A program made the position numbers and the translations under genes. Of a stretch of DNA of 64,000 nt, positions 1 through 64,000 are shown piece by piece (position 1 is the first letter of the stretch; the number at the start of each line of letters is the position of its first letter). The notes below the pieces were generated by a model. It saw only the letters and a list, made by a program, of their open reading frames with translations, searched no databases and was not told the origin of the DNA. Source of the DNA: a virus (Duplodnaviria > Caudoviricetes); the IMG/VR virus record IMGVR_UViG_3300048851_000175, positions 84-64,083 of that record; one strand, 5' to 3'.

Positions 1-1
1 C

Positions 2-274
2 GCGGTCAAACCGCACGTTCTGCGTTATTGGGAGCAGGAGTTTCCTCAACTCAACCCGGTCAAGCGCCGCGGGAATCGTCGGTATTATCAGCGACAGGAT
101 GTGCTGATGATCCGCCAGATCCGCGGGCTGCTTTACGATCAGGGCTTCACCATTGGCGGCGCTCGGTTGCGCATGTCCAGCGATGAGGTCAAAGACGATT
201 CGCTGCAGTACAAGCAGCTGATCAAGCAGATGATCGTCGAGCTGGAAGATGTGTTGGTCGTGCTGCGCAAGTGA
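2..274 (+). CDS. MerR-family transcriptional regulator, 3' part (gene starts before the window)
   Basis: Frame from base 2 reads AVKPHVLRYWEQEFPQLNPVKRRGNRRYY...GFTIGGAR...LRK*, a MerR HTH signature. This gene typically precedes tRNA-Pro(GGG) in Pseudomonas. Confidence 0.9.
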   Translation, partial: AVKPHVLRYWEQEFPQLNPVKRRGNRRYYQRQDVLMIRQIRGLLYDQGFTIGGARLRMSSDEVKDDSLQYKQLIKQMIVELEDVLVVLRK

Positions 275-368
275 TGCAACGCGATCCACCGAATACTTCC
301 ATCTTTCAAAAGCTTAGGGTATATTCCTCGACGCTTTCGCAAGAACCCGCAACACATACACGCCTAGT

Positions 369-445
369 CGGGGCGTAGCGCAGTCCGGTAGCGCACTAGC
401 ATGGGGTGCTAGGGGTCGAGTGTTCGAATCACTCCGTCCCGACCA
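369..445 (+). tRNA. tRNA-Pro (anticodon GGG), intact; prophage integration target
   Basis: 77-nt cloverleaf CGGGGCGTAGCGCAG...CTAGC-AT-GGG-GT-GCTAG...GTTCGAATC...CGACCA with encoded CCA. Confidence 0.97.
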
Positions 446-448
446 TAT
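398..448 (+). repeat. attL core (51-bp direct repeat, 3' half of tRNA-Pro)
   Basis: AGCATGGGGTGCTAGGGGTCGAGTGTTCGAATCACTCCGTCCCGACCATAT is identical to 58744-58794. Confidence 0.95.
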
Positions 449-461
449 TTTTCAATGACTA

Positions 462-490
462 AGCCCAATCTTCTCAGGTTGGGCTTTTTC
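462..490 (+). terminator. Intrinsic terminator after tRNA-Pro
   Basis: AAGCCCAA-tcttctcagg-TTGGGCTT followed by a T run. Confidence 0.75.
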
Positions 491-514
491 ATGCTTCGGG
501 AGATTTTCGGGACT

Positions 515-1693
515 TCATCCTGTCTTCCTCTTCAAGATCGTTAGAACCGGTCCACGCGAGTCGGTTGCTGATACCATATTCGCAGTTTCAATCAGCTTTC
601 CGAGCTCCGCGCCGGAGTAGTGGCTGGTGATGCTGCCGTTCTTGTGTCCAAGTAGCGCCTTCCGGTCCTCCTCAGTGACACCCGCCGCGCGAAGGCGGCG
701 ACCGAATGTATGCTTCAAGTCGTGCACTCTGATGGAAGCGTATCCTGGGTGAGCGGGGCGAAGGTTTTCCTCCTGCCAGAGTTTCGCCGCGCGCGCCCTT
801 GCTTTCCTCCAAGCCGAATCGTTCATCCGCTGGATCGGCTGATCCTTATACGGGAACACCCAGTCCTTGCTCAGACCACGCTGCCCGTCGATGACCGACT
901 TCGCGATCGTGTTAAGTACAACCAGTCTCTCGTCGCCGTTCTTCACGCCCGATCGCTCATTGCGCCCTCCGAAGTCTGACGGGATCAGGAATACGCTGGT
1001 TTCCAGCTCGGGCACGTAGATTTCCCACTCCCACTTCAACTTGCAGACCTCCTGCTCGCGACACCCTGTGTTCACTTTGAACAAGGCCATCTTCTGCAGG
1101 TGCGCTGGCAACTCCCCGAAGAGAATCGATTGCTCACCCCAAGACATCGGGTATGGCTGCCGAACCTTCTTCTTCAGATCCAGTTTGGTCAGCATCGGCA
1201 CCGAGTCGAGCCAGGGTCTGCGCTCTTCATCCCGCCATTTCCTCGCGCACAGCGACAGAATCCGAATGACGCGTTCAATTGAGATGTTAACTGTCCGAGG
1301 CGCTACCGGCTTCAGCCGCTTACCGCACGGCAGCACCATACCCTCCAGCCTTTCCGCAATGAACTCCTCAAGTGCCCGATCGTCGATGTGGGTCAACGGC
1401 AGATCCTTGAGATACGGATGGAGGTGATTGAGATGGTGGGCCGATAGCGCGATGGAGGGCTGATCCTTGTACTCGAGGAGAAATCTGGTCGCTGCTTCCT
1501 CCCAGGTACGTACCCGCCGTACACCATAAATCTTCTCTTGCCGCAGTTGTTCCAACCGGTGAATCAGATACTGCTCAGCTTCTTGCCGGTCACCAGTGCC
1601 AGTGCTTTCTCGAAATCGCTGGCCCCGGAAGACTTTGTCGATCTGCCAGACTCCACCTTTCTGGTAGAGGCCGGAGATTGTTTTTCGCGCCAT
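515..1693 (-). CDS. int: Prophage tyrosine integrase
   Basis: Catalytic motifs TGCREQE (R), VKNG (K), HDLKHTFGRR (HxxK variant of HxxR), LLGH and HY (Tyr); adjacent to attL. Confidence 0.93.
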   Translation of the reverse strand: MARKTISGLYQKGGVWQIDKVFRGQRFRESTGTGDRQEAEQYLIHRLEQLRQEKIYGVRRVRTWEEAATRFLLEYKDQPSIALSAHHLNHLHPYLKDLPLTHIDDRALEEFIAERLEGMVLPCGKRLKPVAPRTVNISIERVIRILSLCARKWRDEERRPWLDSVPMLTKLDLKKKVRQPYPMSWGEQSILFGELPAHLQKMALFKVNTGCREQEVCKLKWEWEIYVPELETSVFLIPSDFGGRNERSGVKNGDERLVVLNTIAKSVIDGQRGLSKDWVFPYKDQPIQRMNDSAWRKARARAAKLWQEENLRPAHPGYASIRVHDLKHTFGRRLRAAGVTEEDRKALLGHKNGSITSHYSGAELGKLIETANMVSATDSRGPVLTILKRKTG

Positions 1694-1965
1694 CGTGTAG
1701 CTCCTTGGCGCTCGCTGCGAGGCCGATTGTTGTCTTGATTGGCAGCTTTTTCAATCGCCTTTGCGGCGATGTAGGCGTCAGCCCACTCATCGAGCTCGTG
1801 CCGGTCGAACGCGACACCCTGTTTTCCGATGGGAAACTCGCGCACATTCGGGCGTACCGTTTTGTTGAATTCATCCCGGCACATGCCGAGATAGCCAGGT
1901 GCATCGCCGAACCGAATGAATCGCGGCAGGATGCTCGTGGCCTTGGCTGCTGTGGCATTCGCCAT
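1564..1965 (-). CDS. Excisionase-like small DNA-binding protein overlapping the int 5' end
   Basis: N-terminal wHTH-like segment (RFIRFGDAPGYLGMCRDEFNKTVRP...GVAFDRHELDEWAD) directly upstream of int; 130-nt overlap with int. Confidence 0.65.
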   Translation of the reverse strand: MANATAAKATSILPRFIRFGDAPGYLGMCRDEFNKTVRPNVREFPIGKQGVAFDRHELDEWADAYIAAKAIEKAANQDNNRPRSERQGATRWREKQSPASTRKVESGRSTKSSGASDFEKALALVTGKKLSSI

Positions 1966-1985
1966 GGGCTACCTCCGTCCGGGGT

Positions 1986-2492
1986 CTATGCTGGGTTGAG
2001 TGGCGGGTACTTCGCCAGAACTTCGTCGGCAACCTTCATCGCGGCCTGGGCGTCGTTAACGTAGGCCGGATCGAAGCCGCCGCACAGATGGATGGTGGCT
2101 TGGCAGGCGTGCAGGTTCTCGCGGTTCAGCTTGAGCGCCGCCGTCAGCGCTTCGCGCGCTTCGCCCTCGGCCCGGCCAATTTCCCAGAACCGTTTCGCCC
2201 AATGCCCTTCCGGAGGCTCGTTTGAGTTCTGGTAACCGAACGCCATTGCGCCGGTGATGCTGTCGCACAAGTCGCGCTTGTAGATGTTGGCTCCGTCGAT
2301 GCCCATTGGCACGCGGCGGAGGCAGCTAAGCACCTCATCCAGGCTAACGCCCAAGTCCTTGAACACGATATCGAGCCCAGGCTTGTCCTTGGTGTAGATG
2401 GTCAAACACAGCTTGGCACCCGGCCAAAGCTGCTCACTGATTCTTACCAGGGCGTCGTTGGCTACTTCATGAAATCGTTGAGTTGCAGACAT
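1986..2492 (-). CDS. Phage early-region hypothetical protein
   Basis: Start at MSATQRF with upstream GAGG; co-oriented with the early-left operon. Confidence 0.65.
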   Translation of the reverse strand: MSATQRFHEVANDALVRISEQLWPGAKLCLTIYTKDKPGLDIVFKDLGVSLDEVLSCLRRVPMGIDGANIYKRDLCDSITGAMAFGYQNSNEPPEGHWAKRFWEIGRAEGEAREALTAALKLNRENLHACQATIHLCGGFDPAYVNDAQAAMKVADEVLAKYPPLNPA

Positions 2493-2653
2493 AGCGATAC
2501 CTCGCCCGCCGTACACCGGCAGGCATGTGGATAGAAGGGAAGGGGCGGCCGTCGTATGGGGGCAGATGGCTACCGCCGGTCAGGCGGTTATGGCCAATTG
2601 CAATGAAACAGCGAAGAGAGAGTCCTAGTTATCCCTTCGTCACGAGCAAAAAT

Positions 2654-2887
2654 ATGCTTGCTTCAGATATCCACTCGGAAAACAGCCAGGACCTGCTGAA
2701 TGAGCTCAACCAAGCCACCTCAGAGCTGATGTCGATCGACAAGACCTCCTTTGGCGGTAGGCAGTGGCAGACGGCGCATCGTCGCCAGCAGGCTGCGTTC
2801 GGGGCCTGGCTCCGTTACATCAGAAAAGACCCGGTGTTCCAGAGCAGATCAAAGGACTCTGTAGTTAAGTTGGGCGCAGGGAGATAA
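2654..2887 (+). CDS. Small moron protein (G..W..A..RQ..A..AW....RK family, paralog of 6387-6593)
   Basis: 77-aa helical ORF opposite to the operon; motif shared with 6387-6593. Confidence 0.55.
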   Translation: MLASDIHSENSQDLLNELNQATSELMSIDKTSFGGRQWQTAHRRQQAAFGAWLRYIRKDPVFQSRSKDSVVKLGAGR

Positions 2888-3085
2888 CAGCGGAGCTTTT
2901 GTGCATGTCGTCACCATTGGCCGCGCCCACCAGCAGACCGGGCCGTCATCGGTGTCATGAATCGCAAGGCAGAACCAGCCTTCGCCGTCCGGCCGGTCCG
3001 GCTCCCAGTAGCTGCAGTCCGGGTCGCCCGCTTCAAAGTAGCGATCAGATACCGTTTCGTCGCTTTGGTACTCCAGACTGACCAT
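2849..3085 (-). pseudogene. Probable C-terminal fragment of a phage protein (YWEPDRPDGEGWFCLAIHDTDDGPVCWW)
   Basis: Recognisable phage C-terminal motif but no RBS, with an in-frame stop 14 codons upstream, next to the AT-rich cassette. Confidence 0.4.
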
Positions 3086-3277
3086 TAAGAGGGGTCGCAG
3101 GCTTGCCGCGTCTGTAACGGCATCGAGTTAGCCGTAAGACCGTCAAGATTCGTATTGCCGTTATCCGGCGCCCACCCTATGCTCGCGCGGAGGGTCAGGA
3201 TTGCTCAGCAACTTGAGCATGACCCGTGGATATCGCGAGAGACAGTAGGAGTAGGTTCGCCTCGAGGTTCTCAAGGG

Positions 3278-4255
3278 ATGGAAAACAACAGTGGCCTCAA
3301 GTGGCTCAGCAAGGACGTACCATTCATGCACGCTATTGCCCCCTACTGCATTCGGTTTTACAACCCTAATAGCACAGAAAAGAATGTAGAAGATCGATAT
3401 GCTAAGTTGGACAAGCTAGGGTCTTTCGATGCATTTCAGCTCCTTGCGAACTTCGCCGATAAGCTAGATGATAAGTTTATAATAGTGGAGTCGACGAAAC
3501 AGGTTTATAGATTTAAGGGAATGAAGGTTGATGCGGTAAAAAGACAGGTTGCTGGTTTTTTTGAAGTCGGTAGCTATGGTGTAAAAAATGACATTATAGA
3601 TATAAAAACTGGAAATGTGGATTACAAAAAAACCCAAGAAAATGCCGAGATTATCCGCCACTACATTCGTTTCTTCCTGCCCGCAGGTTTCAATGAGGGT
3701 ATAGCGTTGCTGCAAACCTTCAAGGGTGCGGGTGTCAAGACTCTCCTTCATGGGTTGTTGCGTGACCATTTTCTAAAGATCACCAAATTAAACTTTCAGC
3801 TGAACCCTTTAGCTTATAAAAAAGCTTTTCAAACTTGGGAGAAGGCAACAGCAAAAGAAATAAAGCTGACAAAGTTTGAAGGCATGAGTGATATCACAGA
3901 TCAGATAAAGAAATTAGGGCATAAGGAGCAGCAGCTGATAATAAAGCCTCCCTCCAGCTCAACATTAGGTCTATTCAAGGATTACCTAAATCCCAACAGC
4001 AAAGAGTTCCAGGTTGTTGAGTTCTTGTCACCGATGTGCGCTCATGTAAAGCTAGTCGTGGAGCTAGACCGAAAGCGGCGCACGTTTACCATCGGGAGGC
4101 CCGTAGACGAGCAGGTTTGCGAAATCGCGATTGAAGAGGATGAAGTCGATTTTATAGCAGGAAACCCAGTCGCTAAGTCACTGCACAAGTGGGCACGTGA
4201 AATTCTTCAAGATCTCGCCGATTCGCTTTATCCTAAAATGGGAGTCAAAGTATGA
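3278..4255 (+). CDS. Soluble component of a two-gene defence-like cassette (RexA-like candidate)
   Basis: AT-rich ORF of ~310-325 aa (alternative start 3326 has AAGGA SD); stop overlaps the next start; no TM segments. Confidence 0.7.
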   Translation: MENNSGLKWLSKDVPFMHAIAPYCIRFYNPNSTEKNVEDRYAKLDKLGSFDAFQLLANFADKLDDKFIIVESTKQVYRFKGMKVDAVKRQVAGFFEVGSYGVKNDIIDIKTGNVDYKKTQENAEIIRHYIRFFLPAGFNEGIALLQTFKGAGVKTLLHGLLRDHFLKITKLNFQLNPLAYKKAFQTWEKATAKEIKLTKFEGMSDITDQIKKLGHKEQQLIIKPPSSSTLGLFKDYLNPNSKEFQVVEFLSPMCAHVKLVVELDRKRRTFTIGRPVDEQVCEIAIEEDEVDFIAGNPVAKSLHKWAREILQDLADSLYPKMGVKV

Positions 4256-4791
4256 GCAGCAAGATTAACGTCGGGGATATCGTCCTAGGCCATATTGCTA
4301 CACTATCCGACCCCTCTGGAAATAGATCGATGGCAGACTATTTCACCTTTTTTTTGATACCCGGTTTAGTGTGCGCTCTGGGTTTATTGGCCGGTTACAA
4401 TCTTAACAAAGATGTTTCATCCATGCTTGTTAACTTCGGCGCCATCTTCACCGCCTTGCTATTGTCTGTGTTGGTCCTGGTCCACGATCAAGAGAGTAAG
4501 CTAGCTTCAGCTGCGAAGGCTGATCCTTTACTGCAGCCCAAAAAGATACTACTGGGTCAGTTGTATTACAATATTTGTTTTTCTATACTCAGCTCGATAG
4601 TTTTAGTGGCACTTTGCTTTGTGCACTCTGTGATAATCAGGCTCAGCTGGGATTTCATGCTCGATGGGGAGCTAATACATTTTAGTTTTGCGAAATTTAT
4701 TATCACGCCGGTGATAATTTTCGTCACTGCAAACTTGCTCCTTACGATCGTGATGATTGTGAAAAGAATGCATGCGATGTTGACTATCTGA
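4252..4791 (+). CDS. Four-TM membrane protein (RexB-like candidate)
   Basis: Four hydrophobic spans (YFTFFLIPGLVCALGLLA; LVNFGAIFTALLLSVLVLV; ICFSILSSIVLVALCFV; IITPVIIFVTANLLLTIVMIV); ATGA-coupled to the upstream gene. Confidence 0.75.
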   Translation: MSSKINVGDIVLGHIATLSDPSGNRSMADYFTFFLIPGLVCALGLLAGYNLNKDVSSMLVNFGAIFTALLLSVLVLVHDQESKLASAAKADPLLQPKKILLGQLYYNICFSILSSIVLVALCFVHSVIIRLSWDFMLDGELIHFSFAKFIITPVIIFVTANLLLTIVMIVKRMHAMLTI

Positions 4792-4804
4792 GGGCTATAG
4801 GCCG

Positions 4805-6043
4805 TCAAATTTGGAACATATCCAGCTGATCGAGCATCTGATCAGTATTGTTTGGCGTTCTTTGCCGCTGCTCATACTCTATACGGCTTCTCGCGATGGC
4901 CAAGTATTCGACATCCAGCTCGCAGCCGATAAATCGAAACCCTTCTCTAATCGCGGCTTTTCCAGTGCTGCCGCTGCCCATGAAAGGATCCAGCGCCACG
5001 CCGTGAACTGGTGTGACCAGGCGCAGCAGATAGGCCATCAGCTCGGTGGGTTTAACAGTCGGGTGGTGGTTGCCGTTCCGCGCCGGCCAGTCCGCTTTCT
5101 CTCGCTCGCGCATGGTGGCTTCCTTCGCCACGGCAGGTTGATCACCGCTGCCCAACCCCTCGTTGCGATCAGCACGACTGGCCTTCGCGCAGTAGAAGAA
5201 CCTCGCAGCGCTGCCGGCATCCAGCCGCCTGATACCCGGTCGCATCTGAAACCCGACGCCGCCGAAGTTGGCGCTGTTGGCTGAGGCTTCGTTACCGCGC
5301 CGCATCACACCGTATACATTCTGGTTTTTTCTGGACTCGGCACTGAGGCTCGTGTTTGCAAGCTGTCCCGGCGCATCTGGAAACGCCTCGAGTACTTCGT
5401 CGCTGCCATCGTGCATCAGGTTGGCGGGCCACCTCCCGAGCGCGGTTGCTTTATCCACGTTGGCGCGAGATTTATCAGCGTGCTTCTGCACGTGTTCTGG
5501 GTCATGCATCCACGGCCGCGACCATCCTTCTGGTTTGGACATCTTGCCCGTCTCATCGCCGCCGCCTAAACGCTCGCCGGTCGGCGAAACCCGGCAACGG
5601 TCTATGTGTATGGCGCCTGTTCCGAACGCTGCGACGTTGATCGCCACGGTGCCAATCAACGGCTTGCGTGCCATGGTGATCGGCTCAAGCGCCGGCTTCA
5701 GTGCGGTACCCCAGCCCTGATGTTCGCCGCTGAGGTTGTGAGACTTGGGAAAACCGGAGCCATAAACCCAAGCGATCATGTCGCGAATTTCAAACCCGGC
5801 GTCCTCGATGCGAACCGCCATGCGGTGTTGAGTGCGCGTCCCGGCGAAAGCCAGCAGATGGCCGCCTGGCTTGAGCACCCGAAGGCATTCGCTCCAGATC
5901 TCCACGCTGGGCACGTCGTAGTCCCACTTTTTGCCCATAAAGCGCAGCCCGTAGGGCGGGTCCGTCACAATGCTGTCGATGGAGTCGGCAGGCATGCCGC
6001 GCAGCATCTCAAGGCAATCGCCCAGGTATAGTTCGTATGTCAT
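4805..6043 (-). CDS. Orphan beta-class N6A/N4C DNA methyltransferase
   Basis: Motif IV VTDPPY near the N-terminus, HPTVKP, and motif I LDPFMGSGSTG near the C-terminus. Confidence 0.9.
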   Translation of the reverse strand: MTYELYLGDCLEMLRGMPADSIDSIVTDPPYGLRFMGKKWDYDVPSVEIWSECLRVLKPGGHLLAFAGTRTQHRMAVRIEDAGFEIRDMIAWVYGSGFPKSHNLSGEHQGWGTALKPALEPITMARKPLIGTVAINVAAFGTGAIHIDRCRVSPTGERLGGGDETGKMSKPEGWSRPWMHDPEHVQKHADKSRANVDKATALGRWPANLMHDGSDEVLEAFPDAPGQLANTSLSAESRKNQNVYGVMRRGNEASANSANFGGVGFQMRPGIRRLDAGSAARFFYCAKASRADRNEGLGSGDQPAVAKEATMREREKADWPARNGNHHPTVKPTELMAYLLRLVTPVHGVALDPFMGSGSTGKAAIREGFRFIGCELDVEYLAIARSRIEYEQRQRTPNNTDQMLDQLDMFQI

Positions 6044-6108
6044 GGTTCGATTCCATGCGCTGGAGAAAATGGCCTACGCTTTACCGCTCCACAGGAAGGG
6101 ATACGGTC

Positions 6109-6312
6109 ATGAGCGAAGACAGGAGGTTTGCGATCGGACTGGCGCTGAAGGCTGTACTCAGCGCGGCGCATAAGCAGGGTCTGAATCTGGATGATCTATC
6201 GGAAGCGGCAGCTGATGAGCTGCTGCGATACCGAGCGTATGACGCAGAGCATGTCCCGATGGCCATTTCCGAAATCGAGGCGGCGGTTGATGCTCTACAT
6301 GTCGACCGCTGA
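6109..6312 (+). CDS. Small acidic helical protein (paralog of 6643-6846)
   Basis: MSEDR...ALKAVL.AA start; upstream GGAAGGG; ungapped match to 6643-6846. Confidence 0.7.
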   Translation: MSEDRRFAIGLALKAVLSAAHKQGLNLDDLSEAAADELLRYRAYDAEHVPMAISEIEAAVDALHVDR

Positions 6313-6386
6313 TCGCCAACCTGGGGGCCTGGGAAAAACCTTTGTAACGGGCTCAAAGTCCACGGATTGTCACAGGGAGGTTCCAT

Positions 6387-6593
6387 ATGGCACCCATTAC
6401 AGAGATCAACAGCAGACGTTGCCCCGAAGTAACCGCAGCTGCAGCGGAATTACGCCTTGCGCTTCACGCGGTACGGGAGCTTGTCAGGCAAGGAAACACA
6501 AGCGGAGAGGCCTGGAACCTAGCAGACCTCCGCCAGCATAAAGCCACCGTTGCCTGGCGAATAGCACTGCGGAAGGTGCGGGCTCCGATCTAA
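6387..6593 (+). CDS. Small moron protein (paralog of 2654-2887)
   Basis: GGAGG SD; motif GEAWNLADLRQHKATVAWRIALRK. Confidence 0.6.
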   Translation: MAPITEINSRRCPEVTAAAAELRLALHAVRELVRQGNTSGEAWNLADLRQHKATVAWRIALRKVRAPI

Positions 6594-6642
6594 GTGCCGT
6601 ACCTGTCGGATTACAACTACATCAACTGAAAGGATGCACGTT

Positions 6643-6846
6643 ATGAGCGAAGACAGGGAAAGGGTTTTGCGGGTGGCGCTGAAGGCGGTGCTGGTTGCTG
6701 CGCAGGAATGCTGCGTTGATATCGACGAGCTCACGGAGCTGGCGATTCAGTCGATGTACGGCGAGCAGCTCTACAACCCCGCGGATGTGGCGGAAGCCTC
6801 AACTGCGATTGAAGTGGCGGCTGATGCGCTTCCGGCGATCCATTGA
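6643..6846 (+). CDS. Small acidic helical protein (paralog of 6109-6312)
   Basis: AAAGGA SD; about 26 of 67 residues identical to 6109-6312 by hand alignment. Confidence 0.7.
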   Translation: MSEDRERVLRVALKAVLVAAQECCVDIDELTELAIQSMYGEQLYNPADVAEASTAIEVAADALPAIH

Positions 6847-7551
6847 TCAGGCAGCTTCAGATGCGGTTTCTGCTTCGGTCCAAGCCGGCAGAAACCCTTT
6901 CAAATCTTCACCGCGCATCGGCATGAGCACGCCCACAAAGCGCTCGATCAGGTCAAGACTATTGAACCGCACGATCACTGAGCCTTTGTCTTCGCCAGTT
7001 TCAAGGTGCATCCCGCCGCCTCCGAAACGCTTCTGCCCAGACAGCATCACGCCGATCTTGTTCAACACTTCCAGGTATTCGCCGTTAAAGCACGGATACG
7101 AACCCTCGAATTGCTGGCGTTTCTTTGGAATCACGCGGCGCCAGTTTGGAAATAAGCCGTCGACCAGGTCGGTTTTCTCAGTCAGGTGCGAGAATTTCCC
7201 GAACAGCTCTGGCTCGTCCGAGACTTCGGCCAGGCTGGTGATGAGCGAGAATTTTTCCGCAATCCAGAGCACCGCGGGTGGCTCGCCGTCCGGCCCTTTA
7301 CGGGCGGCGCAGGCAGATAACATCCGCTTGGAGACGGTTCCGATGAGAACCGACTTGTGTTCAGGATGAATCCAACCGTCGGGGTCGTGGATGGCGCCCA
7401 TGAAGTGACCATTTGTGGCGACGATGACGACGCCGCCGGCTGCATGGGGCTCAATCTGGACGGCGTTGAGGTAGTAGCGAACATCACCCTTGGCGGCGCA
7501 CTGGTGGATGGCAGCGAAGTACTTCGGGTTGACGCGGGCGAGGTATTTCAT
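6847..7551 (-). CDS. Truncated DNA polymerase III beta-clamp-like protein
   Basis: DVRYYLNAV, VATNGH, LVDGLFPNWRRVIPK, FNGEYL and VLMPMR match DnaN domain II/III motifs (DVRYYLNG, VATDGHRL, LVDGRFPDYRRVLPK, FNVSYV, VVMPMR). Confidence 0.8.
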   Translation of the reverse strand: MKYLARVNPKYFAAIHQCAAKGDVRYYLNAVQIEPHAAGGVVIVATNGHFMGAIHDPDGWIHPEHKSVLIGTVSKRMLSACAARKGPDGEPPAVLWIAEKFSLITSLAEVSDEPELFGKFSHLTEKTDLVDGLFPNWRRVIPKKRQQFEGSYPCFNGEYLEVLNKIGVMLSGQKRFGGGGMHLETGEDKGSVIVRFNSLDLIERFVGVLMPMRGEDLKGFLPAWTEAETASEAA

Positions 7552-7656
7552 GGTTTTCTCCATGGCATGCGCCGTCCTCCGATACGGGACGGTGGCGAAT
7601 AGGATGGTGGTGGGCTATACGTGGTGACCGGCATGGGGCCGGTTAAGGAGTAGGCT

Positions 7657-8457
7657 TTGAATGACAATTTTGATAAGCGGATGTTTTGGCTAGGCGCCTT
7701 CGGAGTGCTAGCAATATGCGCCGTATTAGTTTCATACGTTGCTCAATTTTCCACTGGAATTTCCCCAAGCCAAGAGATTTGGGGGCAATTCGGCGATTTC
7801 TTTGGGGGGTTGCTGAATCCCCTAATTTCATTTGCTGCGTTGATAGGCTTGCTGGCCACTCTTCGCTCACAGAGAGTGGAGAGCGAGCGCTCAGATAATC
7901 GCCATATTGATACCGTCTTCGATTCCCGGCTATTTCAACTCCTTTCGCTGAGCCATACTGCGGCTGGGGCTGTTAGGGTTTATAGCCCCGGAGCTGGCGT
8001 TACGAAGTTATATGAAGGGCATCACGCGATCGGGTATTGCTGGGTGGCTCTTGACGAAAACTATTTTAGTGAAGTGGATCGAGGGGATTTCCAGAACATC
8101 TTTGAAGGTGCCCAAACGACGTTTAATCGCTGGAAACGCCTTTTCTGGCCCCCCATCGCTCATTACTTTGAATCAATAATGTTTTCGGTAGAATTCGCCC
8201 TTGCGAATGCGAAAGATGACGACCATAAATCTTTTTCGATCCGCGCAATCTGTGCGCAGATGACCTTAGAGGAACGATCCATTTTATTCTACGCACTATT
8301 ATTCAGGGCCTCTGGGTCAAGGGTATCGATGACCATGCTTGCAGAGCTACTTGATCACGGATTTATGAATTTTGATCTAGATGACTGCATGCTGCCGTAT
8401 CGCAAACAAATGATCGCCGATGCAATGGTTCATGGTCTGATCAATGATTCTCAGTAG
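7657..8457 (+). CDS. Putative phage abortive-infection protein (putAbiC-like), two N-terminal TM segments
   Basis: WGQFGDFFGGLLNPLISF...LLATLRSQ...FQLL...HYF...AQMTLEERSILFY pattern; AT-rich and opposite to the operon. Confidence 0.7.
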   Translation: MNDNFDKRMFWLGAFGVLAICAVLVSYVAQFSTGISPSQEIWGQFGDFFGGLLNPLISFAALIGLLATLRSQRVESERSDNRHIDTVFDSRLFQLLSLSHTAAGAVRVYSPGAGVTKLYEGHHAIGYCWVALDENYFSEVDRGDFQNIFEGAQTTFNRWKRLFWPPIAHYFESIMFSVEFALANAKDDDHKSFSIRAICAQMTLEERSILFYALLFRASGSRVSMTMLAELLDHGFMNFDLDDCMLPYRKQMIADAMVHGLINDSQ

Positions 8458-8470
8458 CCTAATGCCTGCC

Positions 8471-8809
8471 CTAAAGGTTGTGGGGACCGCGCTCCGCCAT
8501 TCCCGCATCTATTAACTGACGCGCTAGTTTCTCGGTGACGACAAAAGGTGACGTGTCAGGCTTCCGCAGTCGGCGGGCTTGCTCTTCGCGCGGCATCGAC
8601 AAGAAAGACAGCGCAAGATCCTGCCACAGCTCTTGCACTTGGCTGTAACCGTGTTCAGCCATCGCAATGTTCATGCCTGATCTTACGCTCGCTGGAGCCT
8701 CGATCTTCAGCGTTTCGATGCCCATCTTTGCTTTGATTTCTGTCTGCCGCTCCCGGTACGCCGCCGAGTGTTTCGCGGCTGGTGTCTGGTCCATAGCGTG
8801 GGTCTCCAA
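8471..8809 (-). CDS. Phage hypothetical protein
   Basis: Typical early-left ORF (YRERQ...MGIE...WQDLALSFL). Confidence 0.6.
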   Translation of the reverse strand: METHAMDQTPAAKHSAAYRERQTEIKAKMGIETLKIEAPASVRSGMNIAMAEHGYSQVQELWQDLALSFLSMPREEQARRLRKPDTSPFVVTEKLARQLIDAGMAERGPHNL

Positions 8810-8878
8810 TCTGGTGCGCTGGCATGTCGAGCCAGGTCTGCCGCCTGCGCTGGTTGGCGCACTTGAATAGTCGCCGCA

Positions 8879-9193
8879 TCATTTGGCTGCGGTGAAGTTG
8901 ATGCCATGCTCTCGCGCAGTGAGTGCGACGGTGCGGGTATCGATGCCGATCTTCATGCCGATCTGGCGCGCATTCAGTCCTGCCTTTGCCAGCGCTCGAA
9001 TCCGCGGTGCACGCTTGGCGCGCTTGGCCTTGAGCGTTTCCAGATGATTCGTGGTGCCCAGCAGCGGCGCGTTGGCGCTGACGCCTTGCTCGATGTGCGT
9101 GATCCTATTGCCGGTAGTAAGGAAGTGATCAATCTGGGCGCTGAGCTCGACGATCGCCTGCTTGTGTTCGTCCGGCACCGTCTCGCCGATCAT
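8879..9193 (-). CDS. Phage hypothetical protein with C-terminal HTH-like segment
   Basis: ATGA-coupled to the upstream gene; RQIGMKIGIDTRTVALTAREHGI. Confidence 0.65.
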   Translation of the reverse strand: MIGETVPDEHKQAIVELSAQIDHFLTTGNRITHIEQGVSANAPLLGTTNHLETLKAKRAKRAPRIRALAKAGLNARQIGMKIGIDTRTVALTAREHGINFTAAK

Positions 9194-9456
9194 TGCACCA
9201 ACCTCAGGACAGGCTTGGCCTCAAGTTGCTGCGCGAAGTTCACAGCCTCTTTCCAAGTTTTGAACGTTTCCTGCAGGTTGCCGCTCGCCAGCTCGACAAC
9301 GCTGTAAGAGTTGCGCGCTTTGCTCAGCACCTGGAAGCGCACCCTGCTGCCAGGCATTGCCCGGTCCGTGCGCTTGCTGAACTCGCCGCGTGCGGCGCTT
9401 GAACGCTGGAGCAAAACCCCCAGCTCGACGATACGGTCTTGAAATGCCTGATGCAT
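9190..9456 (-). CDS. Phage hypothetical protein
   Basis: Start MHQAFQDR with AAGAGGA SD; the longer 9603 start crosses a terminator. Confidence 0.65.
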   Translation of the reverse strand: MHQAFQDRIVELGVLLQRSSAARGEFSKRTDRAMPGSRVRFQVLSKARNSYSVVELASGNLQETFKTWKEAVNFAQQLEAKPVLRLVQ

Positions 9457-9558
9457 GGCGATTCCTCTTGTGGTTGTGCGTGTACTCGTCAGCACTCTGG
9501 CCACCTGACACAGGCCGATTGGGCGCAGGGGAGAGTGCTGACGGGTAAACGCTGGGTG

Positions 9559-9587
9559 AAAAAAAGCCCCATCGACGCGGGGCTTTT
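9559..9587 (-). terminator. tL-type intrinsic terminator in the early-left operon
   Basis: On the minus strand AAAAGCCCCGCGTCGATGGGGCTTTTTTT. Confidence 0.7.
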
Positions 9588-10003
9588 CATATCGCTGGTT
9601 CACGAGGCCTCCCTACGTGAGCCGTGCTTGCCGGCGCCGCCTGTTGCGGTAGGCCAGGTCAATGTCATTTACATGGCTGCCAATCCTCCGTGTTGTGCGC
9701 GCCGGATGATGGCGGGCGCTCGCCGTGCTTGGGGTGCGATGCAGATTGCCGGTTAACCCGAGCCGCTACGTCTATTTGTTGATTGCCTCAGCTCCCGCTG
9801 GTCCGAGGCCACATCCGCTTTCATCCGCATCGGGCTACGATCTTCGAGGGCTAGCCCTCAACCTGCCGGATTCGATGCCCCGTGCTGGGCTGGCAGGTAA
9901 CCGGTATGCACGTTCCGGCAAGATCGCACCCCGATGCGGCCTGGTGCTTGGGAGTACCAGGGCATCGGGCAGTTAACGTCAGGCTGACGCTGGCGCTGGT
10001 TGT

Positions 10004-10192
10004 CTATCTGCCGACGGCTTCCAATTCGGCGTGGCTTTCTTGCATGCGCTTTATGAGGTCCAGCCGTTCTTGCCCGTTTAAGTGCCGCGTTGCGAGGTAC
10101 AACCCCTCGGCCAAATCGCCGGCAAACTTCATTGAGCCCGCGCTATGTTCAAGCTCGAGCGTAATGCGTTTGGCTGCATCCAAGGTCGACAT
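10004..10192 (-). CDS. Phage hypothetical protein
   Basis: 62-aa helical ORF, 6 nt downstream of 10199-10654. Confidence 0.55.
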   Translation of the reverse strand: MSTLDAAKRITLELEHSAGSMKFAGDLAEGLYLATRHLNGQERLDLIKRMQESHAELEAVGR

Positions 10193-10198
10193 GCTTTG

Positions 10199-10654
10199 TC
10201 AGTCGTAGCTGCTGCTGGAAGAGCTACTGTCGCTCGAGTAGCTGCACGAGCTATCGCTTGATGAGCTGCTCGAACCGTAATCGCTGCTGGTGTGGCTAGT
10301 TGTTGAGCAATGATCCGATGAGTTTTGAGGCGAGTTGTCGAACGTCGTAGTGAGGGGGCTGAATGGGCTCAGCGGGTTCAGCGGATTTGTCAGATCTAAG
10401 CTGTCGTCAGTGCTGGATCTTGCCGCGGTGCGAGATCTTGTAGTGGCTGAGCCCGGGGCCGACTTCAATGCCGCTTCACCATCATGCGTGAGACGGATAA
10501 TCCCATTGCTGTCGATGTAGGCGAGGCCCTGCGTGCTCAGCTCACCCCAGATCGCAGGCCCAACCGGCTCGTGATCTTCATGGAAGTTAGCCAGTGTCGC
10601 GTTGCCGGCGGTGTTTTGAATGTATTGCAGAGCCTTGAGGTGGAAACTATTCAT
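10199..10654 (-). CDS. Phage protein with Ser-rich low-complexity C-terminus
   Basis: GGAG SD; globular N-terminus followed by an SSSSSSDSS...YD tail. Confidence 0.65.
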   Translation of the reverse strand: MNSFHLKALQYIQNTAGNATLANFHEDHEPVGPAIWGELSTQGLAYIDSNGIIRLTHDGEAALKSAPGSATTRSRTAARSSTDDSLDLTNPLNPLSPFSPLTTTFDNSPQNSSDHCSTTSHTSSDYGSSSSSSDSSCSYSSDSSSSSSSYD

Positions 10655-11169
10655 GGGGGGCTGCTCCGGTTGATTTCCCGTCTGGCCCTGTTTCCAAGGC
10701 CAATCGGTGAAATCCCGGCCTCGCTACTGGCGACAGGCCGGGATACAGCGTCAGCGGTGTGGTTGCATCTGGTTCCTAATCCCCGCTCACTGATTGCAGG
10801 TTTCGGTATCGTGGGTTGGCGGCGGGCTTCCCTGGTCACGTCAGCTCGATCAGCGTTGCTGGCGTGGTCATCGGGTACTTACAACATGCGACGTGCAGCC
10901 CTGTGCCCGGTTGGTTGTAGGCACATCGCATGAGGTCCGGCGCTCCTCATAGCCGAAGCTCGGAGCGCTAATTCAATTCGGTATCTCTCCCTTCTGCCGC
11001 TGGGATTCGCGGTTTGCGTTGCTTGCCCGGGTCATTCACGCGGTTCTGACGCTTCGTCATCGATCAGCCGTCCAGGGTTCTCCCTGTCGTTGGCAGGCTT
11101 TCCTCGTTCACCTGTCTGATCGCCGGTCGCCGGTAGAGGCAATGCGGTCTGTTGATTTGTTGCGGCTGG

Positions 11170-11182
11170 TTGTTAAAGAGCG
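11170..11182 (-). promoter_or_regulatory. boxA antitermination element on the leftward early (pL) transcript
   Basis: Minus strand CGCTCTTTAACAA, the lambdoid/rrn boxA consensus, about 50 nt downstream of OL. Confidence 0.75.
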
Positions 11183-11233
11183 GTTCGACTCGTGAGGGCC
11201 TGTTGGGGCTGCTTCGTCTCGATGGACAGACAA

Positions 11234-11272
11234 TAAGCCAATGCCTAATGACTGTAAATAGGTAATGCCTAA
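11234..11272. promoter_or_regulatory. OL operators (two sites)
   Basis: TAAGCCAATGCCTAA (11234-11248) and ATAGGTAATGCCTAA (11258-11272), the same pseudo-palindrome as at OR. Confidence 0.75.
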
Positions 11273-11356
11273 TAATTTTTTCATGCAGTCCTCTGCTTGT
11301 GAAATCGCGCCGGTTGGGTGTTACTTTTTTGGATCCCCTGCGATAAGCTCTGCCTA

Positions 11357-11372
11357 CTGTATGTATATACAG
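11357..11372. promoter_or_regulatory. LexA (SOS) box upstream of the DUF1654-like gene
   Basis: CTGT-ATGTATAT-ACAG, 19 nt before the ATG. Confidence 0.85.
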
Positions 11373-11391
11373 CTTTCACTGAGGAGGATTT

Positions 11392-11709
11392 ATGGCGCAT
11401 CAGAACGACAGGAAAGAAGCGGTACCGAAGTCCATGAGTGGGATGGAGCGGCTATCGCTCCGCGTGTCGTCGATGATCAACCACCCGATCGCCCAGGAGC
11501 GGAGGGAGGTAAGGATTCATCGGCTGGATACGGACGGAGAGAGGGAGTGGAGCGAGATCGTGAGCGCGCTTTCAGAGGCGGATGGTATTGAGCTTGCGCA
11601 CAATCACGAAGATGCGTCGATTACGTTGAGGTGGGAGCCGTCAGTGGATGAGGAAAGGCCCGCCCACGCCGCCGATCCCTTCGAGCCCGAAGAGCCGGCA
11701 CCTTTCTGA
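11392..11709 (+). CDS. DUF1654-like small Pseudomonas phage protein
   Basis: ERL..RVS.MIN.P.AQ...V.I.R...D....W...ITLRWE pattern; GAGGAGG SD. Confidence 0.7.
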   Translation: MAHQNDRKEAVPKSMSGMERLSLRVSSMINHPIAQERREVRIHRLDTDGEREWSEIVSALSEADGIELAHNHEDASITLRWEPSVDEERPAHAADPFEPEEPAPF

Positions 11710-11750
11710 CGAGCACAAAAAAGCCCGCTCAAACTGGCGGGCTTCTTGGC

Positions 11751-12230
11751 TCAATTTTTTTGCTGGGCAGAGGGAGGGCTTTGTGGTGACGACGGCTGAT
11801 CCTTACCGGCTTGCATTGCTGCCATGGTGGTCTGCATTGCGCCAAGCACGTTTGCTTGGTTGGCGAAGTATCCACCTACGAGAATCGCGACCACAGCCAG
11901 TAGTTGAACGATCACCGCAGCCCAGTAGTTAGATTTCACCGTAGCGGCCTGCTTAGCAGCTTCCTCGGCACCTTCCGCTGCTTTGGTAACCCGCTCCGCT
12001 AGCAGATCGTAGCGCTTGTCGCGTTCTGACTGCGCTGCGAGAAAGCCATCTATTTTTGACGACACAGACTCAACGCGAGCGTCCATTTTTACCTCAATGG
12101 TCTCGATCTTGGCGTTGAATTCTTCGCGGGTTATGTCATTCATCTTTTTAGTATGGACATCGCCAGCAGATCTGTCACTAACCGAGCCTTCGTGAAGTCC
12201 TTTGAACCATGCAGGGTGATCACTCGGCAT
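11751..12230 (-). CDS. Coiled-coil plus single-TM protein downstream of cI
   Basis: ITREEFNAKIETIEVKMDARV coiled coil, then TM YWAAVIVQLLAVVAILVGGYF; start overlaps the upstream stop (alternative start 12143). Confidence 0.65.
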   Translation of the reverse strand: MPSDHPAWFKGLHEGSVSDRSAGDVHTKKMNDITREEFNAKIETIEVKMDARVESVSSKIDGFLAAQSERDKRYDLLAERVTKAAEGAEEAAKQAATVKSNYWAAVIVQLLAVVAILVGGYFANQANVLGAMQTTMAAMQAGKDQPSSPQSPPSAQQKN

Positions 12231-12513
12231 TTTTGAACTCCCACGCCACGAAGTGGGTAATCCTAGCCCAGGCAAACGACCGCAAATTTCCACAGTTTGC
12301 GCAGGTTATGACAAGCACTGGGTTCAGCACGCCGCGAGTCATTGGTTCCTCCCATCCCGAGACCTTCAAGTCTGGAATTGTGAACCAGTCGTCTACACCG
12401 CAAGCCTCACAAGGTCGATTGTTGATGTGTGTCAGAAAGGCGTGTACGGCCTCATCCGTCAAAGACTCGATTTCTTTAGCCAGACTTTCCGGCGATTGGA
12501 ATGACTCGTCCAA
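12220..12513 (-). CDS. Zn-ribbon protein downstream of cI
   Basis: CEAC...CANC pair; 29 nt after the cI stop. Confidence 0.65.
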   Translation of the reverse strand: MDESFQSPESLAKEIESLTDEAVHAFLTHINNRPCEACGVDDWFTIPDLKVSGWEEPMTRGVLNPVLVITCANCGNLRSFAWARITHFVAWEFKNAE

Positions 12514-12542
12514 ACCCTAATACCTTTTGTTGGGTAACGAAA

Positions 12543-13409
12543 CTACACCAAATTGCCGTTCCAAACGAACAGCACTCGCGCTTGAATGTATGTCTCGTCG
12601 ATGAAGATGTCCTCGGCCTTATGCTTACGGTTGTCCGAGATCATCTTGAATTTGTCCTTGCCCTTCATCTGCAGGCGCTTGATGTACTGGAAGCCGCCGT
12701 ACGAGAAGTAGTAGATCCCGTCGCCGATGAATTCCTTGATGCTGATGTCGACCAGGCACGGATCGCCGTGCTTGATCGTGGGCGTCATCGACTGACCCCA
12801 GCCGGTGATGACCTTCAGGTTGTAGTGTTCCTTGAACTCGACACCCATCGAGCGCAGATGGGAGGGGCTGATGCGAATGTCCTGAAGCAATTCAGGGAAG
12901 TCATGAGCCACTTCACCATCGCCCAGCGCGCCGCGCACGTCGTAGTGGGCAATCCAGACCTCATCTCCGACTTTGCCTGGCCTATAAGCGTCGTTCACCA
13001 GGACGCTGACAGTCCCCTCTGGCTCACTGCCCTCGGCAATCGCCAAAATCCTCTGCAGACGATCCTCTCCCAGAGTTTTGCCCGCCAGCATTTCGCGAAC
13101 CTTGTCCGATGCAGATGCCGATTCGGCAGAACCATTCGCGTGCACCGTCAACCCAGAGTTCTCTGAAGGCTCGTCAGTTACGTTCGAGTAAGAAAAGCCC
13201 GGGCGCAAACCCCAGTGCTCTGGCCCAACCACATCCGAAAAATAGGCGATAACGTCCATCAGCTTCGACTTGTCGATCCTGCCGTTATTTACCCAGCCCT
13301 GTATCGACGGAGGCTTCACTGAGAAGTCGTCTGCGAGTTTCTTCTTTGATACGCCCTTGGCGATCCGCGCGGCCTCGATGGCGGCGCCTAAATCCGGTCC
13401 GGTAAGCAT
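12543..13409 (-). CDS. cI: CI-like repressor (HTH + S24 autopeptidase)
   Basis: N-terminal XRE HTH (KKKLADDFSVKPPSIQGW); catalytic GQSM (Ser) and IKRLQ (Lys); divergent from cro. Confidence 0.92.
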   Translation of the reverse strand: MLTGPDLGAAIEAARIAKGVSKKKLADDFSVKPPSIQGWVNNGRIDKSKLMDVIAYFSDVVGPEHWGLRPGFSYSNVTDEPSENSGLTVHANGSAESASASDKVREMLAGKTLGEDRLQRILAIAEGSEPEGTVSVLVNDAYRPGKVGDEVWIAHYDVRGALGDGEVAHDFPELLQDIRISPSHLRSMGVEFKEHYNLKVITGWGQSMTPTIKHGDPCLVDISIKEFIGDGIYYFSYGGFQYIKRLQMKGKDKFKMISDNRKHKAEDIFIDETYIQARVLFVWNGNLV

Positions 13410-13475
13410 TGCCTAATGTAGCCTTTCGATTGGTTGGTTAGGCAATGGCTTGTGTTGCGATAAGGTAATGCCTTA
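13403..13475. promoter_or_regulatory. OR operators between cI and cro
   Basis: TAAGCATTGCCTAA (13403, overlapping the cI start), TTAGGCAATGGCTT (13438) and TAAGGTAATGCCTTA (13461). Confidence 0.75.
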
Positions 13476-13507
13476 TATTCGCAGCGCAATCTCCAGGAGA
13501 GAACTCA

Positions 13508-13756
13508 ATGAACTCAGCAGAAGCAGCCAAAAAAGCATCCCGCTTGCTCGGCAGCCAAGCGGAAATGGCGCGCCAACTGCGGGTCACTGCGCCCACCGTC
13601 AACCAGTGGTGTTCCGGAGAGCGCGCCGTTCCTGCCAAGCGCGCCATCGAAATCGAGGCGCTCACCAGAGGCGCAGTAGATCGCGCCGAGCTTTGCCCAT
13701 CTTTTCCATGGGCGCAGATCCAGCCTTCATCAAGCCAAGCACTTTCTGTCGCCTAA
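13508..13756 (+). CDS. cro: Cro-like (YdaS family) regulator
   Basis: LGSQAEMARQLRVTAPTVNQW...VPAKRAIEIE...V.RAELCP. Confidence 0.88.
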   Translation: MNSAEAAKKASRLLGSQAEMARQLRVTAPTVNQWCSGERAVPAKRAIEIEALTRGAVDRAELCPSFPWAQIQPSSSQALSVA

Positions 13757-13848
13757 CCACGCCACCAGGGTGGTGGTTGTTGATTGGTGGAAACATCTTG
13801 CAACGAGTGATGGCACCCAGCCACTGAAACAAATTTGAGGTTTTACGA

Positions 13849-14271
13849 ATGGAAGATTTCTTGCGGGCTTGCCACACGACGGTGAAAGAGAGCGGAGCCG
13901 AGGAGCTCGCCGGGAAGATGTGTCTTGCCCATGTGAGCCTGCTGCAGCGCTCAAACCCGGACAACGCAGCACACCACCTCACCATCGAGCACCTCTTCGG
14001 GATTCTGCTGCACACCCAGGACATGCGTCCTCTTCTGGCGCTGGCGGCCGGGTTCAACTTCGACTTGGTGGCGAAGGACCAGCCGATTCCGATCGATGTT
14101 CATCAAGCGCTGAGTCACGTTGCCCTAGAGATCTCCGAAGTCACTGTCGAGACGCATCGGGCCATGGCTGATGGTCGAGTGGACCAGGTTGAGCGCGCGC
14201 GAATCATGCGCGAGATCGTTGAGGCACAGAAAGCCCTCGACGTTCTGAAGGCGTCACTAAAGGCAGCCTAA
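13849..14271 (+). CDS. cII: Phage regulatory protein CII family
   Basis: Position after cro; LLQRSNPDNAAHHLTIE and MADGRVDQVER motifs. Confidence 0.75.
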   Translation: MEDFLRACHTTVKESGAEELAGKMCLAHVSLLQRSNPDNAAHHLTIEHLFGILLHTQDMRPLLALAAGFNFDLVAKDQPIPIDVHQALSHVALEISEVTVETHRAMADGRVDQVERARIMREIVEAQKALDVLKASLKAA

Positions 14272-14336
14272 ATCGCAGGCATAAAAAAGCCGGGATTGCG
14301 GCCCGGCTTCTTCAACAACACTTGTGAGGTCCGATT

Positions 14337-15095
14337 ATGCACACCACGAATACCCAAAGCAATAGGGCCACTGATTCGTCAGTTTTACCAATGCGGCAGA
14401 GCATGACGCGTCAGTCCATGTCGTCGCGTGAGATATCTGACCTGCTCAATTCGCGTCACGACAAGGTCAAGCAATCCATCGAACGCCTTGTTCAGCGCGG
14501 CACCATCGTCCAACCCCCAGTGGGGGACGAACAGACCAAAGACTCGCTGGGCCGTCCGCGTACCGAATCCGTTTACCACCTGTGCAAGCGGGACAGCTTC
14601 GTAGTCGTGGCCCAGCTCAGCCCAGAGTTCACCGCTCGGCTCGTTGACCGCTGGCAGGAGCTGGAAGATCAGGCCGAAGGCCGTCTCTACATCCCGGCCA
14701 ACTATGCCGAGGCGCTTCAGGTGGCAGCTGATCAGGCTAAGGAAAGCCAGCGCCTCCAGATGCTGGTTGCCCATCAGGCCCCCAAGGTCGCCGCAATCAA
14801 TCGCCTTGCGGCCGCCGGCGGCTCGATCTGCATCAGCGATGCTGCGAAGCATCTGCAGGTTTCCCCGAACCAGCTTTTCGCCTGGCTTGAAGCCCATCGC
14901 TGGATCTTCCATCGCGGTGGCTCCAAGCGCTGGACCGCCTATCAGCCCCGGATTACCAAAGGCTTGATGGTCCACAAGGTGACAGAACTCAAGCCCGACG
15001 CTGAGACCGGTGCCGATCGCGCTGCATACCAACCTCTCATAACACCGAAAGGCCTGACCTATCTGGCCGAAAAAAACATCGGAGCGACGCAGTGA
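14337..15095 (+). CDS. Rha-family / KilAC (ANT) antirepressor-like protein
   Basis: N-terminal MSSREISDLL.SRHDKVKQSIERL and QLSPEFTARLVDRWQELE; C-terminal APKV...CISDAAKHL...LFAWL...ITPKGL. Confidence 0.85.
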   Translation: MHTTNTQSNRATDSSVLPMRQSMTRQSMSSREISDLLNSRHDKVKQSIERLVQRGTIVQPPVGDEQTKDSLGRPRTESVYHLCKRDSFVVVAQLSPEFTARLVDRWQELEDQAEGRLYIPANYAEALQVAADQAKESQRLQMLVAHQAPKVAAINRLAAAGGSICISDAAKHLQVSPNQLFAWLEAHRWIFHRGGSKRWTAYQPRITKGLMVHKVTELKPDAETGADRAAYQPLITPKGLTYLAEKNIGATQ

Positions 15096-15883
15096 GTGTT
15101 CAAGCAATGTCATGGGCTCTCGCTCTGCCGAAGGCTTCCCTCGAAAACCCTGCTGCCCGTCACGTGCTGCTGTGCTTGGCGAACTATGCCGGTAGCGACG
15201 GCCGTGGGGCCTTTCCGTCTGCGCTGACCTTGTCAGACGACACCGGTCTTTCCGAGCGCACCGTCCGCTTGAAACTGGATGAACTGGAGAAGGCGGGCTT
15301 CATCACCGAGGGCAATCAGGCCATTGCTGCCGCGTACATCGAGCGCCGCGACCGCCGCCCAGTCGTGTACGACCTCCAGCTTGAACGGGGTGCAAATGCT
15401 GCACCCCGTAAAGAACGGGGTGCAGATAACCGCACGGGGTGCAGCTCACAGCAGAACGGGGTGCAGGAAAACGCAGAACGGGGTGCAGCAGCTGCACCCA
15501 ATACACCACTTAACCATCAAGGAACCGAAGAGCAGCTGCAGCAGCGCGATTTGGCCGCTGAGCTTGCCGAGCAAGACCGAGCCGTCGCCCTTTGCCCAGC
15601 GCCAAACCAGCGCTTCGCCATGTTCGCTGCTTGGGAGCCAAACGCCAAAGCCTTGGCCGACCAGATCGCAATCGCCGGCATCCCCGCCGATTCAGTGCCA
15701 GATGCGGCAGTTCGATCGTTCAAGGGCTTCTATGCTGCCCGGACAGGCACCGTCGATTCGGCGCATGGCTGGTGTTATCGCCTAGTGCAGTGGGTCAAGC
15801 GTGAGCGAGTCAAGGCGGCAGGCCAAGGCCAGGCGCCAGATTTCGACGACACCAGCTGGGCTGAAAATCTGGGAGGTCTGTGA
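15092..15883 (+). CDS. Replication initiator (O-like; HTH plus DnaT-like C-terminus)
   Basis: MSVQAMSWAL, VLLCLANYA, AFPS..TLS.DTGLSERTVR; internal iterons. Confidence 0.85.
   Translation: MSVQAMSWALALPKASLENPAARHVLLCLANYAGSDGRGAFPSALTLSDDTGLSERTVRLKLDELEKAGFITEGNQAIAAAYIERRDRRPVVYDLQLERGANAAPRKERGADNRTGCSSQQNGVQENAERGAAAAPNTPLNHQGTEEQLQQRDLAAELAEQDRAVALCPAPNQRFAMFAAWEPNAKALADQIAIAGIPADSVPDAAVRSFKGFYAARTGTVDSAHGWCYRLVQWVKRERVKAAGQGQAPDFDDTSWAENLGGL
15383..15499 (+). repeat. Replication-origin iterons inside the O-like gene
   Basis: GAACGGGGTGCA at 15383, 15413, 15454 and 15476, a near copy at 15432, and inverted TGCACCC at 15400 and 15493. Confidence 0.85.
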
Positions 15884-16539
15884 TGAAGTCCGTCGCGAGC
15901 ATCATGCAGAAACTGCCGAACGTTCCATCTGCCGAGTCCGCGCCGCTCACGATCGACGCGGGCACCGTCCACGTGATCAATCAGCTGTTCCGTGAGCTGA
16001 AGGCGATCTTCCCAGCGTGGAAGCAGGCCTGGCCTGACAAGGAAGACATCGGCGCGGCGAAGGCCACCTGGGTCAAAGCTTTCATGGCTGAGAACATCAC
16101 TCGCATCGAGCAGATCCGTTTCGGCATCGAGCAGTGCCGCAAGCTGGGCTCGGACTTCGCACCGAGCGTTGGCAAGTTCATCAAGCTGTGCCAGCCAACG
16201 CCGGAAATGCTCGGCATCCCACCGCTAGAGAAGGCTTTCCGCGAGGCCTGCCGCAACGCTCACCCATCCATGGCCGGGCAGGGCAAATGGTCGCATCAGG
16301 CTGTCTGGCATACGGCGAAAGAGTGCGGTTTCGAACCGCTCAACCGCCTGGAATCCTCGCTCGCCATGAAGCTGTTCGAGCGCAACTACATGATCACCGT
16401 CCGCCGCATGATCGAGGGTTTCCCATTGCAGGCAATGCCGTTGGCCCTGCCAGCTCGGGCCGAAGCCCGGCGCACTCCCGATATCGGAAACAAGGCCTTG
16501 GCCGAACTGCGCGCACGCCGCGCCGGAGCGTCAGCATGA
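15880..16539 (+). CDS. Replication protein P-like helicase loader
   Basis: LFRELKAIFPAWKQAW...W.KAF.AENIT..EQI.FGIEQCRK...FAPSVGKFI. Confidence 0.85.
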   Translation: MMKSVASIMQKLPNVPSAESAPLTIDAGTVHVINQLFRELKAIFPAWKQAWPDKEDIGAAKATWVKAFMAENITRIEQIRFGIEQCRKLGSDFAPSVGKFIKLCQPTPEMLGIPPLEKAFREACRNAHPSMAGQGKWSHQAVWHTAKECGFEPLNRLESSLAMKLFERNYMITVRRMIEGFPLQAMPLALPARAEARRTPDIGNKALAELRARRAGASA

Positions 16540-16736
16540 GCGATTCCAGACTTGCCGCGCCTGATCCCGCGGCGTTCCGTTACGCGGTCTACGCGTGCTC
16601 CTCGAAGATCGACCTTTCCATCCCGCCGGATCCTGCGGTAGCGCTGTTCGATCACAAGGGCATCGCCGAGTCTTTCGGGCGGCGGATGTGGCCCAGCACC
16701 TTTGAAGTCGTTGACCTGACGGAGACCGCACGATGA
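16536..16736 (+). CDS. Phage hypothetical protein
   Basis: ATGA overlap with the P-like gene; 66 aa. Confidence 0.6.
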   Translation: MSDSRLAAPDPAAFRYAVYACSSKIDLSIPPDPAVALFDHKGIAESFGRRMWPSTFEVVDLTETAR

Positions 16737-16836
16737 GAAAGATCAATGCATTCGCCAATGTCGTCAGGTGCTTCATCGCTTTCATGGGGGCCGGCTATGA
16801 CGGGTCGGTACCTCCAGTTGAATCTCAGTTCGGGGC

Positions 16837-17151
16837 GTGGATGTGATGACTAAGCAGACGAAGTTCACCAAGGCCGCGCGCGGCCGCGACTGCCAGATCC
16901 GTGTGCCGGGCGTGTGCAACGGCAACCCAGAAACCACCGTGCTGGCTCACCTGCGAATGGCCGGCACGCGCTGCGGCACCGGCCTGAAGCCGCACGACCT
17001 GCAGGCCGCTTGGGCGTGCTCTGCCTGTCACGACGCCGTAGATGCGCGTCGCAACACCGAGTTCAGCCGGGAACAACTCCGCACGATGCACATGGAAGGC
17101 ATGGTGCGAACGATCGACATTCTGGTGAGCGAAGGGAAGGTGCCAGCTTGA
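16837..17151 (+). CDS. DUF1364/YbcO-like Zn-binding nuclease-fold protein
   Basis: KAARGRDCQIRVPGVCNGNPETTVLAH...KPHD...AWACSACHD. Confidence 0.85.
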   Translation: MDVMTKQTKFTKAARGRDCQIRVPGVCNGNPETTVLAHLRMAGTRCGTGLKPHDLQAAWACSACHDAVDARRNTEFSREQLRTMHMEGMVRTIDILVSEGKVPA

Positions 17152-17423
17152 ACAACCCAGCAATGATGTTCGGCGGGATTCCAGTGATCATTTCCGAGCA
17201 CCTTCCGGCTACGAAAACGATCAAGTGGCGTACCGAGCGCAAGTGGTGCCACTGGAAGAGCCGGCCCGAGCTTCGGTATCGCACCAACGCCAAGCAGGTG
17301 CCATGCGAGACGCTGCTGATGTTCAACGGAAAGGCGGTCATGTCCTTGGCCAGTTGGGCAAAGATCGAATTGGAGCTTGCTGCACGGGGTTTTGAGGCCG
17401 AATTCTATAGGGGAAAGCCATGA
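17148..17423 (+). CDS. Phage hypothetical protein
   Basis: Overlaps the previous stop (TTGA); nin-region position. Confidence 0.5.
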   Translation: MNNPAMMFGGIPVIISEHLPATKTIKWRTERKWCHWKSRPELRYRTNAKQVPCETLLMFNGKAVMSLASWAKIELELAARGFEAEFYRGKP

Positions 17424-17517
17424 ACTGGTCGCAACTCAAAACACTGCTGAACACTACCAAGGTTCTGCATGACGGGCGCGGCGGCTTCGCTTTCACTCCG
17501 CTGCGCGGTTCGGCGAA

Positions 17518-17934
17518 ATGAGGCTGTTCAAGCAGAAGGCTACCCGCGCGAAGCAGGTCGACCGCGAAGGCTTGGAGCAGGCTGCGCTGATAAAAGAACT
17601 CGAATTGCGTCTGCCTGCCGTCGCTGCGTTGATCTATCACGTCCCCAACGGCGGCCACCGACACAAGCTCGTCGCCATCAAGCTGAAAGGGCAGGGCGTC
17701 AAAGCGGGCGTGCCCGATCTGGTGCTGCCGATGGCGCGCGGCGGTTACTTCGGCCTCTACCTCGAGTTCAAGGCGACTGCGCCGAATGACGCGGCGGTAT
17801 CGGCCAGCCAGCACGCGTGGATCCGCCGGCTCAACGATCAGGGGTATCTGGCGATCGTGTGCCGTGGCCACTTCGACGCGATGGAGCAGATCCGCGCTTA
17901 CCTCAAACTTCCCCAAACGGTGCCAGCGGCATGA
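17518..17934 (+). CDS. VRR-NUC endonuclease (Holliday-junction resolvase-like)
   Basis: HVPNGG, GVKAGVPDL and LYLEFKA (PD-(D/E)xK). Confidence 0.88.
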   Translation: MRLFKQKATRAKQVDREGLEQAALIKELELRLPAVAALIYHVPNGGHRHKLVAIKLKGQGVKAGVPDLVLPMARGGYFGLYLEFKATAPNDAAVSASQHAWIRRLNDQGYLAIVCRGHFDAMEQIRAYLKLPQTVPAA

Positions 17935-18089
17935 GCACGGGTGAATCGATTGTATATCTGGTGATCATCACTGCGTGGGTGTGCGGCATTGCAGTCGCCA
18001 AGGGCTTCTGGCTGACGCTTGGCTGCGTGACGATTCCGCCGTTGAGCTGGGTCGTGCTGGCGCAGCATCTGATGGGGCTGGCTGCATGA
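17931..18089 (+). CDS. Small two-TM protein
   Basis: 52 aa, hydrophobic, ATGA-coupled on both sides. Confidence 0.6.
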   Translation: MSTGESIVYLVIITAWVCGIAVAKGFWLTLGCVTIPPLSWVVLAQHLMGLAA

Positions 18090-19387
18090 GTAAGACTCGC
18101 GCCGTGAAGCTCAGCGATGCAGAGATCCGCCGGCAGGCGGCCGACGTTGCCGTGCACGACCTTCGCGACCCTCGTCACCCGGGCCTCTACCTGCGATTCG
18201 GCAAAGATCGGCAGCGCGGCTCCTGGTATCTGGTCAAGGGCAAGGCATGGAAGCACCTCGCGCGCTGGCCCGAACTGAGTGCGGCCGCCATCGTTGCGGA
18301 GTTGCCTGCCCTCCGGCAGCGCCTGCTTCACGATCCAGAAGCCGCCGTAGCGGTGGGGCAGTTCGCCACGTGTGGACAACTGATCGAATGGTACGGCGAG
18401 CGCATGAGCCTGGACCGTTCGCTGTCGGCGAAGCGCAAGGCCGGCGCCAAGTCAGCCATCAAGTGCCACTTGAAGCCCAGGCTGGAGCACGTCCCCCTGC
18501 GTAACCTGACCGCCGCCGTGTTGGACCGTGAGCTGATGTGGCCATGCCAGCAAGAGCTGTCGTTGTCGTACGTGCATCAGTTATTCGTGCTGCTGGTGGT
18601 AGCGTTCCTGCAGGCCTCGAAGCTGGGCCTGATCGACAAAAACCCGATGGCCGAGATGAAGTTCGTGGACTTCACGAAGGCTCGCATCATGCCCAAGGCT
18701 GCACGGTTGCGCGGCGGGCACCTGGCGGAAGTGGTGCCCATGCTGGCCGGCCTGTTCGAGAGCCAGCCCGGCGAGTCCATGTTGGCGCTGATGATGCTGT
18801 GTCACGGCACCCGGGTCGGTGAAACCAGAATGGCGCGCTGGTCGGACATCTCCATCCCGGACGGCGAGTGGTTTATCCCGGCCGAGAACACCAAGACCCG
18901 GACCGAGCACCGTGTGCCGTTGACCGCTCAGGCCAAGGCGCTGCTGAGCCGGTACCGGGCAAACCAGCTGGCTCGCGGTTACGAGGGCATCTACCTGTTC
19001 CCGTCACGCCGCGGCCGTGTGCTAAGCGAGGGGCAGGCGAGCGCGGTGTTCACCCGCATCGGCCAAGGTGAGTGGACCAGTCACGACCTGCGCAAGGTTG
19101 CCCGCACAGCGTGGACAGACCTCGGCATCGACGGGCACATCGGCGAGATGCTGCTCAACCATTCGCTGGGCAAGATCGCGAGCACTTACATCAACACGCA
19201 GGCCCGGGCACAGCGTCTGGTGGCGCTGGAGAAGTGGCACAACTGGTTAGACGGGCGCGGCCTGAACGCGATTCACAACCTGACAGACACCCAATATGAA
19301 GATTCGCAAAACCCCGCGCAAGCCACGAACGGCGAGGGCTGCGAGCCTGTTTCCAACATTGTGAATGGCGAGGTTTCAAAAGCGTGA
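18086..19387 (+). CDS. Second tyrosine recombinase (arm-binding N-domain type) in the nin region
   Basis: GLYLRF N-domain; HGTRVGE (R), TKT (K), HDLRK (HxxR), LLNHSLG and STYI (Tyr) all intact. Confidence 0.85.
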   Translation: MSKTRAVKLSDAEIRRQAADVAVHDLRDPRHPGLYLRFGKDRQRGSWYLVKGKAWKHLARWPELSAAAIVAELPALRQRLLHDPEAAVAVGQFATCGQLIEWYGERMSLDRSLSAKRKAGAKSAIKCHLKPRLEHVPLRNLTAAVLDRELMWPCQQELSLSYVHQLFVLLVVAFLQASKLGLIDKNPMAEMKFVDFTKARIMPKAARLRGGHLAEVVPMLAGLFESQPGESMLALMMLCHGTRVGETRMARWSDISIPDGEWFIPAENTKTRTEHRVPLTAQAKALLSRYRANQLARGYEGIYLFPSRRGRVLSEGQASAVFTRIGQGEWTSHDLRKVARTAWTDLGIDGHIGEMLLNHSLGKIASTYINTQARAQRLVALEKWHNWLDGRGLNAIHNLTDTQYEDSQNPAQATNGEGCEPVSNIVNGEVSKA

Positions 19388-19698
19388 AAAAGAGCCATGG
19401 CCCTGCCTTCCGCAAAGAATTGAAACCGCTGATGGAGTGCGGCACCTGTCGCGGCGCCGGCGTCGTCAGCGGGGTTTTCCATCAGCTTGATTGCACTGCC
19501 TGCCATGGCTCGGGATGGGTCTGCCAGTCAACCGGTGACGCGCTGCCACTGGAAGACCTGGTGCCGCAACTGAACATGAAGCTGCGCAACGTCACCGCCG
19601 AACTCAACCGGGCGCGACACCGCCAGAGTGGTGCGCACGCACAATACGAACAGAACAACCGCCGCGGCGCCGGCGGCTCGAACTACACAGGGGACTGA
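19384..19698 (+). CDS. Zn-finger protein (CxxCxGxG repeats)
   Basis: CGTCRGAG...CTACHGSG. Confidence 0.7.
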   Translation: MKKSHGPAFRKELKPLMECGTCRGAGVVSGVFHQLDCTACHGSGWVCQSTGDALPLEDLVPQLNMKLRNVTAELNRARHRQSGAHAQYEQNNRRGAGGSNYTGD

Positions 19699-19701
19699 GC
19701 G

Positions 19702-20265
19702 ATGGGCATCTATAAAGACGTGATGGGCACGCTGGTCCGTGTACTGGCCGCCGACAATATCGACAACAGCACCAAGCAGTCCTGGCAAAAGTTGATCGAT
19801 GCTGATCTTCGACAGGGCGGCACCGGCAGTTCCATATCGGTCCGCGACAAGTTCGACTATGACTGCTGCCTTTACGCACTGCTGCACCGCCACCTTGATG
19901 CGGCGCACTGGGACGTGTTGGTGGCGAAATATTCAACGCACAAGGCCAACAAGGTGGGAGCGATTGGACGTCTTTCTACCCGCATTGGATCACCGGCACC
20001 GAGGCTCTTTATATATAAAGCGCTCACCGCCTGGGCCATTCCCCAACTAAAAGGCCTTCAGACGGGCAAGCGCTCCACCGACATGATCGTGCTGCCCGCC
20101 GAGTTCTACGACATGAATTCGTGGGATCCGGACGCCAACCCAGAGCGTACCCGTTACCGCTGGAGGGATGGGATCAAGAAGCGCTTAGAGGCGCTGGAAG
20201 AGGCGGCGGTGATCCATGCAACGGAGATATTCGACCTCGAAGAAATCTTCATCGACGCCGCTTGA
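19702..20265 (+). CDS. Late-gene antiterminator Q-like protein
   Basis: Last gene before a sigma70 promoter, two terminators and the lysis genes; C-terminal helical segment RTRYRWRDGIKKRL. Confidence 0.65.
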   Translation: MGIYKDVMGTLVRVLAADNIDNSTKQSWQKLIDADLRQGGTGSSISVRDKFDYDCCLYALLHRHLDAAHWDVLVAKYSTHKANKVGAIGRLSTRIGSPAPRLFIYKALTAWAIPQLKGLQTGKRSTDMIVLPAEFYDMNSWDPDANPERTRYRWRDGIKKRLEALEEAAVIHATEIFDLEEIFIDAA

Positions 20266-20290
20266 CCAAGTGGCGGAATGGCCGTAAATT
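20262..20290 (+). promoter_or_regulatory. pR'-like late promoter
   Basis: TTGACC (20262) - 17 bp - TAAATT (20285), overlapping the Q stop codon. Confidence 0.7.
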
Positions 20291-20331
20291 AGCCCCATCA
20301 TGTCGATCTTACGCGTTATGAGAGAGACAGC

Positions 20332-20363
20332 AAAAGCCCTGCCATTGAGCGGGGCTTTTTATT
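20332..20363 (+). terminator. tR'-like terminator 1
   Basis: AAAAGCCCTGC-cattga-GCGGGGCTTTTT. Confidence 0.75.
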
Positions 20364-20379
20364 GACTGCCATAAATGAC

Positions 20380-20410
20380 AAAGCCCCGACATGATCGGGG
20401 CTTTTTCGTT
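20380..20410 (+). terminator. tR'-like terminator 2
   Basis: AAAGCCCCGA-catga-TCGGGGCTTTTT. Confidence 0.75.
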
Positions 20411-20417
20411 TGCTCGG

Positions 20418-20559
20418 AAAAGAGAGGGCGACTCCAGAGGGTGCGCTAACACCCTAAGGAGACGCCAGATCGCAGCGTATACCTGCAAGCCAGCCAAGGC
20501 CCTCACTGCTCGCGCGAGCGGGGCGGAGCCTAGCAGAAACCTAAAGGCTTTGCAGAATG
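20418..20559 (+). ncRNA. Structured 5' leader, copy A (before the com-like gene)
   Basis: Hairpins and sequence blocks shared with 49118-49266; a 3' stem pairs with the RBS. Confidence 0.6.
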
Positions 20560-20742
20560 TTGAAAGATTGCAGATGTGGAAAGTGCAAAAGACTTCTCGC
20601 CCGTATCGGTGAGATGACGGAGCTCCAGATCAAATGTTCCCGGTGCGGGACGTTGAATCATGTGAGGGCCACGAGCCCCGAGCTATCGCCTTTGAGCGAC
20701 ATGAATGCGGAATCCTCCGCGAAAAATCATTCGACTCAATAG
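20557..20742 (+). CDS. Mu Com-like zinc-finger translational regulator
   Basis: DCRCGKCKRLLA...LQIKCSRCGTLN, the Com-family CxxC...CxxC pattern. Confidence 0.85.
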   Translation: MLKDCRCGKCKRLLARIGEMTELQIKCSRCGTLNHVRATSPELSPLSDMNAESSAKNHSTQ

Positions 20743-20750
20743 GTATCAAC

Positions 20751-21095
20751 ATGCAAAACGTAAAAGTAGGCAAGCACTTCGTAACTGTGTTCCCAACCAC
20801 TTTCCCTAACAGTGTTGCGCAGATCGTAGATCCTGCCACCAACACCGATGGGGTCCATCTTCAGACTGCGACTCTCGTAACCGCAGGCGGGACGCTGAAC
20901 CTGTACACCGGCAAGGTCGCTCCAACTCGTATTGGCGATCCTGTTGCTGCAGGTATCTTCGGCGGTGTGGATGGTGGCAACAACCGCCAGTACCAGCTGT
21001 CGTACCCGCTGTTCATTCCTGCTGGTTATGGCCTGTGGGCGTCTGCCAACACCGCAGGTGCAGCAATCGCGCTGACTTGGGACTTCGTGTCCTGA
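20751..21095 (+). CDS. Beta-rich hypothetical protein following com
   Basis: 114 aa, TAGG SD, ends YPLFIPAGYGLW...TWDFVS; followed by a hairpin at 21134-21156. Confidence 0.7.
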   Translation: MQNVKVGKHFVTVFPTTFPNSVAQIVDPATNTDGVHLQTATLVTAGGTLNLYTGKVAPTRIGDPVAAGIFGGVDGGNNRQYQLSYPLFIPAGYGLWASANTAGAAIALTWDFVS

Positions 21096-21278
21096 AAATC
21101 TGTTAGCCGATCAGAAATGAGCGGCTAACGATTAGCCCCGGCCTGCGCCGGGGCTTCCCAATTTCTCAGTCAGCCCAAAAGCAGAGTGCTTGGACTGGCT
21201 CATTCGTAAAGCTCATATCCCCCCTCGGTACCTCTGCCAACAAGTTCAGCGAGGGCCTTATTCGTACCCGGAGAAAAA

Positions 21279-21650
21279 ATGGACCCAACCGACCTCGGCC
21301 CAGGCACAGCTACCTGGCTGGGCGGAACTGGGACTGTCTTACTCGGGGGCTTCCTTTGGCTGAAGAGATTTCTCGCCAAGGAAGCGACCGAACGGGCGAT
21401 GGACAACGCCGATATCGGCACCGTTCGCCGTCTCAACGAGCTGCTGGATAGCGAACGGACACGCGCGAACGCTGCTGAGGCTCGAGCGGATCAGTTCGCC
21501 AAAGAACGCAATGAACTCGCGGCGGCAGTAGGTCGGATGGAAGGGAAGGTGGAAGCCCTAACCAGCCAGATCGCGCAACTCACTGACAAGGTAACCAGCT
21601 CAAGCGCAGAGATCGCGCGGCTACGGGCCCAGATCGGAGGCGCCACCTGA
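21279..21650 (+). CDS. Holin-like single-TM / coiled-coil lysis-cassette protein
   Basis: N-terminal TM (WLGGTGTVLLGGFLWL) plus long coiled coil; first gene of the lysis block. Confidence 0.5.
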   Translation: MDPTDLGPGTATWLGGTGTVLLGGFLWLKRFLAKEATERAMDNADIGTVRRLNELLDSERTRANAAEARADQFAKERNELAAAVGRMEGKVEALTSQIAQLTDKVTSSSAEIARLRAQIGGAT

Positions 21651-21988
21651 TGCACAGAATCGCAATGGAGTTTGTCGCTCGCCAGTGGTGGCGACATGCG
21701 CAAGTCTGGCTGATCGCCATTCTCCTTATCGCAGGCGGGTCGGTTCTGGGCTTCCAGGCCGCTCAGTGGGCTCTGGCCAGCTACTACACGAAGCAGGTCG
21801 CAGAAGTGCGGCGTGCTTACGACGAGGCAATGGGGCAGCGAGACCTGCGCTTGAACACGCTTGCCGAGAAGGCGGGCAAGGCAGCAGAGAAAGTCGAGGC
21901 CGCCGCGAGCACTGCAACTCAAGCGGCCGGCGTTGCCAGCAAGGCCGCTGACAAGGTCAACGAAGCAGTTGACCGAGTGACCCCCTAA
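21650..21988 (+). CDS. Single-TM lysis-cassette protein
   Basis: TM VWLIAILLIAGGSVLGF, Ala-rich helical tail, coupled stop/start. Confidence 0.55.
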   Translation: MHRIAMEFVARQWWRHAQVWLIAILLIAGGSVLGFQAAQWALASYYTKQVAEVRRAYDEAMGQRDLRLNTLAEKAGKAAEKVEAAASTATQAAGVASKAADKVNEAVDRVTP

Positions 21989-22506
21989 TGGGCGTGCTCA
22001 AGCTGGTTCCGGTTTGGGCATGGCTGCTGCTGGGTCTGATAGCGGCGACCGGCTACTTGGTATTCCGGTTGGATCATGCCAAGACATCACTGGATCAAGC
22101 CAAGACAACATTGGCCGCCGTGACAGGCGAGCGTGACGTCGCCACCGCCCGCGCTGCATCGATCGGCAAGACGCTGAGCCTGCAACGCCAACTCACTGAA
22201 GATTCGAACAAGGCGACAGACCATGCTACCGAACAGGCTGAACACATTACGGCTGCCGTTGCTGTTGCTGATGACCGCGCTCGCAGCCTGCAGCAACAAG
22301 TCACCGATCTGCTTGCCAACCGAAAGCGTTGTCCTTCCGACCTTGCCAGCACAGGCAAGACAAGAGACGACCTCGCCGTTGTGCTCGCCGAACTGCGTCG
22401 AAGTGCTGACGAAGAAGCGGGAAGCTTGGCAGAAGCGCTTGACCGAAGCCGACTAGCTGGTCAGCTGTGCGAGGCAATGTACTCCGCAGCAATGAAGGCG
22501 AGATGA
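21988..22506 (+). CDS. Rz-like inner-membrane spanin
   Basis: N-terminal TM plus periplasmic coiled coil ending GQLCEAMY; contains an embedded lipoprotein ORF. Confidence 0.75.
   Translation: MGVLKLVPVWAWLLLGLIAATGYLVFRLDHAKTSLDQAKTTLAAVTGERDVATARAASIGKTLSLQRQLTEDSNKATDHATEQAEHITAAVAVADDRARSLQQQVTDLLANRKRCPSDLASTGKTRDDLAVVLAELRRSADEEAGSLAEALDRSRLAGQLCEAMYSAAMKAR
22223..22456 (+). CDS. Rz1-like outer-membrane spanin lipoprotein embedded in Rz (+1 frame)
   Basis: Signal peptide with lipobox LAAC, Pro-rich mature part and extra Cys (CSPNC), wholly inside Rz. Confidence 0.75.
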   Translation: MLPNRLNTLRLPLLLLMTALAACSNKSPICLPTESVVLPTLPAQARQETTSPLCSPNCVEVLTKKREAWQKRLTEAD

Positions 22507-22631
22507 AGAAGTCCTGGTACGTGACCGTGCCGGGCTACCCACCATTCCCCATGATCATGCCGGAAGACCATGACCACGCTGGTGCCTTGGCATTCGCGCG
22601 CTGCAAGTGGCCGACCTGCACAGTGGAGTAA
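22503..22631 (+). CDS. Small phage protein (42 aa, below the ORF-track cutoff)
   Basis: MKKSWYVTVPGYPPFPMIMPEDHDHAGALAFARCKWPTCTVE*; ATGA-coupled to Rz. Confidence 0.55.
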   Translation: MKKSWYVTVPGYPPFPMIMPEDHDHAGALAFARCKWPTCTVE

Positions 22632-22634
22632 GAC

Positions 22635-23000
22635 ATGACAGACGGCAACCAACTGAAAGTGGTAACGATCAAGCCGGGTCCTGCCTCAGCTGGCGGAATG
22701 GCGCACCACACCAAAGGCACCAAGGTAATCCTGTCTGATGGCAGCGAGCTCAGCGGTGTCACTCGCATCACTTTGCACGCCGAGCCCAACGACGTATGGA
22801 AGGCAGTCATTGAGGTCTATCCGGAAAGCGTGCAGGTCGTTGCGGCCGAAGCCACCACATGCGTGGTTGAGGTTACGGCGCTGACTGATGAGCAGCGCCG
22901 TTATGCGATGGGCCAGAACACCGAGGGCTGCTCTGAGATGCCAAGTGAAGGCATTGTCCTGCTTGAAGTGGGTGAGCAGGTAGACCCTCTTGGCCTGTAG
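22635..23000 (+). CDS. Phage hypothetical protein
   Basis: GGAG SD; beta-rich GTKVILSDG...GVTRITL. Confidence 0.6.
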   Translation: MTDGNQLKVVTIKPGPASAGGMAHHTKGTKVILSDGSELSGVTRITLHAEPNDVWKAVIEVYPESVQVVAAEATTCVVEVTALTDEQRRYAMGQNTEGCSEMPSEGIVLLEVGEQVDPLGL

Positions 23001-23050
23001 TGGATGCGCCGCGCGGCGCGCGTGGATCAACAAGTGGTCGAAGGTGGCAT

Positions 23051-23230
23051 ATGAACGAGCAGCTGATCTCCTTGCTGGAAAGAGTAACGGCGGCACAGGA
23101 AGCGCAGGCAACCGCGATGCAGACGATAGCGGATCGCCTCGACCTGCTGATCCAAGCGATGGCCGAGGGTGAGCCTGAAGATCCTGACGCCCAACCTCTC
23201 AGGTACATGGACGGCACACCATGCCGCTGA
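23051..23230 (+). CDS. Small acidic phage protein preceding HNH
   Basis: MNEQLISLLER...YMDGTPCR. Confidence 0.6.
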   Translation: MNEQLISLLERVTAAQEAQATAMQTIADRLDLLIQAMAEGEPEDPDAQPLRYMDGTPCR

Positions 23231-23622
23231 GATCGCAGAAGCCATGCAACGCCCAGGGCTGCAACACGCTGACCCGCAACCCCCGTTACTGTGATGTCCA
23301 CAAAGACGTCGGCAAGCAGTTCGAGGTGAAGCAGCGTGAGAAGCAGCGCGAGACCAGCAGCCACCGCGGTTACAGCTACAAGTGGCAGCAGGCTCGCAAG
23401 TCTTATCTGGCGAAGCACCCGCTGTGCGCTGAGTGCGAGCGGCAGGGATTAGTAGTGGAAGCTACCGATCTAGACCACATCGTGCCGCACGGCGGCGACA
23501 AGGAAGCGTTCTGGGTTCGCTCTAACTGGCAAGGCCTGTGTCACCCATGCCACAGCCGCAAAACGGCGGCGGAGGACGGCGGATGGGGCAACGCAAGGGC
23601 GCCTGGTGGCCGTGGCGCGTGA
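23221..23622 (+). CDS. HNH endonuclease (HK97 gp74-like terminase cofactor)
   Basis: HPLCAEC, DHIVPH, NWQGLCHPCHSRKT; immediately before terS. Confidence 0.9.
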   Translation: MPLRSQKPCNAQGCNTLTRNPRYCDVHKDVGKQFEVKQREKQRETSSHRGYSYKWQQARKSYLAKHPLCAECERQGLVVEATDLDHIVPHGGDKEAFWVRSNWQGLCHPCHSRKTAAEDGGWGNARAPGGRGA

Positions 23623-23729
23623 ATGAGATCGATTCTCGTGAAATTTCACCGAAATTGGCGGAAATGAGAAATATTCGCATTTTCAGGGGTGGGGAGGGTC
23701 AAAAGTCTGGGGCCTTTCGCTTCTAGACC

Positions 23730-23738
23730 GCGCCCTCA
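23730..23738 (+). other. Candidate cos cleavage site
   Basis: GCGCCCTCA between HNH and terS; resembles the 9-nt 3' cos I recall for Pseudomonas phage D3 (GCGCCCCCA). Confidence 0.45.
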
Positions 23739-23783
23739 GTCGTTTTTTTACACCCGCGAAATTAAAAATTCAGGAGTTGCGCG

Positions 23784-24269
23784 ATGGGAGGCACCGCCAC
23801 GGTCGCCGGCCGTGGTCGCAAACCCAAGCCAACGGCCAAGAAAGCACTGGCCGGAAACCCGGGCAAGCGTGCGCTGAACACCGCTGAGCCCCAGTTTTCC
23901 AAGATCACCCAGATCGACCCACCAGAGTGGTTCAGCCCTCGGGCGGCCACCATGTGGAACATGATTGTTCCGGAGCTGTTGCGCGAGAACGTCGTCGCGA
24001 TCACCGATCTGCATAACGTCGAAGCCTTTTGCAGCGCCTATGACAACTGGCGCATGGCGCAGGAGTCGATCAAGGCGCACGGCATTGTGGTGACCGGGGC
24101 CACCGGCGGCCCGATGAAGAATCCGGCCCTGACCGCGGCCAACGAAACGATGCGCCAGATGGTGACGTTCGGATCAATGCTTGGCCTGGACCCGGCGAGC
24201 CGCACACGCTTGATCGGTGGCAATAAAGAAAAGGAAACCAACGAGTTCGCCAAATTACTGAGTAGCTGA
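23784..24269 (+). CDS. terS: Terminase small subunit (P27 family)
   Basis: [38 protein letters not shown]. Confidence 0.92.
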
Positions 24270-25996
24270 TGGCCAAATCCGCCCACCCTAACGTCGATAA
24301 GGCGATGGCGTGGGGTCGGTCATTGCTTCGCGGAAAGGTGCCAGCCTGTCGTTACATCCACCAGGCCGTGCAGCGCCACTTCGACGACGTCGGTGCGAGC
24401 CGCAAGCGTGGGTTCCGGTTCAAGTTTGATCCCGCGAAGGCTGAAAAGAAGCTGAAGCTGATGCAGCTCCTGCCGCACACGAAGGGCGAGTGGGCTTTTA
24501 AGCGTCAGCTGATCACCCTTGAACCTTGGCAGCTTTTCGGCCTGGCCGTCACGTTTGGCTGGGTCAAGAAGAAAGGCGGGCACCGCCGGTTCCGTGAGAG
24601 CTATTGGGAAGTGCCCCGCAAGAACGGGAAGTCCGTAGTTGCGGGCGGCGTTGGTATCAGCATGTTTGTGGCCGACGGAGAGTTCGGTGCCGAGGTGTAT
24701 GCCGGCGCGACTACTGAAAAGCAGGCATGGGAGGTTTTCCGGCCCGCGAAGCTGATGGTCAGCAAGTCGCCTATGCTGATTCAAGCTGCCGGCATCGAGG
24801 TCAACGCCTCGAACATGAACATTCCGTCCGACTTCAGCCGCTTCGAGCCGCTGATCGGCGATCCCGGTGACGGTGCTTCACCGAGCTGCGCGATCGTCGA
24901 CGAATATCACGAGCATCGGACCTCCGCCCAGTACGACACCATGCTGACGGGGATGGGCGCGCGGCGTCAGCCGCTGATGTTCATCATCACCACCGCCGGC
25001 GCCGATATCGAAGGGCCTTGCTACGACAAGCGCCGCCAGGTCGTGGAAATGCTGGCCGGCACCGTCCCCGACGAGGAGCTGTTCGGCTGGATATGGACGC
25101 TCGACGAGGGGGATGACTGGACCGACCCGAAGATGCTGGCGAAGGCCAATCCGAATCACGGCGTTTCGGTGTTCCAGGAGTACTTGGAGAGCCAGCAGGC
25201 GAGGGCCATTCGGTCAGCGCGATTTGCCAACACGTTCAAAACCAAGCATCTCAACCTGTGGGTCAGTGCGAAATCCGGCTTTTTCAACATGCAAAGCTGG
25301 AAGGCCTGCGAAGACGCGACGCTGACGCTCGAACAATTCGAGGGGCAGGAGTGGATTGCCGGTTTCGACTTGGCGCGCAAGCTGGACATGAACTCAAGGG
25401 CTCGCCTGTTTTGGCGGGTTATCGACGGCAAGACCCACTATTACTGCATTGCTCCGAAATTCTGGGTGCCTTACGACACTGCGTACAACACCGATAACAA
25501 GCGAATGTCGGAACGCTTCCAGGCTTGGATCAACTCGGGGCATTTGGAAGTCACCGACGGCGCGGAGATTGATTACCGCGAGATCCTCGAGGACACCAAA
25601 GAGGCCAATCACCAGGCGCCGCTCAGGGAATCGCCAATTGACCCGCACGGTGCAACAGGCCTGAGCCACGACCTGGACGATGAAGGGTTTAACCCCATCA
25701 CGATCACGCAGAACTACACCAACATGTCCGACCCGATGAAGGAACTCGAGGCCGCGATCGAGTCTGGCCGCTTCCATCACGACGGGAACCCGATCATGAC
25801 CTGGTGTATCGCCAACGTTATTGGCAAGAACATGCCCGGTAACGATGACGTGGTGCGTCCGATCAAGCAGGGCGACGACAACAAGATTGACGGGGCGGTG
25901 GCGCTGATCATGACGATCGGCCGGGTGCTTGTAGATGCGGCGCAGAACACCACCGAATCTTTCATGGACTCAATCCGGAATCCAATAATCGCATGA
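24269..25996 (+). CDS. terL: Terminase large subunit
   Basis: Walker A VPRKNGKS, Walker B IVDEYH, nuclease GFDLA and KIDGAVA. Confidence 0.96.
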
Positions 25997-26157
25997 GCCT
26001 GCCACTGATTTTTTTCATCCTGACGGCGTTGGCAGGTTTCGGTCTGCTCGTCGGAGGGGTTTTTATCCTGTTCGGTATCGGGTGGGCGCTCATTGCAGCG
26101 GCTGCTTCAATGTTTCTGATTTCCGGCTTCATTCAAAAAGGTCTAGCAGGTGAATAA
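25993..26157 (+). CDS. Small two-TM protein between terL and portal (54 aa)
   Basis: [54 protein letters not shown]; overlaps both neighbours. Confidence 0.65.
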
Positions 26158-27451
26158 ATCTCTCTCGCTGGTCCTCGGCAGGTCTGCGGCCAAGCCGATC
26201 AGGTCGCTCGGCGACTGGACGGGAAAAGCCATCCGCCTGAGTGACGGTGGGTTCTGGGGCTCATTCCTCGGAAACCAGTCCAGTTCCGGCAAATCGGTGA
26301 ATGCCGACAACGTCATGCGCCTGTCCACCGTTTGGGCCTGCGTTCGGATCATTTCCACCTCTGTCGCTGGCTTGCCTCTGGGCGTATTCCGGCGCAAGGC
26401 CGATGGCGATCGTGAGGACGCGCGAGATTTCTCGCTGTACGACGTCATCCACAGCAGCCCCAATGAGGACATGACTGCGTTCCAGTTCTGGCAGGCGGTG
26501 GTGTCTTCGATGCTGCTCTGGGGTAACGCGTATTGCGAAATTCACCGATCAGGCGGCCGGGTCATTGCTTTGGACTTCCTCCTGCCTTCCCGGGTAGATC
26601 TGGACGTCGATGATGACGGGCGGCTGGAGTACTGGTACCGGCCCCGCAAAGGGCCTCGCCGCCAGATTGCCCGCGGCGACATGCTGCATATCCCTGCCTT
26701 CAGCATCGATGGGCGGGTGGGAATGTCCGCGATCCGGTTCGGCTCCGAAGTTTTTGGCGCGGCCATGTCCGCCGACGACGCTGCAAACGGCACGTTCAAA
26801 AATGGTCTGCTTCCGACCGTAGCTTTCAGTGTTGACCGGGTGCTCAACCCTGCACAGCGATCAGAGTTCAGGGAATACGTAAAAACGGTATCCGGCGCAA
26901 TGAATGCCGGGAAGTCGCCGGTGCTTGAACAGGGCGTGAAGGCTGAAACTATCGGCATCAATCCGGTTGATGCACAGCTGCTGGAGTCGCGTGGGCACAG
27001 CATCGAGGAAATCTGCCGCTGGTTCGGCGTGCCGCCTTGGATGGTGGGAAAAACCGACGCGGGCAGTAACTGGGGCACCGGTCTTGAGCAGCAGATGATC
27101 GCGTTCCTGACCTTCTGCATCAGTTCGATCACGAGCCAGATTCAGCAGTGCGTCAACAAGCGCCTGCTCACTCCCGTTGACCGGCGCACCTACTACACGG
27201 AATTTTCTTTGGAAGCCTTTTTGAAAGCCGACAGTGCGGGCCGTGCGGAGTGGTACAGCAAGATGACCCAGAACGGGATCATGACCCGTGACGAATGCCG
27301 CGTGAAGGAGAATCTCCCACGCCACGGCGGCAACGCGTCGGTGCTCACCGTTCAAACCAACCTCGCGCCAATCGACAAGCTCGGGCAGTCCACCGACGGG
27401 CAAGCCGCTCAAAATGCTTTGAAAAACTGGCTCGGCCAGGCTCAGGAGTAA
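26150..27451 (+). CDS. HK97-family portal protein
   Basis: STVWACVRII, PNEDMTAFQFW, LLWGNAY, ICRWFGVPP. Confidence 0.95.
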   Translation: MNKSLSLVLGRSAAKPIRSLGDWTGKAIRLSDGGFWGSFLGNQSSSGKSVNADNVMRLSTVWACVRIISTSVAGLPLGVFRRKADGDREDARDFSLYDVIHSSPNEDMTAFQFWQAVVSSMLLWGNAYCEIHRSGGRVIALDFLLPSRVDLDVDDDGRLEYWYRPRKGPRRQIARGDMLHIPAFSIDGRVGMSAIRFGSEVFGAAMSADDAANGTFKNGLLPTVAFSVDRVLNPAQRSEFREYVKTVSGAMNAGKSPVLEQGVKAETIGINPVDAQLLESRGHSIEEICRWFGVPPWMVGKTDAGSNWGTGLEQQMIAFLTFCISSITSQIQQCVNKRLLTPVDRRTYYTEFSLEAFLKADSAGRAEWYSKMTQNGIMTRDECRVKENLPRHGGNASVLTVQTNLAPIDKLGQSTDGQAAQNALKNWLGQAQE

Positions 27452-27453
27452 CC

Positions 27454-28317
27454 ATGTCATTGAATGTAAATGCTCGCAGTTTCAACTGTGAGCTGAGCCC
27501 GCGTGCGCTTGATTTGTGGAACCCGGATCTGCGCGCCGCGCTGGAAGCCGGCACCGATACAATCACCATGTACGGGATCATCGGCGAAGACTGGTATGGG
27601 GATGGCGTCACGCTCAAGCGCGTCGACGCTGCACTGCGCGCCATCGGCGACAAACCGGTCACCGTTTATATCAACTCCCCGGGCGGTGACATGTTCGAGG
27701 GGATCGCGATCTACAACCGTCTGCTCGAGCACTCCCGAGAGGTGACGGTCAAGGTCCTGGGCTTGGCCGCTTCGGCCGCTTCGGTCATTGCGATGGCTGG
27801 CGCCAAGCGCGAAGTCGCCAAGACGGCGTTCCTGATGATTCATAACTGCTGGACCTACTTCGCCGGTAACCGTCACGCCATCCGCGAGCTTGCGGACACG
27901 ATGGAAGAGTTCGACCGCGCGATGATCAGCCTGTACGCAGACACCAGCGGCCAGGATGAGTCCGCGGTCGAGAAGATGCTCGACGCGGAGACCTACATGA
28001 ACGGATCGAACGCCGTTGAGAAGGGTTTCGCCACCGGCCTGATTTCAGCCTCCGAAGTGGAGCAAGCCCCCAGCGAAGAAGCTAATCAGGCCCACTCAGC
28101 CCGCAAGCTCGACGCTGCGCTCGCCAAATCAGGGATGCCGCGCAGCGAGCGCCGCAAGCTCATCTCAGAAATCAAGACCAGCACGTCTAGCGCTGCTGGC
28201 GGCGACACGCTTCGCGCTGTCGTGCCGGGCAAGCCTAGCGCTGCCCTTGATGTATCCGCGTTTGAAGAAACCGCAAATCAGGCGTCGGCACTTCGGGGGC
28301 TTATCCCCGCCTGCTGA
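27454..28317 (+). CDS. ClpP-like prohead protease
   Basis: YINSPGGD, AASAASVIAMAG, LMIHN, AETYM. Confidence 0.92.
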   Translation: MSLNVNARSFNCELSPRALDLWNPDLRAALEAGTDTITMYGIIGEDWYGDGVTLKRVDAALRAIGDKPVTVYINSPGGDMFEGIAIYNRLLEHSREVTVKVLGLAASAASVIAMAGAKREVAKTAFLMIHNCWTYFAGNRHAIRELADTMEEFDRAMISLYADTSGQDESAVEKMLDAETYMNGSNAVEKGFATGLISASEVEQAPSEEANQAHSARKLDAALAKSGMPRSERRKLISEIKTSTSSAAGGDTLRAVVPGKPSAALDVSAFEETANQASALRGLIPAC

Positions 28318-28343
28318 TCGACTGGCGCTGCAACCCATTTGAT

Positions 28344-28366
28344 AACCGCCCTAGAGGCGGTTTTTT
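28344..28366 (+). terminator. Intra-operon terminator before the capsid gene
   Basis: AACCGCC-ctaga-GGCGGTTTTTT. Confidence 0.6.
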
Positions 28367-28387
28367 CATTTCTGAAAGGACCAAATC

Positions 28388-29584
28388 ATGCCTGTAGATC
28401 TTTCTGCAATTGAAGCTTCCCAGAAGCAAACCCAAGCCGACCTGAAAGCTGTTGGCGACCAGATCAAGACTTACGCCGAGCGCACTGAGAAGGAAATCAA
28501 AGCCTCCGGTGAAATGCAGGCTGAGACCCGTGGCAAGGTGGACGAGCTGCTGCTGAAGCAGGGCGAGCTTCAAGCGCGCATGCAGGATGCTGAGCAAAAG
28601 CTGGTCAATGCCAACAAGCGTCATGAGCCGGAAGTTCAGCAGTCTGCCGGCCAGCTCGTCGCTGCGAAAATGACCGAAGAGGGCGTCAACAGTTCTTTCC
28701 GCGGCTCCCGCCGTGTGACCGTACCGCGCGCCGCAATCACCTCCGTGCCGACCTCCGGCGGAGCGCTGGTGCAGACCGAGCGCGTCGGCATCGTTCTCGC
28801 ACCGCAGCGCCGTCTGACCATTCGCGATCTGGTGGCGCCTGGCACCACCGACAGCAATGCGATCGAGTACGTGCGTGAAACCGGCTTCACGAATAACGCC
28901 GCCATCGTCGGCGAGGGCCTGGCCAAGCCTTACAGCGATCTGAAGTTCGAGCTGCAGAACGCGAACGTGCGAACCATCGCGCATCTGTTCAAAGGCAGCC
29001 GCCAGATACTGGACGACGCTTCGGCATTGCAGAGCTACATCGACGCCCGAGCTCGCTACGGCCTGCTGATGGCCGAGGAAGCGCAGTTGCTGTACGGCAA
29101 CGGCACGGGCAACAACGTGAAGGGGATCATTCCCCAGGCCCAGATTTACGCAGCGCCTGCTGGCATCCAGGTGCAGGCGATTCAGCGTATTGACCGGATC
29201 CGTCTGGCCCTGCTGCAGGCGCAGCTGGCCGAATTCCCGTCCACCGGTATCGTGCTGAACCCAATCGACTGGGCCGCCATCGAGTTGCTCAAGGATGGCG
29301 ATGGTCGTTACATCATCGGTAAACCGCAAGAAGGTACCGCGCCACGCTTGTGGAACCTGCCGGTCGTTGAAACCCAAGCCATTGTGCAGGACCAGTTCCT
29401 GGTCGGCGCCTTCAGCCTGGCTGCGCAGATCTTCGACCGGATGGGTATCGAGGTGCTGGTGTCGACTGAGAACGCCGACGACTTCGAGAAAAACATGGTG
29501 ACGATCCGCGCTGAAGAGCGCTTGGCTTTCTCTGTGTACCGCCCGGAAGCCTTCGTGACCGGTCCTCTGACCCCAGCGGCTTAA
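28388..29584 (+). CDS. HK97-fold major capsid protein
   Basis: N-terminal coiled-coil delta domain, LTIRDLV, EEAQLLYGNG, LWNLPVV, RAEERL. Confidence 0.96.
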   Translation: MPVDLSAIEASQKQTQADLKAVGDQIKTYAERTEKEIKASGEMQAETRGKVDELLLKQGELQARMQDAEQKLVNANKRHEPEVQQSAGQLVAAKMTEEGVNSSFRGSRRVTVPRAAITSVPTSGGALVQTERVGIVLAPQRRLTIRDLVAPGTTDSNAIEYVRETGFTNNAAIVGEGLAKPYSDLKFELQNANVRTIAHLFKGSRQILDDASALQSYIDARARYGLLMAEEAQLLYGNGTGNNVKGIIPQAQIYAAPAGIQVQAIQRIDRIRLALLQAQLAEFPSTGIVLNPIDWAAIELLKDGDGRYIIGKPQEGTAPRLWNLPVVETQAIVQDQFLVGAFSLAAQIFDRMGIEVLVSTENADDFEKNMVTIRAEERLAFSVYRPEAFVTGPLTPAA

Positions 29585-29639
29585 TCCTTACCACAGAGCG
29601 CCGCCTGCGGGCGGCCTCACTGATTCAGGAGATACGAAC

Positions 29640-30122
29640 ATGGCACGTGCAAGCGCAAGCGATGCAACCAAGGGGGCTGCGACGGCGGCAAATACGACTT
29701 CCGCCCCGTCTGGTCAACAGCCTTCAGCAGAAAGTACCGCCTCCACGGCAGTTGCGCCCGGCGTACAAGGTGGGACCGCGGCAGCAGATGGCGCTTCGGT
29801 GGCGGGCGCAGGGACTGGTCCGATCGAGCCCACTGATTCGGCCAATGGGATTGGCAGCACCGTGCAGGCGGGTCAGCCGTCCTCCGACGCGGCGACAGCA
29901 GCCAGCTTGGCCACCCTCGACGCTTCGGCAGCCACCGGTGAGCAGTTGCAATCCGATGGCGAGGCCGAGGACGGCAACGAGGTCATGATTTACCCGGTCC
30001 GCAGCTACCTGGACGGAAAAGAGATCCGCCGTGCTGGCGGCAAAGGCTACAAGTCGCCGAAGCATGACGCGGTGTCGTTGGTCGCAGCCGGCTTGGCCAC
30101 CGACAAAAAGCCGAAGGCCTGA
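29640..30122 (+). CDS. Ala/Thr/Gly-rich head-region protein
   Basis: Low-complexity linker with a short folded C-terminus (IYPVRSYLD...LVAAGLA). Confidence 0.7.
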   Translation: MARASASDATKGAATAANTTSAPSGQQPSAESTASTAVAPGVQGGTAAADGASVAGAGTGPIEPTDSANGIGSTVQAGQPSSDAATAASLATLDASAATGEQLQSDGEAEDGNEVMIYPVRSYLDGKEIRRAGGKGYKSPKHDAVSLVAAGLATDKKPKA

Positions 30123-30123
30123 C

Positions 30124-30465
30124 ATGAATGCCATCCCGACCGATCAAGCGATGCAACATTTGCGGGCGGACGAGGATGACCGCGAGTACGTCGAGCTGCT
30201 GCTGACCGCCGCCGAGGACAGTGCCTCCCAGTTCATGAACCGGCGGTTTTATGCGGACTTGGATTCGCTGGGGGCTGCTGTGCTCGACGGGTCGGCCGGT
30301 CTTGATCCGGTGCTGATGAATGCGTCGATCCGCGCCGCCTGCTTGCTGATCCTGGGTTCCCTCTATGCCAACCGCGAGGATACGGCCAGCGGCGCTGCAT
30401 TCAGTGAGTTGCCGATGGGCTCGCGGTCGTTGCTGACACCTTACCGAATCGGCTGGGGGATCTGA
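30124..30465 (+). CDS. Head-tail connector (HK97 gp6-like)
   Basis: AMQHLRAD...LLILGSLYANRE...LLTPYRI. Confidence 0.88.
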   Translation: MNAIPTDQAMQHLRADEDDREYVELLLTAAEDSASQFMNRRFYADLDSLGAAVLDGSAGLDPVLMNASIRAACLLILGSLYANREDTASGAAFSELPMGSRSLLTPYRIGWGI

Positions 30466-30797
30466 TGCGCGCCGGCAAGCTTCGACACCATGTAATGCTC
30501 CAGCGCCCTGAGTATTCGCAAGATCCAGTGAGCGGGGAGGTCATCCAATCATGGGTTGACGTCAACAAGGTATGGGCCGCAATCGAGCCGCTGTCGGCAC
30601 GAGAGTTCATCGCCGCAGCAGCGGGTCAGTCTGAAGTGGCGTCGCGTGTGGTGATTCGTTACCGCCCGGGCATCACCTCAGCGATGCGGATCATTCATAG
30701 CGGCAAGGTGTACAACATTCAGGGAGTGCTTGCCGACATGGAGAGCGGCCGCGATTACCTGACGCTTCCATGCAGCGAGGGCGTCAACGATGGTTGA
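30465..30797 (+). CDS. Head closure protein (SPP1 gp16-like)
   Basis: MRAGKLRHHV, VWAAIEPLSARE, IRYRPGITSAMRI. Confidence 0.9.
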   Translation: MRAGKLRHHVMLQRPEYSQDPVSGEVIQSWVDVNKVWAAIEPLSAREFIAAAAGQSEVASRVVIRYRPGITSAMRIIHSGKVYNIQGVLADMESGRDYLTLPCSEGVNDG

Positions 30798-31275
30798 TAC
30801 GGTGCAGTTCAGTCTGATCGGTATCGACTCACTGGTCGCGAAGCTTGAAGCCGTCTCTTACGACGTCAAGCGTAAGGGTGGGCGTGCAGCTCTGCGCAAG
30901 GCTGCGCAGGTCGTGGCGGACAAAGCCAGGGAAGGCGCGCAGAAACTCGACGACACGGCGACAGGCCGCTCGATCGCGAAGAACATCGCGCTGCGTTGGA
31001 ACGGCCGGCTGTTCAAAGCATCGGGCGATCTAGGGTTTCGCGTTGGCGTTCTTCACGGTGCCAAAATCGCCAAAAAGGGAAACCCCGACGAAGGGGAGTC
31101 AGGACCAACACCGCACTGGCGGTTCTTCGAGTTCGGCACCGCCAAGATGGCGGCCAATCCATTCATGCGCAAGGCGCTGGCTGACAACATCAGCCTGGCC
31201 ACGAGCACGTTCATCACTGAATACGAAAAGGCCATTGACCGGGCGATCCGGCGCGCGGCGAAGGCGGCCAAATGA
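30790..31275 (+). CDS. HK97 gp10-like neck/tail protein
   Basis: ALRKAAQVV, WRFFEFGTAKMAANPFMRKAL. Confidence 0.9.
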   Translation: MVDTVQFSLIGIDSLVAKLEAVSYDVKRKGGRAALRKAAQVVADKAREGAQKLDDTATGRSIAKNIALRWNGRLFKASGDLGFRVGVLHGAKIAKKGNPDEGESGPTPHWRFFEFGTAKMAANPFMRKALADNISLATSTFITEYEKAIDRAIRRAAKAAK

Positions 31276-31640
31276 AATACCCACCCATTTTCCAAGTGGC
31301 GGCGGCCGATCCTGCTGTAACAGCTCTCATCGGGCAACACCCGGTCAGGCTTTATCTATTCGGCATGGCACCGGATAAACCCGCTGGGACCTACTGCGTG
31401 TGGCAGGTCATCAACGGCAGCCCGGAAAACTATCTCGCGGGGCGCCCCGATGTCGAGGCTTACGGCCTGCAGGTTGATGTCTACGCCTCCACTGCCGCAG
31501 CTGCTCGGGCAGCAGGTCAGGCCATCGAGTACGCAATCGAATTGGTCGCGCGGGTGACCAGCTACAACGGCGAAACCCGCGACACCGAGACGACGCTCTA
31601 CCGCTACAGCTTCGACGTCGACTGGATCGTCCAGCGATAA
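31272..31640 (+). CDS. Tail completion/terminator protein (DUF3168-like)
   Basis: LQVDVYA, YRYSFDVDW; position before the tail tube. Confidence 0.82.
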   Translation: MKYPPIFQVAAADPAVTALIGQHPVRLYLFGMAPDKPAGTYCVWQVINGSPENYLAGRPDVEAYGLQVDVYASTAAAARAAGQAIEYAIELVARVTSYNGETRDTETTLYRYSFDVDWIVQR

Positions 31641-31703
31641 CCGAACAACCCAAACCGGCCCGCTACAAGCGGGTTTTTTTGTGCCCGACATTTGGAGATC
31701 ACC

Positions 31704-32435
31704 ATGTCGATTCTGTCCCAAGGAACCCAGATTTACGCCCTGGTGCCGAGTGCCGCCAACCCAGCGGCTTTCGAAGTTCTCGAAATTGAATGCGCTACGG
31801 CATTTAGCCCGGGCGGTAACCCTGCTGACCAGATCGAGGTTACCTGTCTGAGCGACAAGGTACGACGCTACATGCGCGGCCTGCGTACTCCTGGTCAAGC
31901 CTCGTTAACACTCAATGCGGATCCCCGCAACGCATCGCACGTCAGGCTTCACCAGCTCTCCGAAGACGACTCGATCGAGAGCATTCATTGGGCAGTGGGT
32001 TGGTCAGACGGCCTGGACATTGCGCCAACAGTCGGAGCGGCTGGAGCGCTGGCGGCGCTGAGTCTTGCCAATGGAGGCAATGGCTACACCTCGGCCCCAG
32101 CAGTTGCCTTCACCGGGGGCGGCGGCAGTGGTGCGGCAGCAACCGCGCAGATCGCGGGCGGGAAGGTCACTGGCTTCACTATCACCAACGCTGGCACGGG
32201 CTATACGTCCGCTCCCGCCGTGACGCTGACTGGCGGCGCTGGCTCTGGTGCTGTGGCGGCTGCGGTGGTTGGCGAGGCCGATGATTTCGTGCTGCCAAAC
32301 ACCCGCACCTGGTTCATCTTCGACGGCTACGTGTCGGACTTCCCGTTCGACTTCGCCGGGAACGCCGTGGTTACTACCGCCGCAACCATTCAGCGTTCCG
32401 GTGGTTCTGCCTGGATTCGTAAGGTGTCCGCATAA
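31704..32435 (+). CDS. Major tail tube protein with inserted Gly-rich domain
   Basis: [35 protein letters not shown]; two internal GYTSAP repeats. Confidence 0.88.
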
Positions 32436-32791
32436 TGGATCTGAGCATCGAGAGTCTCAAGAAATCCAAAGCGTTCACCTCCCGCCCGGTAGAAAAAACT
32501 ATTGAATGGGAAAATGCCGGGAAGAAGCACAAGTTCGTCACCTACGTTCGACCGTTGTCTTACCAGACCGCGGTTGGCGACATCAGCGCGCGGAATGGGG
32601 TAGACCCTCTCGCTGCGCGCATCGCCTCCAGCATCTGCGATAAGGATGGCGCACCGGTCTTCACCGTTGCGGACCTGACCGGACAGAACGATCCGGAGCG
32701 TGGCGCGCTGGATCCGTTGCTTACGCAGCTGCTGCTGATTGCGATAAGTGAGGTTCAGAACCTGGGAAAGACACCGGCCTCGACGAAGTAG
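32435..32791 (+). CDS. Tail assembly chaperone (gpG-like)
   Basis: Follows the tail tube; slippery heptamer near its end. Confidence 0.85.
   Translation: MDLSIESLKKSKAFTSRPVEKTIEWENAGKKHKFVTYVRPLSYQTAVGDISARNGVDPLAARIASSICDKDGAPVFTVADLTGQNDPERGALDPLLTQLLLIAISEVQNLGKTPASTK
32764..32770 (+). promoter_or_regulatory. -1 programmed ribosomal frameshift site GGGAAAG (G-T fusion)
   Basis: G GGA AAG in the chaperone frame; the -1 frame is open (GKDTGLDEVDEIWCELV) into 32812-33072. Same heptamer as lambda G-T. Confidence 0.85.
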
Positions 32792-33072
32792 ACGAAATTT
32801 GGTGCGAGCTGGTGATGAATGGAATCGGTGGCCGCACCATTGCCGAGGCGCAGGCCAACATGACCTTTCCCGAGTTCATGGTTTGGTGCAAGTTTCGCGG
32901 CAAGCGGGGCTCGCTGAATCAGGGCATGCGGATCGAAGCGGCCGTGGCTCGATTGGCCTCGTTCTATGGCAACAGCCGCGCTGGCAAGAAAGTTTTCAGT
33001 ATTGAAGATTTCGCGCCGCACATGGATGAGCCGCCACTAAGCCTGGATCAGGCAATGGCGACATGGGCCTGA
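32764..33072 (+). CDS. gpT-like frameshift extension of the tail chaperone
   Basis: -1 frame continuation ...MNGIGGRTIAEAQ...DFAPH. Confidence 0.8.
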   Translation, partial: GKDTGLDEVDEIWCELVMNGIGGRTIAEAQANMTFPEFMVWCKFRGKRGSLNQGMRIEAAVARLASFYGNSRAGKKVFSIEDFAPHMDEPPLSLDQAMATWA

Positions 33073-33131
33073 ACAAATATCGACAAATGGATTGTTTGGT
33101 ATGCTTGCGCGAGTCAATGGAGGGAATACTG

Positions 33132-33938
33132 ATGCGCAAGGTTGTTGTGTTGGTCGTTGCAGCTTTGATGCTTTCCGGATGCGGTGAGCCAAAGCTTGAT
33201 GGTAGCTCGGAAGATGCGATGAAGACTTCAGTGCAGAAAGTCTCTGAAAGTCTTTCAGCTGATAAACGGGCTCAGTTTGAAAGTGATCTCAAGCTAGTAC
33301 TTCTGAGCGGGCTAGATTTCAAAGCAGTTCTCCGTGGAGAGAAGTCCACTTCGGACACCACAAAGGCGTTGTTGGCGGACCTCAACGGGAAGACTGCTGA
33401 GCAGGTGGCAGCGGCAGCGACCTCTATCCGGATTGAGCGAGAGCGTCGGGAGCGGGAGCAAGCCGTGCTGGAGATCGAAGAACTCCAAAAAAAGGAAGCG
33501 GCATCATCTGCGTCTAAACAGCAGTTGTCAGCTTTCACAGTGCCAAAGTCGCGGTTCTATTTGGAGGAGGAGAAGTACTCCTATCGTCCGAAGCCGGTGA
33601 TCGAAATTACGGTTAAAAATGGTACGCAGTCGGCTGTCTCACGGGCTTATTTTAAAGGGACGCTAGCGTCCCCAGGCAGATCAATTCCTTGGATAGTTGA
33701 AGACTTCAACTACGAAATAAGCGGCGGTCTCGAGCCGGGAGAACAGCAGACTTGGAGCTTGTTGCCAAACCAATTCGGGCCATGGGGAAAGGTCGATCCT
33801 CCGAAAGATGCTGTGTTCACGGTAGAGGTCGTCCGTCTTGACGGCCCGGACAAAATGGCTCTATTCGATTCCGAGGGATTCTCAGAATCTAGCAAGGCCC
33901 GCTTGGAGTTATTGAAAAAGCAATATTCGAAGCTCTAA
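33132..33938 (+). CDS. Lipoprotein moron (DUF6694-like) between the chaperone and tape-measure genes
   Basis: Lipobox LSGC after a hydrophobic signal; GGAGGG SD; extended -10-like TGGTATGCT near 33100; own terminator at 33948-33970. Confidence 0.78.
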   Translation: MRKVVVLVVAALMLSGCGEPKLDGSSEDAMKTSVQKVSESLSADKRAQFESDLKLVLLSGLDFKAVLRGEKSTSDTTKALLADLNGKTAEQVAAAATSIRIERERREREQAVLEIEELQKKEAASSASKQQLSAFTVPKSRFYLEEEKYSYRPKPVIEITVKNGTQSAVSRAYFKGTLASPGRSIPWIVEDFNYEISGGLEPGEQQTWSLLPNQFGPWGKVDPPKDAVFTVEVVRLDGPDKMALFDSEGFSESSKARLELLKKQYSKL

Positions 33939-33947
33939 TAATTGTTA

Positions 33948-33970
33948 AACCCGCTACGGCGGGTTTTTTT
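33948..33970 (+). terminator. Moron terminator
   Basis: AACCCGC-tacg-GCGGGTTTTTTT. Confidence 0.7.
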
Positions 33971-33986
33971 ATGCCTGGAGGAAAGC

Positions 33987-36560
33987 ATGGCAGGTTCGCT
34001 GGGCACCTTGACTCTTGACCTCGTAGCCAAAATTGGCGGGTACACGGGCCCGCTCGACAAGGCGAGTCAGGAGACCAAAAAACGTAACGCCGAGATTGCT
34101 AAGTCATTCGACAACCTTGCGAAAGGTGTGGGCGCTTCTATCGGTGCTATTCCTGCAATACTGACTGCTTTGGTTATTTCTTCAGCAGACTCAGCGAAAG
34201 AAATCGCTAACCTGTCTGCACTTGCGGGCCTTGGCACTACCGAGTTCCAGAAGCTCGCTGCCGGTGCGCGAAGCGTGGGGATTGACCAAGACAAGCTTGG
34301 CGACATTTTCAAGGATACGAACGATAAGCTGGGTGATTTCATCAACACCGGCGGCGGTGCGCTCAAAGATTTTTTCACTAATATCGCTCCGATGGTTGGA
34401 GTCACGGCGGACCAGTTCAAAAAGCTGAACAGCAAGGACGCACTTGCGCTGTATGTAACAAGCCTCGAGAAGGCAAACGTCAGCCAGGCGGAAATGACCT
34501 TCTACATGGAGGCCATCGCCAGCGACTCCACAGCCTTGGTTCCGCTGCTCCGGAATAACGCGAAAGGTTTTGATGAACTCGGTGATTCTGCAGCAGCAAC
34601 CGGCGTAATACTCAGCACCAGTACCATAGCTTCTGCGAAGCAGTTCGGCATTGAGCTTCAAGGCGTGGAGCAGTATTTGTCCTCGGCGAAAACGCAGTTA
34701 GCTGCAGAGTTTTTGCCCCTGCTGGTGCAGTTCAGCAAGGATGTTAACCAAGCGACGAAGGATGCCGGCGGCCTGGGGCCTGCTGTGAAAAAGAGCGCGG
34801 CAGAAGCTGTGGAGGCAATTGCTTTTATTGTTGATGCCGGAAACGGTGTTGGTCGGGTTTTTAAAATAATCTCGGCAGAGTTCGACGGTCTTGTCTCAAG
34901 CGCCGCTGGCAGCATCATCGCTGGCGTTTACCAGACATTGACCCTTCTCAATAAATTGCCGGGAGTAGACCTAAGCTCCCAGCTTGGCGACCTTGAAAAA
35001 AACTACAATGATCAAGTAGCGGCAGCGACAGACGCCACGAACAGGATGCGCTCCGCGCTCGAAACGCCACTGGCGGGTTCTGCATTCGTTGATTATTACA
35101 ATAAAGCGAACGCCGCCGCGGAGCAGCTCTATCGAACCCAGCAACGCAACCAGCATCAGGGCGTGGGGGAAGGCGCAGGTAGTGGCGTGGACCCCGCTGC
35201 GATCGCTGCGAAGGCGGCAGCAGAGAAGAAAGCGGCCAGCGATGCCGCCGCCGCGGCGAAGAAGATACAGGACACTTTTAAGTCCACCGAAACGGACTAC
35301 GAGCGCCAGATCGAGCTGATCAACACCACCACCGATAAGCGGAAGGACGCCACTGAGGTGGCGAAGCTCGGGTTCGAGATTGAGTCAGGCAAGTTGGTCG
35401 GCATCAACGATCAACAGCAGGAGCGGCTAAACAAGCTGGCGGCAGAGCTCGATTCGCTCAACAAAATCAAGAAGGCCAACGAAGACGCCGCCAAGCTTGC
35501 TGCGTTCAGCGCAAACATCGACCGGGGTAACCAGGACGCTCAGGACGGCTTAGATCAGGATCTAGCTGGTGCTGGCCGAGGCGATAAGTATAAGGATCGA
35601 CTGAAGCAGTTCCTGACCATCCGGCAAGACTTCAACGCGCAAATGCGTGATTTGCAGGAGCAGCAGAATAGCGGCGAGATCAGTGATGAGCTCTACCAGC
35701 AAGAACAGCAAAAGCTCGAGAAATCTTTAGAGAGTCGCCTAGAGAGCCAGCAGAATTACTACGACCAGGTTGATGAAGCGCAAAGCGAATGGATGGATGG
35801 CGTAACGTCCGCGTGGGAGAACTATGCAGATGCCGCGCAACACTACACGCAGATGGCTGCAGACCTTACATCCAGCACTCTCAGCAACGCGAGTAGCGGC
35901 CTGAGCACTTTCCTTTCTGACGTTGCCACTGGCTCAGAAGATGCTGGCGACGCTTTAGGTGACATGGTCAGCGGTTTCGCGAAGTCCACCATCAAGGCCT
36001 TGGCTGACTTGGCGTCGCAGTGGCTCGTTTACCAGGCGGTGCAGCTGGTCGTCGGGAAAACCGGTCAGTCATCTGCGGCGATCGGGATGATTGCCAACGC
36101 ACAGGCGGCATCGTTTGCTGCTCAGGTGAATGCGTACGCTTCTACCGCGGCGATTCCTATCTTCGGCCCCGCGCTGGCCCCCGCAGCAGCGTTGACTGCT
36201 GCAGCCGCCACCGCTCCGATGGTCGCCGGCGTTGCTTCGGCGGCGCTGTCAGGTATGGCTCACGACGGTATCGACTCGGTACCGGAAACGGGCACATGGT
36301 TGCTACAGAAGGGCGAACGAGTCACCACCGCCGAGACCAGCGCGAAACTGGACCAGACCCTGAGCAATATTCAGGGCGGGAACTCCGGTGGAAACATCGA
36401 GTTCCACGCCCCGGTGACTGTGCAGGCCCAGCCCGGCATGAGCGATCAGGAGGCGCGCAACCAGGGCAACGCAATCAGCGATGCGATCGAGCAGCGCATG
36501 GGCCAGTTCCTTGACCGCGAAATGCGGCAGGGCGGGCGACTCTGGAGGCGTAATGGCTGA
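33987..36560 (+). CDS. Tape measure protein (857 aa)
   Basis: SLGTLTLDLVAKIGG start, long Ala-rich helical body, lambda-type C-terminus (MAHDGIDSVPETGTWLLQKGERV). Confidence 0.93.
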   Translation: MAGSLGTLTLDLVAKIGGYTGPLDKASQETKKRNAEIAKSFDNLAKGVGASIGAIPAILTALVISSADSAKEIANLSALAGLGTTEFQKLAAGARSVGIDQDKLGDIFKDTNDKLGDFINTGGGALKDFFTNIAPMVGVTADQFKKLNSKDALALYVTSLEKANVSQAEMTFYMEAIASDSTALVPLLRNNAKGFDELGDSAAATGVILSTSTIASAKQFGIELQGVEQYLSSAKTQLAAEFLPLLVQFSKDVNQATKDAGGLGPAVKKSAAEAVEAIAFIVDAGNGVGRVFKIISAEFDGLVSSAAGSIIAGVYQTLTLLNKLPGVDLSSQLGDLEKNYNDQVAAATDATNRMRSALETPLAGSAFVDYYNKANAAAEQLYRTQQRNQHQGVGEGAGSGVDPAAIAAKAAAEKKAASDAAAAAKKIQDTFKSTETDYERQIELINTTTDKRKDATEVAKLGFEIESGKLVGINDQQQERLNKLAAELDSLNKIKKANEDAAKLAAFSANIDRGNQDAQDGLDQDLAGAGRGDKYKDRLKQFLTIRQDFNAQMRDLQEQQNSGEISDELYQQEQQKLEKSLESRLESQQNYYDQVDEAQSEWMDGVTSAWENYADAAQHYTQMAADLTSSTLSNASSGLSTFLSDVATGSEDAGDALGDMVSGFAKSTIKALADLASQWLVYQAVQLVVGKTGQSSAAIGMIANAQAASFAAQVNAYASTAAIPIFGPALAPAAALTAAAATAPMVAGVASAALSGMAHDGIDSVPETGTWLLQKGERVTTAETSAKLDQTLSNIQGGNSGGNIEFHAPVTVQAQPGMSDQEARNQGNAISDAIEQRMGQFLDREMRQGGRLWRRNG

Positions 36561-36897
36561 GACATTCAGTTTTGATGTTCGAGTGGGCGCATCCGGCGAT
36601 GTGAGCCAGAAGACCTGGGAGAACGATTTCGGCGATGGCTACGTGCAGGCCGGTGGCATCGGTATCAACACCAAGGCGCAGTCTTGGGATATCAGCGTCA
36701 CCGGAAAGCTCGGACCGGGCCTGGTCGTGCAGCAGGTAAGGGATTTCCTTGATCGGCAGGAAGGCTACAAGTCTTTCCTTTGGACGCCCCCAGGCGGAGC
36801 GCAAGGCCGGTACCGCGCCAATGGGTACCAGATGTCCACGCTTGGTGGCGGAGGAATGACGATATCCGCGACCTTTAAGCAGGTCTTCAACCCCTGA
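36553..36897 (+). CDS. Minor tail protein M-like (distal tail)
   Basis: FGDGYVQ..GIGIN, FLDRQEGYKSFLWTPP. Confidence 0.88.
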   Translation: MAETFSFDVRVGASGDVSQKTWENDFGDGYVQAGGIGINTKAQSWDISVTGKLGPGLVVQQVRDFLDRQEGYKSFLWTPPGGAQGRYRANGYQMSTLGGGGMTISATFKQVFNP

Positions 36898-36931
36898 CCC
36901 CGCCGAGTGCGGGGTTTTTATTGGGCGAACC

Positions 36932-37633
36932 ATGCAGATCACATCAGATTTTCAGAAGCTTGAGCCGGGGAACCAGATCCGGCTCTATGAGCTCGACGCG
37001 ACTCGCCTGGGCGCAACCATCTGGCGCTTTCACGGCCACGCGCACGAGGGCGAGATCATCTGGCAGGGCCAGCTTTATTCGCCAATCCAGATCGAAGCGA
37101 AAGGCTTTGACGTGCGTGGGGATGGACGACCGGCCACACCGACTCTTCAGGTCACCAACGAGCTGCAAGGTATCCGCGGCGCGATATCGGCGATCTGTTT
37201 GCAGTTTCGCGATTTGGCCGGCGCGCGGGTGAAGGTCATCGAGACGTTCAAGCACTTCCTGGACGCGGCGAACTTCGCTGAAGGCAATCCCACCGCTGCC
37301 GATCAAAGCCGGACTTCGATCTGGTACATCGAGCAAAAGACCGACGAGAACCTCGCCGCTCTTACGTTTGAGCTGTCCAGCCCGATCGACATGGAGGGGC
37401 AGAAACTGCCGGCTCAGCAGATCACCAAGCTGTGTCGGTGGGCCTGCCGTGGGCAGTACCGCGGCGAGGCCTGCGCTTACACCGGGTCGGCAATGTTCAC
37501 CAAGAAAAACGAACCGACGGATAACGCAGCGCTGGATCGCTGCGGCGGCTGGTGGAGCAGCTGCAAGCTACGCGGGAACACGCGAAGGTTTGGCGGCTCC
37601 ATGGGCGCGAGCCTCATCACAAGTTCGAGGTAA
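36932..37633 (+). CDS. Minor tail protein L
   Basis: LYELDAT, IIWQGQLY, FELSSP and Fe-S Cys residues (C.W.CRG.YRG..C.Y; D.C...CK). Confidence 0.92.
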   Translation: MQITSDFQKLEPGNQIRLYELDATRLGATIWRFHGHAHEGEIIWQGQLYSPIQIEAKGFDVRGDGRPATPTLQVTNELQGIRGAISAICLQFRDLAGARVKVIETFKHFLDAANFAEGNPTAADQSRTSIWYIEQKTDENLAALTFELSSPIDMEGQKLPAQQITKLCRWACRGQYRGEACAYTGSAMFTKKNEPTDNAALDRCGGWWSSCKLRGNTRRFGGSMGASLITSSR

Positions 37634-38419
37634 ATGATGCGAATCAATCAGCAACTGGTGGCGGCCATCCAGGCACACGCCGAGTCGGCTTACCCGGCCG
37701 AGGCCTGCGGCGTCCTCATCAAGACGGCGGAAGGCCGTGAGTACGTCCCCTGCGCCAACGTGTCCAGCGACCCCGATCAGCACTTCCTAATCGACAAACA
37801 CGATCAAGCTGACGCCGAGGACCGCGGCGAGTTGCTGGCCATCATCCACAGCCACCCTGGCCGCAGCCCTGCGCCGAGCATGACCGATCTGGTCAGCTGC
37901 GAGCTGCACGAACTGCCTTGGGGAATCGTCTCCTGGCCCGGCGGCGAAATGGGCTGGTTCAAGCCGACGGGATTCGTTGCCCCACTGCTGGGCAGGGAGT
38001 TCGCGCACGGACTGCTCGACTGCTGGTCTGCCTGCCGCGACTGGTACGCGCGCGAGGCGCAGCTGCAGTTGCCGAACTTCGAGCGCAAGGAACTCTGGTG
38101 GGAAAAGGAAGACGGATCGAGCCTCTACGAGGAAAACTATGAATCCGCAGGCTTTGAGCGCGTCAGCGAGATGCGTCGCGGCGACATGTTGGTTTTCCAG
38201 GTGCCAACGATAGGCCGACCGTGCCACTTCCCAAACCATGCCGCGATCTATCTGGGCAGTGACCCGTCGATGAAGAGCGAGCCCGCGCCATCCCTCGGTG
38301 GCGCTGGTCCGTTCATCTACCACCACTTGCACGGTCGCTTGGCTGGCCGCGAGGTCTTCGGATGGTCGATGAGCAAACGCCTCAAGCTGATCCTGCGGCA
38401 CAAGGAATACGCTCAATGA
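37634..38419 (+). CDS. Tail assembly protein K (JAB/MPN + NlpC/P60)
   Basis: EACG, HSHP...PS..D, DCWS, HAAIY. Confidence 0.92.
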   Translation: MMRINQQLVAAIQAHAESAYPAEACGVLIKTAEGREYVPCANVSSDPDQHFLIDKHDQADAEDRGELLAIIHSHPGRSPAPSMTDLVSCELHELPWGIVSWPGGEMGWFKPTGFVAPLLGREFAHGLLDCWSACRDWYAREAQLQLPNFERKELWWEKEDGSSLYEENYESAGFERVSEMRRGDMLVFQVPTIGRPCHFPNHAAIYLGSDPSMKSEPAPSLGGAGPFIYHHLHGRLAGREVFGWSMSKRLKLILRHKEYAQ

Positions 38420-39003
38420 CTATGCGAACGATCAAGCTGTACGGCGTGCTGCGGCGTCACTTCGGCCGTGAGTACACAATCGATGTGCACAGCGTCCGTG
38501 ATGCAGTTAACTCGCTGTGTGCGCAGATCGCAGGTTTCGAGAAATTCCTGCGCAGCGGTGAAGAGCGCGGCTTGGTCTTCAGCGTCTTCTGCGGACAGCG
38601 GAACGCTGGCGAAGGGGAGTTCGACCTGCAAGGCGCCGACGACAGCGATATCCGAATTGTTCCGCTGATTCAGGGCAGCAAGCAGGCCGGCCTGTTTCAG
38701 GTCGTGCTGGGTGTGGCGCTGATTGTTGCTGGCGCATTCAGCGGCGGCACGACGGCACCCATGGGTGCCGCGCTGATCGCCGGGGGGGCGGCGGTCGGGT
38801 TGGGCGGCGTGGTGCAGATGCTCGCGCCCACGACCAAAACCGCCACCGGTGGGAACAATGACGACGGCAACAATCCCTCGTATGGGTTCGGCGGCGCGGT
38901 CACCACCATCGCTCAAGGCAACCCTTATCCGCTGCTGTATGGCGAACGGGAAATCGGCGGGGGGGTGGAGTCGGGTGGCATTTACACGCAAGACCAGATG
39001 TAA
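38416..39003 (+). CDS. Tail assembly protein I
   Basis: IKLYGVLRRHFGR, IRIVPLIQGSK, PYPLLYGER. Confidence 0.92.
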   Translation: MTMRTIKLYGVLRRHFGREYTIDVHSVRDAVNSLCAQIAGFEKFLRSGEERGLVFSVFCGQRNAGEGEFDLQGADDSDIRIVPLIQGSKQAGLFQVVLGVALIVAGAFSGGTTAPMGAALIAGGAAVGLGGVVQMLAPTTKTATGGNNDDGNNPSYGFGGAVTTIAQGNPYPLLYGEREIGGGVESGGIYTQDQM

Positions 39004-39056
39004 CCAGCAGCAACACCAGACCCGCTTCGGCGGGTTTTCTTTTTTGTGGGGGCAGC

Positions 39057-42000
39057 ATGAGCGAAGCGGTTTTGGTAAGGCCTGTTCAGGGTGGCAAGGG
39101 CGGGGAGAGCAAACCAAAGCAGCCTTCCATCGCGTCCAACAGCACGCCATCCATTGCCACCGCGCGCATCGTCTATCTGTGGAGCTGGGGGCCTATCGTA
39201 GGCCCCGTCAACGGCCTGCACTCGGTGAAGCTGGACGGTACCCCATTGGTCGCCGAGGACGGCACTGTCAATTACCCGGGCGTGAAGTGGCAGTTCCGCA
39301 ACGGAGAGCTCAATCAGGAGCGCCTTGAGGGAATCGCGGAGTCGAGCAACGAGATTGACGTCAACCAGACGCTGTTGTCGACGACCCCATGGCTGCACAG
39401 CATCACCAACGCAGTGATCGACGCAGTTCGAATCCGTTTTGCCTGGCCGCAACTTCAGTCTCAGGACCAGGCCGGGAACATCAACGGCGTGCGTATTGAT
39501 TACGCGATCGACGTTCAGACTGATAGTGGTCCGTTCGTGCAGATGCTGACCTCGTTTGTCGACCGCAAAAACGTCACCAAATACGAGCGCTCCCACCGCA
39601 TCGACTTGCCGGCCGGAAGTCGCTGGACGATCCGCGCGCGCCGACTTACGCCGGAAGCGAACAGTTCGCTCATGCAGGACGGCATGGTCATTGAGGCCAT
39701 TGCTCAGGTGGTCGACAGCGATCAGGAATACCCGCTGACGGCCGTCGGGTGCGTTGAGTATGACGCTCAGCAATTCGGCGGCGATATCGCCAAGATTGCC
39801 GTGCTGATGCGGGGCCGCATCGTGCGTATCCCTTCGAACTACAATCCGGAAACCCGTACGTACGCCACCGGCGGCCCTGGGACATCGAACGGCATTTGGG
39901 ACGGCACGTTCAAGGAGGCCTATACCAATAACCCGGCCTGGATCTTCTACGACCTGGTCCTCGACCCTTATTACGGCCTGGGCGAGCGCGTCGATGCGAC
40001 CATGATCGACCGGTGGAATCTCTATCGCATCGGTCAATACTGCGATCAGCTGGTGCCTGACGGCGCGGGCGGGATGGAACCGCGGTTCACGTGCAACCTG
40101 TATCTGCAAAAGCAGGCCGATGCCTACGCAGCGCTGCAGGACCTCGCTGCGGTATTTCATGGGATGTCGACATGGGACGGCTCGCAGATCACCGTCAATG
40201 CGGACATGCCCGGCGACCCGGTATACACCTACAACCCTTCGCAGATCCTGAACAACGGGGAGATCAAATACGCAGGTACCCGGGCTCGCGATCGCCACAA
40301 CCTTGCGATGGTCACCTGGGACAACCCGGCCCAAGGTTTCGATACCGACAAAGAGCCGGTCTTTGACGACGAAGGGCTCGCAGAACTTGGCTCAGTTAAC
40401 GAGATGTCAGTCGAGGCTTACGGCTGCACCTCGCACGGTCAGGCGCAGCGCGCGGGCCAGTGGGCATTGCTCACAGAGCAGACTCAGATCCGCGGCGCCT
40501 CATTCCGGGTTGGGCTCGATGGGCAGATTCCGAAGCCGGGCCAAATCATTGCCGTCGCCGATCCCATGCTCGCGGGTCGAGCAAACGGTGGCCGGATCAA
40601 CACTGCAATAGGCCGGGTAGTCACCGTAGACCGCGACGTCGAGCTGCCCGCCGGCGGCAAGCTGCGTGTGAACTTGCCCAGCGGTAGGAGCGAAGCGCGG
40701 GTCATCACGTCGGTCTCTGGGCGCAAGGTGACGGTAGCGGCGGCCTACAGCGAAACGCCGGAAGCTGAATCCGGATGGATCCTCGAGTTCGACGACCTGA
40801 AGACCATGCAGTTTCTGGTCAGGAACATTACCCGCCCTGAGTGGCACCAGTTCCAGCTCGACTGCATTCAGCATGAGCCGAGCAAGTTCGATGCGATCGA
40901 CTTCGGTGCGGTCATTGACGACCGACCAATCAGCGGCATACCGGTTGGAACGCAAGACCCTCCGGCCCAGGTGCTTCTCAGCCAGCACGTGGTGATCGAG
41001 CAAGGCATCGCCGTTACGTTTATGACCATCGCTTGGTCTTCCGCGCCCGGTGCGGTCGCGTATGACGTCGAATGGCGCTGGGGCTCCCGCAGCTGGATCA
41101 AAGTTCCGCGCACCGGCGAACTCTCTGTTGATGTGCGCGGGATATATTCGGGGCAGTACTTGGCGCGGGTGCGCGCCGTAAGTGCGCTGAATGTCGCATC
41201 GCTGCCCACGACTTCAGTGCTCACCGACCTGCAGGGGAAAACCGGTCTTCCTCCCGCGGTAACGTCTCTCATCGCCACGCCGCTGATCTTCGGCATTGGC
41301 CTTAAATGGACTTTCCCACCTGGTGCGGAAGACACCCAGCGCACGGAGATCTGGTATGGGCCGACGAACAATTTCGATGCCAAGACGAAGTTGACCGACC
41401 TTGCTTACCCGCAGTCCGAATACGCGATGCAGAGCCTTCTCGCTGGCACATCGTTTTTCTTCTGGGCGCGGCTGGTCGATCGTACGGGCAACATAGGTCC
41501 GTTCTATCCGGTCCTGAATGGCGTGCTGGGTCAAGCCAGTTCTGACGCCGGGCCGATCCTTGATTTGATAAAGGACCAGATCACAGAAACGGAGTTGGGT
41601 CAGAACTTGCTGGACCGCATCGATCTGATCGACGGGAATGGCCCCGGCTCGGTGAACGAGCGGATCGAGGAAATCAAGGACGAGATCGGGGACCTGGTCG
41701 ACGCGCTGGTCTACGTGCCGACCGACGCCTATGTGCGCGATAACACCGTCAGGGTAGGTGACAACCTGTGGACCGCGATCGCCGACGTCCCCGCGAAGGC
41801 CGACGGATCGAACGGACCGCCAAACCCGAACTACTGGGTGAACAGCGGCCAATCGATCAGGGCCGCTAATGGCCTGGCCGCGCAGGTTACGAAAAACACG
41901 ACTGACATCACGACCATCGACGGCAAGACCACCTCGACAGCTTCCCAAATGCAGGCGGTTCTAGCCTCAACGCGCGATGACCCCATCGCGGGCTTGATGG

Positions 42001-42800
42001 CCGATGCGCTTAACGGGTGGGACGCGACCGCCAGCTATGCGCAGGAGGTGAAAGTCAGGACCGAGCAGGACTTCGCGCAAGCTCAGCGCACTACGGTCCT
42101 CGACGCCCGGGTTGGTACGAACGAATCGAAGTTGACCATCGTCGAAACGACTGTCGCGACGAACCAGTCCGCAACGGCGCAGCAGCTGACGATATTGGGG
42201 ACTTCGGTCGCCAATAATCAGGCAGCCCTTCAATCTGAAGCGACTGCCAGGTCCGACGCAGATGGAGCGCTATCCACCCGCATCGATACGGCTCAAGCGG
42301 CCGCAAACGGAGCAACTTCATCGGTTCAGACGGTCAGCCAGGCTCAGGCAACAACTGGCGGAAAGCTGTCGGCCATGTACTCGGTGAAGCTGCAGGTGGC
42401 TTCGAATGGCCAGTACATCGCCGCTGGCATTGGGCTGGGGATAGAGAACACCGGGGCCGGACTGCAGAGCCAGTTCCTCGTGTCAGCTGATCGCTTCGCC
42501 ATCGTCAACACAATCGCCGGTGGCGCGGTATCGGTTCCGTTCGCAGTTCAGGGCGGGCAGGTCTTCATCAACCAAGCGTTTATCGCGGACGGCACCATCA
42601 CCAACGCCAAGATCGGCAGCTACATCGCCTCGACCAACTATGTAGCCGGGCAGCAGGGGTGGATTTTGAATAAGGACGGCACGCTTGAGATCAACGGGGC
42701 AGTAGCCGGCGGCGGGCGCCTGGTCATCACGAACCGATCCGTTCGCGTCTATGACGCCAACAATGTGAAGCGCGTGCAACTGGGAGACCTGACAGAATGA
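39057..42800 (+). CDS. Tail tip / host-specificity protein J
   Basis: AYTNNPAWIFYDL, EPRFTCN, FnIII-like repeats, coiled coil, C-terminal SQFLVSADRFA. Confidence 0.95.
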   Translation: MSEAVLVRPVQGGKGGESKPKQPSIASNSTPSIATARIVYLWSWGPIVGPVNGLHSVKLDGTPLVAEDGTVNYPGVKWQFRNGELNQERLEGIAESSNEIDVNQTLLSTTPWLHSITNAVIDAVRIRFAWPQLQSQDQAGNINGVRIDYAIDVQTDSGPFVQMLTSFVDRKNVTKYERSHRIDLPAGSRWTIRARRLTPEANSSLMQDGMVIEAIAQVVDSDQEYPLTAVGCVEYDAQQFGGDIAKIAVLMRGRIVRIPSNYNPETRTYATGGPGTSNGIWDGTFKEAYTNNPAWIFYDLVLDPYYGLGERVDATMIDRWNLYRIGQYCDQLVPDGAGGMEPRFTCNLYLQKQADAYAALQDLAAVFHGMSTWDGSQITVNADMPGDPVYTYNPSQILNNGEIKYAGTRARDRHNLAMVTWDNPAQGFDTDKEPVFDDEGLAELGSVNEMSVEAYGCTSHGQAQRAGQWALLTEQTQIRGASFRVGLDGQIPKPGQIIAVADPMLAGRANGGRINTAIGRVVTVDRDVELPAGGKLRVNLPSGRSEARVITSVSGRKVTVAAAYSETPEAESGWILEFDDLKTMQFLVRNITRPEWHQFQLDCIQHEPSKFDAIDFGAVIDDRPISGIPVGTQDPPAQVLLSQHVVIEQGIAVTFMTIAWSSAPGAVAYDVEWRWGSRSWIKVPRTGELSVDVRGIYSGQYLARVRAVSALNVASLPTTSVLTDLQGKTGLPPAVTSLIATPLIFGIGLKWTFPPGAEDTQRTEIWYGPTNNFDAKTKLTDLAYPQSEYAMQSLLAGTSFFFWARLVDRTGNIGPFYPVLNGVLGQASSDAGPILDLIKDQITETELGQNLLDRIDLIDGNGPGSVNERIEEIKDEIGDLVDALVYVPTDAYVRDNTVRVGDNLWTAIADVPAKADGSNGPPNPNYWVNSGQSIRAANGLAAQVTKNTTDITTIDGKTTSTASQMQAVLASTRDDPIAGLMADALNGWDATASYAQEVKVRTEQDFAQAQRTTVLDARVGTNESKLTIVETTVATNQSATAQQLTILGTSVANNQAALQSEATARSDADGALSTRIDTAQAAANGATSSVQTVSQAQATTGGKLSAMYSVKLQVASNGQYIAAGIGLGIENTGAGLQSQFLVSADRFAIVNTIAGGAVSVPFAVQGGQVFINQAFIADGTITNAKIGSYIASTNYVAGQQGWILNKDGTLEINGAVAGGGRLVITNRSVRVYDANNVKRVQLGDLTE

Positions 42801-43189
42801 GTTTCGGAATTGAAGTTTCCGATGGGGCTGGCGCAAGGATTCTGGGGATGGATGACTTCACTATCCAGCGTTTAGCTTCTTTCGTCGTGGCGGGGTCGAA
42901 GACGTCAGGCACAGGCGTGCGAACCGACTCCTTGGCGTACAACATCCCCGGCTATGACCCCGCCACCTGCTTTGTCATGATCACGCCGCGGGTATATGCA
43001 AATTATGCGCAGCCTGGGTACGACGATAACTGGGGCTATACCCCAACTTACAAAGACTTGGGAGGGACCCAGATCGGGATCATTCGCTATATGAATTACA
43101 AGCAGCCCACCGGGGTTGGCGGTAACACGAGAGATGCCTGGATCGAGAAGACAGTGGAATGTGTTGTTGAAGTTGTGAAGGTGATTTGA
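42797..43189 (+). CDS. Tail-tip-associated protein
   Basis: MSFGIEVSDG start, coupled to J; typical post-J small gene. Confidence 0.65.
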   Translation: MSFGIEVSDGAGARILGMDDFTIQRLASFVVAGSKTSGTGVRTDSLAYNIPGYDPATCFVMITPRVYANYAQPGYDDNWGYTPTYKDLGGTQIGIIRYMNYKQPTGVGGNTRDAWIEKTVECVVEVVKVI

Positions 43190-43908
43190 TGGCTGACTAC
43201 GGCTTATCGGTTACTAACAACGGCGGTTCGGTGATCATCAGCAATCTCTATAAGATCATGGTCTTCTCAGAGCGCGGCTCGTTCCGGATAACTTCATCTT
43301 TCACTGACCGCGGCGGACAGGGATCTTACGTATTCGCCAGGCCAATCAAGACCCAAGAGCCCCCGCAGCTCTTTTTTGGCAACCTGAGCGGGCTTCATCC
43401 CAAGGTGAGCGTGTACATCACGCTTATTGGCGGGCCCGGGAACTGGACAGGTTTTGTTGCCAACTCCGCTGTTGCGGGTGGTAATAACCTGCAGAACACC
43501 TACGTCGAGTTCGTGGCCTGCAAGTATTGCGACACACCCAACCCGAATCAATACGGCATGAACCAGTGGGACGCGAACGGAAACATTCTTTACAGCTCCG
43601 AGGATCGAGTCGTTCGCTACTCGAAGTTCGCAAAGAACTGGAGTTTCGTTACCGGACAGACAGTCTTCACTTACCGCAGCAACCTTACGCTGGACGCTGA
43701 TGACTTTGTTTGCATTTCTGCCTTCGACCGAGGCGTGACTTGGTTCGTTGGATTCAACTTCGCCGGTATGACCATCCTCGACAATGGCGTGCCGGTGCTG
43801 GACATCACGGTCAACGTGCCCGGTGGGGGCAACGCTTATCCGTACGGCGCCAACACCAGCTTCTGCGTCCCAGTGTGTAAGTTTCCTGTCGACAGGTTCC
43901 ATAACTAA
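43186..43908 (+). CDS. Tail-tip-associated protein
   Basis: DYGLSVTNNGG and YGMNQWDANGNILYSS repeats of the post-J family. Confidence 0.65.
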   Translation: MMADYGLSVTNNGGSVIISNLYKIMVFSERGSFRITSSFTDRGGQGSYVFARPIKTQEPPQLFFGNLSGLHPKVSVYITLIGGPGNWTGFVANSAVAGGNNLQNTYVEFVACKYCDTPNPNQYGMNQWDANGNILYSSEDRVVRYSKFAKNWSFVTGQTVFTYRSNLTLDADDFVCISAFDRGVTWFVGFNFAGMTILDNGVPVLDITVNVPGGGNAYPYGANTSFCVPVCKFPVDRFHN

Positions 43909-43980
43909 TCACCCCAGCCTTGAGGTTCCTTCCCGGCAACTTCGCTCTGCGCTGAAAACTAATCAACTTGGAGATATCTG

Positions 43981-45363
43981 ATGCCTTGGCTCAGAGGTGG
44001 GACCGTGTCCGTTACAAACGGATCGACTGCGGTGACAGGCACCAATGCCGCGTTCGACGCCAACGCCCGGGTAGGGGACGCCTTCGTCGGCCCCGACGGC
44101 CTGAACTACGAAATCACGAACGTGGCCAGCGCGACTGTGATCTCGATTTTGCCAGCCTACAAGGGTGTGACCGTTAGCGGCGCCGTATACGCCGTCATGC
44201 CGGTGCAGGGCTATCCAAAGCTACTGGTGGATGCCTTCAACCAGTTGCGCTTGCAGTTCGGCGACAAGATGGCGGCGCTGGGCACCACCGGGAACTACGA
44301 CATCCTGCCCGTTGCCAAGGGCGGTACCGGTGGGCAAAACCAAGCAGACGCAAGGACTGGCCTTGGCTTGGGCTCGGTTGCAATTGAAAGCACAGTGCCG
44401 ATTGCGAAAGGAGGGACCGGCGTTTCGGATGGGCGGGTAATATTTCCCGAAGTAGGGGTGCAGCAAGCTTCCGCGCGCTACAACAACCAAGGCCTTTACA
44501 TGGGCTGGAACTCGTCCAGCCAGGGGGAGGGGCATTTCATTGTCAACCGTGGCGGCGGGATTGGCGGGTTTACTTGGCGCTCCGTGAACGCGGCAAACAC
44601 CGCCACCGGCCCGTCAATGACTTACTCCTACGACGGCTTACTGACTGTGCCGACCTTGAGCGTAACCGGCGCGCCTATCGGTATAGCTTCGGGCGGTACT
44701 GGCGGCAACTCCCAGGCGACGGCGCGGACGGCATTGGGCCTTGGTGTTGCGCAGGCTCCGACACTCGCCTCTCTTGAGCTGGTTGCAGCATCACCGTACA
44801 TCGACTGGCATTACAACAATACCGCCGCTGACTACGATGTTCGGTTGATCAATGACAGCGCCGGCACCCTAACCCTGGCTGGGCGCTTCGGCTCAAGCGG
44901 AACCTGGTGCAGATCGGGTTTCAGCGGCCCGCGCGGCGGCACCGTCTACAACTTCAACTGGACCGGCTCGGCCATTGACGCCTACATCGATGCCACCTAC
45001 GTCGGGTCCGTTTCCCTGTTTACATCCGATTACCGAATCAAGAAATTTGTGAAGGACGCGGATGTGCATTCGTTTCTTGATCGCATCGATGCCTACCGCA
45101 TTGTCACGTTCCAGAAGAAGGTGTTCGGCGCCGTGTTCCGAGGCGACGGGACGACTTATCAGGGGCTGATCGCTCACGAAGCCCAGGAGGTCAACCCTCT
45201 TGCCGTAAGCGGCGAGAAGGACGGCACGGACGAAGCGGGCAACCCAGTTATCCAGCAGCTTGAGCCGATCGCCTTGATCACTGACCTAATGGGTGCGATC
45301 AAAGAGCTGCGCGCCGAAGTGAACGCGTTGAAGCTCGCCGCTCAGCCTTCCACTGCCGCGTAA
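43981..45363 (+). CDS. Side tail fibre with C-terminal S74 intramolecular chaperone
   Basis: Pseudomonas fibre N-terminus (MPWLRGGTVSVTNG), three P(V/I)A(K/S)GGTG repeats, SDYRIKK cleavage motif and terminal coiled coil. Confidence 0.88.
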   Translation: MPWLRGGTVSVTNGSTAVTGTNAAFDANARVGDAFVGPDGLNYEITNVASATVISILPAYKGVTVSGAVYAVMPVQGYPKLLVDAFNQLRLQFGDKMAALGTTGNYDILPVAKGGTGGQNQADARTGLGLGSVAIESTVPIAKGGTGVSDGRVIFPEVGVQQASARYNNQGLYMGWNSSSQGEGHFIVNRGGGIGGFTWRSVNAANTATGPSMTYSYDGLLTVPTLSVTGAPIGIASGGTGGNSQATARTALGLGVAQAPTLASLELVAASPYIDWHYNNTAADYDVRLINDSAGTLTLAGRFGSSGTWCRSGFSGPRGGTVYNFNWTGSAIDAYIDATYVGSVSLFTSDYRIKKFVKDADVHSFLDRIDAYRIVTFQKKVFGAVFRGDGTTYQGLIAHEAQEVNPLAVSGEKDGTDEAGNPVIQQLEPIALITDLMGAIKELRAEVNALKLAAQPSTAA

Positions 45364-45384
45364 ACGGCAACACCGCAGTACCGC

Positions 45385-45411
45385 AACCCGCCATCGAGCG
45401 GGATTTTTTTT
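45385..45411 (+). terminator. Terminator after the tail fibre
   Basis: AACCCGC-catcga-GCGGGATTTTTTTT. Confidence 0.65.
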
Positions 45412-45423
45412 GCCTGGAGAAAT

Positions 45424-45852
45424 GTGATGACCGTGACCGAACAAGATCGCGATGTGCTGGCGCGCACGCTGTGGGGTGAAGCACGCGGGGAAGGGCTGGC
45501 CGGGATGGTGGCCGTGGCATGGACCATCCGCAATCGCGTGGACGATGGGAAGGACAAGTCGTGGTGGGGCGAGGGTTACGCCGGCGTCTGCCAAAAGCCG
45601 TACCAGTTCAGCTGCTGGAACCGCAACGACCCGAACTATCAATTCTTGAGCGGCGCGCGACAGATCCCGTTCCGCGAGCTGGCGCAATGTCGGATTGCTG
45701 CTGACCAGGTGATTGACGGCAAGGTGGCGGATCCCACCGGCGGGGCAACGCACTACTACGCGACCACCATGCCGAAGGCGCCGGACTGGGCGGCCAAAGC
45801 AAAGCGGACCCTGAAGCTTGGCAACCACATTTTCTTCCGCGACGTGCCTTGA
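45424..45852 (+). CDS. Endolysin candidate, SleB/Hydrolase_2 cell-wall hydrolase
   Basis: LARTLWGEARGE, VAWTIRNRV, YQFSCWN, TGGATHYY, GNHIFF. Confidence 0.88.
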   Translation: MMTVTEQDRDVLARTLWGEARGEGLAGMVAVAWTIRNRVDDGKDKSWWGEGYAGVCQKPYQFSCWNRNDPNYQFLSGARQIPFRELAQCRIAADQVIDGKVADPTGGATHYYATTMPKAPDWAAKAKRTLKLGNHIFFRDVP

Positions 45853-45904
45853 TCGCGCCGATCACCAGGCTGCCCTCAGCACAGATTCAGATTAGGAGAA
45901 TAAG

Positions 45905-46120
45905 ATGCAATCTCAACAATACATCGCGCCGGCGAGCCTGGCGCCGGTGACACTTGCCGTTAAAGCAAACGGCGGAAGCGTGAAGGTTGAAAAACAGGTG
46001 GGTGTCGACTGGGTTGTATCTGATGTGTTCGCGCAGGACGGCGCCTGGCGTCTCGATCTTGGGTATTCGCAAACACGCTTTACGCCAGTTGGCGGCGCCG
46101 TATTTGAGATTTCGTCATGA
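45905..46120 (+). CDS. Small beta-rich protein coupled to the SGNH gene
   Basis: AGGAG SD; ATGA overlap with 46117. Confidence 0.65.
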   Translation: MQSQQYIAPASLAPVTLAVKANGGSVKVEKQVGVDWVVSDVFAQDGAWRLDLGYSQTRFTPVGGAVFEISS

Positions 46121-47361
46121 GTCTGCTCATCAGCACTGCGGTGCCTCGTCGCCGCATCCGTCGTGGTCTCGGACTGTTGGGCGACAGCTTCAGCGCGAAC
46201 AGCCACACCATTGCTGCCACTGCTTTCGGTACTGAGGCGTATGGCCCCGCCGGCGCGATCGCCGCGAAGACTGGCCTCTTTCCCAGCTACTTGGACAATC
46301 AGGGAAAGGTTGGCGACCACTCCGGCCAGTTCATGCCGAGGCTTCCGTCCTGTCTGACGTCACTCACGGCGGATCTGTGGCTGCTGCTTTCACGCACCAA
46401 CGACAGCACCACGCCCGGTATGACGCTCGCTGACAGCAAGGCGAACGTGATGAAGGCAATCACCGCTTTCCAGAACACGCCCGGTAAGTACCTGATTATC
46501 GGAACGGGCACGCCGCGGTTCGGCACCAAGGCGCTGGCCGGTCAGCCCTTGGCGGATGCAATCGCGTACAAGGATTGGGTGTTGACCTACGTCCGACAGT
46601 TTGTGCCAGTGGTCAATATCTGGGACGGGTTCACCCAGGACATGACCGTCGATGATCTGCATCCGAATCTGATCGGCGCCGACTTCATCCAGTCCCGATG
46701 CGTACCGGTCATCAACGCCAATTTCGAGTTCTTCGGCGTGCCGCTGCCCACGGATGCCGCCGATCTGTACTCGGCGATTCGCCCGTTCGGCTGTCTGAAC
46801 GCCAACCCGCTGATGGCTGGCTCAACCGGCGTGATCAACGCGTCGGTCAATCCTGTCGCTGGATCGGTGTTGGCGGACAACTACAAAGCATCCGGCTCAG
46901 GCCTAAACGGCATCACCACTCGCTGGTACAAAGAGCCGGCGGCATTCGGCGAGGCGCAGTGCATCGAGTTGGCCGGGTCCATGGCGGCGGCCGGTGGGTA
47001 CATCTATCTTCAGCCGGCGGCGAACGTGACGCTATCGAATCTGCTGGCAGGGGACGTCATCGAGATGGTTTCAGCTCCGGAGATCGTCGGCAACGGCCGG
47101 GGCATCCTCGGCTGGGAGGCTGAGCTGATCATCACCAAGCCGGTAGCCAGTACGTCCACCACGATCTATTACCGCTCGATGGACAAGTATCAGGAGCCAT
47201 TCACCTTGCCAGCTAACTGGAAAGGGGCGCTGGAGACCCAGCGCTACCCGTGTGATGTCACTGAAACGGTCGTCACCGCCAGAATGGGCCTCTATCTGGC
47301 CGCTGGCGTTGCTCAAGAGTCGAGGGTAAAGGTCGCTCAGTTCGGGCTACGCAAGGTTTGA
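46117..47361 (+). CDS. SGNH/GDSL hydrolase with C-terminal beta-sandwich region
   Basis: Block I LGDSFS, block III SRTND, block V DDLHPN. Confidence 0.85.
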   Translation: MSLLISTAVPRRRIRRGLGLLGDSFSANSHTIAATAFGTEAYGPAGAIAAKTGLFPSYLDNQGKVGDHSGQFMPRLPSCLTSLTADLWLLLSRTNDSTTPGMTLADSKANVMKAITAFQNTPGKYLIIGTGTPRFGTKALAGQPLADAIAYKDWVLTYVRQFVPVVNIWDGFTQDMTVDDLHPNLIGADFIQSRCVPVINANFEFFGVPLPTDAADLYSAIRPFGCLNANPLMAGSTGVINASVNPVAGSVLADNYKASGSGLNGITTRWYKEPAAFGEAQCIELAGSMAAAGGYIYLQPAANVTLSNLLAGDVIEMVSAPEIVGNGRGILGWEAELIITKPVASTSTTIYYRSMDKYQEPFTLPANWKGALETQRYPCDVTETVVTARMGLYLAAGVAQESRVKVAQFGLRKV

Positions 47362-47389
47362 TCTTGCGTATCCCGATTCCCAAGCGACT

Positions 47390-47524
47390 TTAGTAGCAGC
47401 CGGGTTGATTTGGAGGCGTCGCGTTACAGGGGATCGTCCCTTTTGTATTTTTCTGGGTGAAGTGACCACATCCGGAAAGCACTGATATCGCAATCACCAT
47501 TAAAGCCACACGCTTGAGATTCAT
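47390..47524 (-). CDS. 44-aa lipoprotein (not in the ORF track)
   Basis: MNLKRVALMVIAISVLSGCGHFTQKNTKGTIPCNATPPNQPGCY*; GAGGA SD 7 nt upstream; lipobox LSGC. Confidence 0.7.
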   Translation of the reverse strand: MNLKRVALMVIAISVLSGCGHFTQKNTKGTIPCNATPPNQPGCY

Positions 47525-47680
47525 CTACGCTTCCTCGGTAAAGTTGATCCGCATCGTAGCCTATGCCAGACCGGCCCGCAGCGTTCGGTGTTCATCTGTC
47601 GTTTGCGCGCGATCAACAACCGGGCTGTATCTCTTGGTCAGACCGCTCAACCGCGTGTTGAAGCCGGACGTGATCGTTCT

Positions 47681-48334
47681 TCAGTTGACCGCCAGATGTA
47701 CTGCCGACGGTGTGACCGACTTGACTTGAGCCATGTAACGGGTCCACTCGCGATTGATCTCTTTGTACGGCATGAAGATGCTGACTCGGGGCTGATTGGC
47801 CAGATCCGGCCGCTTGATATTGGCCAGGTCGCTTGAGGTCAGCAACGCCACGGTGATCCCCACCACCTTGCCATCTGCGGCGAATACCGGACCGCCCGAC
47901 ATGCCCTTGGCCACCGGGCCATCATGGGTGCCGTACATCACGTTGCCTTCTCTTGCGTCCAGGCGAACCATCGCCGGCAGCGCATGGCCTGTGCCTTTCA
48001 CCGACATGTAAGCGGAGTTGTAGCCCACGGAGGTGAGCTCTTCCCCCGGCTGGTATGAACGCCACATCGGAACGGAATCGGCCTTGTGCTTGAAGAACTG
48101 CACGTCGCCTTGCCCCTGAAATACAGCGCCCGAGATATAAGGGATGTGCTTGACGGTCACCGCATAATCTTCGTTCCACTGGATCGCGGTGCCCATCAAC
48201 AGATAGGGCAACGGCGCGCCGGAGTGGACGACGAAAGCTTGGTTAAAGACAGGATCGTGGGTGAAAGCGGTGGGCATTCCGTTGCACCCGCTGATCAGCA
48301 CTGAGGCTGCAACAAGTGACTTAAGAGGGCGCAT
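47681..48334 (-). CDS. Trypsin-like serine protease lipoprotein
   Basis: Lipobox ISGC; TVKH (His), GDV (Asp?) and GMSGGPVF (Ser). ORF-track start is 48367. Confidence 0.8.
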   Translation of the reverse strand: MRPLKSLVAASVLISGCNGMPTAFTHDPVFNQAFVVHSGAPLPYLLMGTAIQWNEDYAVTVKHIPYISGAVFQGQGDVQFFKHKADSVPMWRSYQPGEELTSVGYNSAYMSVKGTGHALPAMVRLDAREGNVMYGTHDGPVAKGMSGGPVFAADGKVVGITVALLTSSDLANIKRPDLANQPRVSIFMPYKEINREWTRYMAQVKSVTPSAVHLAVN

Positions 48335-48555
48335 GTTTATCCGGGGTATGGTTTGGGGCAACGTCAATATGTCATTGCGCCATCACCCCTACAATGGCGT
48401 TGACCTACCGTCGGTCTGAAGTTGATAAATCCAATTAATTGGATCCAGGTCCGCACCGCCACATCCAGAACTATCTGGCAAACTTATTTGTAACTATGCA
48501 CGGCCACCCTAATTCGGGAGATTCACGCGCAGACGCAAAGATCAGGTTGTGCAGA

Positions 48556-48858
48556 TCAGTCGATCGCGATCAGCTCGAAACTGCGCCCGTCCAAGCACTC
48601 CAGCACATCATCCACAAACCGGCCAAGCATCTTGTGTGGGTTTCCGTTCTGAGTATGGACAGGGACGCGGCCTATGAAATGGCCCATCGGGTTGACGTGA
48701 CCAAGGATGGTTGACCTATCCAAGCCGTAAAAACAGAAGTCGAAAAAATGCCCATGCTCGAAAGTGGAGGAACCCCTTTGACGCAGGCGATAGATCTTCC
48801 CCATTTGCATCTTTCTACTCATAGCGCCGACATGCTGCGAAAAAAGGAGACTACTCAA
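48556..48858 (-). CDS. Hypothetical protein
   Basis: Plausible globular ~82-100 aa ORF in the moron block. Confidence 0.45.
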   Translation of the reverse strand: MSSLLFSQHVGAMSRKMQMGKIYRLRQRGSSTFEHGHFFDFCFYGLDRSTILGHVNPMGHFIGRVPVHTQNGNPHKMLGRFVDDVLECLDGRSFELIAID

Positions 48859-49117
48859 AACACTTTAAGCTCACAGTAAGCTCATTGCCCTTTCTGATCT
48901 CAGACTACGTCACTGCGATTCATCCCAGCCGCCTGACTTTTCACGCATCGAGCAAGGGGGGCGTGCATATTATTATTCATTAGAAAAGGTAGGAAGAACC
49001 GGTCATCCGTTTGAGTGATTTTTAGTGTACAGCCACGTTTGAATGCGCTCGAACCTGCGTTACCGAGCCGCTTGGTCCCGCCAGGTTCAGCGGGCAGATG
49101 AAACTTTTTAGTGACAC

Positions 49118-49266
49118 AAAAAGAGCGGCCAACAGGATGCGTCAACATCCCGCTGGCCACCGAACCGCAGACTATCCCTGCAAGTCCAGCCAAGGCTCCC
49201 GCTCTGTGCACAAAGCGCGGCGAGCCTGGCACCTGTTTATCCATACAGTAAAGGCTTGCAAAAATG
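49118..49266 (+). ncRNA. Structured 5' leader, copy B (before the Dam-like methylase)
   Basis: Homologous to 20418-20559, with compensatory changes in stems. Confidence 0.6.
49233..49248. promoter_or_regulatory. LexA-box-like site inside leader B
   Basis: CTGT-TTATCCAT-ACAG, 15 nt before the methylase ATG. Confidence 0.65.
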
Positions 49267-50034
49267 ACCAACCCGATTGTTCCTTGGATGGGCGGCAAAC
49301 GCCGCCTTGCAAAACCCCTGCTCGCGCTGTTTCCAGCGCATGACTGCTACGTTGAAGTGTTCGCCGGCGGCGCAGCGCTTTACTTTAAAAGGCCGGAGCC
49401 TGCAAAGGTCGAGGTCCTGAACGACATCAATGGTGAGTTGATCAGCCTGTACCGGGTTGTGCAAAACCACCTTGAAGAATTTGTTCGCCAGTTCAAGTGG
49501 GCGCTCAGCTCACGTCAGATTTTCGAATGGCAGAAGATGACCCGGCCGGAAACATTGACCGACATCCAGCGTGCGGCACGGTTCTTCTACCTGCAGCACC
49601 ACGCCTTCGGCGCCAAGGCGACTGGACAAACATTTGGGACGGCCACCACTGGGCGCCCGATCAACCTGCTGCGCATTGAAGAAACGCTCTCTAATGCGTG
49701 GCAGCGCCTTGCCGGCACCTATGTGGAGAACTTGCCCTGGCTGAAATGCGCCGAGAAATATGATCGCCCGCACACGTTTCACTATATGGACCCGCCGTAC
49801 TGGCAAACGCAGGGGTACGGAGCAGAGTTCGGGATGGGTGAATATCAGGCGATGGCTGATTTCATGCGCCGGTGCCAAGGGAAGGTAATGGTCAGCATCA
49901 ACGACCACCCGGCCATCCGTCGGGTTTTCGACGGGTTTAGGATGAAAGAGTTGAGTATCCGGTACAGCAACGCTAATCACAGGACCGCCAAAGCTGCGGT
50001 TACAGGTGAGCTGGCGATCATGAACTGGAAGTAG
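49264..50034 (+). CDS. D12-class (Dam-like) N6-adenine DNA methyltransferase, orphan
   Basis: PWMGGKRRL, YVEVFAGG, VLNDING, YMDPPY. Confidence 0.93.
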   Translation: MTNPIVPWMGGKRRLAKPLLALFPAHDCYVEVFAGGAALYFKRPEPAKVEVLNDINGELISLYRVVQNHLEEFVRQFKWALSSRQIFEWQKMTRPETLTDIQRAARFFYLQHHAFGAKATGQTFGTATTGRPINLLRIEETLSNAWQRLAGTYVENLPWLKCAEKYDRPHTFHYMDPPYWQTQGYGAEFGMGEYQAMADFMRRCQGKVMVSINDHPAIRRVFDGFRMKELSIRYSNANHRTAKAAVTGELAIMNWK

Positions 50035-50035
50035 G

Positions 50036-50728
50036 CTATGAGGGCTTTATCAGGTGTCCCCCCTGATTCTGCACATTCCCGACATCCTTGCTCACCTCAA
50101 ACCAGGTGAATTCCTCAGTCGGCCTGCAGCACTCCTTTGCGATCTCGGCGGCGCGCTCTGGCGTCGTTTCGGGATCCACCCATTCCCGGGCGTGCTCTGG
50201 GCTCAGCACCACCGGCCGGCGATCGTGAATGTCGACCATGCCTTGATCGCTGTCGGCGGTGATGATCACAAAACCGTCCTGCGGGTCCGGCTCAAGCCCC
50301 TGATGCACCTCCGCCAGCGCGGCGAAGAACATCGGGCCTTCCTCTTTCAGCCTGATGAAGTAGGGCTGTTTCTTCTTCGCATCGTTGGGATCCTTCACCC
50401 ATTCAAACCAGCCGTTGGCCGGAGCCAGGACCCGCCCGTTCGGCCACAGCTGCGTGAAGTACTTCCTCGTCATCACCGTCTCGACTCTGGCATTTATCGG
50501 AGCGGGGCGCTTCCCTTCACCCTTCGCCCAAAATGGCGACCATCCCCACCGCACCTTGTCTACGCTCAGCCCTTCCTCGGTCGGTCTGATGATCTCGACG
50601 CGAGTCGTCGGCGCAACGTTGTAGCGCTCGATTGGCCAGAGGTCGTATCCATTGATGACCAACTGCTCTGGCGCCAGCGTCTTAAGGTAGTGGTCCATTG
50701 GCTCGTAGACCGAGTAGCGTCCGCACAT
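50036..50728 (-). CDS. SOS response-associated peptidase (SRAP / YedK / HMCES abasic-site protector)
   Basis: MCGRY N-terminus, YNVAPT, INARVET, GWFEW, IHDRRPV, VGNV.N.G. Confidence 0.93.
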   Translation of the reverse strand: MCGRYSVYEPMDHYLKTLAPEQLVINGYDLWPIERYNVAPTTRVEIIRPTEEGLSVDKVRWGWSPFWAKGEGKRPAPINARVETVMTRKYFTQLWPNGRVLAPANGWFEWVKDPNDAKKKQPYFIRLKEEGPMFFAALAEVHQGLEPDPQDGFVIITADSDQGMVDIHDRRPVVLSPEHAREWVDPETTPERAAEIAKECCRPTEEFTWFEVSKDVGNVQNQGGHLIKPS

Positions 50729-50788
50729 AAGGTCACCTGTCGCAAATTGGCTTATACAGTGTTGACCGCAATTGCAGCGCTTAGTTAA

Positions 50789-50804
50789 CTGTACGCATAT
50801 ACAG
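50789..50804. promoter_or_regulatory. LexA (SOS) box in the divergent SRAP / umuD-like promoter region
   Basis: CTGT-ACGCATAT-ACAG. Confidence 0.85.
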
Positions 50805-50826
50805 TATAAACAAGCGAATCATTCCC

Positions 50827-51123
50827 ATGTACGTCCTTATCACTCCACGTCGCCAGATGGGCGTTGCGGTCCCGAAAGATCAGCTCAGCCGGATCCCTCC
50901 GCTCAGAGGTGACGTGCAGATCGTTGAATCTCAGTGCCCTGCGCTTGGCCGCATTACCCGGGAAGCCTTCATCTTGAACAGCGTTAGCCACGCGCGAGAT
51001 GCTTTACCCCGGCTGCTGGATGCAAGCGTGACGAGCATGGGTACCCAGGGACTTATTATCTCCGGCATCGAGCAGGTGGAGGAGGCGTTCTACTTCCAGT
51101 CGTGGTGGTGCCGCTTTGAATGA
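50827..51123 (+). CDS. SOS-regulated hypothetical protein
   Basis: Directly after the SOS box; ends QSWWCRFE; overlaps the next gene. Confidence 0.7.
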   Translation: MYVLITPRRQMGVAVPKDQLSRIPPLRGDVQIVESQCPALGRITREAFILNSVSHARDALPRLLDASVTSMGTQGLIISGIEQVEEAFYFQSWWCRFE

Positions 51124-51466
51124 CGACTCGGTTACCGACCACCTCGACATTTCGCTCGATCAGTTCCTGAACATCCGCGCGCCTGGCACTTACCTGGTGA
51201 AAGTCGAGGGCGACAGTATGGAGGGGGCGGACATCTTCTGTGGTGATCTGCTGATCGTCGACAAGGGACTCAGCCCTAAAGCAGGTCAGGTCATCATCGG
51301 CGTCGTCAACCAGCAACCGTTGGTGAAGTATCTCGCGTTTGTGGGACGTCAGACGCTGCTGCGGTCGGCTAACCGCAAATATCCCGACCGCTTCATCATG
51401 GAAGGGGATGACTTCGATATCTGGGGCGTCGTTACTCACAGCATTCGGGATCACTGGAGGAATTGA
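51116..51466 (+). CDS. UmuD-like S24 peptidase domain (no umuC partner)
   Basis: ISLDQFL, VEGDSM (Ser), GDLLIVD, LVK (Lys), WGVVTHSI. Confidence 0.82.
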   Translation: MNDDSVTDHLDISLDQFLNIRAPGTYLVKVEGDSMEGADIFCGDLLIVDKGLSPKAGQVIIGVVNQQPLVKYLAFVGRQTLLRSANRKYPDRFIMEGDDFDIWGVVTHSIRDHWRN

Positions 51467-51660
51467 ACATGGACGTCAAAGACCGCGAAACGGAAATCCG
51501 GCACGACGTTGTCGTAATTGCGCCGGAGCGTCAGTGCGCTATTGATCGCTGGGGCAGCCATGCTGAGGCTTTACACCGAGTCGGGCTCATTGATGGGGAG
51601 GAGTTGCGAGAGATCCTCCGATACGCGGACGCGGCGTACGGGGAATATGTGAAGGTGTAG
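51463..51660 (+). CDS. Small hypothetical protein
   Basis: TTGA/ATG coupling to the previous gene; 65 aa. Confidence 0.5.
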   Translation: MNMDVKDRETEIRHDVVVIAPERQCAIDRWGSHAEALHRVGLIDGEELREILRYADAAYGEYVKV

Positions 51661-51842
51661 GGGAAACTGACCGGTTCAAGGCTCGGTGATCCGAGGGGAT
51701 TTTGGGATTGGCAGAATGCCGCAGATTGTTGCGCAGAGGGCCGTGATGCGCGACGCGGATAGCCGCCTTTCGCTGTGCATAACTTCTGCCTCAGCCTAAG
51801 CGCACAATTATTTGTACGTGCAATTGTACGTACGCCACAAAA

Positions 51843-51877
51843 ACAAAGGGCCCGCATTTCTGCGAGCCCTTGTTTTG
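51843..51877 (-). terminator. Terminator downstream of the tRNA-Thr fragment
   Basis: AAAACAAGGGCTCGCAGAAATGCGGGCCCTTTGTTTT on the minus strand. Confidence 0.65.
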
Positions 51878-51880
51878 TAT

Positions 51881-51935
51881 GGTGCCGGCACCAGGAGTCG
51901 AACCCGGGACCTACTGATTACAAGTTAGTTGCTCG
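51881..51935 (-). other. 3' 55 nt of tRNA-Thr(TGT): att-core-like fragment, not a full tRNA
   Basis: Minus strand GAGCAACTAACTTGTAATCAGTAGGTCCCGGGTTCGACTCCTGGTGCCGGCACCA; 5' acceptor and D-arm start missing. Confidence 0.85.
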
Positions 51936-52286
51936 CGTCTAGCTCGTCGTTGGTTGCCACTGCTTGATGCACAGGTACCAAAAGCCGTTCACGCTTCAGG
52001 CGAACTTAGGGCTCGCTGGCCCCTCAGCGCTGTAGTTCGACGCGACCGAGTCGGTGATCAATTGGAGGGTGGGTTTGTACCTGGCTGCTGGCATCGCGCT
52101 TGATTCAAGCGGGACCGCCATACGCATGTACTTCGCAAGGGGGGGTGAAGATCCAAGGCACTCGGCCGGCGCTATTGTGGCGCCGCTCATCAAGATGGAA
52201 TGCGGACGTGATGGTATTGAATTACTCTTCCAGGCTTGACGGTCCACTGTGCCGGCATTCCAACGCTGGCACCAATAAGGACTGAT

Positions 52287-53411
52287 ATGAACTTGCACGA
52301 CTTTATTCTTCACGAGATGGAATCGATACTCCATGCGTGGGAGGTGTTTGCCAGGGATGTGCAAACCCCAGTGCCGGCAATGGACGCCAAAGGCCTTAGA
52401 AATCATGCCGAGTACATTCTGAAAACTGTTTCGGCCGATATGCGCACATCTCAAACGGATCAGCAGCAGGTAGACAAAGCGCAGGGCCGTGGGCCAAAGT
52501 CTGAAGATGAAACCCCAGCGCAAACTCACGCAATCACCCGCCTGTCTGCGGGGTTTTCAATGGATCAAATGGTCTCAGAATATCGAGCGTTGCGATCCAG
52601 CGTGTTGCGCCTTTGGTTCGCGCAAGGGTACGTCCCTAATGAAGAGGATATTCACCAGGTTGTTCGTTTCAACGAGGCAATTGACCAAGCGTTATCGGAG
52701 TCTATTGCAACGTACGGCGCAGCAGTCGAACGTACTCGCGAAACTGTTCTAGGGGTACTGGGACACGATCTACGCACGCCTTTAGGCGCTATCACCATGG
52801 CAGGGGGGCTTTTACAGAGGGCCGATTACCTTCGCGAACGCGAGCGTCGCCTTTCGGCCCAAATCGCAATAAGTGCACGCCGAGCCACTGAGCTGATGAA
52901 CGATCTGCTGGACCTTGCTCGTTGCAATTTTGGGGAAGGAATACCGGTATATCCGGAGACAACCAACCTGAATGAGATTTGTAGGGCTTCCGTCGAAGAG
53001 CTGCGGACAGTATTTCCGTCCGTCCAGATTTCCTACGACGAGAGTCACACGCTCATTGGCCAATTCGACCCCTCACGCATAGCGCAGGTCATCACCAACC
53101 TCATAAGCAACGCCGTCCGTCATGGGGATCAGAGGCAACCCATTCGAGTGAGTCTATTCGGTGAGGGTGAGAGGGCAATATTCAGAGTACAAAACTTTGG
53201 AGAGGTGATTCCTGCCGGAGCACTGCCGCACATTTTTAACTCAGGCGCGCGGTATTCCAGCTTCGCGAATGGGGAAAAGGGGTCGTCTGCGGGACTTGGT
53301 TTAGGGCTGTTTATTGCCGCTCAAATTGTGGCTGGCCACCGTGGAGAGATCAGGGTTGAATCCACCGTGGAGCAGGGCACGACGTTTCGGGTGCTGCTTC
53401 CAACGGATTGA
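52287..53411 (+). CDS. Soluble sensor histidine kinase (RsbRD_N-like N-domain, HisKA, HATPase)
   Basis: LGHDLRTPL H-box, NLISNA N-box, GLGLGLFIA G2; no TM. Confidence 0.9.
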   Translation: MNLHDFILHEMESILHAWEVFARDVQTPVPAMDAKGLRNHAEYILKTVSADMRTSQTDQQQVDKAQGRGPKSEDETPAQTHAITRLSAGFSMDQMVSEYRALRSSVLRLWFAQGYVPNEEDIHQVVRFNEAIDQALSESIATYGAAVERTRETVLGVLGHDLRTPLGAITMAGGLLQRADYLRERERRLSAQIAISARRATELMNDLLDLARCNFGEGIPVYPETTNLNEICRASVEELRTVFPSVQISYDESHTLIGQFDPSRIAQVITNLISNAVRHGDQRQPIRVSLFGEGERAIFRVQNFGEVIPAGALPHIFNSGARYSSFANGEKGSSAGLGLGLFIAAQIVAGHRGEIRVESTVEQGTTFRVLLPTD

Positions 53412-53577
53412 GCTTTCTCTTGAAGCTTAAGATCCGCAGCGAACGGCATGGAAAGTAGACACACCGTCCCGTTTGAAATCTACCGCGAAGCCAGCCCCTA
53501 ATCGGCAGCTTATAACGGTGGATGGAACTACTGTCTTATAAGGAATTCTAGAAGGTCGTGAGACTTAGGAGTTTCTT

Positions 53578-53787
53578 ATGCCGTTGTCAGATCTTGAAGA
53601 ATGGAACCGCCACTGGCGTTTGCACGCCGAGAAGGTCACTTGCCGTACATGTCAGGCGGAACAGGTGGCCCTGTCTAGAGACCAGCCATTTGAGCACCTC
53701 CCTGACTGCCCGTATGGAACGTTCAAGCGCACACCTTGGGCTGAACTGGATGCCGCGCTCAAGGCCACTGGAGCGGCTTGGCACTAA
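53578..53787 (+). CDS. Small Cys/His-containing hypothetical protein
   Basis: CRTC...H..DC metal-binding-like pattern; AGGAG SD. Confidence 0.6.
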   Translation: MPLSDLEEWNRHWRLHAEKVTCRTCQAEQVALSRDQPFEHLPDCPYGTFKRTPWAELDAALKATGAAWH

Positions 53788-54188
53788 CTGGGCGTTGAAA
53801 TGCGGTGCTGCGGGTTCGCCGAGCGAGGAACCATGTACTTGGCTCCCTGGATTGTGCTGGATCCCACGGTCACGGTCGGCCAACTCGGATTACGGAAAAT
53901 CTAGGGCATCAGGGGGAAGCAGTGGTGCACGATTCGTCAGAGTTTGACGCTATGTGACGAGGAGGAGCCATTCGCGTAGCCCCAAGCAGGCACTGCGAAT
54001 CTGCTGCTCGGCAGAACGCCGGGGGCGGGGGGTGTGCCCAAACTGTGATAAAGCTCACATCCGGATCCTAGCGAAAGACGAACGGGAGCGCAGTGGGGCA
54101 GCGGCTTGGCTACATTTGTTAAACATTAGCCCATACCAGCGCTACGTCATCTCCGCAACGCAGGCGCTCAAGCAAAAGGGACGAGCTC

Positions 54189-54563
54189 ATGCGCTCAACA
54201 ATATTGCTCGTTCAGAATGACCGACATTTCAGTACTCGTGTGGCTGAAGCCCTGTGTGATGTTGAAACCGAGGTGATCCAGTGTTCTACGGTGCGGGAAG
54301 CCGTTTGTGCGCTGGAAAGCTCTCCTGAGATAGAGTTGCTGCTGGCGGCCGTCCAGGTGCCGGGACTGCTAGACGGCTACGAGCTCGCGCAAATAGTCAG
54401 AGTGTTTAAACCAAGGATGCCGATCATCTTAACGTCTACAGCCTCTGAATCCAGGCGGGAGAAAATCCCGCCGAGCTCTACTCTGCTTCGTAAACCGTGT
54501 GCGGTAGAAGATGTCCTAAAGTTGGTATTGGAGCAGCTCGGTCAGCCTCGTGTAGCTCCTTAA
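54189..54563 (+). CDS. Single-domain response-regulator receiver, degenerate
   Basis: Receiver fold pattern (TILLV, PGLLDGYELA, PIILTS, LRKP) but lacking the acidic pair and the phospho-Asp. Confidence 0.8.
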   Translation: MRSTILLVQNDRHFSTRVAEALCDVETEVIQCSTVREAVCALESSPEIELLLAAVQVPGLLDGYELAQIVRVFKPRMPIILTSTASESRREKIPPSSTLLRKPCAVEDVLKLVLEQLGQPRVAP

Positions 54564-55248
54564 GCTATCAGGGGAGCTATTTGAGAGACGTCCCGCACTC
54601 AGCAGAGGACCGTCGTCTGCCGGAGAAGCATTCGACGGTCGCTAGCCCCCATGTGCCAAAGACAGCCGTCAAAATTTGATGGATATCCGTTCAGGCGAAG
54701 CAGCTGTCTTGCATAAGATTACGCGCGGGCTAGATGGCGTTCGGCTCATGAACGGATAAGCTGGGCGAATAGTAGGGAAGAAGGGGGGCGTGGGCAGCAG
54801 GCCGAGAAGCGGATCGCGCACGTGAACAAAACGTGAGTCACAGCGCCAAACAGCGTGTACACTGCGCGACTTCTTGAGACAGCTTGACCGCTTGCGGGCG
54901 GCGTAGGCTGTTGATAGTTAGGCACTGTCAGTTGGTGAGGATGATTTAGGTGCCAGCGCCGCAAGGCTCGACTGTCTTCTTATTCACCAAACAAAAAGCC
55001 CCGGCTCGCGAGAGCGGGGCTTTTTGTTTCCGCGTAAAACTCTCAATATGTCCCCCCAAAACGCAACCGTATGGACCAGTATTTATTGGGTGTCTAAACA
55101 TTGAAAATGGCGGTGTTTGTAAGGGGTGATATCGAGGTTAAGGCTTTGATTCTAAAGTGATAAGTGCAGTCTTATGCCGAGTTCCATGCCTTAATACCCG
55201 CGCGTCTGACTTCAATCTACCGGGTGTTGAAGCGACAGCATGGAGAAG

Positions 55249-55464
55249 TCATCTGCGGCTGGCTTTACCAATCAATTTGATCAGCGCTGTTTTTTTTGTC
55301 TCTGATGTTTCATATCGAGCAAGCTCTATAAGGTAGTCTTGTGCCGCCTCTCCGCCGGCCTCCGCTATCGCAGCATATATGTCACTGCGCTGCCTGTCCG
55401 AGGTAGAGCGTTCGGCACACTCTATCAAGAAGTCAACGCCTATGTTGCCTTTAACAGTCATGGT
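55249..55464 (-). CDS. Small helical-repeat protein
   Basis: MTVKGNIGVDFLIECA...AIAEAGGEAAQDYLIELARYE; start estimated from the AAGGA SD. Confidence 0.55.
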   Translation of the reverse strand, partial: TMTVKGNIGVDFLIECAERSTSDRQRSDIYAAIAEAGGEAAQDYLIELARYETSETKKTALIKLIGKASRR

Positions 55465-55535
55465 GATTCCTTCATCGCAGGCTGCTTTTGAGCACAAGCA
55501 CGGCCCGGTATATTGAGACGCAGTAAGGTAAGAGC

Positions 55536-55775
55536 TCAGTCATCCAGCAGTCGGCCATCGTGGTCAACGCTAGGTTTCCATGCGTCGGCCGCGTCGTTCA
55601 CGGCGATCACCAACCCATAAAATTGCTCTTCATCGATAATGTCGAGTTGATGTAGCTGCTCGATGTAGTTAAGGGTTAGTACCGCGTAGTGCTCTGCATA
55701 TGCAGAACTTGGCGCTGTGCGGATACAGCTGATCAGCGGCTCGACGCGTTCCGCATAACGTTCGGTCATGGGCAT
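55536..55775 (-). CDS. Small hypothetical protein
   Basis: 79-aa helical ORF typical of Pseudomonas accessory islands. Confidence 0.55.
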   Translation of the reverse strand: MPMTERYAERVEPLISCIRTAPSSAYAEHYAVLTLNYIEQLHQLDIIDEEQFYGLVIAVNDAADAWKPSVDHDGRLLDD

Positions 55776-56073
55776 TCGGTAATCCTAATGACTGAAGCCG
55801 GAGAGCCGGTATTCGGACTACCGGCCTCGGAGCAATCGTCATGCGATCTGGACAAATCGCCTAGGCACGGCGATTGGATGCAGCGCCGACGGCGGTCGGT
55901 TAGCCCATCGTTATCCGCTGCGAACTGTGCTATGACTAGGGGTGAGGCAGTTCACTAAAGTGCGAGCGCGCTCGGGTCCACTTCGCCTTTATTCGCGTGC
56001 ATAGTGCGAGGCGTCCAGGCATCCATACCAGATGCATTTAAAGCGGCGGTGATTTGGACCGACAGCACAGCAC

Positions 56074-56358
56074 TCAGGCATCTTTCCATCTAACCTCTGT
56101 TATGCCGAACCGCTCCGCTTTCGGTTTACATAGCTTTATTACGGGTTCACGCCGATATTTTGGTATCTCTCCAAAACCAGCATCGACAGTCGCCCAGTGC
56201 CAAGCTTCCTCGTTGTTCATTGCACCGGCTCGCACGTAGAAGCTTTGGCTTGTACCCTTAAGAATATATTCAATTTGATAATGCCGTTCACTCGTCATAA
56301 CCACCCCCTTTCGGCATGCGGATATACCGGTCTGATCATACATCTCTCGCGCGTCCAT
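56074..56358 (-). CDS. Small hypothetical protein (DUF6555-like)
   Basis: YQIEY...F......MNNEEAWHWATVDAG...AERFGITEVRW. Confidence 0.6.
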   Translation of the reverse strand: MDAREMYDQTGISACRKGVVMTSERHYQIEYILKGTSQSFYVRAGAMNNEEAWHWATVDAGFGEIPKYRREPVIKLCKPKAERFGITEVRWKDA

Positions 56359-56460
56359 AAAGCGTCACGCCCTAGGAAGCTCGGAGTCGTTGATGCGACA
56401 GCTAGTCACCGCTGCAATTGTCGCAGCCTAGTATGTAATTGAACCAAAGCCCGGCAAATT

Positions 56461-56652
56461 TTACGGATTGACGCTTTGCGCGGACTCCCGTGTCGCGCGG
56501 GGCAACTCGCGGGTCCTGGCGCGCATTCCGCAGCCCAAACACACCCATTCTTCAGTATCAAGCCCAAGGTAATAGCCCTTTCGGACGAGAGAGTGTTTGC
56601 ATTTCCGAGCCGGGGCTGCGCGCCGTCCGCTCTCAAGCATCCAGTTGAGCAT
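56461..56652 (-). CDS. Small Zn-ribbon-like protein
   Basis: CKH...KGYYLG...WVCLGCG. Confidence 0.45.
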   Translation of the reverse strand: MLNWMLESGRRAAPARKCKHSLVRKGYYLGLDTEEWVCLGCGMRARTRELPRATRESAQSVNP

Positions 56653-57273
56653 GGCTTTCCTTGGCCCTACTGAGCCTATTCACGTCTATTAAAATGCGCC
56701 TGCGAACAGACCGAAGTCTACCGAGGTTGGTGCGTTACCCGAACCCTATAGTAGAAGAGTCAGCCAAGAGAACGTTCAAGTTATTTCGGTTACCAGCCGC
56801 ATTATTCTCGATCTCACTCAAACGAATAATCTAACACTCTATATGGGTGTGTTAGTACAGCGTTTAATGCCTGTTTTGTAAAGTTTCGTCTATAGGCACT
56901 TATCTGTTAGCCGCTCCGCTCAGGTGATTGCATGACCTAATGAGCACGCGCGAATATGGCCGGTAAAATGCCTTACGGGAAGCATTCCCAGCCCGCTGCC
57001 GGCATAGACGATCTCGACTAGTTGTAAGCAGACCAGGTCATTAAGAATGTCCACTTCTCCGTGCCATCGAATGCTCGAAGGCTTCCCCCAAAACTTTCGG
57101 GTTGTGAACTACTCTCATAAGGGTCTTGGTGAAATTAAGACGCCAGACGAGCGCTAGACCACAGGTACGTGTCAGCTGGCGGCTACGCTGTGTCGGAACG
57201 CACGAGCTAGTACTCATGACCGCATTCATGAAGTCGCAATAGCCTCCCTCACCAACAGTTTAGGAGAACGAAA

Positions 57274-58392
57274 ATGCGGTTGGCTGCATTTATCACTACG
57301 CACATGGAATCGATTCTTCAGGAATGGGAGGATTTCGCTCGAACCGTGGATATTCCGGGTCCGCCTATGGATAGCACGGGCCTCCGCGACCACGCCAGCC
57401 TCATGCTCGAGACCATTGCCGAAGATCTCAAAACAGAGCAGACCGAGCAGCAGCAGGTTGATAAATCGCATGGCAAGGCGCCGGGAAGCACAGAGGATAC
57501 CGCAGCAGAATCCCATGCTCTCACCCGCCTTGCATCCGGTTTCACTATCGATCAGATGGTTTCAGAGTACCGCGCTCTTAGGGCCAGCGTATTAAAGCAC
57601 TGGATGACAACGCCGCAGGAAGACTCTGAGTATCACATACGCGACATGCTTCGTTTCAATGAAGCGATCGATCAGGCTCTGGCTGAATCAGTTGCGAGCT
57701 ACACTCGCGCTGCCCAGAGCTCTCGCGACATTTTCCTCGGTATCCTCGGCCACGACCTGCGAACGCCGCTCGGCGCCATACTACTCGCATCAGATGTGCT
57801 GTTGCGGACCGACGACCTAGGCGGTCGTGCCACCAAGCTATCAGCTCGAATTTACTCAAGCGTGAGCCGCGCAAATAGGATCGTTGCTGACCTCATGGAC
57901 TTTACAAGGGTTCATCTGGGTAACGGTATCCCGGTGCGACTTGAGCGTGTTGACCTGGTGCCTATCTGCGAACAGATCGTCGATGAAGCCAGCACCTTTC
58001 ACCCCAACGCCGAGATTGTCGCGGCCACGTGTAAAGCGGCTGTCGGAGAGTTCGACGCCCCCCGCATCGAGCAGGTTTTCTCGAATCTGATTAGCAATGC
58101 GGTCCACCATGGAGACAAAGAGTCACCCGTCTCGGTGTGCCTCGAATGTGCAAAAACTGAGGTGGTTTTCAGCGTCCATAACCAAGGTGTTCCAATCCCA
58201 GAGCAGGTCCTCTCAACAATATTTCAACCGATGGAGCGATACATTCCCGGTGTTGGATCTGGGCAGCCCGCAGGGGGCGGGCTGGGTCTAGGGCTGCATA
58301 TTGCAGCAGAGATAGTAGAAGCTCATAAAGGCAAAATTGAGGTGGAATCAGGCTCGGCTGGGACGCTCTTTACTGTGCGGTTGCCTAAGTAG
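57274..58392 (+). CDS. Soluble sensor histidine kinase, paralog of 52287-53411
   Basis: Same N-domain (MESILQEWEDFAR...DQMVSEYRALRASV), LGHDLRTPL, NLISNA, GLGLGLHIA. Confidence 0.92.
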   Translation: MRLAAFITTHMESILQEWEDFARTVDIPGPPMDSTGLRDHASLMLETIAEDLKTEQTEQQQVDKSHGKAPGSTEDTAAESHALTRLASGFTIDQMVSEYRALRASVLKHWMTTPQEDSEYHIRDMLRFNEAIDQALAESVASYTRAAQSSRDIFLGILGHDLRTPLGAILLASDVLLRTDDLGGRATKLSARIYSSVSRANRIVADLMDFTRVHLGNGIPVRLERVDLVPICEQIVDEASTFHPNAEIVAATCKAAVGEFDAPRIEQVFSNLISNAVHHGDKESPVSVCLECAKTEVVFSVHNQGVPIPEQVLSTIFQPMERYIPGVGSGQPAGGGLGLGLHIAAEIVEAHKGKIEVESGSAGTLFTVRLPK

Positions 58393-58743
58393 TCTGGGCG
58401 GATGCCGGTGGTATTTTCGAGTCAGCTCTCTATAAGGCCGCAGTGGCGTTACATTGGGGCAAATCAGTTCCGATATACGCCCCGCGCGCCGCGTGTAACG
58501 CGGGTTCCACCCTCACGGTTTTGAACAGGTATCGGAACGCGAATAACCCTCAAAGTGTCGCCTCGATGTTTTACACCCACGGTCTTGAAATCCAGTAGGG
58601 CGCGGCGTCAGCTTCCGTGACCCGACTCGGGGATGGTGGGGGATTTTCGGGGATTGGCTGTGTTTAGTGCGGATCAGTACGGCATCGATTGCAGCGAGCG
58701 TCTGAAAAGTCCTAATAAAATCAACAGCTTGCGAATATCGTCA

Positions 58744-58794
58744 AGCATGGGGTGCTAGGGGTCGAGTGTTCGAATCACTCCGTCCCGACCATAT
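58744..58794 (+). repeat. attR core (3' half of tRNA-Pro)
   Basis: Identical to 398-448; the 5' half of the tRNA is absent. Confidence 0.95.
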
Positions 58795-58870
58795 ATTTCA
58801 ATGACTTAGGCCAATGTTCACAGCATTGGCCTTTTTCATGCGCGTGAGTTTTGCGTGACTCGTCTGTTTT

Positions 58871-59335
58871 TCATGCCTGCCTCCTCTTCAAAATAGTCAG
58901 CACCGGTCCGCGTGAGTCGGTAGCTGATACCATGTTCGCAGCTTCAATCAAATGCCCAAGCACAGCGCCAGAGTGGTGACTGGTAATGCTGCCGTTCTTG
59001 TGCTCGAGCAGGGCCTCTCGATCTTCCTCAGCAGGCTGATCATCGGCACCACGTCCAACCAGTGCCGGCGTTCCGCATCCCGCCACTTACGCGCGCACAG
59101 GTTCAGAACCCTGATCACTCGGTGCAGTGTGATGTCACCGTCCAGTTGGTAACGGCTTGCGCTCAGCAGGATGAAGCTTGGACTGGATGTATGGAGCCGT
59201 GGACGCCTCGCGCCGAGTTCTCACCTGGCGCACGCCGTAAACCTTCCGCTGGCGCGCAGTTTCTCAAACTTGTGAATCAGGTACTGCTCCGCTTCCGCCC
59301 TGTCCAAAGTTCCAGCGCTCTTCTGAATTCGTTCT
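58871..59335 (-). pseudogene. Decayed integrase related to 515-1693
   Basis: C-terminus EDREALLEHKNGSITSHHSGA...ATDSRGPVLTILKR is nearly identical to int; central deletion, frameshifts, and an N-terminal EAEQYLIHK remnant. Confidence 0.88.
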
Positions 59336-59534
59336 TCATGGTATTTCTAGCCAATGACAATCAAGTGCAACTGATCACCTTTGCGCTGACGCCCGCTGTG
59401 CCTTCTGATCTGTTCCAGCTGCTTCCTGCACGAATCCAGTGCCCCATCGATTGCAATTGAATGATTAAGCGATTCTTAGGTCGATCCCCCTTGAAAGCAA
59501 TGAATCCTCGACTCTCACTTAAAGGAATGGCCAG

Positions 59535-62075
59535 ATGGCGAATTCATTCAATGTCAAAGACTTCGGTGCCCTGGGCGACGGGCACAGCGACGACACGCAG
59601 GCACTGCAAGCGGCTATCGATGCCGCCTCGGCGGCCGGAGGCGGTACGGTGGTGATCCCTGCCGGTACCTATATTGTCAGTGCCCAGGCTTCCGGTAGCG
59701 CTCTGGTGATCAAGGACAACGTTCAGCTTGAGGGCGACGCCACTGATCGGGCAACGCTGAAACTGGCGAACGGCTCAAGCGCCGATATCGACGGCATCCT
59801 GCGCGCCAACGGCGATGGGATCGGTGTCAGCAATCTGGCTATCGACGGCAACCGCGCGCATACCACGGGTGTGGTCAGCGATTTATCCCTGGGGGACGGC
59901 GCGCAACTGACGCTCAATTACGTCCACGCCACCAACGCGTCCGGCTACGGCCTGGATCTGCGCGCAGAGGGCGGTCAGGTTCAGGCCAACAAGGCCTACG
60001 TGGACTATAACGGGCTGGACGGAGTGACTGCGGCGGGGCTGGTCGGCAGCGCACTCAACGACCTGATCGTTCGTGACAACGATGGCAACGGTCTCGCGAC
60101 TCAGGGTGCGGTGACGGTTCAGGATATCAACAGCACCAGCAATCAAGGGTATGGGGTTGCCGTTCAGGGTGACGATAACGGCCATGCTGCGCAGCTGATC
60201 AGTGGATCGATCACTGGCAACCGTACCGGAGGAGTGTTGATCGACGAGGCCAGCGACGCATTGGTCGATCACCTGTCTATCTCATCTAACAGCGCGTCGG
60301 CCATCGAGGTACGCAACTCGCAAGGCACGCAGATCAGCACCAATGGTATCAGTGGTAGCCGTCTGGACAACAACCATCCCTACGTACTCCTGCAAGACAG
60401 CACCGGGACTGAGGTGAGAGGCAACGTCATCGGCGACGCGGGCTATTATGACGGTATGCAGTCCACCTACGGCGTCGAGGAGCGCGGCCAGAGCGATGCC
60501 AACCGTATCGTTGACAACTTCATCGGCAACGTCACCGAGGGCGAAGTGAAGGTGGTCGGCACCGCGACCGCGGTTTTCGATAACACAGATGTGTTGACCA
60601 CCTATGGCTCCACGGGTGACGACGTGATCTCGGAATATGCCCGGTCCCACAACACTGTCTTGTACGGCGGTGCAGGTAACGATTCGATCCAGGGTGGGGT
60701 GCTGGACAATGTATTGATCGGCGGTGCCGGCGTCGACCAGCTCGCAGGGGCGCAGGGCCACGACACGTTCCGATTTACCCAGCTGACCGACAGCTATCGC
60801 ACTGCAAGCGCCAGTTACGCCGATACCATCACCGCTTTCGATGCCAGCAAGGACAGCATCGATGTTACCAGTCTGGGGATGAGCGGCCTGGGCAATGGGC
60901 ACAACGGCACGTTGGATCTGACGTACAACGCTGACAAGAACCTCACCTACCTCAAGAGCTATGATGCCGACGCACAAGGCCAGCGCTTTGAACTGATCCT
61001 TAACGGCGACTATCGCACCAGTCTGACGGCGGATAATTTTCTCCCGCTCACCGCCGGCACCTCCGGGGACGACAGCCTGCACGGCACCACCCACGGCCGT
61101 GACACCCTGGTTGGCGGCGACGGCCGCGACGTGCTTTCGGGCCGCGGTGACGATGATCGCCTGGACGGTGGCGCTGGTGCCGATCGGCTGATCGGCGGTC
61201 AGGGCGTGGATACCTTCGTCTATGACCAACTGACCGATAGCCAGGTCGATGCCGCAGGGAAAAATCAGGGCCGGGACCTGATCGTCGACTTCAACAGTGA
61301 CGACCATGACCAGATCGATGTCTCGGCTTTGGGTTTCACCGGTTTCGGCGATGGCCACGGCACCACGCTGAGCGTGACCTACGACAGCGCCAACGACATC
61401 ACGCGTATCAGCTCAAAGGAGCTGGACAGCGCCGGCAATCGTTTCCAGATCGCTCTGAGCGGCGACCATGTGCTTGACCTGGGCTCCAACGCTGTCGAGT
61501 TCGCCCGAGCCGACAGTCCGCAAGAAACCAGCACGTATCCGGTGCAGACATCGAGCATCGGCACGACGGCGAACGACAAGCTCAGCGGCTCGGCAGATGC
61601 GGACCGTCTCTATGGTCTGGACGGAGACGATGTGCTGCAGGGGGGCGCCAATAACGACTTCCTGCTCGGTGGCCATGGCGCAGACAAACTTACCGGCGGC
61701 AGCGGTAGCGATTACTTCGTGTTCCAGAGCGTCGAGGACAGCTACCGCACCGCCGACCAGAGCCATACCGACCTGATCACCGATTTCAATCAGGGCTACG
61801 ACAGCCTCTCCGTCAGCGCACTGGGCTACACCGATATCGGCGATGGCTTCAATGGCACCTTGAAGATCGACTACAACGCCGCTCTGGACCGCACCTATGT
61901 CCGTGACCTGCAGGGCGACGACCAGGGGCGGTTTTTCCAGATCGCCCTGGGTGGCGATCAGACACAGAACCTGCGGTACAACAACATGGGCTTTGCGGAT
62001 CGCGATGTGTCGGAGGATGTCGCGCCGATCGAGGTGGTGGGCGTGGCTACCCATACCGAGCATGCTGTTGGGTGA
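59535..62075 (+). CDS. Secreted AlgE/PsmE-like right-handed beta-helix protein with RTX repeats
   Basis: FNVKDFGALGDG.SDDT.A.QAAID start, parallel beta-helix repeats, GGxGxD nonapeptides and three DSYR/T...DLITDF R-type modules. Confidence 0.8.
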   Translation: MANSFNVKDFGALGDGHSDDTQALQAAIDAASAAGGGTVVIPAGTYIVSAQASGSALVIKDNVQLEGDATDRATLKLANGSSADIDGILRANGDGIGVSNLAIDGNRAHTTGVVSDLSLGDGAQLTLNYVHATNASGYGLDLRAEGGQVQANKAYVDYNGLDGVTAAGLVGSALNDLIVRDNDGNGLATQGAVTVQDINSTSNQGYGVAVQGDDNGHAAQLISGSITGNRTGGVLIDEASDALVDHLSISSNSASAIEVRNSQGTQISTNGISGSRLDNNHPYVLLQDSTGTEVRGNVIGDAGYYDGMQSTYGVEERGQSDANRIVDNFIGNVTEGEVKVVGTATAVFDNTDVLTTYGSTGDDVISEYARSHNTVLYGGAGNDSIQGGVLDNVLIGGAGVDQLAGAQGHDTFRFTQLTDSYRTASASYADTITAFDASKDSIDVTSLGMSGLGNGHNGTLDLTYNADKNLTYLKSYDADAQGQRFELILNGDYRTSLTADNFLPLTAGTSGDDSLHGTTHGRDTLVGGDGRDVLSGRGDDDRLDGGAGADRLIGGQGVDTFVYDQLTDSQVDAAGKNQGRDLIVDFNSDDHDQIDVSALGFTGFGDGHGTTLSVTYDSANDITRISSKELDSAGNRFQIALSGDHVLDLGSNAVEFARADSPQETSTYPVQTSSIGTTANDKLSGSADADRLYGLDGDDVLQGGANNDFLLGGHGADKLTGGSGSDYFVFQSVEDSYRTADQSHTDLITDFNQGYDSLSVSALGYTDIGDGFNGTLKIDYNAALDRTYVRDLQGDDQGRFFQIALGGDQTQNLRYNNMGFADRDVSEDVAPIEVVGVATHTEHAVG

Positions 62076-62150
62076 TTAGGATCGAGCCCCGTTCAATAAA
62101 CCATGAAGGGGGTTCGCTTGTGGCGACTACATTTTTTCGTTTAAGAAATG

Positions 62151-62243
62151 TTAGTAGCGGACTTTGAAAGCCGGAGAGTCCTCCGGCCGAAGCTGCCTAC
62201 GATCATAGATTCGGGTTGTGCTGATATTGGTGTTGCGAAACCA
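62151..62243 (-). pseudogene. Tyrosine-recombinase C-terminal scrap
   Basis: Minus strand reads [30 protein letters not shown], a degraded version of the (W)[13 protein letters not shown] motif. Confidence 0.6.
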
Positions 62244-62396
62244 GTTCCGAAACTTGACGTGCGCTCCGCGTGGAATGGGGTCTGCAGGACCAGGGTTTTG
62301 AAAAAGTATCTGGACGCCGATCGCCTCTAATGGGGCACCCCGCTGGATTTTCCATAACGGTCTTAGAATCCGGTGGCGCGGCCGGCATCGCGACCG

Positions 62397-63099
62397 TTAT
62401 CCGACTCGTGGAACGAAAGGCGCGTGCGGCTTACTCGGCTTGGTTCTGGTGTTGAATGCATTACTATTCAGCCTTGGCTTCTGCCTCAAGCGCGGCCTGC
62501 TCAGCGGCTCGCTGCTGGGCTGCTGCCTGACCGATAAGTGTCTGCTCCCGGCCCGCTTCGTGATCTGCTTTGGCCCTGCCAGCCGCTTGCTCACGCAGGC
62601 GCTCCAGCTCGGCCTGTTCCGCTTGGTACTTCTCCTGCTTCGCCAGCGCTTCACGCAGGGTTGCTAATGTGGTGGCTTTCACCGACGCGCCTGCGCTTCA
62701 AACTCTTCGAACCCGGCGTCGATCAAACAGCCTCGGTGGTTTCGATCTTCATGCGGATGCCGAGGGCAAACAGCCAATCCACCTTTGCAAGGCTGCGAAG
62801 CTGATCAATCCGAAATTTGTGACGATCAACCCGAGCATCCTCGCACGCCTGCCATTCGTTCAGCGGCCAGCGCACTTCCTCCTGTCACGCATCCAACGGG
62901 TCCCGGACACGCTTGCGCTCGGCGTCGATCTTCTTCGGGATCTGCTTTAGATCAGCGACCAGCTTTTTGCCCCCGTCATCCAGCGCAGTTTTAGAGCGGG
63001 CGACCTTGTACGCCATGGAGGCGATCGCTTCTCGGCCCTGAAGACTGTCATGCCCGTTTCTGCTGGCGGTATGGCAACGAGTTGAGTTTCTGCGGACAT
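62397..63099 (-). pseudogene. Decayed coiled-coil phage early protein
   Basis: Fragments MSAETQLVAIPP, ASMAYKVARSKTALD...IPKKIDAERKRVRD and EAKAE...RAKADHEAG are split by a stop and frameshifts. Confidence 0.65.
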
Positions 63100-63245
63100 G
63101 ACGTTCTCCAGCGCCATCCGTGCCGGGGCGCTGCGATTTAATGAGGGGGATTGTGCAGGACGCAGGCGCGAGCGAGCGTCAACGTGACTCGGTTGTCAGC
63201 ACTTTGACTTACTGGATCATTGAGCCGGAAGGGCGCAGCTGGTGA

Positions 63246-63440
63246 CTAGGGGCGAATTCGCACTTCGATGCTTCGACCCAGCATCGTGGCAGCAAGCGGT
63301 AGGGGAAGATCGCACACGCGCATATCACGGGGCTTCCCGATCACTTCATTGAAGGGCAGGCCAAACCCGAAGATCGGGTGGGGACGTTCGGGGCGACCGA
63401 GTTGCTGGGCCGGCGAGGAATTACGTTGGGCATCGCTCAT
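63246..63440 (-). CDS. Possible small hypothetical protein
   Basis: GAGGA SD upstream; 64 aa. Confidence 0.35.
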   Translation of the reverse strand: MSDAQRNSSPAQQLGRPERPHPIFGFGLPFNEVIGKPRDMRVCDLPLPLAATMLGRSIEVRIRP

Positions 63441-63593
63441 GTCGATATCCTCGGCCGGTGAGCTGTAGCTCTTTTCAGCCTCTCGGGACAGTGAATGAAT
63501 TCTTGTGAGGTATAGCGTTGCTATCGGCCAGATAAACGATTTGTTTAAGCATCAAGCTCTGAAGTAGGCGAGGTTAGTGGGGCGTGATAGCAC

Positions 63594-63635
63594 AGAAGCC
63601 AGAAGCTAGAAGCTAGAAGCTAGAAGCTAGAAGCC
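63594..63635 (+). repeat. Heptamer tandem repeat (AGAAGCY) x6
   Basis: AGAAGCC-AGAAGCT x4-AGAAGCC. Confidence 0.9.
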
Positions 63636-63791
63636 CGGTGCAACCCAGTCGTAACGCGCCGGGTCTCCAGCAAAGCCTTGGCGGCGTGCCAGGCGAAGCG
63701 CGATGTCTCGCATCTTGCGCGCGAAATTGACTTCTTCAATCCGCTCTTCGATCTGCTCTTCGATCAGCGATTTGACGATGGCCAGGCTCAT
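63627..63791 (-). CDS. Small hypothetical protein (54 aa)
   Basis: MSLAIVKSLIEEQIEERIEEVNFARK...VAPGF*; AGGAG SD; ATGA-coupled to 63788-64000; stop lies in the heptamer repeat. Confidence 0.5.
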   Translation of the reverse strand: MSLAIVKSLIEEQIEERIEEVNFARKMRDIALRLARRQGFAGDPARYDWVAPGF

Positions 63792-64000
63792 GCTGCGCTC
63801 CTGATTGTTTCGACCCGGTCGCCAGCCTTGAATGCCAAAACCCCGCGATACAATGCGGCTTCTTGATAGGTGACCTGACCGAGGAACTCGGCCTTGTCGA
63901 TATCACCTTCGACGAATGTGCGATCCGGCGCAGGGTTTGGGGATTTCGCAAGCTGCGCGATCTTCAAACCGATATAGGCGTAATCCATGTCCTTGCTCAT
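63788..64000 (-). CDS. Hypothetical protein at the window edge
   Basis: 70 aa from the ATG at 64000; may start further upstream. Confidence 0.45.
   Translation of the reverse strand: MSKDMDYAYIGLKIAQLAKSPNPAPDRTFVEGDIDKAEFLGQVTYQEAALYRGVLAFKAGDRVETIRSAA

Follow-up and report, generated by a model that had tools for sequence, protein, structure and literature searches.

Why does a provirus carry one element of about 145 nt directly in front of two unrelated genes, and on which strand does this element act? The DNA analysed here (the window, a stretch of 64,000 nt in all) is an IMG/VR provirus with DNA similarity to Pseudomonas phages only. The first-pass annotation had described a repeated structured leader before com (copy A) and before a Dam-like methylase gene, here called dam (copy B), and both elements of about 145 nt were recovered at those places, each ending at the start codon, with the shared blocks in the same order. 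The alignment of the two copies gave a mean column identity of 75% over about 145 nt, and the core CCTGCAAG(N)CCAGCCAAGGC, 19-20 nt long, occurred exactly twice in the window and in none of 100 shuffles. The coordinates of all features are given in Table 1.

Table 1. Features of the two copies and of the genes that they precede, in window positions. P2 is the helix masking the ribosome site, with segments 2 and 3 as its arms; SD, Shine-Dalgarno sequence; R1, covariance model of the element. RNA ends and promoter functions are predicted.
Feature	Position	Strand	Remarks
Copy A leader	20418-20559		Ends at the com ATG (20557-20559)
Copy B leader	49118-49266		Ends at the dam ATG (49264-49266)
com, 61 aa, Zn-ribbon Com family	20557-20742	+	PF10122 (6e-20); phrog_6417, "translational regulator"
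dam, D12-class N6-adenine DNA methyltransferase, Dam-like	49264-50034	+	PF02086 (6e-22); phrog_56 (3e-90)
Two GC-rich hairpin terminators just upstream of copy A	20334-20404		The second (20380-20404) scores on both strands
P2 anti-SD arm (segment 2), copy A	20483-20491	+	CTGCAAGCC; com mRNA leader
SD AAAGG and P2 SD-proximal arm (segment 3), copy A	20543-20555	+	GGCTTTGCAG; ends 1 nt before the com ATG
P2 anti-SD arm (segment 2), copy B	49178-49187	+	CTGCAAGTCC
SD AAAGG and P2 SD-proximal arm (segment 3), copy B	49250-49259	+	GGCTTGC
Full R1 match, copy A	20406-20539	-	RNA gene, -10 region and tail
Full R1 match, copy B	49103-49235	-
Predicted extended -10, copy A	20527-20535	-	TGCTAGGCT; read from sequence, putative function
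Extended -10-like motif, copy B	49223-49231	-	TGCCAGGCT; first T of the hexamer is C; putative function
-35-like TTTACT, copy B	49247-49252		18 nt upstream of the -10; overlaps the dam SD of the other strand
Predicted antisense sRNA, copy A	20417-20519	-	About 103 nt, from about 20519 to about 20417; MFE -49.8 kcal/mol; consensus architecture
5' hairpin, copy A sRNA	20508-20519
Closing helix P0, copy A sRNA	20499-20507 with 20421-20429
Middle hairpin, copy A sRNA	20464-20494
Long hairpin P1, copy A sRNA	20430-20463
U-tract, copy A sRNA	about 20414-20420
Predicted antisense sRNA, copy B	49116-49218	-	About 103 nt, from about 49218 to about 49116; MFE -55.1 kcal/mol, z -5.1
5' hairpin, copy B sRNA	49200-49217
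Closing helix P0, copy B sRNA	49195-49199 with 49122-49126
Middle hairpin, copy B sRNA	49159-49190
Long hairpin P1, copy B sRNA	49127-49158
U-tract, copy B sRNA	49112-49121

Just upstream of the late region, the early operon holds a Phage_integrase tyrosine recombinase of 470 aa (17975-19387, +), far from the prophage ends, followed by members of two PHROG families of unknown function (19384-19698 and 19702-20265). Strong terminator hairpins stand between these early-region genes and copy A; they would block plus-strand readthrough into the late operon and reinforce the terminator of the antisense RNA proposed below. The gene after com (20751-21095, +) codes for a 114-aa product of a family of about 106-114 aa and unknown function, with no Pfam or PHROG match. 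At the other copy, a SRAP (YedK-like) gene (50036-50728, -) converges with dam, the two stop codons being 2 nt apart, and its transcript would extend antisense into dam unless terminated.

The element was found to be widespread. Scanning viral contigs with the core pattern gave more than 119 loci, of which about 107 are genuine. The covariance model R1, built from the element in this analysis and used for the genome counts, matched 64 of the 151 sampled Pseudomonas species genomes, in some of them as many as four times, and 7 of the 150 other sampled Gammaproteobacteria. Three subtypes were distinguished in Pseudomonas: com follows type A, and two different Dam subfamilies follow types B and C. 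Distant forms lie upstream of other methylases, which brings the targets overall to com, three Dam subfamilies and a ParB-like methylase. Among named phages, the element precedes com and Dam in Phipami28 and UMP151, an unannotated com with a Mom-like gene in JD024 and PAN70, and Dam directly in Meadow and Lodos. The usual gene order of type B is tail gene, endolysin, Rz spanin, element and Dam, with the element beginning at the spanin stop codon, and it therefore acts at the RNA level inside the late transcript. The proposal of a modular cis-regulatory RNA is borne out as a portable RNA-level cassette reused before unrelated genes. Four Pseudomonas genome loci (L284, L291, L292 and L293) carry degenerate copies with no methylase or com downstream, which look like remnants of decayed prophages.

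We then consider the mRNA strand. The first pass had also pointed out that the ribosome-binding site AAAGG is buried by a pairing between (C)TGCAAG.CC and the adjoining GGCTT(T)GCA(G); this pairing is present in both copies and is kept, through different sequences, in nearly all of the relatives tabulated. In almost all tabulated instances the corresponding helix, P2, takes in the GG of the SD, and its end falls 0-5 nt short of the AUG. At least seven complementary versions of it exist among the relatives (segment 2 with segment 3): CUGCAAGCC with GGCUUUGCAG, GCAAGUC with GACUUGC, AGUGAUCC with GGAUCACU, GUGAGCC with GGCUCAC, GUGAGAC with GUCUCAC, GUGAGUC with GACUCAC, and GUGAAC with GUUCAC. 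P2 was analysed by duplex energies and haplotype tables; MAFFT could not align the SD-proximal arm across subtypes. Cognate arms gave duplex energies of -11 to -14 kcal/mol, compared to -3 to -7 kcal/mol for non-cognate or shuffled partners. P2 alone among the helices leans slightly towards the plus strand, by 81 to 17 in type B and by 7 to 0 in type C. As an inhibitory helix of the phage Mu type, it buries the start signals and covaries, and it is a real feature of the mRNA. When the isolated plus-strand leader was folded in silico, P2 was only partly populated, with scarcely any of it in type C, and the predicted leader is bistable, not firmly closed.

The structured leader of the first pass thus stands for the ribosome-site helix on the mRNA; the remaining helices, by contrast, are better formed on the minus strand (191 G.U cells versus 21). 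In each of the 102 unique instances the reverse complement had the better fold, by 10-12 kcal/mol, in the long hairpin as in the remainder of the element, with the caveat that the minus strand has the higher G+U content, a bias that favours folding in its own right, so that these raw energies overstate the strand difference. The RNAalifold consensus reached -39.7 kcal/mol with 33 pairs on the minus strand and -25.5 kcal/mol with 20 pairs on the plus strand. When one set of helices was read on both strands, 93.3% of the cells were canonical on the minus strand, 191 of them G.U, versus 79.6% on the plus strand, 21 of them G.U: the apparent A.C mismatches of the mRNA are G.U wobbles in the antisense RNA. 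In the minus-strand structure 93.6% of the cells were paired and 21 of the 33 pairs had changed on both sides, values reached by none of 500 shuffles. Two of the minus-strand helices were 100% paired, and helix 3 and the 5' hairpin are essentially nonexistent on the plus strand.

The covariation extends across the subtypes. In the first hairpin, the compensatory differences noticed between the two copies were confirmed as double-sided changes in 12 of 13 pairs among 38 diverse relatives. In type C and in the distant homologs, the middle hairpin UUGCAG/CUGCRG is replaced by CACUCG/CGAGUG, CACGG/CCGUG or CACAGUG/CACUGUG, fully compensated. The folding z-scores of window copies A and B were -2.9 and -5.1 on the minus strand, and -2.3 and -2.6 on the plus strand. 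The R1 model matched copy A with 104.7 bits (E 2e-26) and copy B with 116.2 bits (E 2e-29), on the minus strand only. The z-scores against shuffled sequences and the covariation, which is independent of composition, argue that the G+U bias is not the whole story. The helices other than P2 are selected on the minus strand. Both strands of the element are under selection, which accounts for the invariant core.

The minus strand also carries promoter-like and terminator-like motifs at fixed places. The motif TGnTAGGCT is kept in 97 of the 102 dam-type (type B) copies; in the alignment its "n" varies freely, and the TG and the T-A-...-T are fixed. A -35-like TTTACT lies 18 nt upstream of the -10 in type B. 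Type C is without the TG and has instead a TTGTYT as -35, at a spacing of 17. In the distant homologs, TGnTA(G/A)(G/A)CT is retained and the U-tracts are longer. TGnTAGGCT bears the signature of a putative extended -10 promoter, and this signature predicts one RNA of about 103 nt from each copy. The promoter scan called the proposed minus-strand promoter in neither copy because the hexamer TAGGCT, which is CAGGCT in copy B, matches just 3 of the 6 consensus positions. At the other end, a GC-rich hairpin of 13-16 bp is followed in most copies by 6-7 U within the next 9 nt, so that the predicted RNA has both parts of an intrinsic terminator at its 3' end, and the terminator scan flagged copy B on the minus strand (49161 to 49124). 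In type B relatives, a small extra hairpin, CCTGTTTATCCATACAGT, had been noted before the dam SD (49232-49252); it coincides with the spacer of the predicted antisense promoter and its -35-like hexamer, and this overlap may be the reason for its conservation in type B.

Taken together, the strand asymmetry, the promoter-like extended -10 and the intrinsic terminator suggest that the leader is mainly the template of an antisense sRNA. The minus strand reads as the gene of a cis-antisense sRNA of about 103 nt, with a putative start at the -10 signature and a putative end at the U-tract. Given this predicted start, segment 3 lies upstream of the predicted antisense promoter and outside the sRNA, and segment 2 lies inside it; the predicted sRNA spans segment 2 and ends before segment 3 in types A, B and C and in the distant homologs.

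It is very probable, in our view, that each copy is a cassette in which an antisense RNA gene faces a leader that masks its own ribosome-binding site. Such a two-strand regulatory cassette would stand directly before a late phage gene that could harm the host. On the plus strand, CUGCAAG(U)CC of segment 2 would pair with GG(U)CUUGCAG of segment 3, between the SD and the AUG, so that P2 would mask the ribosome site. On the minus strand, the sRNA would be made from its own extended -10 (TGnTAGGCT), located between segments 2 and 3, and would be laid out as a 5' hairpin, a three-way junction and a long hairpin that, with its U-tract, would serve as terminator. This sRNA would be fully complementary to the upstream 100 nt or so of the leader, segment 2 included, and would leave the ribosome site uncovered. 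Its binding to the leader would free segment 2 from P2 and unlock the translation of com or dam, and RNase III would probably cut the long sRNA-leader duplex. We infer that the RNA is made, where it begins and ends, and in which direction it acts. A cassette whose sRNA unlocks translation is our best explanation overall, held tentatively and at slightly under an even chance.

The direction of the effect was weighed separately. If the cassette is granted, activation is modestly favoured over repression because the predicted sRNA spans the masking arm in all lineages and leaves the ribosome site free in each. An activator made constitutively would, however, leave lysogens less tightly "off", the isolated leader is bistable in silico, and most of the cis-antisense RNAs characterised so far are repressors, as are nearly all of those studied in phages, plasmids and toxin-antitoxin loci (sar, OOP, CopA, Sok, RNA-OUT). 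An sRNA acting as a repressor, made from the prophage, would pair with leaky com or dam leader transcripts, RNase III would cut the duplex of about 100 bp and the mRNA would decay, which we consider unlikely. The sRNA would then be a safety lock or threshold, with expression only once late transcription outruns it and with P2 as a separate damper of translation. All of the structure, promoter and terminator evidence fits repression equally well, and the gated genes (Mom, Dam and, via Com, bacteriocins) are harmful if untimely. However, the sRNA stops short of the ribosome site in every lineage and covers exactly the masking arm, so that P2 must come apart when it binds; one repressive device undoing another makes an incoherent design, unless cleavage dominates.

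Another reading dispenses with the antisense RNA and takes the sense-strand leader by itself for a translational switch, one responding to a protein (Com, or a different factor of the phage or host) or to a small ligand. P2 and a competing upstream segment 1 would form a classic sequestor/anti-sequestor pair, all three segments covary, and plus-strand leaders fold below shuffled controls (z -3.3 and -4.4) and are predicted to be bistable. However, the helices outside P2 have A.C on the plus strand where the minus strand has G.U (the 191 versus 21 cells given above), and no covarying aptamer helices were found on the mRNA strand, where only P2 is favoured. The suggestion that Com is the effector was not upheld either: Com (PF10122) was found in 1 of the 50 phage records with a dam-type element, being absent from the other 49, and in none of the 31 of these records that are at least 90% complete, versus 23 of 23 com-type records in the positive control of the same search. 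Computed over these records, the dam-type element is independent of Com, and Com was rejected as a general trans-factor on this co-occurrence. It also seems uncommon for com-type and dam-type cassettes to stand together in one provirus. The motif recognised by Com of phage Mu, CC(N)2-3GAG, sits beside the inhibitory helix in a hexaloop that a C-G pair closes (PMC6483171). No such loop was seen when leaders A and B were read; their conserved plus-strand loop is GYG(N)3AAC, and the specificity of Pseudomonas Com may differ. No Rfam riboswitch matched. A sense-strand switch is thus, in our judgement, quite improbable.

The genes that follow com in the relatives are varied and comprise Dam, Mom (PF25680), colicin M-like (PF14859) and lectin-like (B_lectin) bacteriocins, DUF642, a GNAT/AAA protein and the family of about 106-114 aa mentioned above (loci L011, L093, L043, L121, L009, L151, L057 and L120). 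Com may thus control cargo of other kinds, bacteriocins included, in the prophage and tailocin clusters of Pseudomonas.

About as improbable as the sense-strand switch is a minus-strand hairpin and U-tract that act only as a terminator or insulator against backward transcription into the late region, such as transcription arriving from convergent genes or the end of the prophage, the rest of the conservation being due to the sense leader. Dam usually occupies the right end of the prophage beside convergent genes, as with the SRAP gene of the window and the minus-strand ORFs after dam at locus L023, and two further terminators stand behind copy A. A terminator, however, needs neither a covarying three-way junction, a 5' hairpin and a conserved hairpin loop, nor a TGnTAnnCT conserved at a fixed distance upstream, and the com-type copy lies within a run of plus-strand genes where there is nothing obvious to terminate.

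A DNA-level element (a folded single-strand site, a recombination or packaging site, or a protein operator) would suit the strand-asymmetric hairpin potential and the invariant 20-bp core, but it is very improbable given the fixed distance and orientation relative to the start codon, the complementarity of the core to SD-proximal bases in seven sequence versions, the promoter and terminator features, and a genome position that varies from mid-genome before com to the end before dam.

Four further candidates were set aside. A plus-strand promoter or operator was rejected since most dam-type copies start at the stop codon of a co-oriented Rz spanin gene and are intercistronic. An upstream ORF starting from an ATG in the first hairpin of type B was rejected since type A has an in-frame stop and the hairpin varies by compensatory changes and indels. 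RsmA/CsrA sites were looked for as GGA and gave no consistent motif, and no model of a SAM-type riboswitch matched.

The first pass could assign the element to no named Rfam family, and indeed neither strand matches one: at gathering thresholds the whole window gave no match, and in the search of the element at E values up to 10 only the upstream terminator hairpins gave sub-threshold matches. No account of this RNA was found in the searchable literature, and full-text searches with the core sequence, or for a prophage antisense RNA together with a methylase, gave nothing relevant. A cis-antisense RNA combined with an RBS-sequestering leader is a well-known kind of element; this family and its architecture appear undescribed.

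Among known systems, the com-mom operon of Mu likewise controls a late, potentially harmful DNA-modification gene through start signals held in an RNA helix that needs opening (PMC6483171; PMC3299994). Many of the cassettes contain com itself, with Mom, or Dam replacing Mom, downstream. The inhibitory hairpin of Mu is situated between com and mom, and Com protein opens it, whereas the present structure is upstream of com or, in phages without com, of dam, and the candidate opener is an antisense RNA. The Mu Com motif was not seen in leaders A and B.

The predicted sRNA resembles the countertranscripts (CopA-CopT of R1, RNAI-RNAII of ColE1, Rfam ctRNA, sar-ant of P22, OOP-cII of lambda) in being a cis-antisense RNA of about 100 nt that carries two to three stem-loops, with conserved hairpin loops and bulged long stems, ends in an intrinsic terminator and is encoded opposite its target's 5' leader. 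Unlike them, it has no Rfam sequence or profile match, its stems form a closed three-way junction, and it overlaps neither the ribosome site nor a leader peptide; it covers the anti-SD arm, from which the opposite sign of control is predicted. As in the anti-antisense sRNAs (DsrA, RprA and ArcZ on rpoS, RNAIII on hla, PhrS on pqsR), the 5' arm of the inhibitory helix is complementary to the sRNA and the 3' arm with the SD is not. Those sRNAs are encoded elsewhere and pair imperfectly over 10-25 nt, usually with Hfq, whereas the RNA proposed here would be cis-encoded and perfectly paired over about 100 nt, with activation as the predicted outcome. As with the reverse-promoter RNAs of EcoRI, where an antisense transcript in a restriction-modification unit tunes the enzyme, such tuning of a methylase or modification unit is predicted here. 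RNAs of the EcoRI type, however, lie within coding regions and are not conserved structured families, whereas the present one would be a mobile, non-coding cassette complete in itself and placed upstream of orphan methylases of phages.

More broadly, and with still more reserve than for the cassette with an unlocking sRNA, we put forward a portable sense/antisense RNA lock of temperate phages and tailocin clusters across Gammaproteobacteria, in which a cis-encoded, highly structured antisense sRNA would activate translation by titrating the anti-SD arm of the very leader opposite which it is made; as an RNA-only equivalent of Com, it would gate DNA-modification enzymes and, via com, bacteriocin cargo. 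If this is true, the RNA would be among the commonest unannotated RNA genes in Pseudomonas, present in about 4 in 10 of the sampled species genomes, and would be a new RNA family for annotators to call. It would account for the silence, until lysis, of orphan Dam methylases, of Mom-type modification and of Com-dependent cargo, including colicin M-like and lectin-like bacteriocins, in prophages, and would offer a handle on the timing of anti-restriction DNA modification. The element would also be a natural, compact cassette with both DNA strands under structural selection simultaneously, which may serve as a tight and portable translational gate.
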